Sequence record: OQ349392.1
Strand: one strand, 5' to 3'
From: Escherichia phage KIT06
Length of the DNA stretch: 64,000 nucleotides
In this document: piece after piece, positions 1-64,000 of the stretch
Numbering within the stretch: position 1 is the stretch's first letter
How the letters are laid out: each line of letters opens with the position of its first letter
Translations under genes and position numbers: made by a program
Notes under the pieces: generated by a model
What the model was told of the DNA's origin: nothing
The model's input: only the letters and a program-made list of their open reading frames with translations
Databases searched by the model: none

Positions 1-8
1 TAAAAGTT

Positions 9-40
9 GTTTACAGCAAGGTTATCACATGTTACTATAG
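9..40 (+). promoter_or_regulatory. T4-type early promoter (GTTTAC -35 box, TACTAT-like -10 region)
   Basis: aagttGTTTACa at 5-15 and gtTACTATag at 30-40; same architecture as about 14 other copies in the window; about 30 nt upstream of ORF 69..335. Confidence 0.5.
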
Positions 41-68
41 ACCTATCAAAAACATGAGGAGATTAAAA

Positions 69-335
69 ATGAACAAGTTAAACTTTATTCGTACTACTCT
101 GTCCGCTCTTGATAAAGACATCAAAGCCCTGGTAGAAAAATATGGTTCCAATCCTAACGGTAATGCAGTGAATGCCCTAGTTAAGAAATATGAAACCATG
201 GCTTATGCTACTGACTTCTGGTGGAACGGTGAATATTCTACCCATACCAAAGACAAATCTGGTAACTGGCTGAAAATCCAAGAAAATCGTATTGACTTCC
301 GTGACATCATCAACCGTCGAGTTAAGATTGCGTAG
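69..335 (+). CDS. hypothetical small early protein, opposite strand to the late module
   Basis: Track ORF 54..335; likely ATG at 69 preceded by GAGGAG 57-62; protein MNKLNFIRTTLSALDKD...; no family recognised. Confidence 0.5.
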   Translation: MNKLNFIRTTLSALDKDIKALVEKYGSNPNGNAVNALVKKYETMAYATDFWWNGEYSTHTKDKSGNWLKIQENRIDFRDIINRRVKIA

Positions 336-348
336 TATAGAAACAAGA

Positions 349-370
349 ATGGGAGACCGAAGTCTCCCAT
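349..370 (-). terminator. rho-independent terminator hairpin downstream of gene 23
   Basis: Perfect 9-bp stem atgggagac/gtctcccat with cgaa tetraloop, 15 nt past the gene 23 stop at 385; T-rich on the minus strand after the stem. Confidence 0.7.
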
Positions 371-384
371 AATAAGGTTATATC

Positions 385-1950
385 TTAGATACCTTTAACA
401 TATACACGGCGGAAGTAAGCGTTTTTACCAAGGCTATTCAGAATAGAAGGCATACCGCTCTGGATGCGAGAAGCCGGAGCCTGAGCAGCGGATTCTGCAA
501 ATGGGTTGATACCGATACCGTAACGAGTTTTGAATCCCATTACTGGTTGGAAGTTCTTCGGATCGGAACCACGCAGCGGAGTCAGAGCTACATATGGAGA
601 ATAGTAAATACCTGCATCCATTTCGTTCGGACCTTTATAACCTACGGTGAAATAATCCTGTTTAGCATACTGGTCGATATATACACGGTATTTACCACCC
701 AGAACACCAGCAAATACTGACTTGGTAGTATCAGTGTTAAAGCCGGTAGCCAGACCCTGTGCAGCATAAGAAATGCCAGTATCAACTGAAGCCAGAACGT
801 TAACTACGTTACGGGAAGCGATAATGAAGTTACCTTCACCGCGACCGGTCTGACGAGCAATTTCAACTGCTTCTTTGTCAATCTGGAACAACAGAGCTTT
901 AAAGGATTCACCTGCCCAGCGAGCGCCACGAATATCGATTGGGTCCTGGAAGTCAAATACACCAGCTTTAGAACCCGGAGTCAGGGTCATACCAGATTTA
1001 CCAACCTGAGCTGAGTAGTTAATCCAATCAACAACTTCACGGTTGATTTCCAGCATAATTTCTGTAGCCAGAATACCAGACAGTTCAGCATCAGCATCCA
1101 TACCGTGAACAGCGCGGAGGTCTTGTGCTAATTCGATAGAGTAAGCAGCTTTCAGCTGGCGAGATTTAGCTTCGATAACTTGTTTATCGATACGGAAGCC
1201 CATTTCATTCCATGGGTTATCTGTAGAACCGTTGAAACCTTCCTGAAGTTCAGCAATAGAAGTAGCCATACCTTCAGCGATTTCTACCAGTGCACCAGCT
1301 TCCATTTGTTTCTTAATTTCAGCATCTAATTTAGCTGCATCAGTTGCGCTTGCACTAATTGTTACTTGAACAGAAGCTTGCAGATACACAGTACCAGTGT
1401 CCTGGAAGAAGTGAGTATAGATATCACCTACTGTGGTTTGTGTGCTAGCAGCCAGAGCTGGGAATTTCTTAGCAGCACCCTGACCAGAGAACATTGCATC
1501 TGGACCATACATTGGGTGGAATGCTTCTTTAGCACCGGCAGCGATCGGATCTTTACCATATACCGCGCGGAGTGCGAATACCTGACCGGTTGGGCTGCTC
1601 ATCGGTTGAACACCGCAAATATCGAAAGCAATCAGGTTAGGAATAGCACGACGTACCATACCCATAACAGCCGGGCCAATCTGAGTTACTGCGCCAGAAG
1701 TCTGACCTGCAGCGATGTTGGTAGCATTGTAACCATGGTCACCACCGATTTCAGCTTCTGTTAAGAAAGAACCGAACGCCTGAGCGATTTTTTCGTCTTT
1801 GTACTCTGGAGCTGTCTGGAAATCTTTTTCCTGGTTTTCAAAGATTTTAGCGATAATCGCTTGTTTGCTATTAGCAATTTCCGGTAAACCTTCACCTTCC
1901 AGTAATGGCTTCCATTTGTTCAAAAGTTCAGCTTTAGTTTTGATAGTCAT
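385..1950 (-). CDS. 23: major capsid protein gp23
   Basis: 521-aa ORF; N-terminus MTIKTKAELLNKWKPLLEGEG... recognised as T4 gp23; size and position match T4. Confidence 0.97.
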   Translation of the reverse strand: MTIKTKAELLNKWKPLLEGEGLPEIANSKQAIIAKIFENQEKDFQTAPEYKDEKIAQAFGSFLTEAEIGGDHGYNATNIAAGQTSGAVTQIGPAVMGMVRRAIPNLIAFDICGVQPMSSPTGQVFALRAVYGKDPIAAGAKEAFHPMYGPDAMFSGQGAAKKFPALAASTQTTVGDIYTHFFQDTGTVYLQASVQVTISASATDAAKLDAEIKKQMEAGALVEIAEGMATSIAELQEGFNGSTDNPWNEMGFRIDKQVIEAKSRQLKAAYSIELAQDLRAVHGMDADAELSGILATEIMLEINREVVDWINYSAQVGKSGMTLTPGSKAGVFDFQDPIDIRGARWAGESFKALLFQIDKEAVEIARQTGRGEGNFIIASRNVVNVLASVDTGISYAAQGLATGFNTDTTKSVFAGVLGGKYRVYIDQYAKQDYFTVGYKGPNEMDAGIYYSPYVALTPLRGSDPKNFQPVMGFKTRYGIGINPFAESAAQAPASRIQSGMPSILNSLGKNAYFRRVYVKGI

Positions 1951-1968
1951 TTGTGTTAACCTTTAAAA

Positions 1969-2778
1969 TTAGAAACGAGATGCGACTTTCGCATATACAC
2001 TTACAATATCTTCTGCACCAGGTGCAGTTTTATCTTCTACAGCTTCAGTGACGAAATTCAGTCCGGCTGCTTCAGTATCAGGAGTATTTATACCCTCAGT
2101 AATAGTGCTTTCATCTTTATTAGACTTCTTCACCATTTCTACGATGGCACTCAATTTATTTGAGAATTCATCTGAATAATCCATACCTTCGACCAGAGCA
2201 GAGACTTTTTCTTTTTGAGACTCAGTCAGATCTTTAGTACTTTCGCTCAATGCCACTTCACGCTGCACATAATTGATATATGCGTCGCGCATATTGAGTT
2301 CTTCGAACAGACGAGCTGATTCTTCTTTATGTTCTTGCAGCTCTTCTTCCATTTCAGCCACAACATCAACTGATTCTTCTGGAACAACAACGTTGTGTTC
2401 AACAAAGAGCTCTTTTAATCCACCAAGCATGGATTCAAACAGTTCGGCTTTGATGCCTTTATCAACTGCTAATTTATTTTCAGCGAGCCATTCTTTCGCA
2501 AGATGGTCAATGAATTTAGAAGCTTGCTCAGCGATTTTCTTCTCAGCTTTTTCTTCTGCTTCTTCTTTATTTTTTTCTACTTCTTCTTCTGCTTTTTCAG
2601 CAATTTTAGCGATATGAGATTCAGCTAATTTAACGGCGTGCTGCTTGACGGTAGCTTCGAATACAGTGCCGAAAGTTTCTTTTGCTTCCGGAGAAATATT
2701 AACTGATTCGAAAATACTATCAAGAGCAACGGAAGCATCAATTTTTTGCGCTTCAGCAATCAGTTGTTCTTTAAGCAT
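1969..2778 (-). CDS. 22: prohead core scaffold protein gp22
   Basis: 269-aa ORF, acidic coiled-coil-rich, immediately upstream of gene 23; size and synteny as in T4. Confidence 0.93.
   Translation of the reverse strand: MLKEQLIAEAQKIDASVALDSIFESVNISPEAKETFGTVFEATVKQHAVKLAESHIAKIAEKAEEEVEKNKEEAEEKAEKKIAEQASKFIDHLAKEWLAENKLAVDKGIKAELFESMLGGLKELFVEHNVVVPEESVDVVAEMEEELQEHKEESARLFEELNMRDAYINYVQREVALSESTKDLTESQKEKVSALVEGMDYSDEFSNKLSAIVEMVKKSNKDESTITEGINTPDTEAAGLNFVTEAVEDKTAPGAEDIVSVYAKVASRF
2085..2092 (-). promoter_or_regulatory. candidate late promoter (TATAAATA on minus strand) inside the 3' end of gene 22, possibly serving gene 23
   Basis: Plus strand reads tatttata at 2085-2092; T4 late promoter consensus is TATAAATA; about 135 nt upstream of the gene 23 start. 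Confidence 0.4.
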
Positions 2779-2805
2779 TTTGTAGTCCTGTTGTTTAGAT
2801 AATAA

Positions 2806-2813
2806 TATTTATA
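2806..2813 (-). promoter_or_regulatory. late promoter (TATAAATA) for gene 22
   Basis: Plus strand tatttata at 2806-2813, 28 nt upstream of the gene 22 start codon at 2778. Confidence 0.7.
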
Positions 2814-3447
2814 ACGCTTTTTTCATGGCCTCTGCGAGAGCCATATAGGCGTCATCGGCACTTGTATCGGCTTCCGCCGTCTGTGATTCGGTAATTTCCT
2901 TAGGAGTTACCCATGCATCTGGAGCACTTGGACCCCATACTGCATCAACACCTACAGTTAATTTGAATCCTTCGTTTACGATACGATAACCTTTATTTGT
3001 GTCAGTCAATGAACCTAATCCACGAGAAGAAACTCCTGGAATCCATCCGGCACGAATATTAGCTGCTAATTTATCTCCAGGACCGTGGTCACCTTCAATA
3101 ACACGAGCTCGTCCGTATACGTCATTTCCTTTCCACCACATATCTTCTATAATGATAGCGGCTTGCATCGGGTCAACATTAGCGCGTGGAGGATGATTTA
3201 ATTCTCCGAGAGCTTGTTTTGTTAAAACTTGCTCATTGATATAGTCTTTTACCGCTTTTTCTAATATGCGTTTTGGATAAAGACGTTTATTTCTATTGAC
3301 GACTTCTGCTTGCATGAATATTCCTTCGATGTATAAACCCGGTTTTAAACCTAGGTCTTTTCCATCGTGGGATTCAAGCATTGGCACACCATCAATAATT
3401 TCGCCAGGTTGACCCCAAGTTTCAATTAGTAATTGGGGTTCATTCAT
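2809..3447 (-). CDS. 21: prohead core protease gp21
   Basis: 212-aa ORF; [16 protein letters not shown]...; size and synteny match T4 gp21. Confidence 0.93.
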   Translation of the reverse strand: MNEPQLLIETWGQPGEIIDGVPMLESHDGKDLGLKPGLYIEGIFMQAEVVNRNKRLYPKRILEKAVKDYINEQVLTKQALGELNHPPRANVDPMQAAIIIEDMWWKGNDVYGRARVIEGDHGPGDKLAANIRAGWIPGVSSRGLGSLTDTNKGYRIVNEGFKLTVGVDAVWGPSAPDAWVTPKEITESQTAEADTSADDAYMALAEAMKKAL

Positions 3448-3872
3448 TAGCTTAATCCTAATGCTTTACGGCGTTTAAGAGCTTTTTTACGCTTACGCTG
3501 AGCACGAGATTGACCTGCTGGATTGGCAATCTTCGTTTTGGTAGCTTTGCGAGCAATTTGTCTACGTTTTGCTTTAGACAGCCCAGTGGTTTGAAATGCA
3601 TTACGTTCGCGTGTTTTGCGGTCTTTAGTGCGTGTAATTTCACCACGAGCTGAAACGTGCTTAACAATGAATTCATTTAACGGCATATTTTCATTAATAG
3701 AAGCTAATGCAACTGCTAAATCAGTTTCATCGTCAAGCATATTCTCGACAATTGTATTTATATCGTCTTTATTTAAAGCAGAAGACAATTCGTCAAAGCG
3801 ACCCTGTGCTTCAGGAATAAGTGCTTCGACATTCTCGAGAACTAATTCATGAGTTTCAGGGATCAGAAGCAT
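3447..3872 (-). CDS. 68: prohead core protein gp68
   Basis: 141-aa ORF with basic C-terminus, between 21 and 67 as in T4. Confidence 0.85.
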
Positions 3873-4104
3873 TATTCATCATCCTCGTCTTCGTCAGAGT
3901 CTTTGTCTTTTTTGTCGTCTTTATCATCACCATCTTCGTCATCATCCTCGTCTTCAGGTTCTTCACCTTCGATTAAGAAATTACGAGCGATAGCGATTTT
4001 TTCTTCTTTAATTAAATCAATCGTTCTTGCAGCCATGGCTTCAGCAAATAATTTACGAGCGGCTACGAGGTCGTTTGATTTAATAGCTTCAATTAAACCT
4101 TCCA

Positions 4105-4105
<1 letters not shown>
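3872..4105 (-). CDS. 67: prohead core protein gp67 (highly acidic)
   Basis: 77-aa ORF ending in an Asp/Glu-rich tail ([27 protein letters not shown]); position as in T4. Confidence 0.85.
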
Positions 4106-5730
<1,625 letters not shown>

Positions 5731-5741
5731 TTAAGCAGGAT

Positions 5742-5757
5742 GGGGATTTCTCCCCAT
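5742..5757 (-). terminator. hairpin downstream of gene 19
   Basis: tgggga-tttc-tcccca stem-loop between the gene 19 stop (5763) and the gene 20 promoter. Confidence 0.5.
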
Positions 5758-5762
5758 TCATT

Positions 5763-6254
5763 TTATTCCCAATAATCGAGAGCGAGAGTTACTTCAAAGG
5801 TTTGGATTTCATTGTTTGAATCCCAATCTAATTGAAGTTCACCCACGTTAGTAGGCCACAGGCCTTTAATTTCGACTTCTTTTGTTACAGTTTTAGCGTC
5901 ACGAGCATATTGGCGTACAATAGCGCTCTTTTTATACTCTGCTGGTTTTCCACCAGTAATTTCGTTCCCTTGCCCAGCCGCAATGCTTTGCCAGTCAACA
6001 AACTTCTGACGTGCATCATGAGCCTCATCATTCATTACTGTAATAGTCCAGTCATCGAATGTACGATCGCCTGCTACGTTAATTTTACGGTTCATAAACC
6101 CGACTGGAATTTTTTCTACAATACCAGCTGGTAAAGCAGTGGCTTTACACTGAAACGTAAAATTTTGTCCAAGATAAGAAATTTCTACTTGGAACAAGTT
6201 AGGTCGAGCAAAATCACCAGATTCAAACGCTCGTGTTACATCATCTACAAACAT
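5763..6254 (-). CDS. 19: tail tube protein gp19
   Basis: 163-aa ORF; MFVDDVTRAFESGDFARPNLFQVEISYLGQNF...; size and synteny match T4. Confidence 0.95.
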   Translation of the reverse strand: MFVDDVTRAFESGDFARPNLFQVEISYLGQNFTFQCKATALPAGIVEKIPVGFMNRKINVAGDRTFDDWTITVMNDEAHDARQKFVDWQSIAAGQGNEITGGKPAEYKKSAIVRQYARDAKTVTKEVEIKGLWPTNVGELQLDWDSNNEIQTFEVTLALDYWE

Positions 6255-6267
6255 ATTAGCCTCTGTA

Positions 6268-6275
6268 GTATTTAT
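6268..6275 (-). promoter_or_regulatory. late promoter (TATAAATA) for gene 19
   Basis: Plus strand tatttata at 6268-6275, about 14 nt upstream of the gene 19 start; a second copy lies at 6328-6335. Confidence 0.6.
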
Positions 6276-6336
6276 ATCCCTATGTTTAACCTAGGGCATA
6301 TAGAATTAAAGAATTAAGGATATAGTGTATTTATAT

Positions 6337-6354
6337 GGCCTGCCGAAACAGGCC
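6337..6354 (-). terminator. terminator hairpin downstream of gene 18
   Basis: ggcctg-ccgaaa-caggcc stem-loop just past the gene 18 stop (6371). Confidence 0.6.
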
Positions 6355-6370
6355 TTTAGAATGCACCGTA

Positions 6371-8350
6371 TTAACCTGCAAGACCAGTTAACTCATCGAA
6401 ATCTGCACCAGTAGCAGTTGCTACGAAGTTCAAGGTAATGTAGTTAATGCTTCTAGCCGGTTGGATGTAGAATGTTGCAACAAACTCATTTCTATCAATT
6501 ACTGACGGAGTGTTATTTGTTGTATCGCAAACTACACGATATTCATAAATTCCACCGAGAGCTTTAATTCCCTGCAAGTACTGGGAAGTTTCTGTGCGGA
6601 ACGATGAACGAGTAAACGCGTTGTTTAATTCGAACAAACGATATTTTGAACTACGTCCGATATTCGTTTTCAACATATTAAACAGACGACGAACGTTAAT
6701 ACGATCAAATGGAGAAGGAACAGAAGTAGCTGTTTTATCACCATACAATACGTAACCATCACCACCTGTACCAGTTACTGGGTTGATAGCTTCTTGGTAT
6801 AAACGGTCGCGCTGCGCCTGGCGAGTTTCAATAGCAAGTTTAATAACGTTAAGAATCTGGCCACGATTATAACCAGCTGGAGACATCCAAGTCTGAGAAA
6901 CGTTATCAGTTCTTGCGCATAAACCAGCAATATCAGCTGCTAATGGAACCCAACGATTCACATCATTATATTTGTCATACTGATACTTGTAGTTACCATC
7001 AATTGCTGCATAGGTTGAACTGATATTAAAGTTATTATCAGTGTATGAACCTGCTGCAGTTCTCCAATTGACTAAGTTATCAACAGCACGAGTTACAGGA
7101 ATTCCAACCACAGTTTCACGCGGTGGTGAGCACAATACCAAGCAATCTTGGCGAGCATCCCCGATTGAAACAACATGTTTTTGTACAGTAGATGCTGTTT
7201 CTAAAGATTCACCGGCACAAGAACCCGCAATAAACAACTGAACATCAACGGATTCACGGTCAGCAAAGAAGTCCCAAGCTTCCATCAAATCTCCTGCTGT
7301 TACTTCAGCATTTGATGATAATCCGCCAGACAGAGTTAAAATTCCAGAGAAGCCTTCTGGCCAGTTTTGTGCAGTTGCGAAAATATATTCTGAACCACCT
7401 TTTGCGAAAAAGTCATCAATATAGATGTTACTATCGTAAATATCTTTTTCACCACGCTTCGTTGAAAGAACAACGCTTTGAACAATAGCATCATTGCGAC
7501 GAACTATAATAGCGTATTGCGAATCAGTTTGTGGTCCATATCCAAACACAGCTTTAGCAGTAGATGCACGAGTACCACCGCCTGGATAAATTGGCAGTAA
7601 TGCAGAAGCCCCTTTTGCGTAGTCAGCTTTAGATACGATTTCAATTTCAATTTTATCGCCCAACTCACCTGGATAAAGAGCTACTACTCCTGGAATTCCG
7701 TATTTTTCGAGATTTGCTTGAAAGTCAACCGCTGTCATAGCAGCTTCAGCATTTTCAATTTCAGCTAATAAAATACCAGAATCAGTAATAATTTTTCCAA
7801 GAGTTATTACTGCAGCTAAACCAGAGGAAGATGAAGAAATTTCCGCAGTCCAGTTAGAACCTAGTGTTGGATATTCACCGACTTCTTTAGCTTTAGCGAT
7901 AATTTTTGCAGTAGGAATATTAATTTTCTTAATTTTTCCATCTGTGTCTACTTCAGTAATTTTACCTTCAGTTTCAATAGCATCTGAAACATATTTGACC
8001 GTGATTTTATCTCCAACCGCATAGTTACTACCTGGGGTAGAAATAGTGTATTCAATATTACCAGCAATCGGAGATGAGTTTTTAGCGGTATCTCTATCGA
8101 CAGCACGCACAACTCGCAAATCATTTCCATATTGTAAGAAATTCATTGCAGACATAAAATAGTCAGCAGTTTCAGCTGTAGGTTGACCAAAAGTATTAAC
8201 TAAATCTACTTCATTTGTAACCTGTTTGATCTGAAAAGCAGGACCCCACTGGAATTTACCGGCCAAAGCTGCTGTACCAGTAGAGTTATTAACCACGGTG
8301 CTTTGAACCGTAGTTTCTTTGAGCTCAATGCCCGGAGATAATAAAGTCAT
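6371..8350 (-). CDS. 18: contractile tail sheath protein gp18
   Basis: 659-aa ORF; size and synteny match T4 gp18. Confidence 0.96.
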   Translation of the reverse strand: MTLLSPGIELKETTVQSTVVNNSTGTAALAGKFQWGPAFQIKQVTNEVDLVNTFGQPTAETADYFMSAMNFLQYGNDLRVVRAVDRDTAKNSSPIAGNIEYTISTPGSNYAVGDKITVKYVSDAIETEGKITEVDTDGKIKKINIPTAKIIAKAKEVGEYPTLGSNWTAEISSSSSGLAAVITLGKIITDSGILLAEIENAEAAMTAVDFQANLEKYGIPGVVALYPGELGDKIEIEIVSKADYAKGASALLPIYPGGGTRASTAKAVFGYGPQTDSQYAIIVRRNDAIVQSVVLSTKRGEKDIYDSNIYIDDFFAKGGSEYIFATAQNWPEGFSGILTLSGGLSSNAEVTAGDLMEAWDFFADRESVDVQLFIAGSCAGESLETASTVQKHVVSIGDARQDCLVLCSPPRETVVGIPVTRAVDNLVNWRTAAGSYTDNNFNISSTYAAIDGNYKYQYDKYNDVNRWVPLAADIAGLCARTDNVSQTWMSPAGYNRGQILNVIKLAIETRQAQRDRLYQEAINPVTGTGGDGYVLYGDKTATSVPSPFDRINVRRLFNMLKTNIGRSSKYRLFELNNAFTRSSFRTETSQYLQGIKALGGIYEYRVVCDTTNNTPSVIDRNEFVATFYIQPARSINYITLNFVATATGADFDELTGLAG

Positions 8351-8378
8351 TTTTAATCCTCTTTAATATGCTTTAATA

Positions 8379-11519
<3,141 letters not shown>

Positions 11520-11560
11520 GATTTCTCCTAATCTGGGCTTTAATTAGTTTATAATATTTA

Positions 11561-13262
<1,702 letters not shown>

Positions 13263-13275
13263 TTAAAAATCCTTT

Positions 13276-13291
13276 GGGGCCTTACGGCCCC
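13276..13291 (-). terminator. terminator hairpin downstream of wac
   Basis: ggggcc-ttac-ggcccc stem-loop between the wac stop (13295) and gene 13; followed on the minus strand by a T-run. Confidence 0.6.
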
Positions 13292-13294
13292 ATG

Positions 13295-14758
13295 TTATGC
13301 TGGTGATAAAAAGGTAGAAAGTAATACCCATTCGCCGTCTTTACGAACGTAAGCTTGACCATCTTTTGGAGCTTCAGGAATATAACCTGCTTCTTGTAGA
13401 GCTTGAACATCACCTTGCAGAGAAGATATACTGCCTTTGGCTGTATTCACTTCTTGCGTAACTGATGCAATGTTGGTTTCGTTAGCTTTTATTGAATTGG
13501 TTAATCCGCGTTCTTCGACAGTTGAACCGTTTGGATTAGTTCCATTTACTAAAGTATTTAACGCTACAACTTGCCCTTTAATTCCTGTGCTGTTATTACC
13601 AATCTCTACTTGTAGGTTTTGAACATCGTTGTTCAAGCTTGAAACAGAAGTTTCAATTGTAGAAACTCGGTTTAAAAGAGACCCAGGAGGAGAAGGTTGT
13701 CCACCGCTAGAATCAGTTCCAACAATTTGGTTTAACCACGAAACATTCGCTCTTAAACCAGATGAAGTGTTTTCGCCGACGATTCCATTTAGAGCTTCGA
13801 TTGAAGTTGTATTATCTTTGATTTGACCTTTAATACTCGAAGGAATATCATCTGAACCAATAGAAGTTTCAATAACGGTTAAACGCTGTTTAATACCTCC
13901 ACTTTGATTTAGCTCTAAATTAATAGATGCAATATTATCAGTGTTTGTATTAACACTCGTGATAATCGAATTATTTCCTGGATATCCTATTGAGGTCTTA
14001 ATAGCACTAATGTCAGACTCAACTGTTGTCTGTTTAGTGTCAATTTCATTTAAGCGACTATAAACGGTTTGTGAAAACGATGGTGGTTTTGGTCCAAGCT
14101 CTTCACGAAGATTACCAACTTCAATAGTTAAAGAACCTACATCAGATTCAATAAATTTTGTTTCTAATTCGCTTAAACGTATTCCCTGTGAAGTGATGAC
14201 ATCAGTATTATTAATAATGCGATGCTTCATTCCTGTGCTAGGATTTCCTACAACAGGAAGACCATTAATATCTTGGCCTGTATATTGCCCAAGTTCACGC
14301 TTTATCCACAGTAAATCATTTCTGATCGTTCTGTATACAGAGTTGGCCTCGGAGTTAAATGGACCAATATCAGCAAGAATGCTGTCAACCGTACTATTAG
14401 TCCCATTTAATATTTCTGTATGTTCACTGGTTAGCGTTTTAAGGTCAGAAATATCCTTTTTATTGATACTTATTTGGGCCAAAGCTTCAATATCACCAGA
14501 TACATCTAAGATGCCCTGAATTGTTTTAATATCACTATTCGCGGATTCTAAAGATGTTTTGAGTATTCCAATGTTTTTATCAAGAACTTCAACATTTCTT
14601 AGTACAGAAACTGTAGGTCTATTCATTGAACCTTCACTTCCGTACTGTGTGTCAGCTCCTAATATTTCTTCGCCGTTTTTAATCCAGGAAATGCGGCTCT
14701 GGCCCTCTGCAGGAGGGCCGTCAACGAATGGTAAGTCATTCAGTACAATATCTGTCAT
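13295..14758 (-). CDS. wac: fibritin (whisker antigen control)
   Basis: 487-aa ORF, Ser/Thr/Asn-rich coiled-coil repeats, C-terminal foldon-like [27 protein letters not shown]. Confidence 0.95.
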
Positions 14759-16338
14759 TCTTTTACCTTAATTATGTAGTTTAAAGAAATGTTCCATGGA
14801 CGTGTTTCATTTCCAATTAATTCAGGACGATTTAATGTATATTTGGAATTTCGTTGTGATGCTGGGTCAATTTCATATCCATCATTGGTGAAGTATGAAC
14901 GGTTATCCCAGTCAAGTCCTTTACGTGTACCAACAAAATTTGATCTACGGGTATTACCGAATGCTCCAGAATCATCATGCTCACCAAATCCGCCAGCGTG
15001 TTTATGATAAGACATCTGTTGTTTTTGTACTTCACCAACATATCCACCGGTACAACCTACACCTAATCTAGGTTTACCGAATTGGTCATTACCATTAACA
15101 TTTGGATTTGTTAAGTGAGAGCCACGACCAGAACCACGAACAAAAAGACCACGCATATCAGGTAATCCAGGATTTGATGAGCTTCCGCCGTATCTTGTTC
15201 CAATTCTAGAAGCATATAATGGGCAATCCGACGCTGAAACAGTTCCACCATGACAGAAGCGCCAAGCATCACTAGGAAGACTATCTGCCGCCCACATCAT
15301 AATAGCTCCGACAGGAATAGTTCTATCTATTTCATTCTGTGTTACAACACGCTTACCCTGAATATAACCACCGGTCATGTTAACTGTTCCGGTAATATTT
15401 GCTCCGCCTGAAGCTATTGTGAGCGTATTATTAATGCGAAGTGTTCCATTAATCGTTTGACCACCTCTTTGGTGGATAACGTCAGCATTCCAAGCTAGTG
15501 CTGATGAAGCATCACCCCCACTCTGTGAGCCGGCGGTTGTAGTTAATTTAACTACGCCTCTCATTGACGTTGTAGAACCACGACCATTAAGAGTTGCGCC
15601 AGTAACCGCAACAGAAGCATTATTCGAGTTAACTTCTGATTGTGTTCCTAATTTAATTACGCCTTTATATTCTTCAGTAGCAGTAGAATTCATTAGCGTA
15701 TAAGGAGAAATTGCATAGCCTTCTCTTAATGTTCCTTGACGAACTTGAGCTACTGTCGCTAATTGAACAACACCTTGGGCCGATTCGGTAGCTGTGGATT
15801 CAGAAGGAGCGATTTGCGCAATTAGTTTAATAGCTAACTGCTGTGTTTTTAATGGAGTCATTGCAGTAGTATCATCAGCACCTGCCAATGCTTGTGGCAA
15901 TGACGAAATTTTAATAACTCCATTCTTTGATTCAGTTGAAACGCGTGTTTCAAAGGCGTTATTAAGGGCAACAGTAAATTTAGCAGGAGTTATAGAAGAT
16001 TCATTATTAACTCCGGCAATTGCTTCATCATTGGTTGAATATCTTGTTAATCCGTAAACGGTTTCAGTTGCGTTTGGATAAGATAATCTTGTTGCCAATG
16101 TTGCGGGTGTAACTGCTTTGGTATTATCAGTTCCGTCGATAACTTCCTGTTCAGTGGCAAGAAATAAAATTCCTTTTGTTGTTGATGATGCATCAGGAAC
16201 TCCATTTACACCAGCAGGAGAAATGGCTGCTATAGCAGCCTGAACATCAGTAATCTCTGCCGGAAAATTTGTACCAGTTGGATCAAATTTTACATAGCGA
16301 GATTCATTAGAAACGTGTTGATATGTATTATTACTCAT
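14755..16338 (-). CDS. 12: short tail fibre protein gp12
   Basis: 527-aa ORF; size and synteny match T4. Confidence 0.93.
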
Positions 16339-17012
16339 GCTGTTCTCTCAAAATGATAAAGTACTATTGGAGTTTGCTGATTATCTAAAGTTACAGTTTG
16401 TGCACCAAGCAAATTCCATGTGCCATATCCAGGCTTAGATTCTGAAATAATTTCTTGGGAAATAGTTATTCCATATGTGGAATATGTGCTTAATACATGT
16501 TTTTGATTATCTAAATAAGTAACTTCTAATTTACTACCGTCAGTTGGATGGTCTTTATATGAATTGATAGCAGTAAATGACGCAATAGCTTCTTGCAGTG
16601 CAACACGAACTTTGGCGACAAACTCAATAGCTGTCATTCCAGTTGTTGCTGAAACTGGAAGACCAAATACTAATACAGTAACAGGAGAACCAGGAGGAAG
16701 CGAATCATCTGTCACAGTTCCTGAAAATGCCCAATAATCAGTTTGAGAAACACCCTCAGGAGAAACACCAGTTTTATTAGTAATAATTGTACCAACGTCT
16801 TTTATAGAAAAATTATGAACGTCATTAATAGCTGATTCTACGTTTGGTTCATAAAATCCTTTAGCTAATTGAGAAATTGTCACTGACCCAACTGATTGAC
16901 GATTCATTACATCGATGTCGCCAGTTTTAGGTCTAAAACCAAGAAAATCGGCTAAGCGGGAAATAACTCCCGCTTTATTATTAAGTAAACTCATTATGCA
17001 ATCCTTATCCAA
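16335..17012 (-). CDS. 11: baseplate wedge / short tail fibre attachment protein gp11
   Basis: 225-aa track ORF; T4 gp11 is 219 aa, so the start is likely the Met at MSLLNNKAG (16994), overlapping the gene 10 stop. Confidence 0.9.
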
Positions 17013-18802
17013 CGATAAACTGTAATATATGGTTGAATGTTAGTTATTGATGTTGGCGGAGTGTGAGTAGAGTTAGTAGATGCTTTAGCTTCACGGTATT
17101 TCGTGTAAACTGGACCGGATTCATCTGGGTCGTATTGACATCCACCAACAATGACTGATCCATTTTCATCAACTATTAGAACTTCTTCATCCGTTTCAGT
17201 TGCAGGAAGATTAGCATTTTCCAATGTAACAGAAGTAGAACCGCCTGTTCCACCCGCAGTATGTGAAGGATTTCCACCCGAATCTAAATCGTTGTTATTT
17301 AGAGCAAAGTTAGGGTCCGAAATATCTTCATTCCATCCAACTAAAACTTTTCCTTGCCCAAATAATTTCCATGAGCCGAATCCCATATATGTAACAGGGT
17401 TATTTGGATTAACAGCGTTTTCATATATAGTTCCAATAGGATAAATCGTATCAAAGATATTTGAAACAGCATTAAATTCGCGTTGATAGGATTGAACTGC
17501 TTCTACATTTGGCCAACCAATTTTATCGAAGTCTGTTAAATTTACATCACCGGAAATATCTACTCCCGGTCCTTGTGATACATAAAGATTATCAGTTTCA
17601 TCAATAATCTCATCTTTTGTTAATAATGTACCTAAATCATTATTAAACCAGGTGATATTGATAATGTCACCATGCTCAAATACTCTATCGAAATGTAAAA
17701 TTTCCGGTATGCCGTTTTCATCAGTTTCAACTGAATAATCGGTATGAGACTGTTCCCAAGTTCCACCTAGAACAGCGCATTCTACTTCATCGTCTGAATC
17801 AGCACCAACACAATGAAATAATGGCATTCCAACTGTTCCAGCCAATTCTTGTAAAATTCCATTAAAACGAACCTCAAGAGAATTAGGATTAATAGGTTCA
17901 CCTGGAATTAATCCAAAAGCTGAAAATGGAATTGATTTCATTGTTGATAAATCAGTAACGTAAATGCTTCCTTCTAAAGAAGTTTTTGACGTTAATTTTG
18001 AATCTAACAGTCTAATTTGGCGTCTTGTATATGAACTTCTCCATTGTGATACACCATCCATAAATGTTTCAATTTGAACAGTGTCACCAATATTACAAGG
18101 CTGTCTTAATCGAATATTAAATCCATCAAGAGGAACCAGTTCTCCTTCATTTTCGCCCGGAGAGCCAAAATCGCTGTTTTCACTAAATACATCGCCGTAA
18201 TACAATTCGTTACCACGATGTTTTACTCTGATGTTATTTACATTATAACTAGTTCCACGGAAAACATCTAAAAAGTCTGTTTGTCCTTGGACTTCGACTA
18301 AAAATTCTTTACGAGCTACATTACTAATGTCTGAACTGGTAATTTTGTCAATTTGCTTATTTTTGACATATTCCCAACGTCCTGGGGCGCAATACACTAA
18401 TTCCAAATCGCTGAATTGAACATTAATTTCAACTGGTACTGCAGACCCTTTAATCGTATCGCCGGAAGCAGCTACTAATGTAACTGGGTTGACGTTCCAT
18501 GTAGCAAATACGTCTCTAGCTCTAATTACCTTGTTGTAATCATTGACAGTTCCTTTTGGAAGATTTATAGTTACTCTTCCAGAAGAGGTATTAATAGCGT
18601 ATGATTTTCCCCACTCAGCTTTTAGTGTTTGGCCAGATGAAGCATCATAAGTTTTCCAGGCACCGGCTGAATATGGAACATCTCCATCACCAAGCTCGTA
18701 ATAAAGCTCATCAAAGTTTTCATTTATTTTTATACCACCTTTACGCAGGTAGTCACCGGTACCATCATCAACAACATTACCGATATTAATATTTTGTTTC
18801 AT
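16994..18802 (-). CDS. 10: baseplate wedge protein gp10
   Basis: 602-aa ORF; size and synteny match T4. Confidence 0.93.
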
Positions 18803-19668
18803 TATTGAGCCACCCCGATTTTCTGCGTAGCGATAACTTTAACTGCTGCTCTCATACCGACAGTTGAAGAACTTATAGTCGCCGTTACATAATTTTCTTT
18901 AATACTAAATGCAATGTTAGCGATTTCGTCTTCTTCGGTTTCATTCCCAACTCGCATGACAGCATATTCAGAAGAAATGACCTCTGAATTAACAGTATCC
19001 ACAAGAATATTTATTTCTGCCGTTTTAATTTTTCTTCCATCTACTGATTGGCATGTAACTAACAATTTAGCCATGTTATATTCAGTACGATGAAATAGTG
19101 GAATATCAACTGATCCGGATGTAGAAATATTCCATGTACCTTCAGCTGGCGATTCCTTTTGACCAAACATACTTTCAATAGAATAATTCCAAACTGATGT
19201 AGAATTATCAGATGAAATACAACGTAAAGTTACTTTACTATATGGGCTAGTTACTACCAAATTACCTGAAACACCTTTAATTGAATCAATAGCTTGAATC
19301 GTTAAAGGATTAGTAACTGATATTGATCCATTTGAGTTAATAAATTCAACGCAGTCGCCAAGTTCGCCTCTTTCAATGATAACTTTAACACCTACAGTAG
19401 AGGTATCAATATCATGTCTAGTGCCAACTTTTACTGGAGTTGCGTACTCTGCGATAGAGTGTTTTTGATAATATCCAGTAGCATGGATAATTTGGCCATC
19501 TGCTCCAGTGCCATTTGCTACTGCCATTTTACGTTGATCGCCAAACGCATTATAAATTGCGTTAAAATCACTATTAATTTTATTACCACCGTCGAATAAG
19601 ATATCACCAGTAGAAGCGTTACCAATTTCGCCGGTATCAATCAATTTCTTTGGTTCTTGAATGAACAT
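18802..19668 (-). CDS. 9: baseplate wedge protein gp9 (long tail fibre socket)
   Basis: 288-aa ORF; size and synteny match T4. Confidence 0.93.
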   Translation of the reverse strand: MFIQEPKKLIDTGEIGNASTGDILFDGGNKINSDFNAIYNAFGDQRKMAVANGTGADGQIIHATGYYQKHSIAEYATPVKVGTRHDIDTSTVGVKVIIERGELGDCVEFINSNGSISVTNPLTIQAIDSIKGVSGNLVVTSPYSKVTLRCISSDNSTSVWNYSIESMFGQKESPAEGTWNISTSGSVDIPLFHRTEYNMAKLLVTCQSVDGRKIKTAEINILVDTVNSEVISSEYAVMRVGNETEEDEIANIAFSIKENYVTATISSSTVGMRAAVKVIATQKIGVAQ

Positions 19669-19692
19669 AGCGGTTTCCTTATGAGTTTATAG

Positions 19693-19700
19693 TATTTATA
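19693..19700 (-). promoter_or_regulatory. late promoter (TATAAATA) for gene 9
   Basis: Plus strand tatttata at 19693-19700, about 25 nt upstream of the gene 9 start. Confidence 0.65.
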
Positions 19701-19708
19701 AAGAAAAA

Positions 19709-19726
19709 GGGAGCCCATGGGCTCCC
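19709..19726 (-). terminator. rho-independent terminator downstream of gene 8
   Basis: Perfect palindrome gggagccc-at-gggctccc just past the gene 8 stop, followed on the minus strand by ctttttcttt. Confidence 0.7.
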
Positions 19727-19731
19727 TTAAT

Positions 19732-20736
19732 TTAAAATGTAAACAGAATATTGATTTCTTCTGTTTGATCCATTGCCATGATAATAGGTGGCCTATTTTC
19801 CATATAAATCATTTCGCCCGAATGCCTCATTAAATCTTCCGGATCATAATAATCCTTTTCAGCTTTAACGTTTGGGTCATTTGGATGAGCTTTAGCTTCA
19901 AGAGGATTCGTGATTATTGATATTTGTCTAAATCCTTTATTTCCTGGCAATGCAGCTTCAGGAAAATAAACTGAATCTAAATATGCTTTAAAACGGATAG
20001 TATTTGCCTTAACCCGATAAATTAATCCAAAATCGTCTTGTTGCCAAGTGAGATTATCTTCATATCCCCATCTAGTCGGGTCTTCTTTTAATTCCTCAGG
20101 CCAAGGAACCACGATATATTCATTCGTACATCTATTTATAGATACATCAGGCGGAATCTCAAATAGATATTCCCACACATACCCGTCTCCGGGTTCAATT
20201 GTTCCTTCAGCATCTCCTCGACCTTCAGGAGGAGTCATTGACCTAGCAGAAGGAGTCCATTTTCCACCTAACTTAAGGCATTCATCCTTATCAGTTAAAG
20301 ATGCTATTGAACACATTCCTGTGTCAGGAACATCTAAACAACGATATACTAACCAGCCTGCGCCTGATTCGGTAGCATTGTAAGGAGCTGAGTTACACAC
20401 TACAATATCATTAATTCTAAATGTGTATGGATCCGGATATCTAGTATCTCCCCAATCTCTGCGAGGAATAACTGCATCAAGCATTGATGGAAGAACTTTT
20501 ACTGTTCCCATCATATGAGTCCACATGTCAGTTACACCTAATACAGAATCGGTAGGATAAGGTGGGGCAAAGCCCACCTCATTTTCATTTGATGACCACG
20601 GTTCTGATCTTCCAAATGTGATAAAGATAGTGTTTTTATCCGGACCACTTCCAATTGAATTATAAAAATTCAACATTTTTTCTGTTCTAAATTTTGAAGT
20701 AACTATCGCACGATAGATAACACTTGAATCATTCAT
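19732..20736 (-). CDS. 8: baseplate wedge protein gp8
   Basis: 334-aa ORF; size and synteny match T4. Confidence 0.93.
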   Translation of the reverse strand: MNDSSVIYRAIVTSKFRTEKMLNFYNSIGSGPDKNTIFITFGRSEPWSSNENEVGFAPPYPTDSVLGVTDMWTHMMGTVKVLPSMLDAVIPRRDWGDTRYPDPYTFRINDIVVCNSAPYNATESGAGWLVYRCLDVPDTGMCSIASLTDKDECLKLGGKWTPSARSMTPPEGRGDAEGTIEPGDGYVWEYLFEIPPDVSINRCTNEYIVVPWPEELKEDPTRWGYEDNLTWQQDDFGLIYRVKANTIRFKAYLDSVYFPEAALPGNKGFRQISIITNPLEAKAHPNDPNVKAEKDYYDPEDLMRHSGEMIYMENRPPIIMAMDQTEEINILFTF

Positions 20737-23700
20737 CTATTTTAACCTGTGTTGGATTTTCAGGGTCTCTTGGATTTCCTATATCGTCTTTTAGACGTTT
20801 ATTAACTAAATCCCTAAATTGTGCAAATGTTGTTCCAGATGCATCAAATAAAGGACTCATTAATTTACGTCGTTCAGACGGCAATTGACCTTGAAATATT
20901 GAATTATTATTTTCAGCATTATAGTCATCAGGAAGAGGATATTTTACACCAGCCATTGGGCCAGGTTCATAAATTGCTTCGCCTGTTACCGAATCATGCT
21001 CAATTTCACCAGCTGGAGTCAATTTAGCTACTCTATCAGCATATTCAGTAGGCAATCCAGAATCCCATTTATAGTTTTTGTATTTATTAATTATAGTCTC
21101 TGTATGTTTAAGAGTTAAACCAACATTAATAAACATCGTTAAAAGAGTAATTGCTATAAATCCAAATCCTACTGGATGAACAAAACGAATAACGTCGGAT
21201 TTCCAGCGGGAAGAAGGCAAATTGGATTTAATTTTCATTACATAATATGATCGACTTCTATTAATATAGTCTATATTATTTTGAAGCAAATCCTTCCCTT
21301 TAACTCCACGAATAATTTCGCCTTCAAAACTAGGGAGTCTTTCTGCTTTAACTTCTTGACCGGCAATTAATCTTCCTAAAAGATTATGAATAGTTACAGT
21401 CCATTGCAATTTACCGTTAGAATAACTTCTTTCTATATAAGTAACATTACATCTTCCTGTGGCTGTATAAATCGTTTGTCCTACTAAGTCTTCAGTCAAA
21501 GAATCAGATTGAACGATTATATCATATTCAGTACCAGCCCCAGATTCAATTTCAATTTCAACCTCTTCATTATAAAGAACTTTAAAAAGAAATTTGTATG
21601 ATGCTTCAATTCCTTTAGTAGAATAAAAATCATAGCTACGTGATTCGAAAAATCTTGGTACCAGCCCCAGATTCAATTTCAATTTCAACCTCTTCATTAT
21701 AAAGAACTTTAAAAAGAAATTTGTATGATGCTTCAATTCCTTTAGTAGAATAAAAATCATAGCTACGTGATTCGAAAAATCTTGCAACAGCATCACGTTT
21801 GTCAGCATTTAAATAAATGTTTCTTTTATATATCTCTGACCACAAATATTCCCATGCATGCTCTTCTCGTGGATATTTGTTACGAATTAAATTTCGTAAA
21901 TTGTTATATTGGGTTCCATATCCATCAGAAAGATATTGAATATATGCTTCGCAAAATGCCTCAAAATTCGAATCCTGTAACAAATAAGAATCAGGCATCA
22001 TTGTGCCAATCAATGGTCTTAAATCAGGGTCAGCTAATCCACGCTCTTCTTCAGGCGACCAAGGAGTTTCATGCTCTTGGTTTTGTAAAAATGCTTTTAA
22101 AAATACTTCAGTTGGCTTCCAAATAATTTCTACAGTGTCTCTAACACGATAGTTAAAATCATAGTAAGAAATTATTTCACCAGAAGCTTTATAGAAAAGC
22201 ATCCCAGATGCATATTTTTTAAATCCAGTGAATTTAACATTTGGCATTACTATAGTGCAATCGCCATCGTCCCAATATTCATGAACTAATCTATCTGGTG
22301 ATGTTTCCGGAATATTTTCTATAACTTTAGTGTATTTTAAATCAGCATAAACTACTACAACCCTATCAGAGTTGTTTATCCAACAACGTGTGTTAGATTT
22401 TTTAGACCAGTTAAAGAATGGTTCAGCGTAGTATTTCATCGGCTGAGGAGTAAAAGTTTCCCAATCAGACTTTTCATCTGCTATAAATGCCATCATATGA
22501 TAATGCTTATCAGCTAGCCATTCACGAGGAAATTCATATTTAACGGCACCGATTAACTGATATTTTGCTGCAGTTTCAGGGTCATTAACAACATTATCAC
22601 TTAAAAATTTAAAATTACTCGATGATAGAGAAACTAATTTACCATCAGTTGACATATTCGCATACCCTGGTTGAATACGTCTTCTTTCTTCTTCAGTGTT
22701 GCCAAAAACTCTTTTCCATGTTTTTGTGTCATGATTTAAAACATATATTCCTTTATCAGCAGAATCAATTATTTTTGATGTTCTAGGATTAGCATTTAAT
22801 GTTTCAACTTCACCAATAATAAGAGCAAAAACTTTATCACCGACAGAATCCATTTTATAGCATACTGCTTTAGGATTTCCGGTTATAGTCATAGTATCAG
22901 GTTCAAAAAGTCTTTCCGAATATGTCGGAGATAATGGATCAGAATCTATAGGTGCATTACTCGTTTTTATGTATCTAACTTTGTCTCTGGCGACAACGTA
23001 AATGTAATCATCGGTGCAAGTAATAGCTTCTGCAATGCGATATACATTAGCTGGTAAAGTCGCGTAAGTGGCAAAAATTTCTACATCAAATCCTAGATGT
23101 AATTGGTCACCGAGTTTAGCGAATGTTATATCCTGCGAACTAAATCTGACATCATCAGCTGACCATCTAACATCAGTCGATTTGCGGCCATAGAAAATCT
23201 TGTCGTATCCTAGAACGTATGTTGTGTTCGCAGATTGGTAATATACTGTCTTAGATAAAGGATATCCTACGCGGTCATTGAAGAGCTTTACAGCTTTCCA
23301 GGTTTGTCCTTTATCATTAGATACTTTAACTACAGGTTGATAACGCTCAAAAAGATATAGAATCCCTTCTGATTCCATCAAATAAACTCGGTTAATATCC
23401 TTACATACTTGCTGAATAGAACCTTGTATTTCATGATACTCATTTTCACCAATAATAAAATTACTTATTGATGAAACATCAACATATGATGGGCTGAATT
23501 GAAACGATTCATTCATCAATGCAGCCATTATAGTGTCATTGTTAAAATTGACATAATCAGAATTATTAAGAGTAAATTTTTCCTGAATGAATTTATTAGC
23601 TAATTGCATTTCAATCATGTTTTGAAATGTATAAGCATTTGTAGCAAAAGTTTCAAACTCTTCGGTATAAATCCAATCAGACTGCTCAAAATCTTGTGCA

Positions 23701-23954
23701 GCTGTAGCTACTCTAATAACGTATGATGTCAATGGGTCAGCATCATCAAAAAAGAAGCTGTTATTTGCAGTATATCCTAAGTTAATCCATCTGTATTGAT
23801 TACTCGGGAGATTTTCCCCCGAGTTTGTTTTTGTCTCAGCGATTTCTACAAAATAGTAGAAATTAGCACCAACGTCATCCCAGCGTACTTGCACCTGATT
23901 TGCGGATAACTTGGAAATTCTGAGACTAGTGACTGAAGGTGCTTTTACTGTCAT
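20729..23954 (-). pseudogene. 7: baseplate wedge initiator gp7, reading frame interrupted by a 127-bp perfect tandem duplication
   Basis: Two overlapping track ORFs (21636..23954, 772 aa; 20729..21808, 359 aa) share the peptide RFFESRSYDFYSTKGIEASYKFLFKVLYNEEVEIEIESGAGT; the span is 3226 nt and deleting one 127-nt copy gives 3099 nt = 1033 codons, the T4 gp7 length. Confidence 0.9.
21531..21784. repeat. perfect direct tandem duplication, 2 x 127 bp (21531-21657 and 21658-21784)
   Basis: The two units read identically base for base; 127 is not a multiple of 3. Confidence 0.95.
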
Positions 23955-25933
23955 TGTGATATAGGCTCCAAATCGATAGTTAAGTATTGTGGACGTAAGT
24001 CATTTTCAAATACAATCAGTGAACCATCGCGAGTAAAGATAACATCATCGGTTGGGTCAGAATATAATTCAATAGTCTGAACTTCAAATTTTTCAGATGT
24101 TAAATTAATTTTAGCGATATTCCAATAAATCACATCAGCTGGATAATTTATTTCACCGATAACATAGTATTTGTCGCGTCCATCAGAATTTGCTAATTTG
24201 TTAAAATCGTTGCCTGTATACGGCTGAATGTTTTCATTTTCTGTAACATCGCCAGAAGCAAATGGACCAATAATAACTTTACCAATTCCTTTAGAATCTC
24301 GGTCTGTTGATACTATGCGAACGTCATATAATACATCTTCTTCTAAACCAGTATCAGGATTTACAACCTTTCGTCCAGAATTAAATGAAAACGTATTAGA
24401 TTCCATAGAACGATCTTTTATTTGATTATTGTATTTAATACCTGCTTCAGGCGTTTTATAGAAGTTTTGTACTTCACGAACAATTTGAATTGTCGCTGAT
24501 GAACCAATGATAGAATGATCTGCATCATCTACATATGTCAACATCTTAGATTTAGCGAAAGATGAGTTAAAAATTTCTACGTCTTCGGTATAATAACGAT
24601 CAATTTTATCAATTATTTGACCTTCAAGCCACTGTTCGGATTCTTGCAGCTTATTTAAAGCATATGTGACTTTTAAATTAGTCTTAATAAAAAGATAATT
24701 AGGAGAAATAATTGATGGCGTAATAGGAGCTAAATTATAGTCTTTGAGATAATTTTTAATATCTTCGCGTTGTACAGTAGTTAAATACAACCCTGATTTA
24801 GGTTTAGCAGCAATAAATGCATAACCAGGTTTAGTAGAATCAGTGAAAGTCTGAACTGCTTGAATAATAGAACCAAATCTCTCTGAAACGAATGTATCAT
24901 AGTCAGTCGCAGTTACGCAGCGTTGCTGGGTTTCACGTTTAATAGTACCCAATTCGCGAATACGTTCAATATCTTCTGGGTCACCGCCGCCATCTGCCCC
25001 AACAAAATCTGGGTCATCGTTTGGATTTTCATTAATGTTGATGACAGTTATATTTGTTAATGTATCTGCGTATGAAAATCCGACTGCGCCATTCGCATCG
25101 GCACCGTTAGTACTGATGTACTCAATAACAATCGTAGAGTTCTGGGTAGGTTTAAGACCTCCAATGTAATTAGCGGTCAATGCTCCTTCTGCCGCATTAA
25201 CAGAAATCTCACCTTCACCAAAATAAAATTCAGTATTTCCATCAATAGTTTCACGCATGTAGTAAATTGTTGATGTAGAACCAGCATGAACCATTGACTT
25301 TCTTGTCCAGTTAATCCATTCTGCTCCATCAACATACAGCTTAACTTGGTTTCTATCTATATTTTTGTCATAAATGATAATAGGTGTTAATTTATCATAA
25401 ATGATTTCAGTTCTTACTATACGTCCCTGGGCTAATTTTAAACGCGGAAAATATTGGTTATTTTTATCGCGAATAGCAATAACATCTTCGGTAGAGACAA
25501 AGTTATAAGGATTAACAGAAGTATCCTTTGCATATGCTAAAAAGCGAGTACCACGAGGAATAGTAATGTAATTTCTATTCAATGCGTCTGTACAAGTTAG
25601 CATAATTTCAGTTTGAGCAGCTGATTTTGAAGTAGGTAAATATCCATTATCTTGTGCAGCTTGAACTACTGAACTACGTAAGTTAGCAGTACGCATAAAG
25701 CTTTCATACACGGCAGCATTACCAAACTGCTGAATGTATAATGTGTTATAAGCCAAAAGGTCGCACAGAACGTTTAATCTTGAGCCTTCAAAATCATAAT
25801 CCAAAAATTCATTTTGACCATTAAGCCATTCAATGAGGTTTTGTTTTATTTCAGCAAATGTACCCCCGACGAATATCTCGGGAATAGCATTTGCTGTTCT
25901 TGTTAATTGATAATTTACAGGGGTATTTGCCAT
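23951..25933 (-). CDS. 6: baseplate wedge protein gp6
   Basis: 660-aa ORF; size and synteny match T4. Confidence 0.93.
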   Translation of the reverse strand: MANTPVNYQLTRTANAIPEIFVGGTFAEIKQNLIEWLNGQNEFLDYDFEGSRLNVLCDLLAYNTLYIQQFGNAAVYESFMRTANLRSSVVQAAQDNGYLPTSKSAAQTEIMLTCTDALNRNYITIPRGTRFLAYAKDTSVNPYNFVSTEDVIAIRDKNNQYFPRLKLAQGRIVRTEIIYDKLTPIIIYDKNIDRNQVKLYVDGAEWINWTRKSMVHAGSTSTIYYMRETIDGNTEFYFGEGEISVNAAEGALTANYIGGLKPTQNSTIVIEYISTNGADANGAVGFSYADTLTNITVININENPNDDPDFVGADGGGDPEDIERIRELGTIKRETQQRCVTATDYDTFVSERFGSIIQAVQTFTDSTKPGYAFIAAKPKSGLYLTTVQREDIKNYLKDYNLAPITPSIISPNYLFIKTNLKVTYALNKLQESEQWLEGQIIDKIDRYYTEDVEIFNSSFAKSKMLTYVDDADHSIIGSSATIQIVREVQNFYKTPEAGIKYNNQIKDRSMESNTFSFNSGRKVVNPDTGLEEDVLYDVRIVSTDRDSKGIGKVIIGPFASGDVTENENIQPYTGNDFNKLANSDGRDKYYVIGEINYPADVIYWNIAKINLTSEKFEVQTIELYSDPTDDVIFTRDGSLIVFENDLRPQYLTIDLEPISQ

Positions 25934-25941
25934 TTTAAATC

Positions 25942-26235
25942 CTATTTAATGAATACTTTAGATGATGCCTGAGCCACAGTATCACCGCATGATATTGGAT
26001 CAGCCATTTGAACAGCTTTCTTTCCAGTGACATATACCTTAGAAGTTCTAGGTTGTGTCACTCCGCCATGTGTTTCATATGGCTTTTTAATTTCTGTATG
26101 TTCTGTAATTGGATCACCTGCTACGAGAACAGCAATTCCTCCAGTGAATACTTTACTTTGTGTAGCATTTACAACCGTTGGAGGCCATGCTTCATGGCCG
26201 GCAGTAACACACTTATCATAACTTAATCCTGACAT
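25942..26235 (-). CDS. 5.4: baseplate spike tip protein gp5.4 (PAAR-like)
   Basis: 97-aa ORF directly downstream of 5.1/5; size matches T4 gp5.4. Confidence 0.85.
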
Positions 26236-26793
26236 TTATGGCCTCTCATACACATAGCTTCTCAATTTATTAGCCCAACGACTCCAATTTCCAACTATAG
26301 TTTTTGTGTAATTTTTAACAAGAGTTTTTCTTATTGGAGCTGGAGGATTCGTTGGTTCAGTAGTATCAGAAGATGACCTAGAATTACTGCCAGAACCTCC
26401 AGATTCACCTTGTTCTTGGTAGTCATATATTAATGTTACTTCGTAAGTGAATGTCTTCTGGAGGTTTTGAGGAGCTTTCCACAAATATAACTGAGTATTA
26501 GAATCAGTTGGAAGGTCTTCCCATGAAGCAGCAGTTTTAAATTCATTATCTAAACGATATTTCAGCGCATCATTTCCAAATCCAAATACAGATTCATACG
26601 TTCCATATAAACGATTTTCTTCTACTAAAACCCCAGGAGTTTCTTCGTAACTAGTTATATTTATAGATACTAACGTTTCACCCGTTTCTAATTGAGCGGT
26701 AAAGGTGACGTCGATAGAAGAACCTTCCATGGATTCTCCTAAATCAGCGCTCATTGGAAGTATATTAGCCAATGTCAATCCTCGATCCATCAA
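26236..26793 (-). CDS. 5.1: gp5.1-like protein
   Basis: 185-aa ORF between gene 5 and 5.4, overlapping the gene 5 3' end. Confidence 0.75.
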
Positions 26794-28492
26794 TTGTGTA
26801 TTGACCAGATGAAATAGAACTCATAGATGCCATTTTTTCTGTCCAATCACCACCAACGTCCCAGTCAACCGTCCCAGCAACTTTCCAAGAAAGATTTCCA
26901 TTTACTGTATTAGTCTGATTTCCTTCAACTAAAGTGGTAGCATCCCCTTTAACTGTAATGTCAGCATTACCTTCAACTACAATAGTAACATTACCTTTGA
27001 CTAGGATAGTTCCATTACCTTCAACCGTCTTAGTTTCATCGCCACGCACAAATATTGTGTTGCTTCCATCTATTTGGTGAAGACGATTATCCATGTTGTA
27101 ATAAATTTCTGATCCACCGACGTTAGTCTTTTTATCGCCGGCTACTAAAAAATTACCATCAGCATTTGTTATATCATACAAATTATCAACAGTTTTTCTT
27201 GTTCTTCTTCCTGACGGTGATACTTCCTCATATGTTCCAGTCGGATGAACTAATCTGTATCGTTCTTGTCCCGGGGTATCGTCAAATTCCTGAATATGAC
27301 CGCTTTCAGTTTCCATTGTATGAACATACGGATATTCACCTTTATATGAAGAAACAGGTTCTTTGAATAAAATTCTCGAATCATTCGGAATAGGAGGATC
27401 AGCTGGATCAGAAGACTTTGCTACAGTAGCAGCCATTGCAGACAAAGACCTAGCTGGCGTTTTCACTTCAATACCGTATGATTCCAAATTCCCGGTAAGA
27501 ATAATCATGGTAACACGGGATGCACGGCCTTTTGTTTGTTGATACCACAATGAATCACGACCGGCTTTATATGCTTTTTCCCAATCTCCGGCTAACATAG
27601 CAGTTAACATTGTGTTAAATTTAGCTACACCGCCAACACCCATCTGAAATGCCATATTTTCTAATGCCATTTGACGAGAACGATTAACTGCCTGCCAAAC
27701 TGGGCCAACTTTAGAATGTGATTTAATGTCACGTTGCATATCAGCCAAATCACGTTCAAATAAAGTTACCGCTTCTTCCATTGTAATAGAACCTGGATTT
27801 CCGGTAATTTCACGACCAACTTGTTTTGATAAAACTTTATTAATTTGGGCCATATCACGAACTGGCTGCTTCATGATAAGATGACCAATACCAATTGTCG
27901 GATATCCTTCGGTATCCCAATAAACTTTTAGTCTTAATCCTTCATCACGGCGAAGCATTTCAGCCATTGACATATTTGGATTATCATCAGTTGGAATCTC
28001 TGATAGTGGTCTATCATCGGGATTTATCGCAGTATCTAAATTACTATCTTGGATAATATTAGAAGACGAATCATATCCTACTTCTCCGCCTTGGTTTAAT
28101 ACGTTAGTATCATTTCCTAGACGTCTAGGATACTGTCCAGTCGGGTCAGAAAATCCTTCAAGTCTATTAGGCTTTTCGCGAACTATTCCGCCATATGTGC
28201 CAAGAACAATTCCGTTAGTTTTCCATTTGTCTAAAAAATGACCATAAACTCTAGTTCCTTCTACTGGCCCTGTAACAGAACCTCCAATTCCAGACATTGC
28301 TGCAGAAGTTATAGGTTGAATAACTGACATCCAAGGCAATTTATCAGTTGGAATACCCATTACATCGCCTTGCGCTCTTTGAGGTGGATGCAGACCAACT
28401 ACACGAACACGAACACGACCTAATTTTAATGGGTCCATTCTATCTTCAACAACACCAACAAACCAATTAAGATTATTACTTATCATTTCCAT
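26765..28492 (-). CDS. 5: baseplate hub and tail lysozyme gp5
   Basis: 575-aa ORF; lysozyme-like core (RRDEGLRLKVYWDTEGYPTIGIGHL) resembling the e lysozyme; C-terminal VxGxxxxx beta-helix repeats. Confidence 0.96.
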   Translation of the reverse strand: MEMISNNLNWFVGVVEDRMDPLKLGRVRVRVVGLHPPQRAQGDVMGIPTDKLPWMSVIQPITSAAMSGIGGSVTGPVEGTRVYGHFLDKWKTNGIVLGTYGGIVREKPNRLEGFSDPTGQYPRRLGNDTNVLNQGGEVGYDSSSNIIQDSNLDTAINPDDRPLSEIPTDDNPNMSMAEMLRRDEGLRLKVYWDTEGYPTIGIGHLIMKQPVRDMAQINKVLSKQVGREITGNPGSITMEEAVTLFERDLADMQRDIKSHSKVGPVWQAVNRSRQMALENMAFQMGVGGVAKFNTMLTAMLAGDWEKAYKAGRDSLWYQQTKGRASRVTMIILTGNLESYGIEVKTPARSLSAMAATVAKSSDPADPPIPNDSRILFKEPVSSYKGEYPYVHTMETESGHIQEFDDTPGQERYRLVHPTGTYEEVSPSGRRTRKTVDNLYDITNADGNFLVAGDKKTNVGGSEIYYNMDNRLHQIDGSNTIFVRGDETKTVEGNGTILVKGNVTIVVEGNADITVKGDATTLVEGNQTNTVNGNLSWKVAGTVDWDVGGDWTEKMASMSSISSGQYTIDGSRIDIG

Positions 28493-29066
28493 AAGATTTC
28501 TCCATTATACGTATAAGGTCGTTCATAAATGAATTGATGTCTGATTTTGCTATTATTTTTATTTGACGAAGTTTTTCATTTTCAAGAACAGCAGCTTCAT
28601 ACGTATCGACCGCAGCAAGTGCTCCTTCGTATTGAGGATATTTTCTAGCTTTATCGCCTTTGTCATACCAAACATACGGATTATCATCGTATGATATTAA
28701 ATTATAAAATTTTTCACCATTCTCATTCACGTGATATACTATTTGGTCTCCACCTACATTTTTGTATTTTTGTATAGATGCTTGATAAGCAGCTTCTTGC
28801 GAAGTAATCCATCCATAATACGGATCGTAATTATCATTACACATCAATAAAACCCAATACAACTGCGGATTTCCATATATAGCATTTGCTAATTCTTCCG
28901 GGCGTGGTGAACCTTTAATATAATAAGTACGTAAGCGATATCCCGCAAGAGCGCGTTTGAAATAGTCTTTATAGTTTCTAAAAATATCTGTCATAGGAAT
29001 AGTCGGCGCGTTTTTATTCACCGTTTTGGCCGCATATTCAATCGGATCAAAAAATGTAAAGAGCAT
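28476..29066 (-). CDS. 53: baseplate wedge protein gp53
   Basis: 196-aa ORF; size and synteny match T4 gp53. Confidence 0.88.
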   Translation of the reverse strand: MLFTFFDPIEYAAKTVNKNAPTIPMTDIFRNYKDYFKRALAGYRLRTYYIKGSPRPEELANAIYGNPQLYWVLLMCNDNYDPYYGWITSQEAAYQASIQKYKNVGGDQIVYHVNENGEKFYNLISYDDNPYVWYDKGDKARKYPQYEGALAAVDTYEAAVLENEKLRQIKIIAKSDINSFMNDLIRIMEKSYGNDK

Positions 29067-29079
29067 GGGCCCTCCTGTT

Positions 29080-29087
29080 TATAAATA
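29080..29087 (+). promoter_or_regulatory. late promoter (TATAAATA) for gene 4
   Basis: tataaata at 29080-29087, 27 nt upstream of the gene 4 ATG (29114). Confidence 0.7.
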
Positions 29088-29094
29088 TATTATC

Positions 29095-29102
29095 TATTTA
29101 TA
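29095..29102 (-). promoter_or_regulatory. late promoter (TATAAATA on minus strand) for gene 53
   Basis: Plus strand tatttata at 29095-29102, about 29 nt upstream of the gene 53 start (29066); divergent with the gene 4 promoter. Confidence 0.7.
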
Positions 29103-29113
29103 AGGAGAATCCA

Positions 29114-29566
29114 ATGGCATATTCTGGAAAATGGGTTCCTAAAAATATATCAAAATATAGAGGTGACCCTAAAAAAATTACGTATAGATCAAATTGGGAA
29201 AAATTCTTTTTTGAATGGTTAGATAAAAATCCAGAAATTATTGCATGGGGTAGTGAAACAGCAGTAATTCCTTATTTTTGTAATGCAGAAGGGAAAAAAC
29301 GTAGATACTTCATGGATATTTGGATGAAAGATTCTTCTGGACAAGAATTTTTTATTGAAATAAAACCTAAAAAAGAAACACAACCACCAGTTAAACCGGC
29401 ACATCTAACAACTGCAGCGAAGAAAAGATTTATGAATGAAATTTATACATATTCCGTTAATACCGACAAATGGAAAGCAGCACAATCTTTAGCTGAAAAG
29501 CGCGGAATAAAATTTAGAATTCTAACAGAAGATGGATTACGAGCTCTTGGCTTTAAGGGGGCATAA
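29114..29566 (+). CDS. 4: head completion protein gp4
   Basis: 150-aa ORF; SD ggagaa upstream; size and synteny match T4 gp4. Confidence 0.9.
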
Positions 29567-30390
29567 TGGCTATTTTTCAAATAATTAATGAAAGCACTCC
29601 CCAAGTTCCAAAGGTTAAGCAATCATTAAACGAAAAGAAATGGATTCAGATAGGTCTTGAATACAGAAAGGCCAAAGCAAAAGGAATGACAGGAAAGCAA
29701 TTTGCTGAAGAAAGAGGAATTAAATATTCTACGTTTACTTCGGCAATGTCAAAATATGCTTCAGGAATTAAAACGGCTGAAAAGATTCAAAAGCTTGAAT
29801 CAAAACCAATGAATAAACTCAATAAGCAAGAAAGACAACTGCTTATGATAAATTCATTCAGACAAACGTTGCGTGATAAAATTCGTAATGAAGGTGCAGC
29901 AATTAATAATAAAACCAGAAAGTGGTTTGCTGAAACTATTAAGCAAGTAAAAGGACATAAAGTTGTTCGCCCGCAGCCGGGACGAATATATGCTTTTGCT
30001 TACGATGCTAAACACAAAGAAACTCTTCCTTATTGGGATAAATTTCCTTTGATAATTTACCTCGGTTTAGGTAAACATAATTTAATGTACGGATTGAACT
30101 TGCACTATATTCCACCTAAAGCTCGTCAGCAATTTCTAGAAGAGCTTTTAAAGCAATATTCAAATACACCTACTATTACTAATAAAACGAAATTAAAAAT
30201 TGATTGGAGCCAAGTGAAAGGATTTAGGGGTGCAGACCAAATGATTAAGGCATATATACCTGGTAATATTATGGGTAGCCTTGTTGAAATCGCCCCGAAA
30301 GACTGGGCGAACGTTGTGTTGATGCCACTTCAGCAGTTCGTTTCAAAAGGAAAACGTTTCTCTGCAAACAAAGTCTGGTCAAATATCTAA
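29566..30390 (+). CDS. 2: DNA end protector protein gp2
   Basis: 274-aa ORF; ATGA overlap with gene 4; size and synteny match T4 gp2. Confidence 0.9.
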
Positions 30391-30496
30391 TTCTATTATC
30401 TTCCATTCTTTTCTATTGTTTGTTCTAATTGGAATTGAATGGAAGGGACTTAGACCCATTATACCACCAACACTTATAAAGCATTATGAGGAATAT

Positions 30497-31027
30497 ATGT
30501 CGCAAGCACTACAACAAATTTTTAACCAAGCAAATACAACTAACTTTGTAGTATCAATACCACATAGTAATACTACATCTGCTTTTACTTTAAATGCTCA
30601 GTCAGTTCCTATTCCGGGAATTAGGATACCTGTTACTGATACCGTGACTGGGCCGTTTGGACTAGGCCGTGCACAGCGTCCAGGAGTTACATTTGAGTAC
30701 GACCCACTCATTGTGAGATTTATAGTTGATGAAGAGCTTAAGTCATGGATAGGAATGTATGAATGGATGCTAGGAACTAGTAACTATCTTACAGGCGAAA
30801 ATACTGCCCAAAAAACAGGTCCTGAATACATTACGCTTTACATTTTAGATAACAGTAAAACTGAAATCGTGATGTCAATAAATTTTTATAAGCCTTGGGT
30901 TTCTGACCTGTCTGAAGTAGAATTTAGCTACACGGAAGATTCAGACCCAGCTTTAGTATGTACAGCAACGATTCCTTATACGTATTTTCAAGTAGAAAAA
31001 GATGGTAAAATTATAGCAGAAGTTTAA
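30497..31027 (+). CDS. 3: tail completion / sheath stabiliser gp3
   Basis: Track ORF 30416..31027 begins at TTG; first ATG at 30497 (MSQALQQIFNQANTTNFVV...) gives 176 aa, the T4 gp3 length. Confidence 0.88.
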   Translation: MSQALQQIFNQANTTNFVVSIPHSNTTSAFTLNAQSVPIPGIRIPVTDTVTGPFGLGRAQRPGVTFEYDPLIVRFIVDEELKSWIGMYEWMLGTSNYLTGENTAQKTGPEYITLYILDNSKTEIVMSINFYKPWVSDLSEVEFSYTEDSDPALVCTATIPYTYFQVEKDGKIIAEV

Positions 31028-31051
31028 TGCTTCAGTTTTGTGTGTTATAAT
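31028..31051 (+). promoter_or_regulatory. candidate MotA-dependent middle promoter for gene 1
   Basis: MotA-box-like aTGCTTCA at 31028-31034 followed 11 nt later by TATAAT at 31046-31051, upstream of the gene 1 ATG (31077). Confidence 0.5.
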
Positions 31052-31076
31052 CTTAACTAAATTTGAGGAGAAACAT

Positions 31077-31789
31077 ATGAAACTAATCTTTTTAAGTGGT
31101 GTAAAGCGTAGTGGAAAAGATACTACTGCAGATTTTATCATGAATAATTATTCTGCAGTTAAATATCAACTTGCTGGTCCTATTAAGGATGCATTGGCTT
31201 ATGCATGGGGCGTATTTGCAGCAAACACTGACTATCCTTGTTTAACTCGTAAAGAGTTTGAAGGAATTGACTATGATCGCGAGACTAATTTAAATCTGAC
31301 TAAATTAGAAGTAATTACGATTATGGAACAAGCATTTTGCTATCTTAATAGTAAAAGCCCAATTAAAGGTGTGTTTGTTTTTGATGACGCAGTTAATTTC
31401 GTAGCATTTAACAAGATTGCTGACGTTATAAATAATATTGAAGATCAATGGTCAGTCCGTCGTCTGATGCAAGCCCTAGGTACGGATTTGATTGTTAATA
31501 ACTTCGACCGCATGTATTGGGTAAAATTATTTGCTTTAGATTATCTTGATAAATTTAACTCAGGTTATGATTATTATATCGTTCCTGATACTCGTCAAGA
31601 TCATGAAATGGATGCGGCTAGGGCGATGGGTGCTACAGTAATTCATGTAGTTCGTCCTGGTCAAAAATCCAATGATACTCATATTACAGAAGCTGGATTG
31701 CCAATTCGTGATGGTGATTTAGTAATTACAAACGATGGTTCTCTTGAAGAACTTTTTTCTAAAATTAAAAATACACTAAAGGTACTATA

Positions 31790-31790
<1 letters not shown>
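31077..31790 (+). CDS. 1: deoxynucleoside monophosphate kinase
   Basis: Track ORF 31038..31790; ATG at 31077 preceded by GAGGAG; P-loop at the N-terminus (MKLIFLSGVKRSGKDT). Confidence 0.9.
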
Positions 31791-32487
<697 letters not shown>

Positions 32488-32498
32488 TTTCACAAAGT

Positions 32499-32530
32499 TG
32501 TTTACACGCTGATGAGGTAGTGATACTATT
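32499..32530 (+). promoter_or_regulatory. early promoter plus stem-loop module (PeSL-like) upstream of ipI
   Basis: GTTTAC -35 at 32499-32504, gtGATACTAT -10 region, inverted repeat gatgag/ctcatc around the -10. Confidence 0.6.
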
Positions 32531-32559
32531 ATCTCATCAAAATTAATTAGGAAAATAAA

Positions 32560-32847
32560 ATGAAAACTTTCAAAGAATTTACTTCTACAACTATCCCGGT
32601 TTCTACTATTACTGAAGCTACTCTTACTTCTGAAGTTATTAAAGCAAATAAAGGACGAGAAGGTAAACCAATGATTAGTTTGGTTGATGGCGAAGAAATC
32701 AAAGGTACTGTTTACCTAGGTGATGGGTGGTCTGCTAAAAAGGATGGTGCTACAATCATTATCTCTCCTGCTGAAGAAACTGCGTTGTTTAAAGCTAAAC
32801 ACATTTCTGCGGCACATCTCAAGATTATTGCTAAAAATCTTTTGTAA
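32560..32847 (+). CDS. ipI: internal protein I precursor (capsid-targeted; mature IPI* would be 76 aa)
   Basis: 95-aa ORF with capsid targeting sequence MKTFKEFTSTTIPVSTITE followed by ATLTSEVIKANKGREGKPMISLVDGEEIKG... Confidence 0.9.
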   Translation: MKTFKEFTSTTIPVSTITEATLTSEVIKANKGREGKPMISLVDGEEIKGTVYLGDGWSAKKDGATIIISPAEETALFKAKHISAAHLKIIAKNLL

Positions 32848-32865
32848 TAAATATTTCACAAAGTT

Positions 32866-32897
32866 GTTTACATAGGGTTTTAGTTGTGATACTATTA
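32866..32897 (+). promoter_or_regulatory. early promoter plus stem-loop module (PeSL-like)
   Basis: GTTTAC at 32866-32871; gtGATACTAT -10 region; inverted repeat tagggt/accctat. Confidence 0.6.
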
Positions 32898-32923
32898 CCC
32901 TATCAACTACTGAGGAGAATAAA

Positions 32924-33196
32924 ATGAAAACATTTAAAGAATTTATCAATGAAGCTACTTTTAACGAAAAAGTAAAAATTAGCAAAGCTGTCAAGACTAT
33001 GATTGATAACATCAATTACCTATATGGTATTGATTTAACTGACTATGTAACAGTTGGTAACAAACGTAACTATTTCGTGTTTGACATCTCTGAACTTGAC
33101 CAGAATCAAATTAACAACATTGAGCGTTTTGCTAATGATAAGGGTCTTCGTCATGAGTCAGCGGGTTATAAAAAATACGCAATTTATTTAAAATGA
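32924..33196 (+). CDS. internal-protein-like capsid-targeted protein (ip cassette 2)
   Basis: 90-aa ORF starting MKTFKEFINEA (CTS-like), own promoter module, unrelated body sequence. Confidence 0.7.
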   Translation: MKTFKEFINEATFNEKVKISKAVKTMIDNINYLYGIDLTDYVTVGNKRNYFVFDISELDQNQINNIERFANDKGLRHESAGYKKYAIYLK

Positions 33197-33228
33197 GTTT
33201 ACTTTTAAATAGGGTTGTGGTACTATTA
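33197..33228 (+). promoter_or_regulatory. early promoter plus stem-loop module (PeSL-like)
   Basis: GTTTAC at 33197-33202; gtGGTACTAT -10 region; imperfect inverted repeat. Confidence 0.55.
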
Positions 33229-33256
33229 CCTTATCAAAATTAATTAGGAAAATAAA

Positions 33257-33565
33257 ATGAAAACTTACCAAGAATTTATCAATGAAGCGGCTGCACCAAA
33301 GACATTCATTATTTATACTCAAGCGGGTCTTGATGATGAGTATGCGGAAGCAATTCTGAGGTCACTTGCTAAGAACGGCGTTGAAGTAATCGCCTCGGAC
33401 TTTAAGAAAGGGGCTTCCGAGCTGTTTATTTCTATAACTAAAGGATCTAAAGCTAAAATCAAATCATCATTCGGAGTTGCTCGTACCGATCAAATCGACA
33501 ATCATGACTTTAAACAAACTGGTGCTAAACGGCAGAACACAATTGCATCACGCGGAATAAAATAG
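33257..33565 (+). CDS. internal-protein-like capsid-targeted protein (ip cassette 3)
   Basis: 102-aa ORF starting MKTYQEFINEAAAPK (CTS-like). Confidence 0.7.
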   Translation: MKTYQEFINEAAAPKTFIIYTQAGLDDEYAEAILRSLAKNGVEVIASDFKKGASELFISITKGSKAKIKSSFGVARTDQIDNHDFKQTGAKRQNTIASRGIK

Positions 33566-33575
33566 TTTATAAACC

Positions 33576-33607
33576 GTTTACTTTTAGATAGGGTAGTGAT
33601 ATTATTA
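33576..33607 (+). promoter_or_regulatory. early promoter plus stem-loop module (PeSL-like)
   Basis: GTTTAC at 33576-33581; gtGATATTAT -10 region; inverted repeat tagggta/taccctat. Confidence 0.55.
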
Positions 33608-33633
33608 CCCTATCAACTACTGAGGAGAATAAA

Positions 33634-33857
33634 ATGAAAACTTATCAAAAATTTATCGCTGAAGCTAAAAGACATGAAGATGAACTACCAATTGTTACGA
33701 AAACTTTTGATGGTACATTAAGTGATTTTAAAAAATTCCTAGCGATAAACTTTCTAAGTTAACTGGCTCTATTAGTGAAAAGGATGGTAAAGTCACGTTT
33801 TCTGCTCGTGGCACTGCTAATCTTAAAAAGCTTTTGAAAGCTGCTGGAGCGGAATAA
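33634..33857 (+). pseudogene. internal-protein-like cassette 4, frame broken in an A6 run
   Basis: ATG 33634 gives MKTYQKFIAEAKRHEDELPIVTKTFDGTLSDFKKFLAINFLS then stop at 33760; the -1 frame continues from the A-run (33730-33735) as IPSDKLSKLTGSISEKDGKVTFSARGTANLKKLLKAAGAE to 33857. Confidence 0.55.
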
Positions 33858-33860
33858 GTT

Positions 33861-33892
33861 GTTTACTTCTGGGTAGTAGTGTGATACTATTA
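33861..33892 (+). promoter_or_regulatory. early promoter plus stem-loop module (PeSL-like)
   Basis: GTTTAC at 33861-33866; gtGATACTAT; inverted repeat gggtag/taccc. Confidence 0.55.
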
Positions 33893-33918
33893 CCCTATCA
33901 ACTACTGAGGAGAATAAA

Positions 33919-34104
33919 ATGAAACGTTGTGAATTAATTCGAAATGTTGCTATTGCAATTTCTGCTTCCGCTTTTAGTTTTTCAATGTTTGTTGGATTTA
34001 TATGCGGATTATTGACTACAGCAGAAAATGTTTTTTCACTTGTAGTAGCATTTTTAATTGGTTTAATCGCTATTGTTATGGATAAAATTTCTAAAGGTGA
34101 ATAA
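33919..34104 (+). CDS. small two-helix membrane protein
   Basis: 61-aa ORF, two hydrophobic segments, SD gaggagaa upstream. Confidence 0.55.
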   Translation: MKRCELIRNVAIAISASAFSFSMFVGFICGLLTTAENVFSLVVAFLIGLIAIVMDKISKGE

Positions 34105-34509
34105 ATGAATATTAACGAATATTATGTTTATGCTGGGGATTATGCAAATCCTTCTCATTTTGAAGGTAATTTAATACCTGATAGAGTTTTTAATACTCCT
34201 TTTGAAGCGTGGAGTTGGGTTGAAAGTAAAAATGGATTTTCTTATCGTTATGTTGAAGTAACTGATTGGAAAGGAACTAAATATCCTAAAGAGCATTATT
34301 ATGTAGACCCATCTAAAGTAAATTTTCTTTTGTTCGCAGGCGATAATTACTATCCTTGCGGTGGATATGATGATTTGATTGCGTATGCTGAAACAGAAGA
34401 TGAATTACGCCAAATTATTGAAGACAATAAATCAAAACGATTTGGTGATAGTTTTGACTGGTGGCAAATCGTAAATGCCCATACACATACTATTGTTGAT
34501 AAAGGTTAA
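34105..34509 (+). CDS. hypothetical protein
   Basis: 134-aa ORF tightly packed after the previous stop; Tyr/Trp-rich; no family recognised. Confidence 0.6.
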   Translation: MNINEYYVYAGDYANPSHFEGNLIPDRVFNTPFEAWSWVESKNGFSYRYVEVTDWKGTKYPKEHYYVDPSKVNFLLFAGDNYYPCGGYDDLIAYAETEDELRQIIEDNKSKRFGDSFDWWQIVNAHTHTIVDKG

Positions 34510-34511
34510 TA

Positions 34512-34802
34512 ATGATTCTTTATGCGAAAGTATCATCCATTGAAAATGGATATAAATATGATCAAGATGCGGCTAAAGCCTTGATTGATGATTATGGCAT
34601 TTTAACATGTTTTGAAGTTGAAAAGGTTTACATTGACCGTTCATCTTCTCAAGTTAAATTAGTGAAGGAAGACCGTAAATTTAATACAGTAAATTTTGAT
34701 TTCTTTATTGAAACAGAAAAAGGTCCTCTTGAATATGATATTTTCAAGAATCCTTTGGGTCTTGAATGTATTAAATATACTTACATTAATGCAGCGTGGT
34801 GA
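34512..34802 (+). CDS. hypothetical protein
   Basis: 96-aa ORF, tight packing. Confidence 0.55.
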   Translation: MILYAKVSSIENGYKYDQDAAKALIDDYGILTCFEVEKVYIDRSSSQVKLVKEDRKFNTVNFDFFIETEKGPLEYDIFKNPLGLECIKYTYINAAW

Positions 34803-34804
34803 AA

Positions 34805-35320
34805 ATGAATATTTGTTTGGGTACTACAATTCCGCAGGGTTACGTAATTGATGTCACTACCTGGGAAAATGATGGTGACAACTATAAAACCAAAACACTG
34901 TTTGGCGTAGAAGAGCATGAAATCTTACAATTCCAATATCTTTTAAAGAAGTTTAAAAGCCGACATTCTAGTACTAAAATTGAGCACTATTGTGGTAATG
35001 CTTCGTTCAGTGAGCAATCGCTTTTTATCTATGAATACTTGGTTGAAGGACTGTTCTCAGACCAACTTTATCCAGAATTCATTAAAAAGGTCTTTGATAT
35101 AGAAGTTGACCTTGGTAATAAATCTGAAGAAGATGAAGAACGTGTATTTGACTTATTCTTTGTGAATGGTAATAAAGTGCTTGAAGGACTTATTAATATT
35201 TTAGGTAATGCTTCTGAGTATTATGATTATGATTTTTTGCGTGTAGTTGAGAGTGTTAAATACTCTTATATAGAAGAAGAAATTGTTTTGCCGACCGTTA
35301 AAATGTTTAATTTGCTTTAA
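34805..35320 (+). CDS. hypothetical protein
   Basis: Track ORF 34796..35320 (GTG); first ATG at 34805; about 171 aa. Confidence 0.55.
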   Translation: MNICLGTTIPQGYVIDVTTWENDGDNYKTKTLFGVEEHEILQFQYLLKKFKSRHSSTKIEHYCGNASFSEQSLFIYEYLVEGLFSDQLYPEFIKKVFDIEVDLGNKSEEDEERVFDLFFVNGNKVLEGLINILGNASEYYDYDFLRVVESVKYSYIEEEIVLPTVKMFNLL

Positions 35321-35406
35321 GAATTATTTGTTATTATTAACTCATATCGCATTGATTAATACCCTCTATCATCAAGGGTTCTTTCCTGAGAGCCTTTGTT
35401 AATAAT

Positions 35407-35479
35407 TGGGAATTAGCCAAGTTGGTAAGGCATAGCACTTTGACTGCTAGATGCAAAGGTTCGAGTCCTTTATTCCCAG
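35407..35479 (+). tRNA. tRNA-Gln (anticodon UUG)
   Basis: Cloverleaf folded by hand: acceptor tgggaat/attccca, anticodon loop ctTTGac, T-arm aaagg-ttcgagt-ccttt. Confidence 0.85.
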
Positions 35480-35480
35480 C

Positions 35481-35567
35481 GCGAGAATGGTCAAATTGGT
35501 AAAGGCACAGCACTTAAAATGCTGCGGAATGATTTCCTTGTGGGTTCGAGTCCCACTTCTCGCACCA
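35481..35567 (+). tRNA. tRNA-Leu (anticodon UAA), type II, CCA encoded
   Basis: Acceptor gcgagaa/ttctcgc, anticodon loop ctTAAaa, long variable arm. Confidence 0.85.
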
Positions 35568-35572
35568 AATTT

Positions 35573-35647
<75 letters not shown>

Positions 35648-35657
35648 ATTTAATTTA

Positions 35658-35731
35658 CTCCGTGTAGCTCAGTTTGGTAGAGCGTCTGCTTTGGGAGCAG
35701 AATGTCGCAGGTTCAAATCCTGCCGCGGAGA
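35658..35731 (+). tRNA. tRNA-Pro (anticodon UGG)
   Basis: Acceptor ctccgtg/cgcggag, anticodon loop ttTGGga, T-loop ttcaaat. Confidence 0.8.
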
Positions 35732-35733
35732 CT

Positions 35734-35823
35734 GGAGGCGTGGCAGAGTGGTTTAATGCACCGGTCTTGAAAACCGGCAGTCGCTCCGGCGACTCATAGG
35801 TTCAAATCCTATCGCCTCCGCCA
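35734..35823 (+). tRNA. tRNA-Ser (anticodon UGA), type II
   Basis: Acceptor ggaggcg/cgcctcc, anticodon loop ctTGAaa, long variable arm. Confidence 0.85.
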
Positions 35824-35828
35824 GTTTT

Positions 35829-35904
35829 GCTGATTTAGCTCAGTAGGTAGAGCAACTCACTTGTAATGAGAAGGTCGGCGGTTCGATTCCGTCAATCAGC
35901 ACCA
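35829..35904 (+). tRNA. tRNA-Thr (anticodon UGU)
   Basis: Acceptor gctgatt/aatcagc, anticodon loop ctTGTaa. Confidence 0.85.
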
Positions 35905-35905
35905 A

Positions 35906-35980
35906 GGCCCTGTAGCTGGAAGGTTCAAGCAAGCGACTCATAATCGCCAGATGGTGGTTCAATTCCACCCAGGGCCACCA
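35906..35980 (+). tRNA. tRNA with anticodon CAU (Ile by lysidine modification as in T4, or Met)
   Basis: Acceptor ggccctg/cagggcc, anticodon loop ctCATaa. Confidence 0.8.
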
Positions 35981-35989
35981 AATTAATTT

Positions 35990-36076
35990 GGGGAGTTATC
36001 CCGTAGAGGTAGCGGTGTGGACTGTAAATCCATTGTCATTGCGACTCGGGTGGTTCGACTCCATCACTCCCCACCA
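35990..36076 (+). tRNA. tRNA-Tyr (anticodon GUA), type II
   Basis: Acceptor ggggagt/actcccc, anticodon stem gtgga/tccat, loop ctGTAaa, long variable arm, T-loop ttcgact. Confidence 0.7.
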
Positions 36077-36080
36077 ATTT

Positions 36081-36155
36081 GGATGTGTAGCTCAATGGCA
36101 GAGCGATCGCCTGTTAAGCGATTGGTTATAGGTTCGAATCCTATCACGTCCGCCA
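36081..36155 (+). tRNA. tRNA-Asn (anticodon GUU)
   Basis: Acceptor ggatgtg/cacgtcc, anticodon stem atcgc/gcgat, loop ctGTTaa, T-loop ttcgaat. Confidence 0.75.
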
Positions 36156-36159
36156 AATC

Positions 36160-36235
36160 CGAGGCATAGCTCAGAAGGAAGAGCAAGGACCTTCTAAGTC
36201 CTAGGTCGTAGGTTCGATCCCTATTGCCTCGACCA
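36160..36235 (+). tRNA. tRNA-Arg (anticodon UCU)
   Basis: Acceptor cgaggca/tgcctcg, anticodon stem aggac/gtcct, loop ctTCTaa. Confidence 0.85.
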
Positions 36236-36251
36236 ATTAAGTGAGGAAAAT

Positions 36252-36602
36252 ATGAAAGGTAATGTTTATTTAGTAGTTCATGGTTTAACATTCTATTTTA
36301 ATCACAATGACACTGTTATTTCTGAACGTGTAATTAATTTACTTTATCAGCATGCAGATTATGTTTATGTCGAAAACGAATACGGTCATTGGCAATTTCT
36401 CAAAAATCGTTCATTTGGTTTAGATGGTTACGAATACTTTGAACGTAAAGACCTTTTAGATAAAATTCCATTATCTACACAATATCAAAATCACAAGTCT
36501 TTATATAAATGCCGTCCAATTCGAAATGCTGAATCTGCGTATGAAGTAATTGATTTATGGCGTAAACGTCGTGGACAGGTTGATGCTTTAAAAGAATATT
36601 AA
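36252..36602 (+). CDS. hypothetical protein between tRNA-Arg and the structured RNA region
   Basis: 116-aa ORF with SD gtgaggaaaat upstream of the ATG. Confidence 0.6.
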   Translation: MKGNVYLVVHGLTFYFNHNDTVISERVINLLYQHADYVYVENEYGHWQFLKNRSFGLDGYEYFERKDLLDKIPLSTQYQNHKSLYKCRPIRNAESAYEVIDLWRKRRGQVDALKEY

Positions 36603-36913
36603 GAAACCGGGTCGCTACCGGTAAGTCGTCGGACTGATGTTCCCTGGGTAAGGACTGGCATTAACAAATCTTTACGATCTGTTAATGTCCCCTTACATCA
36701 CAGCAGAAACGGCGCACCGAATTATCGATTCGAGGAAATATCTTTGCCGTAAGCCGAGTAGCGTTTTTGACGGAACGTTCGGATATGGTCGAGATATGGC
36801 CTTTTAAAAATATTGAGTAGCGTCAACTACTCAATAACCGGGTTCGAATCCCGGCGTTTCGTACAAACACTTGCCTTAGCAGGTGGAACCCCGACAAGGT
36901 TGCCGCAAGGCTT
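36603..36913 (+). ncRNA. structured non-coding RNA region, candidate T4 species 1/2-like stable RNAs, with a tRNA-like T-arm
   Basis: About 310 nt without an ORF, GC-richer than surroundings, multiple hairpins, tRNA-like element ttgagtag-cgtcaa-ctactcaa followed by ccggg-ttcgaat-cccgg; ends at a strong terminator. Confidence 0.4.
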
Positions 36914-36941
36914 AGCCCCGACCGAAAGGTCGGGGCTTTTT
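36914..36941 (+). terminator. rho-independent terminator closing the tRNA/stable-RNA transcription unit
   Basis: agccccgacc-gaaa-ggtcggggct stem-loop followed by ttttt. Confidence 0.85.
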
Positions 36942-37074
36942 GGCATCTAGGCCTTTCTGGACCTCTCTAGGCATCATTTAGTTTCTACCCTTTATAATAT
37001 ATTATCCTACATTTTAATTGCCCCTCCCTGCCCTAGAATTCCCTAAAACTTTTTAAAAAATTTTTCACAAAACT

Positions 37075-37106
37075 GTTTACATCCCCGTTCTTCCATGGTA
37101 CTATAC
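37075..37106 (+). promoter_or_regulatory. early promoter (GTTTAC ... tGGTACTATac)
   Basis: GTTTAC at 37075-37080 and gGTACTATAC at 37097-37106, upstream of ORF 37149. Confidence 0.55.
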
Positions 37107-37148
37107 AACTATCAACTACTGATACAGAAAAACAACTTGGAGAATGAA

Positions 37149-37412
37149 ATGGATAATTACGGCGAACTGTTCAACTTCTTTATGAAATGCGTTTCAGAAG
37201 ATTTCGGTCGTACAGTGAATGATATTAAAGTCATCGGTCCTGACCATCCGATGTTTGAAACTTACGCAGTAATGGGTAATGAAGACGGTCAGTGGTATAC
37301 TGTAAAAGTTGTGATTAATATGTTCACTGCTGAAGGTTATGTTAAACTGTCTTCTAAAGTTTACCACGATAACGATGAAATCGCAGAAGAATATTTCAAT
37401 AATATGAAATAA
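37149..37412 (+). CDS. hypothetical protein (e.8-position)
   Basis: Track ORF 37095..37412; ATG at 37149 preceded by ggagaa; 87 aa. Confidence 0.55.
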   Translation: MDNYGELFNFFMKCVSEDFGRTVNDIKVIGPDHPMFETYAVMGNEDGQWYTVKVVINMFTAEGYVKLSSKVYHDNDEIAEEYFNNMK

Positions 37413-37480
37413 GTGTGTACAAACACCAAGGACGGTGTTATTATAGATTTATCAAAACAATCACAGAAGCGGAGAAATAA

Positions 37481-37657
37481 ATGACTATTTTAACTATTTG
37501 GTTTGACGAAAATGAAGAAACATACTGTGTGAACATTGATGAAAGTCCAATGCCTGACTTTGAATCTTCAGATAAAAACTCGGTTGTATCTTGGGCTGAA
37601 GGTTATAAAGCAGCAAAAGGCGATGTTGAAATAGTTTACAAACTATCCGGAGTATAA
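37481..37657 (+). CDS. hypothetical small protein (58 aa), not in the ORF track
   Basis: Translated by hand: ATG 37481 with SD agcggagaaataa; MTILTIWFDENEETYCVNIDESPMPDF...; stop TAA. Confidence 0.45.
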   Translation: MTILTIWFDENEETYCVNIDESPMPDFESSDKNSVVSWAEGYKAAKGDVEIVYKLSGV

Positions 37658-37700
37658 TACTCTCATGGATTTTAAATCTTAATTAACCTAAGGAAATACT

Positions 37701-38294
37701 ATGAACACACTGAAGAAAATTGTTGATTTTATTCGCACTAAACTTGGTTCTGCAATGGCTAAAAATCTATCTGTTGAAGAACAGTATACTGCTGCAGCAG
37801 CAAAACTGCTTGATAAAATTAAAGACCTAAAAACTGCTTCTGTTAAATCTATTAATGAAGAAAAACGTATTCGTGAACTTATTGTTGAAAAGAATAAACA
37901 GGCTGAATCAAAAGAGCGTGAAATTCGCAAGCTTCTTTCCGAAGGTCAAGATGTAACAATGCATGCTAAACTCGGTTTACTATATCGCCGAACAGCTGAG
38001 CAGTTGACTACTAAAGCTGACGGTTATGCTGAAATGCGAATTGAAATCGCCAAGAAAGTAGTTGAGTTAGATGATGCTCGCCAAGAACTTGCGGTTAAAT
38101 TGGAATATATCCGTGAAACTCGTGCGGCAAATGCCCTTGGAATTAGTACTGCCGATGATGTAGTTGAAATTGCAGCACTGACTAAGGTTGATATTGAAGA
38201 TACCCTTGCTCGAGTTGAAACCTTTAATGGTAATATTTCCGGGGTTGAAACTACCTCTGCCGATGTTCAGGAATACATTAATTCTCTGAAATAA
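37701..38294 (+). CDS. coiled-coil protein, possibly PspA/IM30-like
   Basis: 197-aa ORF, SD aaggaaa upstream; long heptad-rich helical sequence with loose resemblance to PspA. Confidence 0.5.
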
Positions 38295-38299
38295 TGATA

Positions 38300-38315
38300 A
38301 GGGGCTTCGGCCCCT
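38300..38315 (+). terminator. hairpin after ORF 37701..38294
   Basis: aggggc-ttcg-gcccct stem-loop immediately after the stop codon. Confidence 0.5.
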
Positions 38316-38335
38316 ATTACTTGGAGTAAATAGGA

Positions 38336-38944
38336 ATGAAAATGCAAAGTGATTTCAATTCAATGTTTGAAGAGTTCCAAAGACAGGTTGATGTTCCAGA
38401 TCAATTACTAAATGCTCTTAAACGTATGGCAGAAGGACGTAATTACTATTGGGGGTCTTCATATGAAACTGATGAAAGCCTTTCTGGAAGATTTTATAAA
38501 GGTAAAAAGTCTTTAATACGTCCTGGAATACTCATTAAAAGTATTGAATCAATTCATTCATTGACGTGTGATTTTGATGTTGAATTTACTGATTTCATTT
38601 CTCCTGAATGGACAGTTTGTTATTTAAATGACGATTATGATTATCTTGGCGTTTACAGTTTAAGTGACGCATGGTTTAAACGTAATTTACAAAAGTCAAA
38701 TTTATTTTATATTGATACTACGGTAAAATTTCAGGGAAAGAAATATTTCTTTACTCTTATAGTTGATTCTGAAACAAAACATGAAAATAAACGTATTCTT
38801 AGTAAAAAGAATATCTTGACTATTGTTGATGATCTTTTTGATAAATTCGTAGAAAATCCTAATTTTGAAAGCGATTTATTATTAGAAAAATTTGTTAAGG
38901 AATGTAGAGAATATGTCAAAGCCATCACTATACCTTCCAAGTAA
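38336..38944 (+). CDS. hypothetical protein, first of four tandem paralogs sharing a C-terminal FVxECR motif
   Basis: 202-aa ORF; C-terminal ...EKFVKECREYVKAITIPSK. Confidence 0.6.
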   Translation: MKMQSDFNSMFEEFQRQVDVPDQLLNALKRMAEGRNYYWGSSYETDESLSGRFYKGKKSLIRPGILIKSIESIHSLTCDFDVEFTDFISPEWTVCYLNDDYDYLGVYSLSDAWFKRNLQKSNLFYIDTTVKFQGKKYFFTLIVDSETKHENKRILSKKNILTIVDDLFDKFVENPNFESDLLLEKFVKECREYVKAITIPSK

Positions 38945-39305
38945 ACCTGTGAAGTATGAACTAAAGCGTCAGCTAATTCCTACTGACGTATTAATAGGTC
39001 CTGTGACAGCTATATCATTTGTAATTCTATTGATTGTTGGAATGGTTATAGACTTTATGACTGATATTGAATCTGGCGTAATATTTTTGTTAGTATTAAT
39101 TCTTCCATTAGTAGTTCCATTTTTATTGGTACCTGTAAATTGGGTAGGATATTGGTATCAAGGAAGGCATTATCGTAAACGTGTACGTGAATGGAAAGCT
39201 CAGTGTAAAAAGATTAAAAAGGAACACCAGCTTAAACTAAATATGTATGAATTTAATGAAATTATGAAATTTGTTAAGGAATCACGATGCAAAAGCCAAA
39301 ACTAA
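38913..39305 (+). CDS. membrane protein, tandem paralog family
   Basis: Track ORF 38892..39305 (TTG); ATG at 38913; hydrophobic helices; C-terminal ...EIMKFVKESRCKSQN. Confidence 0.55.
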   Translation: MSKPSLYLPSKPVKYELKRQLIPTDVLIGPVTAISFVILLIVGMVIDFMTDIESGVIFLLVLILPLVVPFLLVPVNWVGYWYQGRHYRKRVREWKAQCKKIKKEHQLKLNMYEFNEIMKFVKESRCKSQN

Positions 39306-39661
39306 ATAAAGTCAAATATTCTTTTTCTGAGTCATTTTTAATTTTTGCTGTGGCGTTGGCTGCAGCTCTTGCTGGTAGTCTTATTGGATTAATGATTGAC
39401 TGTATTATTTTAAACATCCGCAGTAACGTCAGCGGTATAGTAGATATAATAGAAGTTTGGAGTGAACTTCATTATACTATAGCGATTTCATTATTTTCAT
39501 TCTTTGGTATTATTTTATATTTTCATTATGATAATTTTAAAATAAATTGGCAAAGAAAAAAGGATTACAAAATACAATTAAAAGAATATAATAACTACAT
39601 GTCTTATATTGAAAATGAATCAATGAAAGAATTCGTGAATGATTGTAGGAAAATCAAATGA
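39287..39661 (+). CDS. membrane protein, tandem paralog family
   Basis: 124-aa ORF with hydrophobic segments; C-terminal ...MKEFVNDCRKIK; ATGA overlap with next gene. Confidence 0.6.
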   Translation: MQKPKLNKVKYSFSESFLIFAVALAAALAGSLIGLMIDCIILNIRSNVSGIVDIIEVWSELHYTIAISLFSFFGIILYFHYDNFKINWQRKKDYKIQLKEYNNYMSYIENESMKEFVNDCRKIK

Positions 39662-40146
39662 TTTTAAAAACTCGCTGGTATGATTTAGATGATGGGGACG
39701 ATGGCATTCCAGTTGATAGAGTTGACTGGAATGGCTGTTCCGAAGATATGAAAAATTTGTTAATTAGGGAGTTTAGAATGGGATATCAGCCAGTTAAGCC
39801 ATCTACTGCAACAGATGATAAGTTTGTATGTATTCAAAATGGCCGCGCTAAGTTAACGAACGCTGATTGGTTCACAGATAAAATTATGATTCTGTGGTAT
39901 ATTATTAGTCTTCCTGTGACATCATTCGTATTTTACTTTTTTATAAAAAATCCAATGGACAGAATAGGAGATTGGATTCTTTTAACCATACTTGTTAATA
40001 TTTTTACAGCAGCAATATTATCTGGGATATGGTACACGTTCATTGAAATGCCATGGCGGCTACGCAGACAACAAAAGATTTTTGATGAAAAGAAATATAC
40101 TCAAAATTTAAATAACTTTATCACTGAATGCAGGAAATTAAAATGA
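39658..40146 (+). CDS. membrane protein, tandem paralog family
   Basis: 162-aa ORF with hydrophobic segments; C-terminal ...LNNFITECRKLK. Confidence 0.6.
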   Translation: MILKTRWYDLDDGDDGIPVDRVDWNGCSEDMKNLLIREFRMGYQPVKPSTATDDKFVCIQNGRAKLTNADWFTDKIMILWYIISLPVTSFVFYFFIKNPMDRIGDWILLTILVNIFTAAILSGIWYTFIEMPWRLRRQQKIFDEKKYTQNLNNFITECRKLK

Positions 40147-40583
40147 AAACATTATCAGCTGGTATTATCTTTATGACAGAAGATAAAGATTTATTCATGG
40201 GACGGGTTACTGGTTCTCGTAAGCCTGGAATGATGGCACATCGCTGGGATATCCCAAAGGGCCGCGTAGAAAATTCTGATTTAAGCGCACTAGATGCAGC
40301 ACGAAGAGAATGTTTAGAAGAGACTGGTTTTAACAATTATAATCCAGACCTTCTAGAAGACCTAGGTGTATTTAAATATTCTAGTAATAAAGACTTACAT
40401 CTGTTTTATTATACGATTCCAGTAGAGCATGAGATGTTTAGAAATTGCCATTGCGAGTCTTATTTTGAAAATAAAGATGGCGTTATGATTCCAGAGATGG
40501 ATGCTTTTGCTCTTATTCCTCGTACTCAGTGGCAATATGTGATGGGTCCTTCACTTTACCGAATAATGAACAACCTCTTTTAA
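40143..40583 (+). CDS. nudE: Nudix hydrolase NudE (e.1)
   Basis: Nudix box GRVENSDLSALDAARRECLEETGF; track ORF starts at 40128, but the ATG at 40143 has the SD aggaaa. Confidence 0.8.
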   Translation: MKTLSAGIIFMTEDKDLFMGRVTGSRKPGMMAHRWDIPKGRVENSDLSALDAARRECLEETGFNNYNPDLLEDLGVFKYSSNKDLHLFYYTIPVEHEMFRNCHCESYFENKDGVMIPEMDAFALIPRTQWQYVMGPSLYRIMNNLF

Positions 40584-41114
<531 letters not shown>

Positions 41115-41117
41115 AGT

Positions 41118-41150
41118 TGTTTACTTTCTCCTAGAACTGTGATAGTATAT
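41118..41150 (+). promoter_or_regulatory. early promoter (GTTTAC ... gtGATAGTATAT)
   Basis: GTTTAC at 41118-41123 and -10 region at 41139-41150, upstream of ORF 41186. Confidence 0.55.
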
Positions 41151-41185
41151 TCATAGTTACTAATTAAAATATTTAAAGGAACCAT

Positions 41186-41503
41186 ATGAAAACGTTTAAA
41201 GAATTTATTGCAGAATCTGCCCAAGGACAACGTGTAGAAGGCGGTTATATCTGGATTGAACAAGTTGAGCCGCCAAGTCGCACTTCTACAGGTAAATGGA
41301 AAATTACTGTTGATGGTCCTGGTGGTAAACGTAGGACTCTTAAAGAAATTAATGGGTACTATGAAGAAGCTCTTTCGGATGCAGGAACTTACATGATGCA
41401 AATCATGATTAAAAACCCTGAAAACCGTTTTGCAGCTAGAGTTTTCCGACGCATCGGTAATAAACTTTATGACGCATACTCTAAAAACTTCCCTAAAGAA
41501 TAA
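41186..41503 (+). CDS. ipII: internal protein precursor, IPII-like
   Basis: 105-aa ORF with CTS MKTFKEFIAESAQ; assignment to ipII is by size and position. Confidence 0.65.
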   Translation: MKTFKEFIAESAQGQRVEGGYIWIEQVEPPSRTSTGKWKITVDGPGGKRRTLKEINGYYEEALSDAGTYMMQIMIKNPENRFAARVFRRIGNKLYDAYSKNFPKE

Positions 41504-41529
41504 CATGAATTAAAACAATAGGAACAAAA

Positions 41530-42108
41530 ATGAAAACGTATCAAGAATTTATTGCTGAAGCTTCTGTAGTAAAGGCCAAAGGCATTAATAAGGACGAGTG
41601 GAACTATCGTGGTGGAAACGGCTTTGACCCTAAAACAGCCCCTATTGAACGATACTTAGCTACAAAAGCTTCCGATTTTAAAGCTTTCGCTTGGGAAGGA
41701 CTTCGCTGGCGTACCGATTTAAATATTGAAGTTGACGGACTTAAATTTGGTCATATTCAAGATGTTGTTGCTAGTAACTTGGACGCAGCTTTTGTTAAAG
41801 CTGACGGTGACCTTCGTCGCTGGAATTTAAAACTATTCTCTAAACAGAAAGGCCCGGTGTTTGTGCCTAAAGCTGGTAAATGGGTTATTGATAATAAATT
41901 AGCTAAGGCTGTCAACTACGCTGGCCTTGAATTCGCCAAGCATAAATCATCATGGAAAGGTCTTGATGCAATGGCCTTCCGTAAAGAATTTGCTGATGTT
42001 ATGGCTAAAGGCGGCTTTAAGGCAGAAATAGATACCTCTAAAGGTACGTTTAAGGACGCTAATGTTCAGTACGCTTATGCCGTTGCTAATGCAGCCCGTG
42101 GTAATTAA
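41530..42108 (+). CDS. ipIII: internal protein precursor, IPIII-like
   Basis: 192-aa ORF with CTS MKTYQEFIAEAS; assignment to ipIII is by size and position. Confidence 0.65.
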   Translation: MKTYQEFIAEASVVKAKGINKDEWNYRGGNGFDPKTAPIERYLATKASDFKAFAWEGLRWRTDLNIEVDGLKFGHIQDVVASNLDAAFVKADGDLRRWNLKLFSKQKGPVFVPKAGKWVIDNKLAKAVNYAGLEFAKHKSSWKGLDAMAFRKEFADVMAKGGFKAEIDTSKGTFKDANVQYAYAVANAARGN

Positions 42109-42110
42109 TA

Positions 42111-42128
42111 AGGCCGATACTTAGGCCT
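42111..42128 (+). terminator. hairpin after the ipIII-like gene
   Basis: aggcc-gatactta-ggcct stem-loop immediately after the stop; weak T-tract. Confidence 0.4.
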
Positions 42129-42285
42129 ATTTACATTCAAATAACATGGGAACAACCTGGACCTCATGATTCTATGAGGGATTCCCGCCAACCTGTAATA
42201 AGGTCGAGCCCAAGTGCGGTAATGGGTAAATACAGAAATGGACAATTCATGCGCCATGGAATGGCCCAAATTTAGAGAGAATAAA

Positions 42286-42825
42286 ATGAGAACATTTTTA
42301 ACTGGTCCTTATCTATCCCTGATGAATGCTTTTACACACCATTCTGATGCTAGAGTAGAAGAAATTTGTAAAAACGATTATATCCCACCATTTGAAGACT
42401 TACTCAAACAGTATTGTACACTTCGTTTAGATGGTGGCAGACAATCTGGTAAATCAACTGCAGTAACTAATTTTGCCGCTAATTGGTTATATGATGGTGG
42501 AACAGTTATTGTTCTTTCTAATACTTCAGCTTATGCTAAAATTTCTGCGGGCCACATTAAAAAAGAATTTTCTCGTTATTCTAGCGATGATATTCGATTC
42601 CGCTTATTTACCGATTCTGTCCGTAGTTTTATCGGTAATAAAGGAAGCAAGTTCAGAGGTTTATTGCTTTCGCGAATTTTGTATATAATTGATGATCCTG
42701 TTAAAGCTCCTGATATGGATAAAATTTACGATATTCATATTGAAACTGTGCACCACTGTTGCAATAGTAAATGCTGCATTGGTGGTATTACTCGTCCACA
42801 GTTTTTCATAATCGGAATGCAATGA
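42286..42825 (+). CDS. P-loop NTPase-like protein of unknown function
   Basis: Track ORF 42238..42825; ATG at 42286 with SD gagagaataaa; Walker A-like GGRQSGKST. Confidence 0.6.
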   Translation: MRTFLTGPYLSLMNAFTHHSDARVEEICKNDYIPPFEDLLKQYCTLRLDGGRQSGKSTAVTNFAANWLYDGGTVIVLSNTSAYAKISAGHIKKEFSRYSSDDIRFRLFTDSVRSFIGNKGSKFRGLLLSRILYIIDDPVKAPDMDKIYDIHIETVHHCCNSKCCIGGITRPQFFIIGMQ

Positions 42826-43151
42826 TGACAGACACGCAACTTTTCGAATATCTTTATTTTTCGCCAAAAACTGTTAAAAATAAATTGGTGAATCATTTTG
42901 AAATTTTGGCAAATAACAACGTCTTGAGCGAATTTTATCCTAAGCAATACAAACTACAAAAAGGTGTATTCAAAGGATGCAGAGTTTTGTGCACTGCTCC
43001 TAATGTAAGATTAATGAATAAAATTCCATATTTTACCATGGAATTTATTGATGGGCCTTTTAAAGGACTAATCACGCAGAGTTTAATGGCATATGATTCT
43101 GAGCCATTTTTAATTAAAGAGCAATCTTGGATAAATTTATTTTCTAATTGA
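42822..43151 (+). CDS. hypothetical protein
   Basis: Track ORF 42771..43151; ATG at 42822 overlapping the previous stop (ATGATGA); [13 protein letters not shown]... Confidence 0.55.
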
Positions 43152-43159
43152 GAGGTTAT

Positions 43160-43522
43160 ATGAAAGCATATCAAATTCTTGAAGGCACGCATAAAGGTAC
43201 TATTTATTTTGAAGACGGTATTCAAGCACGAATTATTGTCTCTAAAACTTTTAAAGAGGACTCTTTTGTAGACCCAGAAATTTTCTATGGTTTGCATGCC
43301 CGTGAAATTGAAATTGAAACACAACCTACAGTTAAAATTGAAGGTGGTCAACACCTGAACGTTAACGTTCTGCGTCGTGAAACTCTGGAAGATGCAGTTA
43401 AGCATCCGGAAAAATATCCGCAGCTGACCATCCGTGTATCCGGTTATGCAGTTCGCTTTAACTCTCTGACTCCGGAACAGCAGCGCGACGTTATCGCTCG
43501 TACCTTTACTGAGAGTCTGTAA
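43160..43522 (+). CDS. autonomous glycyl-radical cofactor (GrcA/YfiD-like; T4 Y06I-type)
   Basis: ATG 43160 with SD gagagg; C-terminal about 60 aa ([60 protein letters not shown]) matches the glycyl-radical domain of E. coli GrcA/PflB as I recall it. Confidence 0.85.
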
Positions 43523-43743
43523 TGGCAAAGATAATTATTGAAGGTTCTGAAGATGTGTTAAATGCTTTCGCCGAATGGTTTAGTAATTCAGGCGAACAGC
43601 AATTTAATGAAGCGTGGAACATGGGTGATATTAGTGGAATTTATCCTACGACAGAAATTTCTGTTCAGGGATATGGCATTCATGAGCCTATTCGTTTAAT
43701 TGAATATGATTTGGGTACTGGTGAGGAAGTAAAATATGATTGA
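43522..43743 (+). CDS. hypothetical protein
   Basis: 73-aa ORF, ATGG overlap with the preceding stop. Confidence 0.5.
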   Translation: MAKIIIEGSEDVLNAFAEWFSNSGEQQFNEAWNMGDISGIYPTTEISVQGYGIHEPIRLIEYDLGTGEEVKYD

Positions 43744-44002
43744 AGATATTAAGGGTTATAAGCCACATACTGAAGAGAAAATCGGTAAAGTGAATGCTAT
43801 CAAAGATGCTGAAGTTCGTTTAGGACTTATCTTTGATGCTTTATATGATGAATTCTGGGAAGCACTAGATAATTGTGAAGACTGTGAATTCGCGAAGAAT
43901 TATGCTGAAAGCCTTGATCAGTTAACTATTGCTAAAACTAAACTCAAAGAAGCCAGTATGTGGGCTTGTCGTGCTGTGTTCCAACCAGAGGAAAAATATT
44001 AA
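43736..44002 (+). CDS. hypothetical small protein (candidate vs.4/Acb2-position gene)
   Basis: 88-aa ORF upstream of regB; assignment by position only. Confidence 0.5.
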
Positions 44003-44280
44003 TGGCTCAATTAAGCGCAGGGTTTGGTTATGAGTATTATACTGCCCCTCGTCGTGTATCTGTTGCTCCTAAGAAAATTCAAAGTCTTGATGATTTCCAG
44101 GAAGTAATTCGTAACGCTTTCCAGGACTATGCGCGTTATCTTAAAGAAGATTCACAGGACTGTCTCGAAGAAGATGAAATTGCTTACTATGAGCAGCGTC
44201 TTGAACAGCTTAAAAACTTACATGAGGTTCGTGCAGAAGTTTCAAAGTCTATGAATAAATTGATTAGATTTAAAGAATAA
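44002..44280 (+). CDS. hypothetical protein
   Basis: Track ORF 43960..44280; ATG at 44002 overlapping the previous TAA (TAATG); 92 aa. Confidence 0.5.
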
Positions 44281-44282
44281 CT

Positions 44283-44311
44283 GTTTACTTTTCCTCTTGA
44301 CTGTGGTATAA
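44283..44311 (+). promoter_or_regulatory. early promoter (GTTTAC ... tgtGGTATAAT)
   Basis: GTTTAC at 44283-44288, extended -10 tgtggtataat at 44301-44311, upstream of regB. Confidence 0.65.
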
Positions 44312-44339
44312 TTTTTCTATCAGTTAAGAGGAGAATAAC

Positions 44340-44801
44340 ATGACTATCAACACAGAAGTTTTTATCCGTCGAAATAAGCTCCGTCGTCACTTTGAGTCGG
44401 AGTTTCGTCAAATTAACAATGAGATTCGTGAGGCATCAAAAGCAGCAGGGGTCTCATCGTTTCATCTAAAATATTCTCAGCATCTTCTTGATCGTGCAAT
44501 TCAACGGGAGATTGATGAGACATATGTTTTTGAATTATTCCATAAAATAAAAGACCATGTTTTAGAAGTTAATGAATTCCTGAATATGCCTCCACGCCCT
44601 GACATTGACGAGGATTTTATTGATGGGATTGAATATCGTCCTGGGCGTTTAGAAATCACAGATGGAAATCTTTGGCTTGGATTTACAGTTTGTAAACCTA
44701 ATGCGAAGTTCAAAGACCCGTCGCTTCAATGCAGGATGGCAATTATCAACAGTCGTCGTTTACCGGGAAAGGCTTCTAAGGCAGTAATTAAAACTCAATG
44801 A
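44340..44801 (+). CDS. regB: site-specific endoribonuclease RegB
   Basis: 153-aa ORF (T4 RegB is 153 aa); SD gaggag; early promoter immediately upstream. Confidence 0.8.
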   Translation: MTINTEVFIRRNKLRRHFESEFRQINNEIREASKAAGVSSFHLKYSQHLLDRAIQREIDETYVFELFHKIKDHVLEVNEFLNMPPRPDIDEDFIDGIEYRPGRLEITDGNLWLGFTVCKPNAKFKDPSLQCRMAIINSRRLPGKASKAVIKTQ

Positions 44802-44808
44802 GGTAAGC

Positions 44809-45354
44809 ATGAGAAAAGCACTACTCGCTGGTCTATTGGCCATTTCTATGATGGCACATAGCTCCGAGCATACTTTCAGTAATGTCCAACTCGATAACAT
44901 GCGTTACGCGTATCAATTCGGGGAACAATTTTCTAAGGATGGAAAATATAAAACACACAAAAATATCCACAAGAGCGGATTAGGTCATATAATGGCTGCT
45001 ATTTTATGGCAAGAAAGCTCTGCCGGAGTTAATTTAAAATCTAAACCAAAGCATCATGCCTACGGAATGTTCCAAAATTATTTGCCGACCATGCGCGCAA
45101 GAGTTAAGGAACTTGGTTATAATATGACCGATGCCGAAATAAAAAGAATGTTGAATAAACGGTCCAATTCAGCTTCCTGGGCGTACATTGAACTTTCTTA
45201 TTGGTTAAATATACATAAGGGCGATATAAGAAAAGCAATATCCTCTTATAATTCGGGATGGAATGTTAAAGCAGGTTCTAAATATGCTTCTGAAGTCCTA
45301 GAAAAGGCTAACTACCTTAAAAATAATAAACTGTTGGAAATAGTAAATGACTAA
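44809..45354 (+). CDS. secreted/periplasmic protein, possible transglycosylase-like
   Basis: 181-aa ORF with N-terminal signal-peptide-like MRKALLAGLLAISMMAHS. Confidence 0.55.
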   Translation: MRKALLAGLLAISMMAHSSEHTFSNVQLDNMRYAYQFGEQFSKDGKYKTHKNIHKSGLGHIMAAILWQESSAGVNLKSKPKHHAYGMFQNYLPTMRARVKELGYNMTDAEIKRMLNKRSNSASWAYIELSYWLNIHKGDIRKAISSYNSGWNVKAGSKYASEVLEKANYLKNNKLLEIVND

Positions 45355-45688
45355 AATTTTGGTTTTATGTGTAGGATTAATTTCATTTTCTGCGTTAGCA
45401 GATATATCATATTCTGAAGTTAGAGAGTATGTAAACCGTACTGCCGCGGATTATTGTGGGAAAAATAAAGCATGCCAAGCTGAATTTGCGCAGAAATTAA
45501 TATATGCATATAAAGACGGAGAAAGAGATAAATCAAGTAGATACAAGAACGATACTTTATTAAAACGATATGCTAAAAAGTGGAATACCTTAGAATGTTC
45601 AGTTGCGGAGGAGAAAGATAAAGCCGCTTGTCATTCAATGGTTGACCGTTTAGTAGATTCTTATAATCGAGGATTGAGTACTAGATGA
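45347..45688 (+). CDS. small secreted protein (possibly vs-like)
   Basis: 113-aa ORF with signal-peptide-like MTKILVLCVGLISFSALA; several Cys. Confidence 0.5.
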   Translation: MTKILVLCVGLISFSALADISYSEVREYVNRTAADYCGKNKACQAEFAQKLIYAYKDGERDKSSRYKNDTLLKRYAKKWNTLECSVAEEKDKAACHSMVDRLVDSYNRGLSTR

Positions 45689-46164
45689 TTGTAAAATATA
45701 TCAAGGGCGATATTGTCGCCCTATTTCTTCAAGGTAATATTATTGCGCACGGGTGCAATTGTTTTCATACTATGGGTTCAGGTGTAGCAGGTCAATTAGC
45801 AAGGGCCTATCCTAAAATTTTAGAAATAGATAAAACTACTACCGAGTACGGTTCTCGCGATAAATTAGGCGATATGTCTATTGTTTTTAAACATAGTCCT
45901 ACGGGATTTGGTATATGCTATAACCTGTATACGCAATACGAACCGGGTCCTAATCTTGATTATGGTGCTTTAGTAAACTGCATGATAGAATTAAATCTAC
46001 AGGCAGAGACCCTTTTGTTTAAACCAGTAATTTACATTCCACGCATAGGTTGCGGTATTGCTGGCGGTGATTGGGATAAGGTTTCTAAATTAATCGATAT
46101 GTTTACTCCTGATATTGATTTAATAGTGGTGGATTATGAAAGTACATTACCCGCATCCGTTTGA
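45685..46164 (+). CDS. macro-domain-like protein (predicted ADP-ribose binding or hydrolysing)
   Basis: 159-aa ORF; motif GNIIAHGCNCFHTMGSGVAGQL resembles the macro-domain nucleotide-binding loop; later GIAGGDWD. Confidence 0.55.
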   Translation: MIVKYIKGDIVALFLQGNIIAHGCNCFHTMGSGVAGQLARAYPKILEIDKTTTEYGSRDKLGDMSIVFKHSPTGFGICYNLYTQYEPGPNLDYGALVNCMIELNLQAETLLFKPVIYIPRIGCGIAGGDWDKVSKLIDMFTPDIDLIVVDYESTLPASV

Positions 46165-46348
46165 TCCTAAAAACAAAGCGGAAATTATTCGTCAATGGGA
46201 ACGCATTTGCCGTACTAAATGCCCAATTAATAGTTCTCATGATGTAGATAAAGATTATATTGGAACATTCGTTGAATATACCTTTATTGATAGGAAAGGT
46301 CGTAAACAACATGTAGAAGAATATTGCTTAAAGGTTACATGGTTATGA
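46136..46348 (+). CDS. hypothetical small protein
   Basis: 70-aa ORF overlapping the end of the macro-domain gene. Confidence 0.45.
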   Translation: MKVHYPHPFDPKNKAEIIRQWERICRTKCPINSSHDVDKDYIGTFVEYTFIDRKGRKQHVEEYCLKVTWL

Positions 46349-46530
46349 GTCTGAGTAAAGAACAAAAAGATAAATTGTTTGAGCTTATCCATGAACTTCT
46401 AGATGAGCATACAGAAGCAAACACCTTTTATGATGAATACGGCCCGCTATCTCCCGAACAGCAAGAAGAATTTGCTGACCGGTTTGATAAGAAAGAAAAC
46501 GAATTAATAGCTTATGTGAATACGCTTTAA
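46324..46530 (+). CDS. hypothetical small acidic protein
   Basis: 68-aa ORF. Confidence 0.45.
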   Translation: MLKGYMVMSLSKEQKDKLFELIHELLDEHTEANTFYDEYGPLSPEQQEEFADRFDKKENELIAYVNTL

Positions 46531-46539
46531 GAAGGTGAT

Positions 46540-47121
46540 ATGGCGAGTTTAATTTTTACTTATGCAGCAATGAATGCTGGAAAATCTGCTTCTCTTTTGA
46601 CTGCTGCGCATAATTATAAAGAACGCGGAATGGGTGTATTAGTTCTTAAACCTGCTATTGATACTCGCGATTCTGTCTGTGAAGTCGTTTCTCGCATTGG
46701 AATTAAGCAGGAAGCGAATATTATTACGGATGATATGGATATTTTTGAGTTCTATAAATGGGCTGAAGCACAAAAAGATATTCATTGCGTATTTGTAGAT
46801 GAAGCTCAGTTTTTAAAAACTGAACAGGTGCATCAATTAAGCCGAATTGTCGATACATACAATGTTCCTGTTATGGCTTATGGTCTAAGGACTGATTTCG
46901 CTGGAAAATTATTTGAAGGTTCTAAAGAACTTTTGGCGATTGCAGATAAACTTATTGAACTAAAGGCAGTTTGTCATTGCGGTAAAAAAGCGATTATGAC
47001 GGCTCGATTAATGGAAGATGGAACACCAGTTAAAGAAGGTAATCAAATCTGTATTGGTGATGAAATTTATGTTTCTTTGTGCAGAAAACATTGGAATGAA
47101 TTAACTAAAAAGCTCGGTTAG
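46540..47121 (+). CDS. tk: thymidine kinase
   Basis: 193-aa ORF; P-loop MNAGKSAS; C-terminal Zn-ribbon Cys pairs (CHCGKKA ... CIGDEIYVSLC). Confidence 0.95.
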   Translation: MASLIFTYAAMNAGKSASLLTAAHNYKERGMGVLVLKPAIDTRDSVCEVVSRIGIKQEANIITDDMDIFEFYKWAEAQKDIHCVFVDEAQFLKTEQVHQLSRIVDTYNVPVMAYGLRTDFAGKLFEGSKELLAIADKLIELKAVCHCGKKAIMTARLMEDGTPVKEGNQICIGDEIYVSLCRKHWNELTKKLG

Positions 47122-47163
47122 TGCAAAAGTTATAAATAGGTTTATCTAACTAAAGGGGTATAT

Positions 47164-47376
47164 ATGCTACAATTAACTGAAAAGCAACTTCGCAATCTTA
47201 CTGTTCTTCAATTAGATGAAATTCGTAGGGAAGTTGGAAATATCATTTCAGCTTTGCGTCGAGAAGTATCACTCAACCAATCTCCGGCAGACTATACTAG
47301 ATTGCGAAATTTTGAAAAATACCTTGATAAAGTTAAGGCCGTGCATCGGCACAAAGTAAATACAGGACAAAAATGA
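47164..47376 (+). CDS. hypothetical small protein (rI.-1 position)
   Basis: 70-aa ORF with SD aaagggg upstream. Confidence 0.55.
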
Positions 47377-47388
47377 TAGGAGGCCTTT

Positions 47389-47682
47389 ATGGCCTTAAAA
47401 GCAACGGCACTATTTGCCATGCTAGGATTAGCGTTTGCTTTATCTCCACCGATTGAAGCGAATGTCGATCCTCATTTTGATAAATTTATGGAATCTGGCA
47501 TTAGACATGTTTATATGCTTTTTGAAAATAAAAGCGTAGAATCATCTGAACAGTTCTATAGTTTTATGCGAACGACCTATAAAAATGACCCGTGCTCTTC
47601 CGATTTTGAATGTATAGAGCGAGGCGCGGAGATGGCACAATCATACGCTAGAATTATGAACATTAAATTGGAGACTGAATGA
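47389..47682 (+). CDS. rI: lysis inhibition regulator RI (antiholin)
   Basis: 97-aa ORF with signal-anchor N-terminus MALKATALFAMLGLAFALSPPIEA; size and position match T4 RI. Confidence 0.88.
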   Translation: MALKATALFAMLGLAFALSPPIEANVDPHFDKFMESGIRHVYMLFENKSVESSEQFYSFMRTTYKNDPCSSDFECIERGAEMAQSYARIMNIKLETE

Positions 47683-48065
47683 AATTCAGCGACTTTTCAC
47701 AAAGTGGAAAACCTTCAAAGGCAGATGAATACTTAGGTTTATTAATGGCTGCACAAGCTTATTTTCATTCTGCACATTTTGAAACTAAAAGTTATGCTAG
47801 ACACAAAGCATACGATTTTATTTTCTCTGAGTTGCCAGATTTGATTGATAAATTTGGTGAGCAATATTTGGGGTATTCTGGTAGAAAATACACACCTTCT
47901 ATTCCAGATGCCAGTAAACTTCCTACCGACACAATTAAAATGATTGATCGCATATTAGACCAATCTAACAGCATTTACAAAGAAATGCCTCCAGCCATTC
48001 AAAGCACGATAGATGATATTACTGGAATGTTTTATCAAAGTAAATATCTTCTTTCCCTCGAATAA
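47679..48065 (+). CDS. hypothetical protein (rI.1 position)
   Basis: 128-aa ORF, ATGA overlap with rI. Confidence 0.6.
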
Positions 48066-48070
48066 CATTA

Positions 48071-48092
48071 GTCTCCTTCGGGAGACTTTTTT
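48071..48092 (+). terminator. rho-independent terminator
   Basis: gtctcc-ttcg-ggagac followed by tttttt, 6 nt after the stop at 48065. Confidence 0.85.
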
Positions 48093-48102
48093 CATTTTAC
48101 CG

Positions 48103-48134
48103 GTTTACTTTCCATTTGAGCTGTGATACTATAC
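48103..48134 (+). promoter_or_regulatory. early promoter (GTTTAC ... gtGATACTATAC)
   Basis: GTTTAC at 48103-48108 and -10 region 48123-48134. Confidence 0.6.
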
Positions 48135-48160
48135 AACTATCGGATAAAGAGGAGAACATC

Positions 48161-48349
48161 ATGAAAATTGAAGCACTTAATCAAGAAGGAAATATCTACG
48201 TCATCATTAATGGTGATTTTTTCGTCGACATGGATGAAGTTACCAGTGAAGAACTTGAAAAACTTCTTAAGAAACGTTATGATATGTGTGATGAAGCTGC
48301 AACTCATATGGCGTGTGCAATATTCTCTCTTTCATATGTGGTGGAATAA
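48161..48349 (+). CDS. hypothetical small protein
   Basis: Track ORF 48116..48349; ATG at 48161 with SD gaggagaa; 62 aa. Confidence 0.5.
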
Positions 48350-48552
48350 TGATTAGTATCGAACAAGCAGATAAAATTAAAGAATTGGTAGCTTTAATTC
48401 GCAAAGCAGACGAGGAACTTAGTGACTTTGCTTGGTTTTCGGCAGGCATTGCAAATAAAGGCGCTGAAGAACTTGAAGCTAAAGTTGATAATGCTGTAGA
48501 AGCTTTAGATATGTTTCTTGATGAAATTATCGATCATAATACGAGAGTTTAA
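48349..48552 (+). CDS. hypothetical small protein
   Basis: Track ORF 48313..48552; ATG at 48349 overlapping the previous TAA (TAATGA); [16 protein letters not shown]... Confidence 0.5.
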   Translation: MISIEQADKIKELVALIRKADEELSDFAWFSAGIANKGAEELEAKVDNAVEALDMFLDEIIDHNTRV

Positions 48553-48554
48553 GT

Positions 48555-48749
48555 ATGCTAACACGTGAACAGTTTGAAAAAATCATTAAATTAGCACGTG
48601 ATATTGAAATAGATTCATACCAATTGGCAGTTGAGCATTGTGAAGGATATTCATACGATGGTATAGAAGCAGCTAAAAAGGATTTGGATAAATCCAAAGC
48701 TAAGTTAGTTCAATATCTTGAAATGATTAGGTGGAATAATGAAAACTGA
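48555..48749 (+). CDS. hypothetical small protein
   Basis: 64-aa ORF. Confidence 0.5.
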   Translation: MLTREQFEKIIKLARDIEIDSYQLAVEHCEGYSYDGIEAAKKDLDKSKAKLVQYLEMIRWNNEN

Positions 48750-48912
48750 AAAGCAGATGTTTTTAATGAAGCTAATTGAAGAATATGCTAATGCAGTTTC
48801 TGACTATGAGTATTCTTCTCGTGAAAGAGGTACAGCTTTCGCAAAGGAAGAAATGAAAATCATGGTTGATGCTCACACAAAGCTTCAGAATTTTATTGAA
48901 AACGTCATTTAA
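48739..48912 (+). CDS. hypothetical small protein (57 aa), not in the ORF track
   Basis: Translated by hand: MKTEKQMFLMKLIEEYANAVSDYEYSSRERGTAFAKEEMKIMVDAHTKLQNFIENVI. Confidence 0.45.
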   Translation: MKTEKQMFLMKLIEEYANAVSDYEYSSRERGTAFAKEEMKIMVDAHTKLQNFIENVI

Positions 48913-48914
48913 TG

Positions 48915-48947
48915 GTTTACAAGTTGGCAAGGTTATGGTATAGTAAT
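48915..48947 (+). promoter_or_regulatory. early promoter plus stem-loop module
   Basis: GTTTAC at 48915-48920; tGGTATAGTAAT -10 region; inverted repeat ttggcaag/cttgtcaa. Confidence 0.5.
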
Positions 48948-49125
48948 CTTGTCAACTGCCAAGGAGAAGAGAATGAAAATTTTGTTTGTTGTGTATGTGA
49001 TGATTCAATATAATTACCCAATGTTTACTTATAATCTAGTGAACAACATTATTGATATTATTCAAAGGAGTATGTAATGACAAATGAACAAGCTTTTAAG
49101 TTAAGAGAATTAATTGAAACTTTAA

Positions 49126-49404
49126 TTGGTGAATAATGTGAGCTTTCCGAAATTAGAAGTAGGTGATTTAGTCTTAACAAAATTGTGGAATGATGCTCAA
49201 TCAGTAGAAATCTGCCAATATCGTGGAGCAACAGGTAATTTGATGTACACGATTTATAATCCAGAAATTTTATTAGAGTGTCATTTGGAACGCTTTATAA
49301 AAGACACTGATAGTATGCCTTATAGTGTATCGATTGTGCGTAAATCTGATACAAAGGAATACTCTAAAATTTTAGAAAAAATTCATGCCAATAAAAAGGA
49401 TTAA
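49126..49404 (+). CDS. hypothetical protein with no ATG start (TTG/GTG only)
   Basis: 92-aa track ORF; first in-frame ATG is deep inside; preceded by two tiny hand-translated ORFs (48973..49077 and 49077..49136). Confidence 0.35.
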   Translation: MVNNVSFPKLEVGDLVLTKLWNDAQSVEICQYRGATGNLMYTIYNPEILLECHLERFIKDTDSMPYSVSIVRKSDTKEYSKILEKIHANKKD

Positions 49405-49405
49405 T

Positions 49406-49936
49406 ATGAAACGATTAGTACTAGAAGTTAGTTCACTTTTTGGTGAATTGGCTATAGAAAAAGTAAATAATATGTATCGTTTGACGCAAGAAGACGATAT
49501 GCTGTATTTTACACCTAGTGAAATTATTCATTTAACCCAAATTGAAAAACCTTATACTGATAAAATTGTAAGCATTAATGATGAGCATAAAATTCATTTC
49601 TATTCTTTATGCCCAGGATTTAACATTGAAAGCGAGTCAATATGCTTATCAATTAATAATTGGGATAATTTTATAACTAAAATTAAATATTTTTATTATT
49701 CTAACGAAAGAAAACATGGTTTAAAATGGTTTAAAAATTGCAATGCTATTATTACTAACGCTTGTAATCAAAATTATGAAACTGTTTTAAATGTATCAAA
49801 GTGTTACGAAGAAGGAGATGTCTTAACTATTCGTCAATCGGTAAATGATGTTAATGTTGTTGTATTAAACAAAGAAGAAGCTGTTTTATTAAAGACTTAT
49901 CTTGATTCTGTCATTCCAACTATGATTTCAAAGTGA
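49406..49936 (+). CDS. hypothetical protein, paralog pair member A
   Basis: Track ORF 49385..49936; ATG at 49406; C-terminus ...EEAVLLKTYLDSVIPTMISK resembles the next gene. Confidence 0.55.
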   Translation: MKRLVLEVSSLFGELAIEKVNNMYRLTQEDDMLYFTPSEIIHLTQIEKPYTDKIVSINDEHKIHFYSLCPGFNIESESICLSINNWDNFITKIKYFYYSNERKHGLKWFKNCNAIITNACNQNYETVLNVSKCYEEGDVLTIRQSVNDVNVVVLNKEEAVLLKTYLDSVIPTMISK

Positions 49937-49942
49937 GGAAAT

Positions 49943-50464
49943 ATGTTTATTTCAAGTGAAAGCGGTTTAATTCGTGTTGAATTTAAAAATGACATCTTCC
50001 TTATTCAAGGAGATGATATTATTAAAATGAGTTATGATGAAATTAAGAAAATTTGTAATGCTCTTGAAAATCATGGAAAGGTGAATGCTGTCATTGATAT
50101 TGGCGATTTATGGGTGACACTTTATGAAGTATCCGAAGGATTTAACATTGAAGATGAAAACAACATCTTAGCTATTGATAAAAGAAGTGATTTGTTTGAT
50201 GTGTTAAAAGTTTATGAACAGTCAAACGGTGGAAGAAAAGCTGCATTGATTTATCAAAAACCACATTCATGCGGAACTGCTTCAATCATTTCAGATATTG
50301 AAGATGAAACTGATACTTATATGTGTATTTTAAAAGCTGGTGGTGACCGTCATCCGGATTTTATTTCTATTCGTCAAAACAATGGAGAAATTTCATTATC
50401 AAAATCAGAAGCTGAAGCTATGATTAAGTATTTAACAACTGTTACACCTTCAATGAAAGGATAA
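49943..50464 (+). CDS. hypothetical protein, paralog pair member B
   Basis: 173-aa ORF; C-terminus ...KSEAEAMIKYLTTVTPSMKG. Confidence 0.55.
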   Translation: MFISSESGLIRVEFKNDIFLIQGDDIIKMSYDEIKKICNALENHGKVNAVIDIGDLWVTLYEVSEGFNIEDENNILAIDKRSDLFDVLKVYEQSNGGRKAALIYQKPHSCGTASIISDIEDETDTYMCILKAGGDRHPDFISIRQNNGEISLSKSEAEAMIKYLTTVTPSMKG

Positions 50465-50466
50465 TT

Positions 50467-50928
50467 ATGATTATTAATGAAAGCTCTTGGCACTATAAAT
50501 TATTCAAAATGTTTAACGACGAATGGAAACGACCTAAGACACTGTGTGCATATTTTTGGTCTATTGTTATCCCTACATTTTTCGTTTCTTTTTTCGGATG
50601 TACTATACTCGCAGGTCTAACTATCATCTGCGCAGAAATCATGCAGAAATGGCTTATTTTTGGTAGTTTATGGACTCTTATTCCATCAGCATTTATACTT
50701 GCTATTTTGCTTGTTTTACTTATTATTGGTTCATTTGTTATTCCTGCACAATTGCATGAAAAATATAAAGATTATAAATGGAAAAAGGATTATGCTTTAC
50801 ATGTAGAAAATATTGATAGAGCGTATAAAGGTTTACCTCCTATTCAACCAAAGAAATCTATTATCGTCGAATTTTTAAAAGCGCGTAAAGCTAAAGTATG
50901 TCCTGTTATTGAATATAAGGCTGAATGA
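50467..50928 (+). CDS. integral membrane protein
   Basis: 153-aa ORF with three hydrophobic segments. Confidence 0.55.
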   Translation: MIINESSWHYKLFKMFNDEWKRPKTLCAYFWSIVIPTFFVSFFGCTILAGLTIICAEIMQKWLIFGSLWTLIPSAFILAILLVLLIIGSFVIPAQLHEKYKDYKWKKDYALHVENIDRAYKGLPPIQPKKSIIVEFLKARKAKVCPVIEYKAE

Positions 50929-51938
50929 TGAAAACAGTAATGAAAAGCTATTTTGGTAGTCATCTTTATGGAACTTCTACTCCAGAATCTGATGTAGATT
51001 TTAAAGAAATCTTTGTTCCTCCTGCTCGTGATATTCTTATCGGAAATGTTAAAGAGCATATGAGTAAAAACACTAACAACACATCATCTAAAAACACTAA
51101 AGATGATATTGACCATGAACTATACAGTCTTAAGTATTTCTTTAAATTAGCAGCAGATGGTGAAACTGTAGCATTGGATATGCTCCACACTCCACCTGAA
51201 CTGGTAGTTAAATCTGATTTGCCTGATGTATGGAAGTTTATTCAAGACAATCGTTCTCGTTTTTATACAACTAACATGAAATCTTATTTAGGATATGTCC
51301 GCAAGCAAGCTTCTAAATATGGTGTCAAGGGTTCTCGTTTGGCCGCATTGCGTGATGTATTGAAAGTAGTTAATCAAATCCCTGAGCAATGGGTTGATTA
51401 CCAAGAAGACGGTTCCATTAAGCAGCGTCGAACTAAAGTTGAAGATATTAAGCATCGTCTTCCAGAGAACGAATTCTGTGAATGGGTATTCCATAATCAT
51501 GAGAAAACAGGCCCACAAACGTTCTACACTGTGTTGGGCCGTAAATATCAGACAACGCTTTCTCTTATCGAGCTTAAGCAGTCACTGAACAAATTAGATG
51601 CTGAATATGGCGAGCGCGCTCGTAAGGCTGAAGCTAATGAAGGTATTGACTGGAAAGCTCTGAGTCATGCTTGTCGTGGTGGACTCCAACTATTGGAAAT
51701 TTACAAAACTGGTGACTTAGTCTATCCACTTCAAGACGCTCCTTTTATTCTCGACGTGAAGTTGGGTAAACATCCATTTAAAACTGTTCAAGAGTTTTTG
51801 GAAGATGTGGTCGATCAAGTAGAAGCAGCATCCATTGAAGCTTCTAAGAACGGTATGCAGCAAAAAGTAGATATGAGTTTCTGGGATGACTTCCTTGAGA
51901 GGGTTTATCTTGAAAACCACCGAAGTTATTATAAATGA
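50925..51938 (+). CDS. predicted Pol-beta-superfamily nucleotidyltransferase-like protein
   Basis: 337-aa ORF with N-terminal motif YFGSHLYGTSTPESDVDF (G-S-x9-13-D-x-D pattern). Confidence 0.45.
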   Translation: MMKTVMKSYFGSHLYGTSTPESDVDFKEIFVPPARDILIGNVKEHMSKNTNNTSSKNTKDDIDHELYSLKYFFKLAADGETVALDMLHTPPELVVKSDLPDVWKFIQDNRSRFYTTNMKSYLGYVRKQASKYGVKGSRLAALRDVLKVVNQIPEQWVDYQEDGSIKQRRTKVEDIKHRLPENEFCEWVFHNHEKTGPQTFYTVLGRKYQTTLSLIELKQSLNKLDAEYGERARKAEANEGIDWKALSHACRGGLQLLEIYKTGDLVYPLQDAPFILDVKLGKHPFKTVQEFLEDVVDQVEAASIEASKNGMQQKVDMSFWDDFLERVYLENHRSYYK

Positions 51939-51940
51939 TA

Positions 51941-51964
51941 GGGAGCCTTCGGGCTCCCTTTTTT
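51941..51964 (+). terminator. rho-independent terminator
   Basis: gggagcc-ttcg-ggctccc followed by ttttttg, directly after the stop at 51938. Confidence 0.85.
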
Positions 51965-51986
51965 GTTTAAATGACGTCACAAAGTT

Positions 51987-52018
51987 GTTTACAAGCATAA
52001 AGCTTTGTGGTACTATAC
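51987..52018 (+). promoter_or_regulatory. early promoter plus stem-loop module
   Basis: GTTTAC at 51987-51992; tGGTACTATAC; inverted repeat acaaag/ctttgt. Confidence 0.6.
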
Positions 52019-52050
52019 AACTATCAACTGATGTGGATTTGGGGAATAAA

Positions 52051-52200
52051 ATGAAAACTACGTTAATTGAAGTAAAAAAGTTGATTGACACAGAAGAGAT
52101 TTCAGCTTATTTTGAAAATTTCTTAGAAGATGCAACTGAAGATAACGCGGTTTATCTCGCTCAGAAAATTATAGAAACATATTTGGAGCAGAATCAATGA
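52051..52200 (+). CDS. hypothetical small acidic protein (49 aa)
   Basis: ATG 52051 (MKTTLIEVKKLIDTEEISAYFENF...) inside track ORF 51886..52200; promoter upstream. Confidence 0.45.
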   Translation: MKTTLIEVKKLIDTEEISAYFENFLEDATEDNAVYLAQKIIETYLEQNQ

Positions 52201-52460
52201 CAGTTTACGTAGATGTTTTAATGAATCATGGATGGAAACTTCGCGGTCATCCAACTAAAAATTGTCATATGTTCACTGATGGAGATATTGAAGAGCTTCA
52301 TGAAATGGCAGAAGCAATAGGAATGAAACGTTCTTGGTTTCAAGATAAACGCATTAAACATTATGACTTACACGCGCGGCGACGCCAAAAAGCCGTAGAA
52401 CTTGGAGCTGTAGAAGTATCTCGTCGCGAAGCAGTAAAAATTTGGCGAACATTAAAATAA
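52197..52460 (+). CDS. hypothetical protein
   Basis: 87-aa ORF, ATGA overlap. Confidence 0.5.
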   Translation: MTVYVDVLMNHGWKLRGHPTKNCHMFTDGDIEELHEMAEAIGMKRSWFQDKRIKHYDLHARRRQKAVELGAVEVSRREAVKIWRTLK

Positions 52461-52463
52461 ATT

Positions 52464-52495
52464 GTTTACAGTAGGGTAGTAGTGTGATACTATTA
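52464..52495 (+). promoter_or_regulatory. early promoter plus stem-loop module (PeSL-like)
   Basis: GTTTAC at 52464-52469; gtGATACTAT; inverted repeat gtagggtag/taccctat. Confidence 0.6.
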
Positions 52496-52529
52496 CCCTA
52501 TCAAAACAAATGTGAAATTGGAGAATAAA

Positions 52530-53498
52530 ATGAAAACTGTAACTATCAATAAGGGTATCTACTTCGGTAAAGAAATCTCTGGAACTTTTGAGCTTTTAGG
52601 CGAATGGTTCCCAGATAATGCTCCGGTAGATGCACAAGGAGATGGTAAAGTTTTTGTTGAAATTGACGGTAAACGTCGCGGTGTTTGGGTTTACAAATCA
52701 GATATTTCATATGATGGTGTAAAAGTTGAAGAAGTTAAAGAATCATATGAAGATATGAAAACCCGCATTAATAAAAGATTTAATGTTATGGGAATGATGA
52801 CGAATGGTATTATTAACGGAAATATTCGTTCATTGATTATCTCTGGCGCAGCAGGTATTGGTAAAACGTATTCTTTAGATAAAGCTTTAAATAAAGCAAA
52901 TGATATTGGATACATTGAATATAAAAGCATTAATGGTAAAATCTCTGGTATTGGTCTTTATGAACAGCTTTGGAATAATCGTGAAGAGAATTCTGTCCTT
53001 TTGATTGATGATGTGGATGTTTTCTCTGATATGGACATTCTTAATCTTCTAAAAGCTGCTCTGGACACTGGAGAGACCCGTAAAGTCTGCTGGAGCACTG
53101 CATCTTCTTACTTAGAAGAAAAAGGCATTGACCGTGAGTTTGAATTTAAAGGAACGATTGTTTTTATCACAAACGTTGACATTGACCGCGAATTAGACCG
53201 TGGTACTAAACTTGCCCCACACTTACAAGCATTAGTGTCCCGCTCAGTTTATTTGGATTTGGGTGTTCACACTAATGAAGAAATTATGGTCAGGGTTGAA
53301 GATGTTATTCTTTCAACTGACATGATGCAAAAGCGCGGTCTTTCTGATGAAGAAACTTATAAAGCATTATCATGGATGAAAGTTAATGTTAATCGTTTAC
53401 GCAATGTTTCACTGCGTACTGCTCTTTATCTTGCTGACTTTATTATGACCGACAAAAACGGTTGGGAAGAAATTGCTGAGGTTACTCTTCTGAAATAA
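52530..53498 (+). CDS. AAA-family ATPase
   Basis: Track ORF 52512..53498; ATG at 52530; Walker A ISGAAGIGKTYSL and Walker B VLLIDDVD. Confidence 0.7.
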   Translation: MKTVTINKGIYFGKEISGTFELLGEWFPDNAPVDAQGDGKVFVEIDGKRRGVWVYKSDISYDGVKVEEVKESYEDMKTRINKRFNVMGMMTNGIINGNIRSLIISGAAGIGKTYSLDKALNKANDIGYIEYKSINGKISGIGLYEQLWNNREENSVLLIDDVDVFSDMDILNLLKAALDTGETRKVCWSTASSYLEEKGIDREFEFKGTIVFITNVDIDRELDRGTKLAPHLQALVSRSVYLDLGVHTNEEIMVRVEDVILSTDMMQKRGLSDEETYKALSWMKVNVNRLRNVSLRTALYLADFIMTDKNGWEEIAEVTLLK

Positions 53499-53587
53499 TT
53501 CATAAGAGGACTTCTATGACAAAAAGGCAGTTCAGAAATAGATTATATGGACTGCCATCAAAAAGATGACTAGAATTAAACTGGTGA

Positions 53588-53902
53588 ATGGAGGTAGTGA
53601 TGTTATACTCAAAGGCTCGTGAAATTTACGAAACTAAGATTAAAGAAGCTGTATTTCAATTCGCAACGACAATGCGATGGACAAATGATTGGGAATATTC
53701 AAAAAATCATAAGAAGCCCTTGGTGACAAGAAAGGCTCATATGTTAGTGTTAATAGACCGTGAGCAGATTAAAGCCCGAGAAGCCCTCCAGAATCATAAA
53801 AAGGCTGCCTTTGAATGGTTTATGGATAACACTGCTCCTGAGACTAAGAAAGCAGTGAGCGCTTGGTTCAGTGGAAAAAATTGTGAAAGAAGTTTCTTTT
53901 AG
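53588..53902 (+). CDS. hypothetical protein
   Basis: 104-aa ORF. Confidence 0.5.
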   Translation: MEVVMLYSKAREIYETKIKEAVFQFATTMRWTNDWEYSKNHKKPLVTRKAHMLVLIDREQIKAREALQNHKKAAFEWFMDNTAPETKKAVSAWFSGKNCERSFF

Positions 53903-53904
53903 TG

Positions 53905-53937
53905 GTTTACAAGACTGTTCCTCTGTGGTACTATACA
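53905..53937 (+). promoter_or_regulatory. early promoter (GTTTAC ... tGGTACTATAC)
   Basis: GTTTAC at 53905-53910 and -10 region 53927-53937. Confidence 0.6.
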
Positions 53938-53962
53938 ACTATCAACTACGGAGGAACAGAAA

Positions 53963-54490
53963 ATGAACGCTAAAGATATTTTCAACTTGGTAAATTACAA
54001 TGATGGTAAATTTAAATCTGAAGCACAGAGTAAGTTCTTTAATGACATCTCAATCGGAGGTGAAATCACTGTTGATGGAGGACAAATTTACAAATCCCGT
54101 TGGAATTGGATCGTTATTATTGATGAGATTGGTATTGTAGAAATTTACAAGAATACGAATAAAAATCGTACATTACACTGGTCTCGTGATACTAACGAAC
54201 AGTACAAAAAGGATAAAGCATCTAAATTATCTCGTGTAACTCAAGAAGATATTGAGTTCATCAAGAAAGATATTTTAATGTATGATAACTTAATTGCTGA
54301 AGAGCAAGCTGTTATTGATAAATTTGATGAGATTAAAGCTTCTCGTGAAATTCCTGATTTTATGAAAGAATCAGTAAATGAACGATACACTCTCATTTCA
54401 GAGCGTATTGAAACTTACAAAAAGCAAAGAGCTGAACGCCAAAATACTCTTCGGAAGTTTGAAGAACGGTTAAAGACGGTACTCGCATAA
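53963..54490 (+). CDS. hypothetical protein
   Basis: 175-aa ORF with SD ggaggaa upstream. Confidence 0.55.
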   Translation: MNAKDIFNLVNYNDGKFKSEAQSKFFNDISIGGEITVDGGQIYKSRWNWIVIIDEIGIVEIYKNTNKNRTLHWSRDTNEQYKKDKASKLSRVTQEDIEFIKKDILMYDNLIAEEQAVIDKFDEIKASREIPDFMKESVNERYTLISERIETYKKQRAERQNTLRKFEERLKTVLA

Positions 54491-54545
54491 CCGCTTTATA
54501 CCAAGGATGGTATAATGGTTCTAAGCCCTTTTAATTGAGATTATT

Positions 54546-54953
54546 ATGAAACAGTTGATAATTAAAAGATTGAATTTATTGATATGTTGTTTATGTGTAG
54601 TAGTTGCATACGGTTATTATGCTATTAATGATTATATGCATTATAAAGATTATGATGTTACTGTAGTTAATACCATTACAGGAACACAAGGAAAAGGGTC
54701 TAGTTTATCGTTTATTGCCGTATATGAACTTAAAGACGGTTATAGATTTAGTGAATATATTTCCCCAGAGATGTATTCTTCAATAGAAAAAGGTGATAAT
54801 ATTACTGTAAGTTTACGTCCTTTCGACGTAAAACAGACACTGTTTGATAATATTGTTTGGTTCTTTGGGATGGTATTAGTTCAATCTGTGTGCGGTGCTT
54901 ATGTAGTCTGTTCCATCTTATTCTGTATATTTAGTAAAATTGAAATTGAGTGA
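54546..54953 (+). CDS. membrane protein
   Basis: 135-aa ORF with N- and C-terminal hydrophobic helices. Confidence 0.5.
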   Translation: MKQLIIKRLNLLICCLCVVVAYGYYAINDYMHYKDYDVTVVNTITGTQGKGSSLSFIAVYELKDGYRFSEYISPEMYSSIEKGDNITVSLRPFDVKQTLFDNIVWFFGMVLVQSVCGAYVVCSILFCIFSKIEIE

Positions 54954-54960
54954 GGAAAAT

Positions 54961-55851
54961 ATGTCAGTAGTAATTAATAATGTCAATGCAGTAATTAAAT
55001 CTTTAGTTAATAAAAAAATGATGAATGAATGGACTGTATTTCGTCGTGGAGAGCCAGATAAATTTTTTCATAGATTTAACCCAACTTTGGATTTGAATGT
55101 TATCGACAAAGATGTTCATGCAGAAATTTTAGATAAGTTTAAAGTTGATATTGGATTTGGATTAGAAAAACATTTACAGCGAACAACCGGGTCTGGAATG
55201 AGTTTATCTAATCGCATTATGAAAGCCCTTAATAAAATTGGAGCGTTGTCTCGTATTAATGCGAGTGAAATTCTTCGTAATTATAATAAAGGATATGACC
55301 TTTATGGTCGACTAATGCCGAAATTATCATTCGATCAAATGATTGCGGATTTGTGGGAAAATCAACGACGATTATTAGCATTAGGCGCTCGATTAGCTAA
55401 AGGTCTAGATAAACAAATGATTTTTAAGACCAATAATACAGAAGACCTTAAATGCTTTAAATTTAGTATTCGTGGAGATGATTATTACATCAGAGCTCGC
55501 TCTACCGATTATATTAATATGGGACATCATCTCTGTTTAGCTTTTGAAGTTTTAAAAGAAGCTGGAACACTAGAATATTCATCTGGTGCAAAATGCCCTA
55601 TTGGTTCAAGTTGTATTTTAATTTATCGCCCGGATGAATCTAGTTCAACTAAATTGCCTACAAAACCTGTACCGGTTCGTAGTAACGAAAAACATTCTGA
55701 ACAAATTGATTATTTTAATAAGCAGATTGAAGAGCTGAATATTTCTATTCAACAATATGATGATGAAATTTTCAGACTATCTGGATTGAGTAGTAAAGCT
55801 AAATCTGAGCGTGAAAAGTTAATTAAAATTGTTGATTTACTTAAATCTTAA
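54961..55851 (+). CDS. hypothetical protein, member 1 of a four-gene tandem family with a C-terminal coiled coil
   Basis: Track ORF 54940..55851; ATG at 54961 with SD gaggaaaat; C-terminal heptad-like ...SKAKSEREKLIKIVDLLKS. Confidence 0.6.
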   Translation: MSVVINNVNAVIKSLVNKKMMNEWTVFRRGEPDKFFHRFNPTLDLNVIDKDVHAEILDKFKVDIGFGLEKHLQRTTGSGMSLSNRIMKALNKIGALSRINASEILRNYNKGYDLYGRLMPKLSFDQMIADLWENQRRLLALGARLAKGLDKQMIFKTNNTEDLKCFKFSIRGDDYYIRARSTDYINMGHHLCLAFEVLKEAGTLEYSSGAKCPIGSSCILIYRPDESSSTKLPTKPVPVRSNEKHSEQIDYFNKQIEELNISIQQYDDEIFRLSGLSSKAKSEREKLIKIVDLLKS

Positions 55852-55859
55852 GGAACACC

Positions 55860-56888
55860 ATGAAAACTCGTTCTCAAATTGAAGATATGGTTCGTACTGC
55901 CAGTGATACTCGTAATGTTATGACATTTTTGTGTGAAAATAATTTAGACCCTGATAAAGTTAATCGTGTTATTCATCACTTTAAGTATACGAATAGCAGT
56001 GAATGGGTGCGTAATTTTAGTAAAGCGGGTTATATTACACAAATGACTGCTCGTGAGCAACTCACCGATTTCTGTAAAACTATTGATTATAAAAATCCTC
56101 TATTTGTTCAAGGCGTTGGTCAAAGTAAGGTCGATTTATCATCTGGATTTTTCAATCCAAATCATTATCGTATTGAATGGAGATTTATTGCTCTGTTCCG
56201 TAGACAATTAAAGCAAATTTTATCAACTGCGAGTCGATTAAAAGGTTCTGATATTAATTTAAAGAATCTGAAATTTGATGGTTATACTCTTCAGATGGAA
56301 GTAAGACCATTAAAAGAAAATAATAGAACTGCACGAATTAGCTTTAAACCTAATACAAAAAATTCTCTTTCAATTTGCGAATGCCTTAAATCGCAGTTGA
56401 CAGAAGCATTTAAGTATATGGATGTTGTTGCCGCTGTTCAGTCTAAGATTTTACCTCGTTTTGAGCGATTTAAATTAGACACAACAACATATGAACTTGA
56501 TATGATCGTTTCATTTAAATACGATTTTTTGAGAAAGGATGAAGTCACGCAAGAGAAAAAGCAAGAAGTGCAAGATAACTTAAATTTAAATTTATCCAAT
56601 TACTCATCAAACGACCCTAAATTTTGGATGTATAGCTCAAGCAATATAGATGCATGTAAACTTAATAAAGTGAGTTTTCTTCCTACTGAAAATTCAAATT
56701 TTAAACCTGTAGAAAAATGGCACGCTGACGCGATTGAGAAGTCTCTTGAGGCAGTAGATGATGAACTCGTTAAAGCGACCAATGAAGTGCTAGAAGCTGA
56801 AAAGGTGTTAGAACAAGCTCAGTCAAGGGTTCAAAATCTGACAAAGCAACGTTCTAAACTGAACAATGCACTAAATGCACTGAACTAG
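55860..56888 (+). CDS. hypothetical protein, member 2 of the tandem family
   Basis: 342-aa ORF; C-terminal ...EAEKVLEQAQSRVQNLTKQRSKLNNALNALN. Confidence 0.6.
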   Translation: MKTRSQIEDMVRTASDTRNVMTFLCENNLDPDKVNRVIHHFKYTNSSEWVRNFSKAGYITQMTAREQLTDFCKTIDYKNPLFVQGVGQSKVDLSSGFFNPNHYRIEWRFIALFRRQLKQILSTASRLKGSDINLKNLKFDGYTLQMEVRPLKENNRTARISFKPNTKNSLSICECLKSQLTEAFKYMDVVAAVQSKILPRFERFKLDTTTYELDMIVSFKYDFLRKDEVTQEKKQEVQDNLNLNLSNYSSNDPKFWMYSSSNIDACKLNKVSFLPTENSNFKPVEKWHADAIEKSLEAVDDELVKATNEVLEAEKVLEQAQSRVQNLTKQRSKLNNALNALN

Positions 56889-56917
56889 TTTACTTTGCCA
56901 CAAGGATGTGGTATAAT
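56889..56917 (+). promoter_or_regulatory. early promoter (GTTTAC ... tgtGGTATAAT)
   Basis: GTTTAC at 56889-56894 and extended -10 at 56907-56917. Confidence 0.65.
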
Positions 56918-56945
56918 GTTCTTACTTTCTACTGAGGAGATTAAT

Positions 56946-57947
56946 ATGACTCGTAACGAATATATCAAATCATTCAATAGTGTTATTGATGATAAAGCTA
57001 TACCGATGTTTGGCCAAAATAGCGTTCTTTCTATTATCAATCAATGGCTCAATAGTGTTGATGCAGGTATTGTTTCTTCTACTAAATTTATTCATGAAAT
57101 TCGTAAAATTTCTAGTCGTGTAGATAAAGATGTTATCAAGAAAACCTTTAAAGAGTCTCGTCTTCTTTCATATTTGGTTAATCGGGATATTCTTGGTAAT
57201 TTTGGGAAAGAAATTAAACGAACCAAAGATGTAGTAGGATATAATTGGTTCGGTGATGTTAATTCTTATCATCTTAATAATAAAGAAGACCCTGAGAATA
57301 TTTTTACTCGTCGTTGGATTAGTAATTTCAGACTTTTCAAAGGACAGATTCTAAAATCAGCTTCTAAATTATGTTATGGCGATTATCGTCAAATTCATCC
57401 TTTGGCTTCTGATATGATTATCATAAAAGAATATGAACTTGATAAAAATAAAGTATCTATTTTTGTGAATTATGGATTTTTTACACCAGAAACTAACCAA
57501 AAGAATATTAATAAATTTTTCTCAATTGCTAGCACTATAACTCGTCAATTAGAAACCGCATTACTTTGTATGGAAACGGTAGAAAATATTCATACTTATC
57601 CTTTTAAGAATATGTGTGGTTGGGAAGGATATAAAATTATAATTAGCCTTCGTGAAGTGAAATGCGCTTATTCACCGACTGATAAAGAAATTTACCAACA
57701 AAAATGTGATGAAATTGTGAATACTCCTAAAGAAGAAACTACCCTTGAAGAACTAATGGATAATCTTGACGATTCGCCTGAACCGATAGAAATTCGTCCA
57801 GAAGTTATTGCACTAGAAAAAGCTTATAAAGAAGTTCTAGAAATTTCTAATAAAGCGCAGAAAGAATATGAGAAGGCTAAAAGGATTTGGGAAGAATCTG
57901 TTAATCGTCTGGATCGTCTTGAACAAGCTTTACAGCTAATTAAGTAA
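56946..57947 (+). CDS. hypothetical protein, member 3 of the tandem family
   Basis: Track ORF 56895..57947; ATG at 56946 with SD gaggag; C-terminal ...KAKRIWEESVNRLDRLEQALQLIK. Confidence 0.6.
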   Translation: MTRNEYIKSFNSVIDDKAIPMFGQNSVLSIINQWLNSVDAGIVSSTKFIHEIRKISSRVDKDVIKKTFKESRLLSYLVNRDILGNFGKEIKRTKDVVGYNWFGDVNSYHLNNKEDPENIFTRRWISNFRLFKGQILKSASKLCYGDYRQIHPLASDMIIIKEYELDKNKVSIFVNYGFFTPETNQKNINKFFSIASTITRQLETALLCMETVENIHTYPFKNMCGWEGYKIIISLREVKCAYSPTDKEIYQQKCDEIVNTPKEETTLEELMDNLDDSPEPIEIRPEVIALEKAYKEVLEISNKAQKEYEKAKRIWEESVNRLDRLEQALQLIK

Positions 57948-57999
57948 TTTAAAGCCAAGGATGGCTCGGAGTATAAATCATTAACCAAATGAGAAGAAC

Positions 58000-58929
58000 A
58001 TGAAAACTCGTAAACATTATATTGATTATTTTGATAGTCTTATTACTAAACACCGTAATTATCAGATCGGACACAGAGCAGTAATCAATAATATTCTTCG
58101 TGATTTCCTTCAATATGTTGGCCAGGAAAATCATATCTGTAAAGATACACAGAACGCTTATTCTCATTCGTTGGGCAATTTGCTTCAATGGTTTAAACGT
58201 TCTCGTATGTTATCTTCTACTGTAGCTCGCGATAACATTAAAAACTTTATGAAGCCGAGTTTTATTAAATCTGCGACATCTATAACTGATTTGGTTGAAT
58301 TTACTATTGTTAACGATGTTAAAAAGACCCATTTGGCTGATTGGCTATCTACCATTCCTGAAACTAAATTTGCTGATAAATTTGCCTGTCAATTTAATGA
58401 CCAAGTGAATATGCTTTTTAAGCATGCTCGTAAACTATTTACCGCAGGCGATGACCGTACAAATACAGTTCATGTTAAGGACTGGGTTATTGCTGATGAA
58501 GTAACACACAAGCCAGGTGGTTCATCAGTATTAATTAATATCCAGGTTCCTTATTATTACTCACGTAATCTCGGCACCATGACAGCTAGAGAAATTAATA
58601 AGCACAACAAAACTATTCGTTCGTTGTCTTATAAACTCCGCATGATGCTAAAAATTATGGACGTAGTGGAAATGTATGACGAAACCGAAGATAACGGTTC
58701 AATGTTATACAGTTCACGCATTCTAATTAAACTGAAGAACCCTAATACATATAAGACAGTTGTAAAAGAGCCTAAAGTAGAAAAGATTGATAACTTGAGC
58801 GAAGAACGTGAATATCTCAATGCTCGCTTAATTGAAGTTGAATCCCAGATTGCCGAACACACCAAATTGTTAAAAGCTCTTAATGCAAAAGCAAATGGTT
58901 TACGCAATGCTATTGAGGTATTGAAATGA
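58000..58929 (+). CDS. hypothetical protein, member 4 of the tandem family
   Basis: 309-aa ORF; C-terminal ...[24 protein letters not shown]. Confidence 0.6.
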   Translation: MKTRKHYIDYFDSLITKHRNYQIGHRAVINNILRDFLQYVGQENHICKDTQNAYSHSLGNLLQWFKRSRMLSSTVARDNIKNFMKPSFIKSATSITDLVEFTIVNDVKKTHLADWLSTIPETKFADKFACQFNDQVNMLFKHARKLFTAGDDRTNTVHVKDWVIADEVTHKPGGSSVLINIQVPYYYSRNLGTMTAREINKHNKTIRSLSYKLRMMLKIMDVVEMYDETEDNGSMLYSSRILIKLKNPNTYKTVVKEPKVEKIDNLSEEREYLNARLIEVESQIAEHTKLLKALNAKANGLRNAIEVLK

Positions 58930-59243
58930 AAAAGCGTCTATTAGAAGATATTGCAGCTTCAAGTAATTCCAGTCTAATTAAAATTATTATGGCTGGTGAA
59001 GAAGACGATCTGGAAATGCGTGGAAAGATTCATGGTTGCGATGATTTAGACTTTAAACCTCCAGCCTGGGATGCCATTATGGTTATGGTTGAACGCCGCG
59101 AAAGGGCTTCTAAGAATGTTCCGAACTGCCCAAAATGTGGTACTGAACAGGTTCAATTAATTCATTGGCAGACTAGTAATCTTCGTTATAAATGTCGTCA
59201 TTGCAAACACCGATTTAACCGAGAAGAAAATGACCAAGCGTAA
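58926..59243 (+). CDS. zinc-ribbon protein
   Basis: 105-aa ORF with CPKCG...CRHCKH C4 motif. Confidence 0.55.
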
Positions 59244-59472
59244 AGAATATATGGAGATTGCTGAAAAGGCAGTCCGCGAATTAGCAATAGCTTATTATTA
59301 TGAACATGGTAAATTTCCTGATAGATACAGCGTGCTTAAATCTGCTTTAACTCGTTCATATAAAAATATGCTATCAGAAGTAAGTGATATTATATACAAA
59401 CATAAAGAACAAACAGGTCAAAGTCTTGATTACGACGAGACTTTTAAACAAGTACTAGGAATTAAGGAATAA
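59230..59472 (+). CDS. hypothetical protein
   Basis: 80-aa ORF overlapping the previous gene. Confidence 0.5.
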
Positions 59473-59473
59473 T

Positions 59474-59737
59474 ATGTTTAAAGTATATGGTTATGATAGC
59501 AGCATCCATAAATGTGTGTATTGCGATAATGCAAAACGTCTTTTGACTGTGAAGAAACAGCCGTTTGAATTTATCAACATTATGCCGGAAAAAGGTGTTT
59601 TTGATGATGAGAAAATCGCTGAGCTTCTAACTAAACTGGGTCGTGATACTCAAATTGGTTTGACAATGCCACAAGTATTTGCTCCTGATGGAAGTCATAT
59701 TGGTGGATTTGACCAATTGCGGGAATACTTTAAATGA
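59474..59737 (+). CDS. nrdC: phage glutaredoxin/thioredoxin NrdC
   Basis: 87-aa ORF MFKVYGYDSSIHKCVYCDNAKRLL... with CVYC redox motif. Confidence 0.92.
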   Translation: MFKVYGYDSSIHKCVYCDNAKRLLTVKKQPFEFINIMPEKGVFDDEKIAELLTKLGRDTQIGLTMPQVFAPDGSHIGGFDQLREYFK

Positions 59738-59949
59738 TGCTCGAAGGAACTGATTATATCCATGACTACCGCGGAAGCTCGGTATATGTAGGTGATGAGG
59801 TTGCAGTTTATTACGGGTATGGAACTTTGATGACAGCAAAGGTTATTCAAATTAAAAATAATCGTGCTAAACTCGAAGTTTATTATTCTAACGGTGAAAA
59901 GTCTATTTCTAAATGGAAATACGGCGATTGCATGGTCAAACTGGGGTAA
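59734..59949 (+). CDS. hypothetical protein
   Basis: 71-aa ORF, ATGA overlap with nrdC. Confidence 0.5.
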   Translation: MMLEGTDYIHDYRGSSVYVGDEVAVYYGYGTLMTAKVIQIKNNRAKLEVYYSNGEKSISKWKYGDCMVKLG

Positions 59950-59951
59950 AT

Positions 59952-60122
59952 ATGATTTACGATATTAGTGTATCAAGAACTCCGTCAATGGTTACTATTC
60001 CAGCCGAAGAATTAGATCGTCTTCAGAAAATTGAAGAGCTTCTTTGGGAAATTGAATCTGATTTGCCATCAGGATTAGAATCCTGGATTGATTATGAAGA
60101 ACTTAATAAATTGCGAAATTAA
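59952..60122 (+). CDS. hypothetical small protein
   Basis: Track ORF 59913..60122; ATG at 59952; 56 aa. Confidence 0.45.
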   Translation: MIYDISVSRTPSMVTIPAEELDRLQKIEELLWEIESDLPSGLESWIDYEELNKLRN

Positions 60123-60133
60123 AGTGGTGAAAA

Positions 60134-60454
60134 ATGAATATTGAAAATAAATTAGATGTTGATGCAGTTCTGAGTGAAATCATCGAAGACCATGATGCAT
60201 TTTCAGAAAATTATGATTTCGATTTTTCGGATTATCTTAAACCTGTCGAAATAGAAGATTGGGTACAAGATGGCAAATGCCAATATCGGAAGTGCGTTTA
60301 TTTTAGTCCGAAACATAATGTACATGTTTCCGTAAATGAATCTCGCTCAGGTTCTTACCATTCTGACTGGTATTATGCAGTTCCAACTGTTGAACTAGTC
60401 GAGCCTCGTGAACGCGTAGTAACTCAGACAATACGAGAATGGATTACGCTATAA
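60134..60454 (+). CDS. hypothetical acidic protein
   Basis: 106-aa ORF. Confidence 0.5.
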   Translation: MNIENKLDVDAVLSEIIEDHDAFSENYDFDFSDYLKPVEIEDWVQDGKCQYRKCVYFSPKHNVHVSVNESRSGSYHSDWYYAVPTVELVEPRERVVTQTIREWITL

Positions 60455-60577
60455 AACCTTGGTGGGCGGCTAGATGGGAAACTGTAGAGCCAGAGCCGGA
60501 AGAACCGGTTTACACTGATGAAGAAACAGTATATAATGAACCTACGATAAATGACTTAATTGATATGGAGATGGGAC

Positions 60578-61024
60578 ATGATTACAGTAGATAAGTGGTT
60601 TAGAATTAATCGTGCTGATACAGGGCTGTGTAATTATTGGCCGGAACTTAGTGCAGGTACTGTCTTTAAAGTTCGTGAACTTACAAAAGAATGCGAAGAT
60701 GATATAGAACCTGATACTGGAATTATTGAAATTGAACTTTCTGATGGAAAGATTATTAACATCTACGATAAGCCAATTACGTATTGGTGCTTATGGAATA
60801 CTGAATCAGTAGAAAATGGCGAAATTGAAGAGGTCGTAGAACGAGTTGATCAAGCTATTCATAAACCTAAAGCCGCTTTTCAAGGTGAACGTATTTCATA
60901 TGCATTAGCTAAATTAGCTGCGCAAGAAAACAACGATGGCTATGAAGGAAATTTGATGCAAGCTGCGGCAGAATATATTGAATGGCTTGAAACTCAAATT
61001 TCTTTTTCTGACCGAGCATTTTAA
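60578..61024 (+). CDS. hypothetical protein
   Basis: Track ORF 60560..61024 (TTG); first in-frame ATG at 60578; about 148 aa; a possible 52-aa overlapping ORF at 60439..60597 is unresolved. Confidence 0.5.
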   Translation: MITVDKWFRINRADTGLCNYWPELSAGTVFKVRELTKECEDDIEPDTGIIEIELSDGKIINIYDKPITYWCLWNTESVENGEIEEVVERVDQAIHKPKAAFQGERISYALAKLAAQENNDGYEGNLMQAAAEYIEWLETQISFSDRAF

Positions 61025-61073
61025 TACTTGAAAATAATAAATACCCTTATCTATTCAAGGTAAGGGTTTTATT

Positions 61074-61547
61074 ATGTTATTGACTGGCAAATTATACAAA
61101 GAAGAAAAACAAAAATTTTATGATGCACAAAACGGTAAATGCTTAATTTGCCAACGAGAACTAAATCCTGATGTTCAAGCTAATCACCTTGACCATGACC
61201 ATGAATTAAATGGACCAAAAGCAGGAAAGGTACGTGGGTTGCTATGTAATCTCTGTAATGCTGCAGAAGGTCAAATGAAGCATAAATTCAATCGTTCTGG
61301 CTTAAAGGGACAAGGTGTTGATTATCTTGAATGGCTAGAAAATTTACTTACTTATTTAAAATCCGATTACACCCAAAATAATATTCACCCTAACTTCGTT
61401 GGAGATAAATCAAAGGAATTTTCTCGTTTAGGAAAAGAGGAAATGATGGCTGAGATGCTTCAAAGAGGATTTGAATATAATGAATCTGACACTAAAACAC
61501 AATTAATAGCTTCATTTAAGAAGCAGCTTAGAAAGAGTTTAAAATGA
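61074..61547 (+). CDS. 49: endonuclease VII (Holliday junction resolvase)
   Basis: 157-aa ORF; CxxC...HLDHDH...CNLCN zinc and active-site motifs; size matches T4 gp49. Confidence 0.88.
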   Translation: MLLTGKLYKEEKQKFYDAQNGKCLICQRELNPDVQANHLDHDHELNGPKAGKVRGLLCNLCNAAEGQMKHKFNRSGLKGQGVDYLEWLENLLTYLKSDYTQNNIHPNFVGDKSKEFSRLGKEEMMAEMLQRGFEYNESDTKTQLIASFKKQLRKSLK

Positions 61548-63361
61548 CAATTGAAAAAGAAATTGAAGGATTGATTCATAAAACTAATAAAGACCTTTTA
61601 AACGAGAATGCTAATAAAGATTCTCGTGTTTTTCCAACTCAACGGGACCTTATGGCTGGTATTGTGTCTAAACACATTGCCAAAAATATGGTCCCGTCTT
61701 TTATTATGAAAGCGCATGAAAGCGGAATTATTCATTTCCATGATATTGATTATTCCCCTGCTCTTCCATTTACTAATTGCTGTTTAGTAGATTTAAAAGG
61801 AATGCTTGAGAACGGATTTAAGCTCGGTAATGCACAGATTGAAACTCCTAAATCAATCGGTGTTGCTACTGCAATTATGGCACAAATTACTGCACAGGTT
61901 GCTTCCCATCAATATGGTGGAACGACTTTTGCGAATGTAGATAAAGTACTTTCTCCTTATGTTAAACGCACCTATGCAAAACATATTGAGGACGCAGAAA
62001 AATGGCAAATCGCTGATGCGTTGAATTATGCCCAATCTAAAACAGAAAAAGATGTATACGATGCATTCCAAGCTTATGAATACGAAGTAAATACTCTCTT
62101 TAGTTCAAACGGACAAACGCCTTTTGTAACAATTACATTTGGTACGGGAACTGACTGGACTGAACGAATGATTCAGAAAGCAATTCTGAAAAATCGTATT
62201 AAAGGCCTTGGTCGCGACGGGATAACTCCTATTTTCCCTAAACTTGTTATGTTCGTTGAAGAAGGTGTTAATCTTTATAAAGACGATCCGAACTATGATA
62301 TTAAGCAGCTTGCTCTAGAATGTGCAAGTAAAAGAATGTATCCTGACATCATTTCGGCTAAGAACAATAAAGCTATCACCGGTTCATCTATTCCTGTTTC
62401 TCCAATGGGTTGTCGTAGTTTCTTGGGTGTATGGAAAGATTCGACTGGTAATGAAATTCTTGATGGACGTAATAATCTTGGTGTTGTAACACTGAATCTT
62501 CCTCGCATTGCACTAGATTCTTATATTGGAACACAGTTCAATGAACAGAAATTTGCCGAATTGTTCAATGAGAGAATGGATTTATGTTTTGAAGCATTGA
62601 TGTGTAGAATTAGTTCATTAAAAGGAGTTAAAGCTACTGTTGCTCCTATTCTTTACCAAGAAGGTGCATTCGGGGTTCGTCTTAAACCTGATGACGATAT
62701 AATTGAGTTATTTAAAAACGGTAGAAGTTCAGTGTCTTTGGGATACATTGGTATTCACGAATTGAATATTCTTGTCGGTCGTGATATTGGACAAGAAATT
62801 TTAACTAAAATGAATGCTCATCTTAAGCAGTGGACTGAAAGAACTGGTTTTGCTTTTAGTTTGTATTCGACACCTGCTGAAAACCTGTGCTATCGCTTCT
62901 GTAAACTTGATACCGAAAAATATGGAAGTGTAAAAGATGTTACCGATAAAGGCTGGTACACTAACAGTTTCCACGTTTCAGTAGAAGAAAATATCACTCC
63001 GTTTGAAAAGATTTCTCGTGAAGCACCATATCATTTCATTGCGACAGGTGGTCACATTTCTTATGTTGAACTTCCTGATATGAAAAATAACCTAAAAGGT
63101 CTTGAGGCTGTATGGGATTATGCTGCGCAACATTTAGATTATTTTGGCGTTAACATGCCAGTAGATAAATGTTTTACGTGTGGAAGTACCCATGAAATGA
63201 CTCCTACTGAAAACGGATTTGTTTGTTCTATTTGTGGAGAAACTGATCCTAAAAAGATGAACACAATAAGAAGAACATGCGGATATCTTGGAACTCCTAG
63301 CGTTGTTCCATGGAATTTAGGTAAAATGAAAGAAATGGTAAAACGAGTAAAACATGCATAG
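61544..63361 (+). CDS. nrdD: anaerobic ribonucleoside-triphosphate reductase NrdD, uninterrupted
   Basis: 605-aa continuous ORF; C-terminal Zn-ribbon (CFTCGSTHE...CSICGETD) and glycyl-radical motif RRTCGYLG; ATGA overlap with gene 49. Confidence 0.95.
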   Translation: MTIEKEIEGLIHKTNKDLLNENANKDSRVFPTQRDLMAGIVSKHIAKNMVPSFIMKAHESGIIHFHDIDYSPALPFTNCCLVDLKGMLENGFKLGNAQIETPKSIGVATAIMAQITAQVASHQYGGTTFANVDKVLSPYVKRTYAKHIEDAEKWQIADALNYAQSKTEKDVYDAFQAYEYEVNTLFSSNGQTPFVTITFGTGTDWTERMIQKAILKNRIKGLGRDGITPIFPKLVMFVEEGVNLYKDDPNYDIKQLALECASKRMYPDIISAKNNKAITGSSIPVSPMGCRSFLGVWKDSTGNEILDGRNNLGVVTLNLPRIALDSYIGTQFNEQKFAELFNERMDLCFEALMCRISSLKGVKATVAPILYQEGAFGVRLKPDDDIIELFKNGRSSVSLGYIGIHELNILVGRDIGQEILTKMNAHLKQWTERTGFAFSLYSTPAENLCYRFCKLDTEKYGSVKDVTDKGWYTNSFHVSVEENITPFEKISREAPYHFIATGGHISYVELPDMKNNLKGLEAVWDYAAQHLDYFGVNMPVDKCFTCGSTHEMTPTENGFVCSICGETDPKKMNTIRRTCGYLGTPSVVPWNLGKMKEMVKRVKHA

Positions 63362-64000
63362 GTATTATATAATTTATAAAATAACAAATATAATTAATTC
63401 AAAGGAATATATCGGTGCGCATAGCACCGATAACATAAATGACGGTTATATGGGGTCAGGAACATTGATTCGTGCCGCTTTATTAAAATATGGTAGAAAA
63501 AATTTTAATAAAGAAATTTTACATGTTTTTGATAATGAAAAACAAATGTATGATAAAGAAGCTGAACTCGTAACCGAAGAGTATTGTCTAAAAGAAAATA
63601 CATATAATATTAAACCTGGTGGAAAAGGTGGAACTGCCTATGAACAGACACTTGAACATCGCCGCAAAAATAGTTTAGCAAATAAAGGTAAAAAGAGAAC
63701 AGAAGAAACTAAAATAGCTATTTCACGTGCTTTAAAGAAATATAAACGTACGCCAGAGCATCAAGCAAATTTAAATAAAGCCGTAAGCATAGCTATGAAG
63801 CGAAAAGATGTTAGAAGTAAATTAGCTGGAGAGCGGTCTGAGAAAGATAAATTATCTATATCAAACGGTGTTAAAAAATATTACAATTCTTTGAGTGAAG
63901 AAGAACGCGAACTTCATCGCAAGCGAATTATTGAAGGTAAAAAGAATTCTCCCATGTCATTGGAATCTAGACAAAAGCTTTCAAAAGCTTTAAAAGGACT
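63354..64000 (+). mobile_element. GIY-YIG homing endonuclease gene (free-standing, Seg/I-Tev-like), 3' end beyond the window
   Basis: Translated by hand from ATG 63354, overlapping the nrdD stop: MHRYYIIYKITNIINSKEYIGAHS... (GIY-x10-YIG), conserved R and E, then repeated basic NUMOD3-like segments; at least 215 aa with no stop before the window end. Confidence 0.8.

What the first reader, a model, noticed from the sequence alone, without database searches (positions are those of the whole stretch)
38336..40146. Tandem array of four paralogous genes whose conserved C-terminal F-V-x-E-C-R-K codons coincide with the ribosome-binding site of the next gene
Four consecutive ORFs end with FVKECREYVK..., KFVKESRCKSQN, EFVNDCRKIK and NFITECRKLK. 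At nucleotide level the shared block (for example aaatttgttaaggaat in the first two) places an AGGAA-like SD 6-12 nt before the next ATG, and three junctions overlap. Three members carry N-terminal transmembrane helices. This looks like serial duplication of a cassette in which the gene end and downstream translation-initiation signal are one recombination module. Function is unknown; they may be membrane-targeted host-interaction factors.
Basis: seen in the sequence. Interest (0 to 1): 0.55.

Follow-up and report, generated by a model that had tools for sequence, protein, structure and literature searches.

The report
Shared C-terminal tag on T4 genes
Four neighbouring early genes of a T4-like phage (e.5, e.4, e.3, e.2) encode largely unrelated proteins that all end in the same short, strongly conserved peptide (F-I/V-K-x-C-R-K), found on at least 20 protein types across T4-like phages; the ribosome-binding site of the next gene is written through its flexible positions, and what the peptide binds is still unknown.

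Summary
The window is a Tequatrovirus, and the four ORFs are T4 genes e.5, e.4, e.3 and e.2, lying between e.6 and nudE/e. F[VI]x[ED][CS]R occurs four times in the six-frame translation of all 64 kb, always at these four C-termini (0.005 expected).

Only e.3 and e.4 look like paralogues. e.5 shares nothing with the others except the motif. The junctions share no DNA cassette beyond one 16-nt block.

The motif is a peptide-level feature. Across T4-like genera, 85 proteins in 20 sequence clusters (soluble, two-TM and e.2-type) end in φxxF[IV]KxCR[KRG]. All synonymous codons are used, including all six Arg codons, and these residues are often the only invariant columns.

The Shine-Dalgarno overlap is genuine dual coding but secondary. 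Depending on where the next ATG lies, the SD uses positions 3-4 (AAGGAA, AAAGGA, GAGGAA) or the Arg codon (AGG/AGA), or it lies outside the motif (22 of 72 junctions).

Most likely this is a cytoplasmic amphipathic-helix docking tag shared by early accessory proteins. The partner is unknown. All four T4 proteins are detected in published proteomics.

The parts
38336..38944 (+). e.5 orthologue: soluble 202-aa protein, first carrier of the tag
   Evidence: T4 annotation. phrog_2607 at E = 1e-109. No TM segment. The body is an orphan: an exhaustive hmmsearch finds only itself and fragments.
38891..38908 (+). Tag core F-V-K-E-C-R of e.5, followed by the extension EYVKAITIPSK; codons TTT GTT AAG GAA TGT AGA
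   Evidence: It lies in the last predicted helix, residues 181-196, of a low-confidence AF2 model.
38897..38901 (+). AAGGA SD-like core for e.4 (ATG 38913, 11 nt downstream), made by the K-E codons at tag positions 3-4
38913..39305 (+). e.4 orthologue: 130-aa two-TM hairpin protein with a basic 55-aa C-tail; overlaps e.5 by 32 nt
   Evidence: Charge distribution by segment: N-terminus 5/2, loop 0/4, tail 15/5 (K+R/D+E).
39270..39287 (+). Tag core F-V-K-E-S-R of e.4, with the Cys displaced to +6 (..ESRCK..)
39276..39280 (+). AAGGA SD for e.3 (ATG 39287, 6 nt downstream), again made by the K-E codons
39287..39661 (+). e.3 orthologue: 124-aa two-TM hairpin protein; overlaps e.4 by 19 nt; plausible paralogue of e.4
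39632..39649 (+). Tag core F-V-N-D-C-R of e.3; codons TTC GTG AAT GAT TGT AGG
39647..39650 (+). AGGA SD for e.2 (ATG 39658, 7 nt downstream), made by the rare Arg codon AGG plus the following Lys codon
   Evidence: AGG is 4.8% of Arg codons in the window.
39658..40146 (+). e.2 orthologue: 162 aa, consisting of a 75-aa soluble N-domain, a two-TM hairpin and a basic tail; ATGA overlap with e.3
   Evidence: AF2 helices at 75-96 and 103-160. In 24 divergent homologues only C158 and R159 are invariant.
40117..40134 (+). Tag core F-I-T-E-C-R of e.2; codons TTT ATC ACT GAA TGC AGG
40132..40135 (+). AGGA SD for nudE (ATG 40143, 7 nt downstream), made by Arg AGG plus Lys
40143..40583 (+). nudE (Nudix hydrolase), the last cistron coupled to the array; ATGA overlap with the e.2 stop
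   Evidence: Pfam NUDIX at E = 8e-14. Homologues in other genera start MKELSAG.., which favours ATG 40143 over ATG 40128.
37701..38294 (+). e.6: highly conserved 197-aa coiled-coil-like protein, located directly upstream of the array in most genera sampled
   Evidence: No relative by PDB, Pfam or NCBIfam sequence search.
38297..38317 (.). GC-rich hairpin with a UUCG loop, separating e.6 from e.5
   Evidence: The equivalent site is annotated as a terminator in phage PhAPEC2.

Best explanation
The four ORFs are the T4 early genes e.5, e.4, e.3 and e.2. What links them is a short C-terminal peptide, not common descent of whole genes. Its consensus is (L/F/I)-x-x-F-(I/V)-K-x-C-R-(K/R/G), placed 1-15 residues before the stop.

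Shown: the peptide is under strong purifying selection at the amino-acid level. It is attached to many unrelated bodies (soluble e.5-type proteins, short two-TM hairpins, e.2-type proteins, small soluble proteins) throughout T4-like phages. It occurs only in the e.6-to-nudE/e locus.

Also shown: the genes are tightly packed and overlapping, and the next cistron's Shine-Dalgarno sequence is threaded through the permissive parts of the tag. If the next ATG follows within 5 nt, positions 3-4 are always SD-forming codon pairs (K-E as AAG GAA, K-G as AAA GGA, E-E as GAG GAA). If the ATG is 5-12 nt away, the Arg is encoded by AGG or AGA followed by K, R or G. If the ATG is farther away, positions 3-4 are free and AGG is rare.

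Inferred: the tag is an amphipathic alpha-helix, with the hydrophobic face at positions -3, 0, +1 and +4 and a basic flank. It is exposed in the cytoplasm at the end of a 33-55-residue basic tail.

Inferred with less certainty: it works as a common docking motif. It would bring a changeable set of early accessory proteins to one conserved partner, or to each other, at the inner face of the membrane. The partner is not identified.
For: Identity: 97.6% DNA identity to Tequatroviruses; synteny with the T4 annotation; PHROG matches.

Non-chance: 4 of 4 motif occurrences at the C-termini against 0.0055 expected. No other carrier in the T4 genome.

Breadth: found in Mosigvirus, Dhakavirus, Klebsiella phages including Marfa, other IMG/VR T4-like contigs with e.6 at 60-65% identity, Karamvirus, Aeromonas Biquartavirus and probably RB43. 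85 distinct carriers fall into 20 blastp clusters once the tag is removed.

Peptide-level selection: F, I/V, C and R are encoded by TTT/TTC, by ATT/ATC/ATA/GTT/GTG/GTC/GTA, by TGT/TGC and by all six Arg codons. They are the only invariant columns in e.2 alignments reaching down to 13-16% identity. They are 3 of 5 invariant columns in the e.5 superfamily, and the motif's F is the single invariant column among 31 short two-TM proteins.

Unrelated bodies: hhalign finds only 9-21 aligned columns, and nothing once the motif is cut.

Dual coding: 29 of 29 junctions with the ATG less than 5 nt after the tag have GGA/GGG/GAGG-forming pairs at positions 3-4, and none uses AGG for Arg. 20 of 23 with the ATG 5-12 nt away use AGG or AGA, against 23% genome-wide. 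In 22 of 72 junctions the SD lies wholly outside the tag.

Helix and topology: the AF2 secondary structure is helical through the tag in both e.2 and e.5. The hydrophobic moment is 0.52 against a background of 0.27 +/- 0.15. Inter-TM loops are acidic and the C-tails are net basic.

Expression: T4 e.5/e.4 are early RNA and early protein, e.2 is early RNA and middle protein, and e.3 is early RNA and late protein (PMC9697503 supplement).
Against: No partner was identified, and no experiment bears on function.

Both AF2 models are low-confidence (mean pLDDT 64 and 59), so only the secondary structure is usable.

The mean hydrophobicity of the tag is negative. A membrane-surface role is therefore not favoured but is not excluded either.

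Some e.4-position members lack the Cys (FIKEVR, FIKNVR, FIKNMR, FIESAR), so Cys chemistry cannot be essential in all of them.

Junction counts are not phylogenetically independent; roughly 10 or more lineages per class is my estimate.

That all carriers bind one common partner is an inference from shared sequence alone. A degron, or a purely structural helix cap, would leave the same signature.
Confidence: 0.55

Rival explanations
1. The array arose by serial duplication of a cassette in which the gene end and the downstream translation-initiation region form one recombination module. The shared peptide is mainly a footprint of that DNA module.
For: e.3 and e.4 are plausible paralogues. An exact 16-nt block is shared by the e.5 and e.4 ends. 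The tag sits on non-homologous bodies, which some past recombination at gene ends could explain. The locus is a variable region in which gene content differs between genera.
Against: DNA identity does not extend beyond the 16 nt, and unrelated repeats of the same size occur in the same stretch. The 16 nt are explained by the identical K-F-V-K-E peptide plus the forced AAGGAA. The e.3 and e.2 ends use different codons. Across phages all synonymous codons occur while the residues stay fixed, and the tag persists where the SD lies elsewhere or the next gene is 38-82 nt away.
Confidence: 0.15
2. The tag is an interfacial or membrane-surface amphipathic helix, comparable to the MinD or FtsA membrane-targeting sequences or to the amphipathic helix of SecE. 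It would tether or orient the proteins on the cytoplasmic face of the inner membrane rather than bind a protein.
For: Amphipathic pattern with a basic flank and a high hydrophobic moment. Most carriers are membrane proteins. The tail profile's best PDB matches include the archaeal SecE helix LKEFIEECRR.
Against: Mean hydrophobicity is negative (about -0.25), and the strict conservation of C and R is unusual for a lipid-binding helix. The SecE match is not significant: E is 0.36-0.53, it falls to E = 2 with e.5-type tails only, a dynein segment scores equally well, and E. coli SecE is not hit. No tail hits Pfam SecE at E of 1 or less.
Confidence: 0.12
3. The tag is a shared C-terminal degradation or turnover signal, recognised by a host AAA+ protease such as ClpXP, FtsH or Lon. 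It would set the lifetime of these early proteins.
For: It has a terminal position, with basic residues at the extreme C-terminus. The genes are early. That some ClpX signals are basic C-terminal peptides is from my own knowledge and was not tested here.
Against: e.5-type proteins carry 5-19 varied residues after the tag, so the true C-terminus is not conserved. The four T4 proteins fall into three different protein temporal classes. No sequence evidence links the tag to a known degron.
Confidence: 0.08
4. The similarity is a by-product of nucleotide-level selection for a ribosome-binding site, or simply chance, with no function for the peptide.
For: At all four window junctions the SD lies inside the tag. 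K-E, R-K and R-G are SD-compatible codon pairs.
Against: An SD cannot explain the F, I/V and C codons, nor the use of CGN Arg codons. 22 of 72 junctions have the SD outside the tag. The chance expectation is 0.0055 against 4 observed.
Confidence: 0.02

Closest known systems
T4 genes e.5, e.4, e.3 and e.2 (NP_049741 to NP_049738; PHROGs 2607, 2604, 2330, 2203; precomputed Pfam tags PF26876 for e.5 and PF26896 for e.2)
   Same: The window genes are orthologues of these, with the same order e.6, e.5, e.4, e.3, e.2, nudE, e.
   Different: Each is filed as a separate family of hypothetical or predicted membrane proteins. I found no annotation or paper noting the shared C-terminal tag. T4's own e.2 is truncated by two compensating indels.
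Capsid targeting sequence (CTS) of the T4 internal proteins IPI/IPII/IPIII (MKT-Y/F-x-EF-I/L-x-E); function recalled from my own knowledge
   Same: A short conserved terminal peptide shared by otherwise unrelated proteins encoded in a variable accessory locus. Four such genes lie in this window, at 32924, 33257, 41186 and 41530.
   Different: The CTS is N-terminal, ends in a gp21 cleavage site and targets proteins into the prohead. The tag here is C-terminal, its Glu is not conserved, and most carriers are membrane proteins.
Translationally coupled, overlapping cistrons with the SD inside the upstream ORF (ATGA-type junctions)
   Same: Overlaps of 4, 4, 19 and 32 nt, with the SD 6-11 nt upstream of each start inside the preceding gene. 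This is common in the window: 28 of 62 junctions.
   Different: Here the SD has to share codons with a constrained peptide. The solution switches between positions 3-4 and the Arg codon according to spacing.
PeSL mobile regulatory cassettes (promoter-early stem-loops) proposed to mediate modular shuffling in T4-type genomes; Arbiol et al. 2010, recalled from memory and not read here
   Same: Conserved elements at gene boundaries in variable regions of T4-like genomes.
   Different: PeSLs are non-coding promoter-plus-hairpin repeats with DNA-level identity. Here there is no DNA repeat beyond 16 nt, and conservation is at the peptide level.
Archaeal SecE N-terminal amphipathic helix (..LKEFIEECRR..; PDB 1rh5_B, 3dkn_B)
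   Same: Near-identical decapeptide, amphipathic, next to a membrane.
   Different: The match is statistically insignificant (E 0.36-2) and comes from archaeal rather than host SecE. It precedes a TM segment instead of ending the protein. Pfam SecE is not matched.

Membership tests
T4 e.5/e.4/e.3/e.2 orthologous groups | Significant full-length sequence match to the family profiles | tested here: met
   phrog_2607 at 1e-109, phrog_2604 at 4e-71, phrog_2330 at 1e-61 and phrog_2203 at 4e-79. The protein searches return hits carrying PF26876 and PF26896.
T4 e.5/e.4/e.3/e.2 orthologous groups | Conserved gene order e.6, e.5, e.4, e.3, e.2, nudE, e | tested here: met
   T4 annotation compared with the window ORFs.
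Tandem paralogue array (all four genes homologous) | Detectable homology outside the shared motif | tested here: not met
   hhalign with the motif removed gives 42% for e.3-e.4 (inconclusive) and 2% or less for every pair involving e.5 or e.2.
Translationally coupled overlapping cistrons | Same strand, stop/start overlap or a gap of a few nt, SD within the upstream ORF | tested here: met
   Overlaps of 32, 19, 4 and 4 nt, with SD cores 6-11 nt upstream of each ATG.
Translationally coupled overlapping cistrons | Downstream translation depends on translation of the upstream cistron | not testable with these tools
   This needs reporter fusions with premature stop codons upstream.
T4 capsid targeting sequence | N-terminal position and a terminal (L/I)-x-E gp21 cleavage site | tested here: not met
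   The tag is C-terminal. Position +3 is E in only about 5.5 of 20 weighted clusters.
PeSL-type mobile boundary cassette / recombination module | Repeated DNA segment (tens of nt) at gene boundaries, with identity above that imposed by the protein | tested here: not met
   The longest junction repeat is 16 nt, equal in size to chance repeats. Codons differ between junctions.
SecE / Sec61-gamma family | Significant match to the family profile or to solved SecE chains | tested here: not met
   No Pfam SecE hit at E of 1 or less for 43 tails. PDB E values are 0.36-0.53, falling to 2 with e.5-type tails. E. coli SecE is not hit.
Ribosomal protein S18-like segment | Match across the family, including the most conserved tag residues | tested here: not met
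   Only 3 of 43 tails match (best E = 0.002, below the gathering score). By sequence recalled from memory, C and R have no counterpart in S18.
Membrane-targeting amphipathic helix (MinD/FtsA type) | Terminal amphipathic helix hydrophobic enough to partition into the bilayer | tested here: inconclusive
   The hydrophobic moment is 0.52 (top 6% of background), but mean hydrophobicity is about -0.25. Lipid binding was not tested.
Anti-phage defence or known anti-defence proteins | Match to PADLOC models | tested here: not met
   No hit below E = 0.01.

The most novel reading that the evidence does not exclude
The tag is a C-terminal address label, a counterpart to the N-terminal capsid-targeting sequence of the neighbouring internal-protein genes. 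It would plug an exchangeable repertoire of early effector bodies (soluble and membrane) into one conserved hub at the inner membrane. Because the label and the next gene's initiation signal share the same 20 nt, new bodies captured at this locus would acquire targeting and coupled expression together. That would make the locus a plug-and-play effector cassette system across Straboviridae.
Probability: 0.15. Interest if true: 0.75.

Novelty: new variant of a known kind. Interest (0 to 1): 0.5.

Why it matters
T4 is the best-studied large lytic phage, yet about half of its genes, including e.2-e.5, have no known function.

A 7-12-residue tag that stays invariant while the proteins carrying it diverge beyond recognition gives a concrete experimental handle. 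One peptide can be used for pull-downs, mutagenesis and localisation of a whole group of early accessory proteins across T4-like phages of Escherichia, Klebsiella, Enterobacter and Aeromonas.

The junctions are also a clean natural example of how a Shine-Dalgarno site and a constrained peptide share codons. There are three alternative solutions, chosen by spacing. This is useful for gene-start annotation and for recoding or engineering T4-like genomes without breaking downstream translation.

Tried and rejected
1. Pfam, NCBIfam and PADLOC scans of e.6 and e.2-e.5 gave nothing above threshold.
2. PDB sequence searches with e.6 and e.5, and with an e.6 family profile, gave nothing. My idea that e.6 is PspA/Vipp1-like has no sequence support.
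3. AF2 models of e.2 and e.5 are low-confidence. A Foldseek search of the e.5 model against the PDB gave its best hit at E = 0.015 and TM 0.17 (small alarmone synthetases), which is meaningless.
4. An exhaustive hmmsearch of the e.5 family against 1.84 billion representatives found only itself and fragments.
5. The SecE-helix and ribosomal-S18 resemblances of the tail are not significant and do not involve the conserved C and R (S18), or do not hold up with a second profile (SecE).
6. A tail-profile search of the 5.8-billion-protein set collected only 23 candidates and found no new carrier bodies.
7. A back-translated FIKECRK scan of viral contigs found, outside T4-like contigs, only an internal occurrence in one unrelated 176-aa family plus out-of-frame hits.
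8. Literature searches for e.2-e.5 found no functional study.
9. A gp21 cleavage-site reading (I/V-x-E) was rejected because the Glu is not conserved.
10. The sigma-70 promoter scan was no better than shuffles: 19 found against 15.2 expected.
Full report
**What the region is.** The window is a Tequatrovirus genome segment. The 2-kb stretch is 97.6% identical to Escherichia phage EP01 and matches 505 T4-like records. Compared with the curated T4 record, the window's + strand is T4's minus strand, and the four ORFs are e.5 (38336-38944), e.4 (38913-39305), e.3 (39287-39661) and e.2 (39658-40146). They are preceded by e.6 (37701-38294) and followed by nudE and the lysozyme gene e. Each matches its own PHROG at E values from 1e-62 to 1e-109. 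My Pfam copy has no model for any of them. The big protein database tags e.5 and e.2 relatives with newer accessions, PF26876 and PF26896.

**Check of the observation.** The four C-termini read ..EKFVKECREYVKAITIPSK..MKFVKESRCKSQN..KEFVNDCRKIK and ..NNFITECRKLK. The pattern F[VI]x[ED][CS]R occurs exactly four times in the six-frame translation of the 64 kb, and only there. Residue shuffles of 91 called proteins give 0.05 hits overall and 0.0055 in C-terminal tails. In the remaining 105 kb of the T4 genome no other ORF of 50 aa or more carries [FW][IV]xxC[RK].

The SD-like cores lie 11, 6, 7 and 7 nt before the starts of e.4, e.3, e.2 and nudE. The genes overlap by 32, 19, 4 and 4 nt.
- The membrane members each have a two-TM hairpin. 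In e.2 it lies behind a 75-residue soluble domain.
- An SD inside the upstream gene is the rule rather than the exception in this genome: 28 of 62 same-strand junctions have a gap of 4 nt or less.

**Are the genes paralogues?** Pairwise BLASTP is marginal. I collected the locus from 24 T4-like genomes and contigs, using the conserved e.6 as an anchor. Family alignments were then compared with hhalign, with and without the tail.
- e.3 against e.4 aligns over the full length (88% probability; 42% without the motif), so these are plausible paralogues.
- e.2 against e.3 shares only 21 C-terminal columns.
- e.5 shares only the 9-10 motif columns with any membrane protein, and nothing remains once the motif is cut.

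The e.5 body is an orphan. An exhaustive HMMER search of 1.84 billion representatives returns only itself and fragments.

**The motif is a family-wide peptide tag.** Downstream of e.6, every genus sampled has one to six genes ending in the motif.

| Genus or phage | Carriers (C-terminal sequence) |
|---|---|
| Mosigvirus | e.5, e.4, e.3, e.2 plus a fifth carrier, ORF133c (..ENFIKECRGK) |
| Dhakavirus | ..RFIKECREYAK.., ..TFIKECKS, ..SFIEECRK, ..LFLEYCRSDVQL |
| Klebsiella phages (Marfa-type) and other T4-like contigs with e.6 at 60-65% identity | ..EFIKHCREAVNG, ..SFIKYCRGKHVS, ..NWIKGCRK, ..NWVKGCRK, ..DFIKNCRR, ..NFIKSCRK, ..LFIAKCRAK |
| Karamvirus PG7 | five carriers |
| Aeromonas Biquartavirus | ..LFVDYCRRTASKK |
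| RB43 | ..KFIHSCKKNV.. |

With the tag removed, the 85 distinct carriers fall into 20 BLAST clusters. These include several soluble types without TM segments. The cluster-weighted consensus is (L/F/I) at -3, F/W at 0, I/V at +1, K at +2, C at +4, R at +5 and K/R/G at +6. In e.2 alignments reaching 13-16% identity the only invariant columns are I, C and R, or C and R alone. In a 20-sequence e.5 superfamily alignment three of five invariant columns are F, C and R. Among 31 short two-TM proteins the only invariant column is the F.

**Peptide or nucleotide selection?** The four conserved residues are encoded by every available synonymous codon, including all six Arg codons. This is the signature of selection on the peptide.

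The SD of the next gene is accommodated in three ways, according to spacing (72 distinct junctions):

| Next ATG relative to the tag | Junctions | Positions 3-4 | Arg codon |
|---|---|---|---|
| less than 5 nt after | 29 | always AAGGAA, AAGGAG, GAGGAA, AAAGGA, AAAGGG, ATGGAA or AGGAGC | never AGG |
| 5-12 nt after | 23 | free (TE, ND, SD, KN, KQ, KY and others; K-E written AAAGAA) | AGG or AGA in 20 of 23, usually followed by K, R or G |
| more than 12 nt after | 20 | free | AGG only 1 of 20 (CGN 12, AGA 7) |

Genome-wide, AGG plus AGA make up 23% of Arg codons. In 22 junctions the SD lies entirely outside the tag. These counts are not phylogenetically independent. Each class does include many different gene families and genera.

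**The recombination-module idea.** At the DNA level the only junction-specific repeat is the exact 16-mer AAATTTGTTAAGGAAT shared by the e.5 and e.4 ends. It is no longer than unrelated repeats in the same 1.9 kb, and it is accounted for by the identical K-F-V-K-E peptide plus the forced AAGGAA. The e.3 and e.2 ends use different codons. Past shuffling of the tag onto new bodies cannot be excluded, and would explain its presence on unrelated proteins. Present sequences carry no cassette-like DNA signature.

**Likely structure and place of action.** AF2 models are low-confidence (pLDDT 64 and 59). They do place the tag in an alpha-helix, continuous with TM2 in e.2 (103-160) and as the last helix in e.5 (181-196). 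The spacing -3, 0, +1, +4 puts the hydrophobic residues on one helical face with K/R alongside. The 11-mer hydrophobic moment is 0.52, against 0.27 +/- 0.15 for the background, while mean hydrophobicity is negative.

In the two-TM carriers the inter-TM loop is acidic and nearly free of K/R, and the 33-55-residue C-tail is net basic. By the positive-inside rule (established knowledge) this places the tail and tag in the cytoplasm. e.5-type proteins have no signal peptide or TM segment.

**Function.** No database or paper gives a function. Published T4 omics classify all four as early transcripts and detect all four proteins: e.5/e.4 early, e.2 middle, e.3 late (PMC9697503 supplement).

The best-supported reading is a shared cytoplasmic docking helix that directs a variable set of early accessory proteins to a common partner, or to each other, at the inner membrane. 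I rate the descriptive core (peptide tag plus SD dual coding) as very likely, and the docking function at about 40-50%. Alternatives are a membrane-surface helix, a turnover signal, or a historical recombination module.

Resemblances to archaeal SecE (LKEFIEECRR) and to ribosomal protein S18 turned up in profile searches. Both are statistically insignificant and fail a second test.

**Novelty and verdict.** The genes are long known as hypothetical ORFs, and overlapping coupled cistrons are commonplace. Two things appear to be undescribed: a single C-terminal tag, confined to this locus, that unites at least 20 otherwise unrelated protein clusters across Straboviridae; and the spacing-dependent way the next gene's SD is written through it. 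I class it as a new variant of a known kind (terminal peptide tags such as the T4 capsid-targeting sequence, and coupled junctions). It is of moderate interest and readily testable.

Noticed in passing
L005 (PhAPEC2) 4733-5527; L006 (JS10) 5291-6535; L020/L021/L025 about 10.6-12.4 kb; L050 (PG7) 10302-10828: A second C-terminal-motif family occurs in the same variable locus of non-Tequatrovirus T4-likes. Each genome has 3-6 small acidic proteins ending in G-W-V-(S/A)-S-S-x-x-C-stop. They always lie near a conserved 305-322-aa protein (MLLVIGSRALHHHGLI..) and a conserved 228-aa protein (..VYLEFPMEGW). The family is absent from the window.
   Followed up: partly
L001 (T4 NC_000866) 67475-67960, corresponding to window 39658-40146: The T4 reference e.2 (102 aa) is a truncated version of the 162-aa gene. 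It has a 1-nt deletion in an A-run and a compensating 1-nt insertion 79 nt downstream. The last 36 codons, including NFITECRKLK, are back in frame.
   Followed up: yes
window 40128-40146: The nudE start is ambiguous. ATG 40143 (MKTLSAG..) has AGGA 7 nt upstream, makes an ATGA overlap with the e.2 stop, and matches the N-termini of homologues (MKELSAG..). The T4-style 151-aa annotation instead starts at the ATG corresponding to 40128, inside the e.2 tag codons.
   Followed up: partly
window 32924, 33257, 41186, 41530: Four genes begin with the internal-protein capsid-targeting sequence MKT(Y/F)xEF(I/L)xE. Two lie next to the lysozyme gene (ipIII and ipII) and two lie about 8 kb upstream.
   Followed up: partly
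window 35407-36235: There is an array of 10 tRNA genes (Gln, Leu, Gly, Pro, Ser, Thr, Met-CAT, Tyr, Asn, Arg), against 8 in T4, and no segB homing-endonuclease gene between them. No Rfam family matches the downstream stretch where T4 has rnaC and rnaD.
   Followed up: no
window 38297-38317: A GC-rich hairpin with a UUCG loop lies between e.6 and e.5. The equivalent site is annotated as a terminator in phage PhAPEC2. The + strand T-tract is weak, so it may be an RNA-stability or processing element rather than a terminator.
   Followed up: no
window 40128-40583 (nudE) against phrog_1185: The PHROG 'nudix hydrolase' profile is 301 positions long, and nudE matches only positions 143-289. This suggests that some phages have a longer or fused form upstream of the Nudix domain.
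   Followed up: no
L028, L030-L032, L034-L037, L041-L044, L046-L048: An unrelated 176-aa viral protein family contains the same heptapeptide internally (..DVFIKECRKEDVLRR..), 65 residues before its end. This is probably coincidence.
   Followed up: no
public records matched by window 37701-40146: Deposited annotations of these genes are inconsistent. e.6 is often called 'host specificity protein', and genes of the e.2-e.4 stretch are sometimes labelled 'sulfurtransferase' or 'DNA primase'. None of these labels is supported by any profile search here.
   Followed up: no

What the first reader, a model, noticed from the sequence alone, without database searches (positions are those of the whole stretch)
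42286..42825. Uncharacterised P-loop NTPase in the early region
ORF with Walker A-like GGRQSGKST and a downstream hydrophobic strand plus Asp cluster (LLLSRILYIIDDPV) typical of a Walker B. It does not resemble known T4 replication or packaging ATPases that I recognise. Small standalone NTPases in phage early regions are frequently host-takeover or anti-defence factors.
Basis: inference. Interest (0 to 1): 0.4.

Follow-up and report, generated by a model that had tools for sequence, protein, structure and literature searches.

The report
T4 vs.8: orphan terminase-like ATPase
The ORF is this phage's copy of T4 gene vs.8, a small ATP-binding protein descended from the DNA-packaging (terminase) ATPase and already published in 2026 as a trigger of the bacterial immune sensor Avs2; the more surprising thing is an unannotated, highly conserved pseudoknotted RNA directly upstream of it.

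Summary
Window 42286-42825 (+) is a real 179-aa gene with an invariant Walker A (DGGRQSGK[ST]) and a Walker B (ILYIID-D/E).

It is the orthologue of T4 vs.8 (92.7% identical; phrog_1488). A family profile aligns residues 32-152 to gp17 (large terminase) residues 142-271 (hhalign 93%, E 2.6e-7), and gp17 structures are the top PDB hits.

[quoted passage not shown] The finding is therefore already known, and its role for the phage remains open.

- The window copy alone carries Asp in place of the catalytic Glu (E137D).
- vs.8 is translationally coupled to vs.7 in about 31 of 35 related loci.
- T4's 219-aa annotation of vs.8 is probably too long at the N-terminus.

That extra stretch (window 42148-42235) is a pseudoknotted RNA with strong covariation and no Rfam match. 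It also occurs in unrelated phages, mostly in tRNA gene clusters, and in metagenomes. Its function is unknown.

The parts
42286..42825 (+). vs.8 coding sequence: 179 aa plus the TGA stop. It is a stand-alone terminase-ATPase-like P-loop protein.
   Evidence: ORF. The start is supported by an invariant M1. phrog_1488 match at E 1.7e-77. 92.7% identical to T4 vs.8.
42433..42459 (+). Walker A / P-loop GGRQSGKST (residues 50-58), of the terminase type with Arg-Gln before the GK[ST].
   Evidence: Invariant D49-K56. Aligns to gp17 S161-RQLGKT-167.
42655..42660 (+). Invariant R124-G125, corresponding to the 'RG' of gp17 ...DAVRGNSF..., one strand before the Walker B.
   Evidence: Invariant columns. 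Aligned to the gp17 RG.
42676..42696 (+). Walker B strand ILYIIDD (residues 131-137). D137 sits where all other homologues have the catalytic Glu.
   Evidence: Aligns to gp17 MIYID-E256. It is a beta-strand in the model.
42802..42822 (+). C-terminal strand FFIIGMQ (residues 173-179). It occupies the position of the gp17 IIITTTP coupling motif, but the Thr triplet is replaced. Q179 is the invariant last residue.
   Evidence: Invariant F173, G177 and Q179. Strand E173-176 in the model. The positional equivalence to the gp17 C-motif is inferred by eye from the gp17 sequence shown.
42822..43151 (+). vs.7 (109 aa; phrog_2049; PF26834 by precomputed annotation). Its ATG overlaps the vs.8 stop codon (CAATGATG), which indicates translational coupling.
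   Evidence: The overlap, or a TAATG junction, and a vs.7 homologue are conserved in about 31 of 35 loci.
42148..42235 (+). Conserved pseudoknotted RNA ('module A').
- Helix a: 42148-52 with 42182-86.
- Pseudoknot helix b: 42157-59 with 42233-35.
- Hairpin P2: 42162-67 with 42174-79.
- Helix d: 42188-90 with 42223-25.
- Hairpin e: 42191-94 with 42201-04.
- Hairpin f: 42208-09 with 42216-17.
It is not coding here.
   Evidence: Covariation. Model R1 scores 74.7 bits, E 1.3e-15. No Rfam match. In T4 this stretch is annotated as the N-terminus of vs.8.
42238..42267 (+). 'Module B' of the vs.8 leader: AUGGAC followed by hairpin GCCA-UGGAA-UGGC (42253-42265). It presents two GGA motifs about 18 nt apart.
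   Evidence: Conserved upstream of vs.8 even where module A is displaced. The stem covaries: GGCA/UGCC in L016 and GACA/UGUC in L035.
42275..42279 (+). Shine-Dalgarno-like GAGAG, 6 nt before the vs.8 ATG.
   Evidence: Read from the sequence. A purine-rich block sits at the same place in the homologous loci.
42111..42128 (+). Terminator-like hairpin just after the ipIII stop. It marks the left border of the vs.8 leader region.

Best explanation
Shown: the ORF is the orthologue of T4 vs.8. It is a stand-alone, truncated paralogue of the ATPase core (N-subdomain I) of the large terminase gp17. It keeps these parts:
- the strand before the P-loop;
- the terminase-type Walker A (GRQSGK[ST]);
- the RG motif;
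- the Walker B, with a catalytic Glu in the family;
- a final strand.

It has lost ATPase subdomain II, the TTT coupling motif and the whole nuclease domain. It therefore cannot be a packaging motor on its own.

Inferred: it binds ATP at the P-loop, and in most phages hydrolyses it. It is made in fixed proportion with the small protein vs.7, whose start codon overlaps its stop, and probably works as a vs.8-vs.7 pair.

Published: because it presents a terminase-ATPase-like, ATP-loaded surface, it is recognised by the terminase sensor Avs2, and co-expression with EcAvs2 is toxic.

Most likely but unproven: its benefit to the phage lies in phage-host conflict, as an early-expressed terminase-like protein that engages or diverts host factors that bind terminase-type ATPases. 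It sits in a block of counter-defence genes. In this particular phage the catalytic Glu is Asp (E137D), so this copy may bind nucleotide but hydrolyse it poorly.
For: Identity:
- phrog_1488 at E 1.7e-77.
- Synteny with T4 vs.8-vs.7-vs.6.
- 166 of 179 residues identical to T4 vs.8.

Terminase homology:
- PHROG terminase family phrog_2 at 6e-5.
- hhalign of the 45-sequence profile against gp17: probability 93.4%, E 2.6e-7, vs.8 32-152 aligned to gp17 142-271.
- PDB profile search: top three hits are gp17 3ezk, 2o0h and 3cpe at E 2.8e-6 to 1.8e-5, and a Thermus-phage terminase also appears.
- 18 of 45 members give sub-threshold Terminase_6N matches.
- PMC13601566 reports the same homology, Walker A/B conservation, an AF3 model in the Avs2 pocket (ipTM 0.84) and toxicity with EcAvs2.

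Fold: confident model (pLDDT 82) of a five-stranded RecA/ASCE sheet. The nearest folds are helicase RecA domains and the phi29 packaging ATPase.

Selection on catalytic residues: invariant GGRQSGK, R113, R124-G125 and D/E-E-P across genera at 34-44% identity.

Coupling to vs.7.

Conflict context: vs.3 is the TadIV-1 sponge. The authors of PMC13601566 themselves suggest that non-terminase Avs2 activators may be anti-defence proteins.
Against: - No experiment shows ATP binding, ATP hydrolysis, a vs.8-vs.7 complex or any anti-defence activity.
- The only phenotype, Avs2 activation, is harmful to the phage. It was obtained by co-expression, not during infection.
- Strict conservation of the catalytic Glu argues for a true enzyme rather than a passive mimic. 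Conversely, the E137D allele here shows that at least one circulating phage tolerates its loss.
- Neither PADLOC nor NCBIfam recognises it.
- Guilt by association in a hyperplastic region is weak evidence.
- The vs.7 structure model was too poor to give any clue.
Confidence: 0.6

Rival explanations
1. vs.8 is a working enzyme of phage nucleic-acid metabolism. It would be a minimal one-domain ATPase that, together with vs.7 or as an oligomer, remodels or translocates DNA or RNA during early infection. Its recognition by Avs2 would be incidental.
For: - The catalytic set is complete and invariant in the family: Walker A Lys, Walker B Asp, catalytic Glu and two invariant Arg that could act as fingers.
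- Fold neighbours are helicase RecA domains, RecD, Dda, UvsW and the phi29 packaging ATPase.
- It is coupled to a conserved partner.
Against: - There is only one RecA-like domain, and no recognisable nucleic-acid-binding or second motor domain.
- TM-scores to helicases are modest, 0.4-0.53.
- T4 genetics has not flagged the gene as essential (general knowledge).
- The E137D allele in this phage suggests hydrolysis is dispensable at least here.
Confidence: 0.22
2. vs.8 modulates the phage's own packaging machinery. As a gp17 ATPase-core look-alike made early, it would bind gp16, gp20 or gp17 and delay or tune terminase assembly.
For: It is homologous to exactly the gp17 region that carries the ATPase centre. 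It is expressed from the early region, whereas gp17 is late (context; T4 timing is general knowledge).
Against: - Nothing here tests an interaction.
- The family lacks the gp17 N-terminal region and subdomain II.
- The gene lies far from genes 16, 17 and 20.
- The family is restricted to T4-like phages, while their terminases are universal.
Confidence: 0.1
3. One reading: a generic P-loop NTPase unrelated to the known T4 replication and packaging ATPases.
For: A single-sequence Pfam scan gives only sub-threshold generic AAA hits. Pairwise BLAST to gp17 is not significant.
Against: Profile-level comparisons single out gp17 specifically, as does PMC13601566.
Confidence: 0.05
4. vs.8 is a decaying remnant of a duplicated terminase gene with no function.
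For: It is truncated relative to gp17. The catalytic Glu is replaced in this window.
Against: - The ORF is intact, with constant length and invariant motifs, in more than 1000 phage records across several genera down to 34% identity.
- Translational coupling to vs.7 is conserved.
Confidence: 0.03

Closest known systems
T4 gp17 large terminase, N-terminal ATPase subdomain I (PDB 2o0h, 3cpe; RB49 3ezk)
   Same: - Terminase-type Walker A with Arg-Gln (GRQSGKS against SRQLGKT).
- An RG motif one strand before the Walker B.
- hhIIDE followed by Pro.
- The same order of strands and helices.
The profile alignment covers vs.8 32-152 against gp17 142-271.
   Different: - 179 aa against 610 aa.
- No N-terminal region, no subdomain II and no nuclease domain.
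- The TTT coupling motif is replaced by IGMQ at the C-terminus.
- It is an early-region gene next to ipIII and vs.7 rather than a late gene next to genes 16 and 20.
- It falls below Pfam's Terminase_6N threshold (14.4 against 22 bits).
Ksap1 / Ksap2, the non-terminase activators of Avs2 (PMC13601566)
   Same: They are small, lineage-restricted phage proteins with a central sheet and flanking helices, predicted to sit in the terminase pocket of Avs2. They are toxic with Avs2 on co-expression, and their function for the phage is unknown.
   Different: vs.8 is a true sequence homologue of the terminase ATPase, with Walker motifs and a predicted bridging ATP. It is restricted to T4-like phages. 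Its role as a trigger during infection has not been shown. Membership in the Ksap families was not tested here.
RecA-like domain 1 of SF1/SF2 helicases and the phi29 gp16 packaging ATPase N-domain
   Same: ASCE P-loop fold. Foldseek probabilities are 0.9-1.0 to DSH9, RecD, Dda, UvsW, NS3 and phi29 5hd9.
   Different: TM-scores are low (0.4-0.53) and identity is 9-18%. There is no second RecA domain and no helicase motifs. The resemblance is at the level of fold class only.
For the upstream RNA: HDV-like (including 'theta') self-cleaving ribozymes, and GOLLD/ROOL RNAs
   Same: - The order of strands (a5'-b5'-hairpin-a3'-domain-b3') is the nested double-pseudoknot order of HDV-like ribozymes.
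- Like theta ribozymes, GOLLD and ROOL, it occurs in phages close to tRNA genes (the properties of those families come from general knowledge).
   Different: - No conserved short P3/L3, no P1.1 and no conserved C in the junction that would hold the catalytic cytosine.
- The invariant nucleotides lie in the domain equivalent to the dispensable P4.
- No match to any Rfam model.
- About 90-110 nt, against 600-800 nt for GOLLD and ROOL.

Membership tests
T4 vs.8 family (phrog_1488) | Full-length sequence match and conserved position upstream of vs.7 and vs.6 | tested here: met
   E 1.7e-77 over 3-179 of 177 profile positions. 92.7% identity to T4 vs.8. Synteny.
Large terminase (TerL, T4-type; Pfam Terminase_6N + Terminase_6C) | Terminase-type Walker A [G/S]RQxGK[T/S] | tested here: met
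   GGRQSGKS aligned to gp17 SRQLGKT.
Large terminase (TerL, T4-type; Pfam Terminase_6N + Terminase_6C) | Walker B Asp followed by the catalytic Glu (gp17 D255-E256) | tested here: inconclusive
   The family has IIDE or IIEE. This window has IIDD, with Glu replaced by Asp.
Large terminase (TerL, T4-type; Pfam Terminase_6N + Terminase_6C) | Score above Pfam's gathering threshold for Terminase_6N | tested here: not met
   14.4 bits against a cut-off of 22. The best family member reaches E 1.4e-4, still sub-threshold.
Large terminase (TerL, T4-type; Pfam Terminase_6N + Terminase_6C) | ATPase subdomain II and the TTT-type coupling (C) motif | tested here: not met
   The protein ends at residue 179 with FFIIGMQ.
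Large terminase (TerL, T4-type; Pfam Terminase_6N + Terminase_6C) | C-terminal RNase H-like nuclease domain | tested here: not met
   No sequence follows the ATPase core. The next ORF, vs.7, has no nuclease family match.
Large terminase (TerL, T4-type; Pfam Terminase_6N + Terminase_6C) | Late-gene context next to the small terminase and portal genes | tested here: not met
   It lies between ipIII and vs.7 in the early region. Genes 16, 17 and 20 are about 32 kb away in T4.
Non-terminase activators of Avs2 | Toxicity on co-expression with Avs2, or binding in the Avs2 sensor pocket | not testable with these tools
   Reported for T4 vs.8 in PMC13601566. The window allele differs at 13 of 179 residues.
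Any Rfam 15 family (for the upstream RNA) | Covariance-model match at E <= 1 | tested here: not met
   No match over the element in the window, in 10 T4-like loci or in 12 non-T4 loci.
HDV-like / theta ribozymes (for the upstream RNA) | Nested double pseudoknot with a short P3/L3, a P1.1 and a conserved catalytic C in J4/2 | tested here: not met
   The strand order fits. However, the segment between b5' and a3' is 6-60 nt with no conserved 3-bp P3. The junction before b3' varies (GUUUACAU, GUUUAAUU, GUU, GUAAAUA) with no conserved C.

The most novel reading that the evidence does not exclude
The roughly 90-110-nt element directly upstream of vs.8 (window 42148-42235) may be a previously undescribed class of phage structured RNA. 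In the T4 reference it is hidden inside the over-long vs.8 annotation.

Its fold is a compact pseudoknot: helices a and b cross, and a small d/e/f domain carries about 25 near-invariant nucleotides, CCUGUAAYAAGGUCNAG...GGUAA.

It is conserved from T4-like phages to unrelated phages, where it sits inside tRNA gene clusters, sometimes as a discrete unit ended by a terminator or closed by a long outer stem. Such an architecture suggests a stable non-coding RNA or a small ribozyme or processing element, rather than an ordinary mRNA leader.
Probability: 0.45. Interest if true: 0.75.

Novelty: already known. Interest (0 to 1): 0.35.

Why it matters
For the finding as given, very little is new. vs.8 is a catalogued T4 gene, and its terminase-like ATPase nature and Avs2 activation were published in August 2026.

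What remains open is why T4-like phages keep an early, truncated copy of their packaging ATPase that a host sensor can detect. Three details found here make that question easier to test:
- the conserved coupling to vs.7;
- the strict conservation of the catalytic Glu;
- a natural E137D allele.

The by-product may matter more. The reference annotation of T4 vs.8 appears to translate through a conserved pseudoknotted RNA. That RNA has compensatory changes in every long-range helix, no Rfam family, and relatives in tRNA clusters of unrelated phages and in many metagenomes. If it is new, it adds a widespread phage RNA class of unknown function in the best-studied phage.

Tried and rejected
- **Single-sequence scans.** Pfam, NCBIfam and PADLOC gave only sub-threshold generic AAA or PtuA hits and were uninformative.
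- **First PDB profile search.** The 18-sequence alignment did not reach gp17. It needed the 45-sequence alignment.
- **Pairwise BLAST.** vs.8 against gp17 was not significant.
- **vs.7.** Two homologue searches returned only 10 proteins. The AlphaFold model had pLDDT 55, so I did not run a fold search on it.
- **Promoter idea.** I checked whether the upstream element is a sigma-70 promoter. No promoter-like site lies between ipIII and vs.8, only a terminator-like hairpin at 42111-42128.
- **Thermodynamic signal.** The MFE z-score of the window copy is 0.30, which is unremarkable. The evidence for structure is comparative, not energetic.
- **My own complementarity tests.** The 'self versus non-self' test with wide windows was underpowered: helix a 102/2000, helix b 632/2000 and helix d 0/2000 permutations. 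A position-constrained version for helix b gave 39/5000, but its parser failed on one sequence class. I replaced these with column-wise counts.
- **Known RNA classes.** I rejected HDV-like ribozyme, twister, tRNA-like/T-loop, RNase P fragment and group I intron fragment. The grounds were my reading of the motifs plus the absence of Rfam hits.
- **Riboswitch reading.** I consider it unlikely, because the element lies upstream of, downstream of or between tRNA genes with no fixed relation to an ORF.
- **Literature.** Searches for a T4 non-coding RNA at denV/ipIII returned nothing relevant. The 10,006-candidate catalogue of PMC10690425 could not be checked for overlap.
- **Pattern false positives.** Coding repeats in L072, L081 and L104 matched the DNA pattern but were correctly not hit by the covariance model.

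Full report
**1. What is at the coordinates.**
Window 42286-42825 (+) is an ORF of 179 codons plus stop. An in-frame upstream ATG at 42238 would give 195 aa. However, in an alignment of 18 homologues down to 39% identity, the Met of MRTFLTGPYLSLMNAF is invariant and whatever precedes it is not conserved. The gene therefore starts at 42286, 6 nt after a GAGAG Shine-Dalgarno-like block.

GGRQSGKST is residues 50-58, and D49-K56 is invariant. An AlphaFold model built on the alignment is confident (pLDDT 82, pTM 0.83). It shows a five-stranded P-loop sheet with the P-loop after strand 1 and the acidic pair at the end of strand 4.

**2. Which gene it is.**
The surroundings are T4-like:
- nudE at 40128-40583;
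- lysozyme e at 40620-41114;
- an internal-protein-like ORF at 41186-41503;
- ipIII at 41530-42108;
- the ORF in question, followed by vs.7 and the GrcA-like vs.6 (Gly_radical, E 2.3e-18).

The DNA is 97% identical to Tequatrovirus genomes. Annotated relatives and T4 itself label the gene vs.8, described as an 'uncharacterized 25.0 kDa protein in regB-denV intergenic region'. The protein matches phrog_1488 over its full length (E 1.7e-77) and is 92.7% identical to T4 vs.8.

The family is small and phage-restricted. It has 1009 phage records, all from T4-like phages of enterobacteria. An exhaustive search of 1.84 billion cluster representatives finds 50 proteins, nearly all 130-190 aa.

**3. 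What kind of NTPase.**
Single-sequence scans give only weak hints: Terminase_6N at E 0.029 and the PHROG terminase family at 6e-5. Fold searches return the generic ASCE/RecA class, namely helicase domain 1 of RecD, Dda, UvsW and NS3 and the phi29 packaging ATPase, at TM 0.4-0.53. They also return many small uncharacterised proteins of T4-like and jumbo phages.

After adding the remote homologues (45 sequences), the signal becomes specific:
- hhalign against T4 gp17 gives probability 93.4%, E 2.6e-7, aligning vs.8 32-152 with gp17 142-271.
- The profile's three best PDB hits are gp17 structures 3ezk, 2o0h and 3cpe (E 2.8e-6 to 1.8e-5), with another phage terminase further down.
- 18 of 45 members touch Terminase_6N below threshold.

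The alignment pairs GGRQSGKS with the gp17 Walker A SRQLGKT. It pairs R124-G125...ILYIIDEP with [19 protein letters not shown], which contains the gp17 Walker B and catalytic E256. By eye, the final strand FFVIGMQ sits where gp17 has IIITTTP.

So vs.8 is a truncated paralogue of the terminase ATPase core. It lacks subdomain II, the coupling motif and the nuclease, and it is not a terminase (see the membership table).

**4. What is already published.**
PMC13601566 (Nat Commun, 3 Aug 2026) screened T4 proteins in silico against the immune sensor EcAvs2 and found vs.8, which it calls 'an uncharacterized ATPase-like protein'. It reports:
- homology to the T4 terminase ATPase domain with conserved Walker A and B motifs;
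- high structural similarity;
- an AF3 complex with ipTM 0.84 and a bridging ATP;
- toxicity on co-expression with EcAvs2.

The paper states that the role of vs.8 during infection and its function for the phage are unknown, and it suggests that such activators might be anti-defence proteins. PMC13243611 shows that the neighbouring gene vs.3 is TadIV-1, a sponge against type IV Thoeris.

The statement that it does not resemble T4 packaging ATPases is wrong.

(a) Every homologue read has Glu at the catalytic position, as D-E or, in one clade, E-E. The window alone has Asp, in IIDDP. Thirteen residues differ from T4, and this is one of them. From general knowledge of gp17, where E256 is the catalytic carboxylate, this allele may be hydrolysis-impaired. 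That is inference, not a result.

(b) The vs.8 stop overlaps or abuts the start of a vs.7 homologue (CAATGATG or CAATAATG) in about 31 of 35 loci spanning the family. The two proteins are therefore likely made together and may act together. vs.7 gave no family beyond its own, and its model was unusable.

(c) The region is hyperplastic. Compared with T4, this phage lacks denV and ipII between ipIII and vs.8. Other relatives have an internal-protein gene inserted there.

**6. Mechanism: committed view.**
- Shown: fold class, terminase ancestry and conserved catalytic residues.
- Published: Avs2 activation on co-expression.
- Inferred: the protein binds ATP and usually hydrolyses it, works with vs.7, and serves the phage in conflict with the host rather than in packaging. 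It is early-expressed, lineage-restricted, sits among counter-defence genes and presents a terminase-like surface.

I give this composite view 0.6. The identity part is near certain, and the conflict-related role is around 0.4. The rivals are a genuine nucleic-acid enzyme (0.22), a modulator of the phage's own packaging machinery (0.1), an unrelated generic NTPase (0.05) and a dead remnant (0.03).

**7. The unexpected part: a conserved RNA in front of vs.8.**
The 177 nt between ipIII and vs.8 are richer in G+C than their surroundings. In T4 the same sequence (119 of 123 nt identical) follows denV directly and is annotated as the first 40 codons of a 219-aa vs.8. In the window that frame ends in a stop before the vs.8 ATG, and the sequences further upstream are unrelated.

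The element is present upstream of vs.8 in almost all 35 IMG/VR loci, including those where the protein is only 34-44% identical, and in some loci it occurs twice in tandem.

A 22-sequence alignment supports this order of strands:
- helix a (5');
- pseudoknot helix b (5');
- hairpin P2;
- helix a (3');
- helix d enclosing hairpins e and f;
- a junction;
- helix b (3').

Column-wise counts on that alignment:
- 89.3% of cells are paired, against 79.1% in shuffles and at most 48.5% when partners are slid.
- 13 pairs carry changes on both sides, against 6.7 in shuffles (0 of 500 shuffles reach it).
- The covariation score is 0.292 against 0.104 (0 of 500).
- In the pseudoknot helix, one pair shows CG, UA, AU and GC.

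Frequent G-U pairs indicate that the + strand, the strand of vs.8, is the one that folds.

A covariance model built from this alignment scores the window copy at 74.7 bits (42148-42239) and finds no other copy in the window.

**8. The RNA is not confined to T4-like phages.**
A degenerate pattern of the invariant core (CCTGTRANAAGGYCNAG N6-12 GRTAA) found 70 stretches in IMG/VR, many on contigs of 25-360 kb that are not T4-like. The model confirms these and rejects the coding false positives.

In those phages helices a, b and d have entirely different sequences but remain complementary. On the 37-hit model alignment:
- 91.2% of cells are paired;
- the covariation score is 0.413 against 0.109 (0 of 500);
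- all five pairs of helix a show three or four Watson-Crick types.
One caveat applies: that alignment is fitted to the model.

About 16 of 25 such loci have a tRNA gene on the same strand within 700 nt. In L097 the element starts 5 nt after a tRNA-Ser and is followed by an intrinsic terminator. In L061 it follows a lysozyme gene and is also followed by a terminator. In one group a long outer stem closes the whole element, as read.

Only one convincing copy, on a Pseudomonas megaplasmid, was found among 185,579 species-representative genomes. Of the 80 listed metagenome stretches that matched the pattern, 43 were confirmed by the model.

No Rfam 15 family matches the element in any context.

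The strand order is that of HDV-like ribozymes, but their defining details are absent (see the membership table). I could not check whether the element is among the 10,006 unnamed candidates of PMC10690425.

Its function is unknown. The contexts argue against a classical riboswitch and for a stable non-coding RNA or an RNA-processing element.

In T4-like phages the element is followed by a second conserved module: AUGGAC plus a GGA-loop hairpin. This module stays attached to the start of whichever gene comes next, vs.8 or an inserted internal-protein gene.

**9. Verdict.**
The finding itself is already known, so interest is 0.35.

The most novel reading not excluded is that the vs.8 leader contains a new, widespread class of phage structured RNA. 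The reference T4 annotation mistakes it for coding sequence.

I am about 0.9 confident that it is a real structured RNA family, and I give 0.45 to the full claim that it is also undescribed and functionally distinct.

Noticed in passing
window 42148-42235 (+); T4 NC_000866 about 64,790-64,935 (- strand); loci L003-L107, L125, L140-L219: A conserved pseudoknotted RNA lies directly upstream of vs.8. It shows strong covariation and has no Rfam match. It also occurs in tRNA gene clusters of unrelated phages and in metagenomes. Its function is unknown.
   Followed up: yes
window 42238-42267 (+): A second conserved leader module: AUGGAC plus hairpin GCCA-UGGAA-UGGC, giving two GGA motifs about 18 nt apart. 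The stem covaries (GGCA/UGCC, GACA/UGUC). It stays next to the start codon of vs.8 or of an inserted internal-protein gene (L054, L020-L024), even when the pseudoknot is displaced about 470 nt upstream. The spacing recalls CsrA-type sites (from memory only; not tested).
   Followed up: partly
T4 reference, L002 5254-5913 (- strand) = NC_000866 64253-64912: T4 vs.8 is annotated as 219 aa (25 kDa). The first 40 codons coincide with the conserved RNA element, are not conserved as protein, and in this window end in a stop before the vs.8 ATG (33-aa ORF 42174-42275). The true start is most likely the Met of MRTFLTG.
   Followed up: yes
window 42694-42696 (codon 137 of vs.8): GAT (Asp) sits where T4 and every other homologue examined have Glu, the residue aligned with the gp17 catalytic E256. 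It may be a natural hydrolysis-deficient allele.
   Followed up: partly
window 41115-42285 compared with T4 (L002): The gene content differs from T4. denV and ipII are absent between ipIII and vs.8, and an extra internal-protein-like ORF (41186-41503, phrog_3966, MKTFKEFIAES...) lies between e and ipIII. Other relatives carry different insertions at the same spot.
   Followed up: no
window 35407-36235 (+): A cluster of ten tRNA genes: Gln, Leu, Gly, Pro, Ser, Thr, Met/Ile(CAU), Tyr, Asn and Arg. By my recollection, T4 has eight.
   Followed up: no
L075 3624-3655 (- strand): A match to the Rfam abiF RNA motif above its gathering score (45.4 against 37 bits). It lies inside a phage tRNA cluster, about 450 nt upstream of that phage's copy of the new RNA element. 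It may be a phage-borne copy of an RNA associated with an abortive-infection system.
   Followed up: no
window 43148-43522 (+): vs.6 encodes a GrcA/YfiD-like autonomous glycyl-radical cofactor (Gly_radical, E 2.3e-18). It lies two genes downstream of vs.8 in the same apparent operon.
   Followed up: no
L069, L074, L083, L086, L096 (46-70-kb phage contigs): In this group the RNA element is enclosed by an additional outer helix (UUGUGAC...GUCACAA) and a further stem of about 11 bp (GUGCUCUUAUC...GGUAAGAGCAU). This suggests a discrete RNA of about 150 nt.
   Followed up: partly

Follow-up and report, generated by a model that had tools for sequence, protein, structure and literature searches.

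A T4-type glycyl-radical cofactor gene of Escherichia phage KIT06 as an apparent mosaic of phage-type and Escherichia coli grcA-like sequence

A short open reading frame of Escherichia phage KIT06 (OQ349392.1) raises two questions: what a small phage-encoded glycyl-radical protein would do during infection, and how the 3' half of its gene came to match the chromosome of Escherichia coli letter for letter. Both were addressed in a stretch of 64,000 nucleotides of this genome, read 5' to 3' and called the window below, with positions counted from its first letter. The gene and its immediate surroundings comprise the following features.

43160-43522, + strand: vs.6 (Y06I), open reading frame for a GrcA-type phage autonomous glycyl-radical cofactor of 120 residues
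43150-43155, + strand: GAGAGG, likely Shine-Dalgarno sequence of vs.6 from a reading of the sequence
43442-43444, + strand: GGT codon of Gly95, the radical site predicted by motif alignment, corresponding to Gly102 in GrcA and Gly734 in PflB
43522-43743, + strand: vs.5, open reading frame of 73 residues, at which homology to the host stops

The vs.6 frame opens with the ATG at 43160, 4 nt downstream of the likely Shine-Dalgarno sequence, and closes with the TAA at 43520-43522. The GAGAGG overlaps the TGA stop codon of vs.7 (43149-43151), and promoter and terminator scans around vs.6 returned counts not above those of shuffled sequence. Vs.6 of the window has the same length as Vs.6 of T4T and is identical to it at 119 of 120 residues; the single difference, T54 here and P54 in T4, lies outside the radical domain. 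The gene order ipIII, vs.8, vs.7, vs.6, vs.5, vs.4 (Acb2, PF24729), vs.3, regB (PF10715), vs.1, vs, tk is that of T4 and of other Tequatroviruses, and the gene falls within the T4 vs.6 orthologue group. In relatives it is annotated as 'autonomous glycyl radical cofactor' and likened to that of T4. Protein identity, gene order and annotation together mark the window gene, on sequence grounds, as the orthologue of T4 vs.6 (Y06I). The phage itself is distinct from T4: the flanks of vs.6 are 92-95% identical to those of T4T, and its nrdD gene has no intron.

Vs.6 gives a single Pfam match, to Gly_radical (67.2 bits for a cut-off of 22.2, residues 60-101), and carries the motif RVSGYAV, of which RVSGY spans residues 92-96 and which aligns with both GrcA and PflB. 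With 120 residues and a radical domain without the catalytic barrel, it has the features of a stand-alone small protein of about 14 kDa. The earlier note on this DNA had read 43160-43522 as a phage-encoded autonomous glycyl-radical cofactor, and open reading frame, Gly_radical domain and motif are all present. The best structure match of Vs.6 is E. coli GrcA (PDB 6OWR, E = 4.6e-42, from residue 22 to the end), followed by PflB structures (E = 4.8e-26, residues 58-120). Homology to GrcA extends outside the radical domain, since the phmmer and BLASTP alignments start at residue 22. With 154.6 bits, Vs.6 misses the cut-off of 170 of the NCBIfam GrcA equivalog TIGR04365, for which E. coli GrcA scores 233.9, because its N-terminal half has diverged; by this rule it is best classed as a phage-type relative and not as a strict equivalog. 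Its last 60 residues are identical to those of E. coli GrcA at 60/60 positions and to those of PflB at 48/60. The C-terminal identity that the note had given for GrcA and PflB alike thus holds for GrcA and fails for PflB. Neither divergence from host GrcA in this domain nor loss of the Gly-radical motif, which the note had named as grounds for giving up its reading, was seen.

At the nucleotide level, vs.6 is divided into three segments.

43160-43337, + strand: phage-type 5' half encoding the N-terminal domain, AT-rich (GC3 0.18), inherited vertically within phages
43338-43512, + strand: putative host-derived conversion tract of 175 nt, 100% identical to E. coli grcA, encoding residues 60-117
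43513-43522, + strand: phage-specific 3' tail, with two synonymous differences from E. coli grcA

The region 43338-43522 is identical to E. coli grcA at 183/185 positions, and 43338-43512 at 175/175. All 5426 complete E. coli genomes match 43338-43522 at 95-99%, the best 15 of the 5426 at 98.9% each. Upstream of 43338, nucleotide identity to E. coli grcA drops sharply to about 45%, and beyond the vs.6 stop codon similarity is absent from the pairwise alignment with this gene. GC content rises from 0.33 to 0.49 across the 43337/43338 junction, and GC3 from 0.18 to 0.43, the tract of E. coli grcA itself having a GC3 of 0.42. A step in composition thus coincides with the breakpoint, as expected of a mosaic of the psbA type. 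A perfect match of 175 nt in a phage genome of 36% GC is far beyond chance. It is no assembly artefact, since 643 phage records, T4 and T2 included, contain the tract with at least 95% identity.

The breakpoint was analysed by a three-way comparison of informative sites between the window, E. coli grcA and the Karamvirus homologue, which served as the unconverted phage type. In the 5' half, 64 of 72 informative sites are Karamvirus-like and 8 are E. coli-like, while the 3' half counts 42 E. coli-like sites out of 43 and a single Karamvirus-like one. The change-over falls between positions 43336 and 43345 (Fisher p = 4e-22), and in this respect too vs.6 behaves as a psbA-type mosaic. The N-terminal sequence of Vs.6 is common to Tequatro-, Mosig-, Jiaoda-, Karam- and Slopekvirus and to an Erwinia jumbo phage, and it is only distantly related to the N-terminus of bacterial GrcA. 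As far as sequence comparison can tell, vs.6 is a mosaic in which only the 3' half is host-derived, from E. coli grcA, and the 5' half is old phage-type sequence.

At the 3' end, the two mismatches to E. coli, GAA to GAG at 43513 and AGC to AGT at 43516, yield a GAGAG at 43511-43515, 6 nt before the ATG of vs.5, and the vs.6 stop and vs.5 start codons overlap in TAATG. Slopekvirus shares the GAG AGT tail, and Jiaoda-, Slopek-, Karam- and T5-like phages retain the TAATG through which the gene overlaps its downstream neighbour. The 3' tail probably holds the ribosome-binding site of vs.5, whose translation is probably coupled to that of vs.6. As homology to the host ends at the vs.6 stop codon, the 3' crossover must lie within the gene.

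The tract was compared with a panel of 82 bacterial grcA genes, covering 80 further species of Enterobacterales and Pasteurellaceae, to which K. pneumoniae and K. aerogenes were added. Over the first 171 nt from 43340, the nearest of the 82 genes is that of E. coli (171/171), followed by Escherichia sp. (169) and Citrobacter (158). In a nearest-neighbour bootstrap, E. coli was the unique neighbour of the window in a fraction of 0.87; the remaining replicates tied or went to Escherichia sp., whose locus differs from that of E. coli at 2 sites only. The tract of E. coli grcA is itself 98.9% identical to that of Escherichia sp., 92.8% to that of Citrobacter amalonaticus, 88% to that of Serratia, about 87% to that of Klebsiella sp. 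and 83.9% to that of Salmonella. The nucleotide alignment with both candidate host genes, which the earlier note had proposed, gave 181/183 identical positions for grcA and 144/183 for pflB, and pflB is thereby ruled out as the DNA donor. Host grcA is uniform in composition and has diverged along with the species tree. The mosaic is in the phage gene, and the direction of transfer is therefore from host to phage.

The function of the protein can be approached through its T4 orthologue. Only two spare-part proteins of pyruvate formate-lyase (PFL) are validated, namely YfiD (GrcA) and T4 Y06I (PMC8683613). According to that article, which cites Wagner et al. 2001, both receive a radical from the PFL-activating enzyme, form a complex with O2-cleaved PFL and bring its activity back; the earlier statement that T4 Y06I repairs O2-cleaved PFL is borne out by the literature. 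The same mechanism can be assigned by analogy to Vs.6 of the window, because the two proteins are one residue apart, outside the radical domain. Host PflA, a radical SAM enzyme, would install the radical on Gly95 of Vs.6. The activated 14-kDa protein would then dock on host PFL that has been cleaved by O2 at Gly734 and replace the lost radical domain, restoring the formation of acetyl-CoA and of formate from pyruvate. During T4 infection, host transcription is shut off and host DNA is degraded. The host cell would then be unable to induce its own grcA, and the phage would need a copy of its own, which may keep up the fermentative ATP supply in microaerobic infection.

The history of the gene starts from an old, AT-rich phage GrcA lineage, which provided the 5' half and in which the chromosomal grcA of E. 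coli overwrote 43338-43512. On the 5' side, homology to the host begins at GAAGGTGG; on the 3' side, it stops about 10 nt short of the stop codon. The likely route is homeologous gene conversion, that is, recombination of similar but non-identical sequences. Such a conversion may have been tolerated, or perhaps even favoured, because the domain has two host partners to fit, PflA and the PflB core. Taken as a whole, the explanation in which vs.6 encodes a PFL spare part, became mosaic through conversion by E. coli grcA and has a counterpart in Klebsiella phages has in our view a high probability. Any adaptive value of the conversion is hypothetical, and a search of the available literature returned no in vivo phenotype of vs.6.

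The host tract could also be a neutral by-product of phage recombination with degraded host DNA, bringing no better fit to PflA or PflB. We consider this possible, although we lean against it. Only 2 of 60 residues distinguish E. coli-type from Klebsiella-type domains, Tequatroviruses growing on Yersinia, Citrobacter and Salmonella have retained the E. coli tract, and several E. coli phages manage with diverged domains, all of which speaks for neutrality. Yet in the 643 matching records, which belong to two genera, the tract is fixed throughout, and no amino-acid change is seen in it among 16 Tequatro- and Mosigvirus copies; phage Nami is an exception. Moreover, a second genus has fixed an equivalent tract from its own host (see below), and the ancestral phage-type domain, as represented by Karamvirus, is about 9 residues away from the host domain. 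These observations speak against neutrality.

The window encodes a second glycyl-radical protein, 18 kb from vs.6, at the place where an anaerobic reductase NrdD had been noticed before.

61544-63361, + strand: nrdD, class III (anaerobic) ribonucleotide reductase, uninterrupted open reading frame of 605 residues (Pfam NRDD 570.7 bits, Gly_radical 88.1 bits)

It is a reasonable inference that vs.6 and nrdD together reflect an adaptation to anaerobic gut infection. The presence of nrdD also invites the idea that Vs.6 is a spare part for the phage NrdD, or for another glycyl-radical enzyme, instead of PFL. O2 destroys NrdD, too, at its radical glycine, and grcA-like genes occur directly after nrdD and nrdG in Aeromonas phage ZPAH1 and one gene from nrdG in an Erwinia jumbo phage; it is also speculated in PMC8683613 that the repair of further glycyl-radical enzymes may fall to GrcA-like proteins. 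We nevertheless judge this idea unlikely for the window. BLASTP of Vs.6 against the window NrdD was not significant (E = 5.9) and showed no NrdD-like radical domain in Vs.6, and the motifs differ, RRTCGYLG in NrdD and RVSGYAV in Vs.6. The radical domain is copied from grcA and shares 48/60 residues with PflB, nrdD lies 18 kb away, and biochemical work on T4 Y06I has demonstrated that it rescues PFL (PMC8683613).

Still less probable is a role of Vs.6 as a decoy that binds the host PFL activase or competes with GrcA, lowering PFL activity. A host-identical radical domain would indeed compete for PflA, and the N-terminal domain is unlike that of the host protein. However, the reconstitution reported in PMC8683613 has Y06I restoring cleaved PFL, and in Vs.6 the radical motif is intact, with no loss-of-function feature found. 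A PFL spare part remains our preferred reading of the protein.

Is the conversion proposed for vs.6 an isolated event? In Jiaodaviruses infecting Klebsiella, the 3' tract and K. pneumoniae grcA have 96-97% identity over 173 nt, and 80 phage records are at least 95% identical to the K. pneumoniae tract. Over the first 157 nt, KPV15 matches K. pneumoniae grcA at 156/157 positions and vB_VIPKPNUMC01 at 154/157, while the same Jiaodavirus segment matches E. coli grcA at 137-139/157 (137/157 for KPV15). For comparison, the K. pneumoniae and E. coli genes share 138/157 positions and differ at 19/157. The breakpoint test is again significant (p = 7e-14), GC3 rises from 0.27 to 0.61 across the junction (0.67 in K. 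pneumoniae), and the nearest-neighbour bootstrap for K. pneumoniae is 0.985-1.0. In Jiaodavirus the tract stops about 15 nt short of where it ends in T4-type phages. Judged from these alignments, the replacement in Klebsiella Jiaodaviruses is an independent event with K. pneumoniae grcA as its donor.

A single ancient capture in a T-even ancestor, after which the tract diverged in parallel with the hosts, is on these data scarcely credible. Its one attraction is that Tequatro-, Mosig- and Jiaodavirus have one 5' boundary of the host-like region in common, but this common boundary is simply where phage-host homology starts, and the 3' boundaries differ between the T4-type and Jiaodavirus groups. 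Parallel divergence would moreover add up the substitutions of both lineages, whereas 175/175 and 156/157 identities are observed. Since the tracts are nearly identical to different present host alleles, a single ancestral capture with parallel divergence is excluded, and transfer from host to phage must have taken place independently at least twice.

The E. coli tract is also present in Mosigviruses (phiE142, Av-05, p000v), with 0-4 differences over 175 nt. Compared with the window, the 5' half of vs.6 in these phages shows 17-20 changes over 178 nt, and the flanks are 67-79% identical. Among ten Tequatro- and Mosigvirus copies, diversity is 0.013 in the tract, 0.055 in the 5' half of vs.6 and 0.13 in neighbouring genes, and singletons make up 9 of the 10 segregating sites of the tract and 6 of the 26 of the 5' half. 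This suggests that these phages had already diverged when the tract arrived. When the two halves of the gene are contrasted at synonymous sites across genera, significance is reached by some of the pairs and not by others (p = 0.001-0.22), and the tract may either have been copied more than once from E. coli or have passed from phage to phage. Had Tequatrovirus and Mosigvirus acquired it separately, the conversions would possibly number three or more. We somewhat favour, with limited confidence, the general view that the radical domain of the phage grcA has been repeatedly overwritten by the grcA of the current host, at least twice and possibly at least three times.

To explain the identity without any recent transfer, by very strong purifying selection on the glycyl-radical domain, is next to impossible: the domain is highly conserved, its 60 residues being encoded exactly as in E. 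coli by 13 of the 82 bacterial species, and RB16 and Slopekvirus have 60/60 residues of a host-type domain at just about 84-85% nucleotide identity, yet protein selection leaves synonymous sites free, so that other enterobacteria whose protein is identical or almost so depart from E. coli at 7-16% of bases where the window differs at 0/175, and it leaves the sharp step in identity and GC3 at 43337/43338 unexplained. As this identity at synonymous sites is lacking in bacteria with the same protein, constraint alone is excluded; it is refuted by the synonymous sites and by the breakpoint test together. The earlier note had left a choice between recent capture and strong constraint, and of the two it is capture that stands.

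The pattern has clear limits. Host-identical tracts were absent from Slopek-, Karam- and Krischvirus, Pseudotevenvirus (RB16) and T5-like phages, as well as from Aeromonas, Providencia and Erwinia (jumbo) phages and metagenomic phage contigs, all of which are at most 86% identical to any gene of the panel, and no phage exceeded 95% identity to the Salmonella grcA tract. Krischvirus, RB16 and T5-like phages, whose grcA homologues have no such tract, are themselves phages of E. coli. A universal rule of host tracking is ruled out by these genera. They, together with the E. coli allele retained by Tequatroviruses that were isolated on Yersinia, Citrobacter and Salmonella, indicate that conversion is episodic and does not continuously track the host. 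RB16 and Slopekvirus provide, as a separate observation, cases of constraint without recent transfer (60/60 residues, about 84-85% of nucleotides). The uncultured metagenomic contigs with grcA homologues possibly come from Pasteurellaceae phages. Two candidates were set aside: IMG/VR contig L124, considered as a third case for its 91% identity to Yersinia, carries a full-length grcA of bacterial type and is probably bacterial DNA, and the L165-L175 genes are pflB and not grcA.

The gene vs.6 and its biochemical role are already known, at textbook level for T4. The searchable literature returned no description of its mosaic origin, of the Klebsiella case or of recurrent host-to-phage conversion, although an earlier mention is possible. 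What the present analysis adds is evolutionary, namely that a strictly lytic T-even phage has replaced part of a metabolic gene with chromosomal DNA of its host, and that a second genus has done so with another host as donor. If repeated overwriting is true, vs.6 would be a clean natural record of recombination between a lytic phage with modified DNA and the host chromosome, and would be kept matched to host PflA and PflB. The tract also offers a simple experimental system to measure how often lytic phages recombine with their hosts and whether spare parts need to be host-matched. Such tracts should be used with caution as a guide to the host, since the E. coli allele is found in Tequatroviruses from Yersinia, Citrobacter and Salmonella, too.

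Among known systems, the closest is T4 Vs.6/Y06I, which occupies the same site between vs.7 and vs.5 and has the same host-identical 3' tract. E. coli GrcA (YfiD, 6OWR) is similar to Vs.6 in size, identical in its radical domain (60/60 residues, 175/175 nt) and weakly homologous in the N-terminal part from residue 22. In contrast to GrcA, Vs.6 is 7 residues shorter, has 59 strongly diverged N-terminal residues (about 45% nucleotide identity) and is expressed from a phage early-gene cluster, outside host control. The C-terminal radical domain of PflB (PDB 1H16 and others) has the same fold element and motif and is the piece that Vs.6 would replace, but Vs.6 has no catalytic core and pflB was no DNA donor. 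A wider parallel is provided by the psbA and psbD genes of T4-like cyanophages, in which GC content is described as uneven and segments as exchanged between phage and host (Zeidner 2005; Sullivan 2006, PMC1484495). In both systems a host-derived metabolic gene has segments swapped with the host copy. Unlike the cyanophage genes, the vs.6 tract is perfectly host-identical, with boundaries at base level and a clear donor and direction; it concerns a single spare-part domain in T4 and its close relatives, where separate genera have drawn on separate donors.

Within window 43511-43524, the sole two differences from E. coli grcA in the last 185 nt of vs.6 create the sequence GAGAG, which lies 6 nt 5' of the start of vs.5; the vs.6 stop codon and the vs.5 start codon overlap as TAATG. 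GAGAG is probably a ribosome-binding site for vs.5 that was selectively retained, and its retention may be the reason why the conversion tract ends where it does. The early-gene cluster holding vs.6 also includes two further genes shortly downstream:

Window 43736-44002: vs.4, Acb2-type anti-CBASS protein (PF24729, 71.4 bits)
Window 44340-44801: regB (PF10715)

Overwriting of a phage grcA-like gene by host DNA was also found with another donor. In Klebsiella Jiaodaviruses, the copied tract stems from K. pneumoniae grcA, with up to 156 of 157 nt identical (phage sequences L084, positions 701-876, and L121, against the K. pneumoniae sequence L176, positions 400-783; coordinates are those within each compared sequence). 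This is a host-to-phage conversion and an independent event. The host grcA sequence was taken from L176 (CP125156.1), a chromosome labelled as a plasmid: this 5.37-Mb K. pneumoniae 'plasmid unnamed2' contains ung and grcA and is mislabelled, and several other records of the PLSDB plasmid collection are likewise whole or partial chromosomes. PSE-D1, one of the Jiaodaviruses with a K. pneumoniae-type tract, has Salmonella as its recorded host.

The Mosigviruses phiE142, Av-05 and p000v possess the same E. coli-identical tract as the window (L100, L101 and L178, positions 1201-1563), and their flanks share only 67-79% identity with it. Their tract derives either from a separate conversion or from phage-to-phage transfer. 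The Tequatrovirus vB_EcoM_Nami (MZ502380; L093, positions 521-883) shows 13 changes within the tract, including N to H and, two residues N-terminal to the RVSGY motif, I to S. These changes could reflect relaxed selection or sequencing error.

In RB16 (L109) and Slopekvirus (L085, L112), the C-terminal 60 residues are identical to an E. coli-type or Klebsiella-type GrcA domain, but at the DNA level identity to the 82 bacterial grcA genes compared reaches only about 84-85%. These domains may be the products of early conversions followed by drift, or their donors may lie outside the sampling. Searching the phage collection also yielded three phage records with 90-95% identity to the Salmonella grcA tract, which could constitute a further host-like case. 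Some viral-collection contigs (L124, L165-L175) carry pflB or a full-length grcA of bacterial type, that of L124 (IMGVR_UViG_2706794630_000006) being 91% identical at the nucleotide level to Yersinia artesiana. They are probably bacterial DNA or prophage-adjacent regions and not phage grcA.

In Aeromonas phage ZPAH1, nrdD and nrdG are directly followed by a grcA-like gene (L090, positions 526-912), then by thioredoxin and glutaredoxin genes; in the Erwinia jumbo phage pEa_SNUABM_50, nrdG is one gene away from the grcA-like gene (L092, positions 523-885). The proximity of these genes is a hint that they form a common anaerobic module in the two phages. In the window, nrdD directly follows gene 49:

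Window 61074-61547: gene 49, endonuclease VII
Window 61544-63361: nrdD, one ORF without interruption, 605 aa

In T4 proper, nrdD holds a group I intron with I-TevII. Because its nrdD ORF is unbroken, the window comes from a T4 relative without the nrdD intron.

What the first reader, a model, noticed from the sequence alone, without database searches (positions are those of the whole stretch)
45685..46164. Macro-domain-like protein encoded between vs-like genes and tk
The motif GNIIAHGCNCFHTMGSGVAGQL resembles the ADP-ribose-binding loop of macro domains. T4-like phages ADP-ribosylate host proteins, and hosts use ADP-ribosylation and NAD-derived signals in defence; a phage macro domain could reverse ADP-ribosyl marks or degrade ADP-ribose-derived signals.
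Basis: inference. Interest (0 to 1): 0.5.

Follow-up and report, generated by a model that had tools for sequence, protein, structure and literature searches.

The report
T4 Tk.4 (AdfM) macrodomain, divergent allele
The ORF is a real stand-alone macrodomain enzyme, but it is the counterpart of phage T4 gene tk.4, which databases already label as a macro domain and a 2025 preprint names AdfM, a factor that lets T4 resist the DNA-ADP-ribosylating DarTG2 defence; so the finding is correct but already known.

The parts
45685..46164 (+). tk.4/adfM homologue: a 159-aa stand-alone macro domain protein
45748..45789 (+).
   Evidence: H22, G23, N25, C26, G33 and A35 are invariant in 54 homologues. It aligns to the equivalent loops of BT1257, TARG1, Poa1p and DarG.
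45922..45936 (+). N80-L-Y-T-Q84: the strand end that carries the residue at the catalytic position (Gln84)
   Evidence: N80, Y82 and Q84 are invariant. Q84 aligns to TARG1 K84 and to the first K of the T. aquaticus DarG 'FPTKK' motif, which is K80. BT1257 also has Gln here. The equivalent SCO6735 Gln85 is essential (PMC9411070).
46039..46074 (+). Loop 2, residues 119-130 (PRIGCGIAGGDW): the diphosphate-binding loop
   Evidence: P119, G122, G124 and W130 are invariant, and G127 and G128 are present in at least 90% of members. TARG1 D125 aligns to A126, so there is no Lys/Asp dyad.
45774..46157 (+). Diverged cassette: the body of tk.4 is only 55-65% identical to T4 at the DNA level, while the flanks are 95-100% identical
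   Evidence: Identity to T4 in consecutive 100-column blocks. Per-gene protein identities.
45347..45688 (+). vs homologue (valyl-tRNA synthetase modifier). Its stop overlaps the tk.4 start as ATGA.
   Evidence: 93.9% aa identity to T4 Vs.
46136..46348 (+). tk.3 homologue. It overlaps the 3' end of tk.4 by 29 nt.
   Evidence: 91.4% aa identity to T4 Tk.3. T4 has a 4-nt overlap here.
44284..44312 (+). Sigma-70-like promoter (TTTACT-17-TATAAT with TG) upstream of regB. It is a possible early promoter for the co-directional run regB, vs.1, vs, tk.4.
   Evidence: Consensus scan only. The number of sites found in the region does not exceed the number in shuffled sequence, so this is an inference.

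Best explanation
The ORF is this phage's version of T4 tk.4 (adfM), a stand-alone macro domain ADP-ribosylglycohydrolase. It belongs to the ALC1-like class of macro domains, which includes TARG1, DarG, Poa1p and SCO6735.

Proposed mechanism:
- It is probably made early in infection, as part of the co-directional run regB, vs.1, vs, tk.4 (inferred).
- In a host carrying DarTG2, infection frees the toxin DarT2, which ADP-ribosylates thymidines in single-stranded TNTC motifs and blocks phage DNA replication (published).
- The phage macro domain binds the ADP-ribose through its two glycine-rich loops, residues 22-35 and 119-130.
- It then hydrolyses the ribose-thymine bond, releasing ADP-ribose and restoring the DNA (inferred from the T4 knockout phenotype and from SCO6735 and PhiKZ AdfM biochemistry).

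The catalytic position holds an invariant Gln84, not the Lys of DarG and TARG1. The chemistry is therefore most likely the water-mediated route proposed for SCO6735 rather than a lysine-dependent one (inferred).

The protein acts as an 'orphan antitoxin'. It has no DarT-binding C-terminal domain and no toxin partner.
For: Macro domain:
- Pfam PF01661 scores 32 bits against a cut-off of 22.
- The family profile matches BT1257 (E 2e-19), TARG1 (4e-17), SCO6735 (8e-16), Poa1p (3e-14) and DarG (5e-12).
- The AF2 model has pLDDT 94.4.

Orthology to T4 tk.4:
- The position between vs and tk.3 is the same in T4 and T2.
- Identity is 58% over the full length, E 1e-70.
- Flanking genes are 94-100% identical.

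Function of the orthologue:
- tk.4 was the single significant hit in a T4 transposon screen on a DarTG2 host.
- A clean knockout made T4 sensitive to DarTG2 (preprint 10.1101/2025.11.20.689424).
- T4 lacking adfA and adfN stays resistant to DarTG2, which had predicted a further factor (PMC11825919).

Chemistry:
- SCO6735, which has Gln at the same position, removes thymidine-linked ADP-ribose faster than DarG or TARG1, and its Gln85 is essential (PMC9411070).
- PhiKZ AdfM removes ADP-ribose from DarT2-modified DNA in vitro (PMC13309987).

All motif positions in the window allele carry the family consensus residue. DarG is the only PADLOC hit and the best NCBIfam hit, and both are weak and confined to the macro domain part of the model.
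Against: - No experiment has been done on this allele. It is only 58% identical to the T4 protein that was tested.
- The T4 result is a single preprint with genetic evidence only. It reports no enzymology on Tk.4.
- The Gln-for-Lys difference means the mechanism cannot simply be copied from DarG.
- Macro domains of this class also act on protein-Glu/Asp-ADPr, on ADP-ribose-1''-phosphate and on phosphate-linked nucleic-acid ADPr, so thymidine-ADPr need not be the only or main substrate.
- Early expression is inferred only from gene order and one consensus promoter match.
Confidence: 0.72

Rival explanations
1. It is an ADP-ribose-1''-phosphate phosphatase like yeast Poa1p, as the GenBank label 'phosphatase' implies. 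It would clear a small-molecule by-product of 2'-phosphotransferase-type RNA repair.
Against: The label is inherited from a domain name, not from an assay. The only phenotype reported for the T4 gene is sensitivity to DarTG2. From my own knowledge, T4-like phages have no KptA/Tpt1 enzyme that would make Appr1p. BT1257 and TARG1 match the family profile better than Poa1p does.
Confidence: 0.1
2. It erases or tunes ADP-ribose marks on proteins or RNA. These could be the phage's own Alt/ModA/ModB marks, or marks made by other host ADP-ribosyltransferase defences such as the mRNA-modifying CmdT.
For: TARG1-class macro domains also remove protein Glu/Asp-ADPr. SCO6735 acts on protein substrates too. 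The allele divergence leaves room for a shifted specificity.
Against: From my own knowledge, Alt and Mod enzymes modify arginine, a linkage that macro domains are not known to cleave. CmdTAC defends strongly against T-even phages, which carry tk.4 (abstract). So at least the T4 allele does not neutralise it. No data link tk.4 to these marks.
Confidence: 0.08
3. It degrades or sequesters ADP-ribose-derived immune signals (Thoeris gcADPR) or toxic ADPr metabolites.
Against: The argument is purely contextual. The closest structural relatives are macromolecule-ADPr hydrolases. The T4 orthologue has a DarTG2 phenotype.
Confidence: 0.05
4. It neutralises DarT2 mainly by binding it (stoichiometric inhibition) rather than by hydrolysis. 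The allele divergence would then track different DarT2 variants.
For: Catalytically dead SCO6735 Q85A still inhibits DarT efficiently in vitro. ICP1 AdfB works by binding DarT. The cassette-like divergence is outside the invariant active-site motifs.
Against: Every active-site residue is invariant across 54 homologues, which argues that catalysis is under selection. The protein has no counterpart of the DarG C-terminal DarT-binding domain.
Confidence: 0.05

Closest known systems
Phage T4 Tk.4 = AdfM (anti-DarT factor Macrodomain; NP_049723; preprint 10.1101/2025.11.20.689424)
   Same: Same locus between vs and tk.3. Similar length (159 vs 155 aa). 58% identity end to end. Residues 1-47 are nearly identical. 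The same invariant motifs are present, including Gln84.
   Different: The body of the gene is a different allele, with 55-65% DNA identity inside otherwise 95-100% identical DNA. Loop 2 reads GCGIAGGDW, which is the family consensus, against GAGIGKGNW in T4. There are four extra C-terminal residues and a 29-nt overlap with tk.3. This allele has not been tested.
SCO6735 (Streptomyces coelicolor) and BT1257 (Bacteroides thetaiotaomicron): the Gln-type subclass of ALC1-like macro domains
   Different: About 25-29% identity. The 'mobile loop' that is five residues longer in SCO6735 and BT1257 is short here, shown by a six-residue insertion in BT1257 relative to the phage profile. They are cellular proteins, not phage proteins.
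DarG antitoxin macro domain (DarTG2; PDB 5M3I, 5M31, 7OMU)
   Different: Catalytic Lys80 is replaced by Gln84. There is no C-terminal DarT-binding domain and no adjacent darT. The score is 27.7 bits against a 250-bit cut-off.
PhiKZ gp104 AdfM (chimallivirus anti-DarTG2 macro domain, PMC13309987)
   Same: A phage-encoded orphan macro domain of similar size with the same proposed role. Distant homology is detectable (hhalign probability 96.6%).
   Different: PhiKZ AdfM is a close DarG relative (E 9e-25 to M. tuberculosis DarG) and has the FPTK lysine motif. The T4-type family is not close to DarG and has Gln. The two look like independent acquisitions that share a name.
Human TARG1/OARD1 and yeast Poa1p
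   Same: Same macro domain class. The alignment is full length, and the H-x-C-N-C and P-x-I-G-C-G motifs are shared.
   Different: TARG1 K84 and D125 are replaced by Q84 and A126. Both are eukaryotic proteins that act on protein-ADPr or Appr1p.

Membership tests
Macro domain (Pfam PF01661) | Sequence score above Pfam's gathering cut-off over the whole domain | tested here: met
   32 bits against a cut-off of 22, E 1.3e-7, covering model positions 2-117 of 118.
Macro domain (Pfam PF01661) | Three-layer alpha/beta macro fold | tested here: met
Macro domain (Pfam PF01661) | Two conserved glycine-rich ADP-ribose/diphosphate-binding loops | tested here: met
   HGCNC...MGxGxA (residues 22-35) and PxIGxGxAGGxW (residues 119-130), with invariant glycines.
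Macro domain (Pfam PF01661) | Binding or hydrolysis of ADP-ribose | not testable with these tools
   Needs biochemistry.
T4 Tk.4 / AdfM (T4-type) | Homologous protein at the syntenic position between vs and tk.3 | tested here: met
   The gene order regB, vs.1, vs, tk.4, tk.3 matches T4 and T2. 58% identity, E 1e-70.
T4 Tk.4 / AdfM (T4-type) | Required for phage growth on a DarTG2 host | not testable with these tools
   Shown only for the T4 allele.
DarG antitoxin (DarTG2) | Score above the NCBIfam equivalog cut-off | tested here: not met
   27.7 bits against 250. Only the macro part of the 338-position model is matched. The PADLOC DarG model gives 27.5 bits over positions 3-144 of 329.
DarG antitoxin (DarTG2) | Catalytic lysine (K80 in T. 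aquaticus DarG) | tested here: not met
   hhalign pairs NLYTQ84 with NFPTK of T. aquaticus DarG. Gln is invariant in 54 homologues.
DarG antitoxin (DarTG2) | C-terminal DarT-binding domain and an adjacent darT gene | tested here: not met
   The protein is 159 aa and consists of the macro domain only. Its neighbours are vs and tk.3.
SCO6735/BT1257 subclass of ALC1-like macro domains | Gln in place of the catalytic Lys, and no Asp partner | tested here: met
   Q84 aligns to the BT1257 Gln and to TARG1 K84. A126 aligns to TARG1 D125. The equivalence to SCO6735 Gln85 comes from PMC9411070.
SCO6735/BT1257 subclass of ALC1-like macro domains | Mobile loop about five residues longer than in DarG and TARG1 | tested here: not met
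   BT1257 has a six-residue insertion relative to the phage profile after the Gln. The phage loop aligns to TARG1 without a gap.
Poa1p-type ADP-ribose-1''-phosphate phosphatase | Phosphatase activity on Appr1p | not testable with these tools

The most novel reading that the evidence does not exclude
The tk.4 locus may be an arms-race hot spot where Tequatroviruses swap functionally distinct macro domain cassettes. Under this reading, the window-type allele (58% identical to T4 AdfM, and at least as common) would differ from the T4 allele in which DarT2 variants or which ADP-ribosylated substrates it neutralises. It would work through a lysine-independent, Gln-assisted mechanism that is distinct from DarG and from PhiKZ AdfM.
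Probability: 0.15. Interest if true: 0.45.

Novelty: already known. Interest (0 to 1): 0.15.

Why it matters
DarTG is a widespread toxin-antitoxin defence that stops phages by ADP-ribosylating their DNA. T-even phages appear to carry layered counter-measures: AdfA, the NADAR enzyme AdfN against DarTG1, and the macro domain Tk.4/AdfM against DarTG2. Recognising this ORF as the AdfM locus explains why a macro domain sits in an early-gene region of a T4-like phage. For phage therapy or host-range prediction, it helps to know which allele a phage carries. The remaining open points are modest. Do the divergent alleles differ in specificity? How does a Gln-type macro domain cleave the thymidine-ribose bond?

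Tried and rejected
- Single-sequence AlphaFold gave an unusable model (pLDDT 34). It was replaced by a run on a 54-sequence alignment.
- A tblastn search of the plasmid collection, meant to find an annotated DarG to align against, returned only stand-alone macro domain genes. I instead rebuilt the T. aquaticus DarG macro domain sequence from the PDB alignment and aligned it to the family profile.
- The genomic context of one bacterial homologue (Pelagimonas, 40% identity) showed a chromosomal stand-alone gene with no DarT or other defence neighbour. This is one example and says nothing about origin.
- The CmdTAC paper was checked for a macro domain counter-factor. There is none; the word appears only in its reference list.
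- The promoter scan found no more sites than in shuffled sequence, so expression timing remains inferred.
- Filing the protein as a DarG family member was rejected. It has no catalytic Lys, no C-terminal domain and no toxin partner, and it scores far below the cut-off.
- The minus-strand ORFs that overlap the gene (for example 46103-46312, and the other overlapping minus-strand ORFs listed) were not pursued. The + strand ORF is conserved and accounts for the region.

Full report
**Observation**

The + strand ORF at 45685-46164 (ATG to TGA, 159 aa) is present exactly as described. The ATG overlaps the stop codon of the upstream gene as ATGA, and a GAGGA lies 11 nt upstream. This is typical of the tightly packed, translationally coupled genes of T4-like phages.

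**What the window is**

A 2.9-kb stretch around the ORF is 98-99% identical to many Escherichia and Shigella Tequatrovirus genomes, including SH-1, HY01 and ime09. Gene order was compared with the annotated T2 and T4 records. It reads regB (44340-44801), vs.1 (44809-45354), vs (45347-45688), the ORF in question, a tk.3 homologue (46136-46348), a tk.2 homologue (up to 46530), then tk (46540-47121), rI.1, rI and rI.-1. The ORF therefore sits exactly where T4 has tk.4.

In closely related records the gene is already annotated. Labels include 'Macro domain-containing protein', 'phosphatase', 'tk.4' and 'RNase III inhibitor'.

**Is it a macro domain?**

Yes, by every test.
- Pfam PF01661 matches nearly end to end, at 32 bits against a gathering cut-off of 22.
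- PHROG 335 matches at E 1e-71.
- Among solved structures, the protein alone finds BT1257, Poa1p, SCO6735, DarG and TARG1.
- A profile of 54 homologues (A1) raises these matches to E 2e-19 (BT1257), 4e-17 (TARG1), 8e-16 (SCO6735), 3e-14 (Poa1p) and 5e-12 (M. tuberculosis DarG).
- Single-sequence AlphaFold failed (pLDDT 34). With alignment A1 the model reached pLDDT 94.4 and pTM 0.89.

The protein thus belongs to the ALC1-like class of macro domains (TARG1, DarG, Poa1p, SCO6735).

**Active site**

Across the 54 homologues the invariant residues are G8, H22, G23, N25, C26, G33, A35, D49, G62, N80, Y82, Q84, P119, G122, G124 and W130. The window allele has the consensus residue at every motif position.

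The profile alignment places Q84 opposite TARG1 K84 and opposite the Gln of BT1257. It places A126 opposite TARG1 D125. To test DarG directly, I took the T. aquaticus DarG macro domain sequence from the alignment printed and aligned it to the family profile. N-L-Y-T-Q84 pairs with N-F-P-T-K, and that lysine is the first K of the FPTKK motif, the catalytic K80.

So the DarG/TARG1 lysine is replaced by an invariant glutamine. This is the situation described for Streptomyces SCO6735. There, Gln85 occupies the lysine position and is essential. The enzyme removes thymidine-linked ADP-ribose from DNA faster than DarG or TARG1, and a water-mediated mechanism was proposed (PMC9411070).

The phage family lacks the five-residue-longer 'mobile loop' that marks the SCO6735/BT1257 subclass. 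BT1257 shows a six-residue insertion relative to the phage profile. The family therefore combines the Gln of SCO6735 with the short loop of DarG and TARG1.

**What is known about the orthologue**

A bioRxiv preprint of November 2025 (10.1101/2025.11.20.689424) screened a T4 transposon library on a DarTG2 host.
- tk.4 was the single significant hit.
- A clean knockout made T4 sensitive to DarTG2.
- The authors noted structural similarity to M. tuberculosis DarG.
- They named the gene adfM (anti-DarT factor Macrodomain) and proposed that it removes ADP-ribose from DNA.

This fits an earlier observation. T4 lacking adfA and the NADAR gene adfN (30.3) stays resistant to DarTG2, which had suggested a further factor (PMC11825919).

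A separate paper gave the same name to PhiKZ gp104. It showed in vitro that gp104 removes ADP-ribose from DarT2-modified TNTC DNA (PMC13309987). I compared the two proteins.
- PhiKZ gp104 is a close DarG relative (E 9e-25) with the FPTK lysine motif.
- It is only a distant homologue of the T4-type family. BLASTP finds only short marginal segments (best E 0.001 over 23 residues), while hhalign gives a probability of 96.6%.

The two 'AdfM' proteins are thus different branches of the macro domain class and probably separate acquisitions.

**How this allele differs from T4's**

The protein is 58% identical to T4 Tk.4 over 155 residues. The first 47 or so residues are almost the same.

At the DNA level, identity to T4 runs as follows:
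- 95-100% through regB, vs.1 and vs;
- 89% over the first 90 nt of tk.4;
- 55-65% from about 45774 to 46157;
- 85-92% in tk.3.

Per-gene protein identities to T4 are:

| Gene | Identity to T4 (%) |
|---|---|
| regB | 98 |
| vs.1 | 99 |
| vs | 94 |
| tk.4 | 57 |
| tk.3 | 91 |
| tk.2 | about 50 |
| tk | 99 |
| rI.1 | 100 |

tk.1 is absent. This is a cassette-like replacement. Its left junction lies inside the conserved 5' part of tk.4 and its right junction at the tk.4/tk.3 boundary. There the window has a 29-nt overlap instead of T4's 4-nt ATGA.

The allele is not rare. 312 phage records carry a copy at least 90% identical to it. For the T4 allele, 224 records are at least 90% identical and a further 159 are 80-90% identical. 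The protein database shows a near-continuum of alleles from 82% down to 40% identity.

**Most likely mechanism**

The protein is a stand-alone ADP-ribosylglycohydrolase that acts as an orphan antitoxin against DarT2. It probably removes ADP-ribose from thymidines of phage DNA with Gln84-assisted, water-mediated chemistry.
- Shown here: macro fold, class, conserved active site, orthology and synteny with T4 tk.4.
- Taken from the literature: the DarTG2 phenotype of the T4 gene, and the thymidine-ADPr hydrolase activity of Gln-type (SCO6735) and phage (PhiKZ) macro domains.
- Inferred: that this 58%-identical allele does the same, and that it is expressed early. The only support for early expression is gene order and one consensus promoter upstream of regB at 44284-44312, in a scan that found no excess over shuffles.

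**Rivals**

- An Appr1p phosphatase, which is the source of the database label.
- An eraser of protein or RNA ADP-ribose marks.
- A degrader of ADPr-derived signals.
- A DarT2 binder rather than an enzyme.

None has direct support. Invariant catalytic residues argue for catalysis. The closest structural relatives act on macromolecule-linked ADP-ribose.

**Membership**

It is a macro domain and a member of the T4 Tk.4/AdfM family. It is not a DarG. It scores 27.7 bits against a 250-bit cut-off, lacks the catalytic Lys, and has no C-terminal DarT-binding domain and no adjacent toxin. It shares the defining Gln of the SCO6735/BT1257 subclass but not their long loop.

**Verdict**

It is annotated as a macro domain in public records, and its T4 orthologue was functionally assigned in 2025. 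What is left is a modest question: do the swapped alleles differ in specificity, and how does the Gln-type site work?

Noticed in passing
window 46324-46530 (tk.2 homologue) and the junction at 46530-46540: A second swapped cassette lies next to tk.4. The tk.2 homologue is only about 50% identical to T4 Tk.2, and tk.1 is missing altogether. Meanwhile tk, rI.1 and regB are 98-100% identical to T4.
   Followed up: partly
window 45704-45722: An 8-bp GC-rich hairpin (AGGGCGAUAUUGUCGCCCU, -12.9 kcal/mol, z -2.9) followed by a T-rich run lies 20 nt inside the tk.4 coding sequence. The hairpin sequence is identical in T4 and T2, although the gene diverges soon after it. It could be a chance palindrome in the conserved codons KGDIVAL, or an RNA element.
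   Followed up: partly
window 35407-36235: A cluster of 10 tRNA genes: Gln, Leu, Gly, Pro, Ser, Thr, Met(CAT), Tyr, Asn and Arg. From my own knowledge T4 has 8, so Tyr and Asn would be extra here. This was not checked against a T4 record.
   Followed up: no
window 46136-46164: tk.4 ends 29 nt inside tk.3, with four extra C-terminal residues (PASV). In T4 the two genes share only an ATGA overlap. This is probably the right-hand recombination junction of the allele swap.
   Followed up: partly
L003 12518-13006 (PhiKZ gp104): The two phage proteins called AdfM in the literature are not close relatives. PhiKZ gp104 is DarG-like with the FPTK lysine motif, whereas T4-type Tk.4 has an invariant Gln and is nearest to BT1257 and SCO6735.
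   Followed up: yes
window 44809-45354 (vs.1): The Vs.1 homologue has an N-terminal signal-peptide-like sequence. Some records annotate it as containing a transglycosylase SLT domain. It is 99% identical to T4 Vs.1.
   Followed up: no
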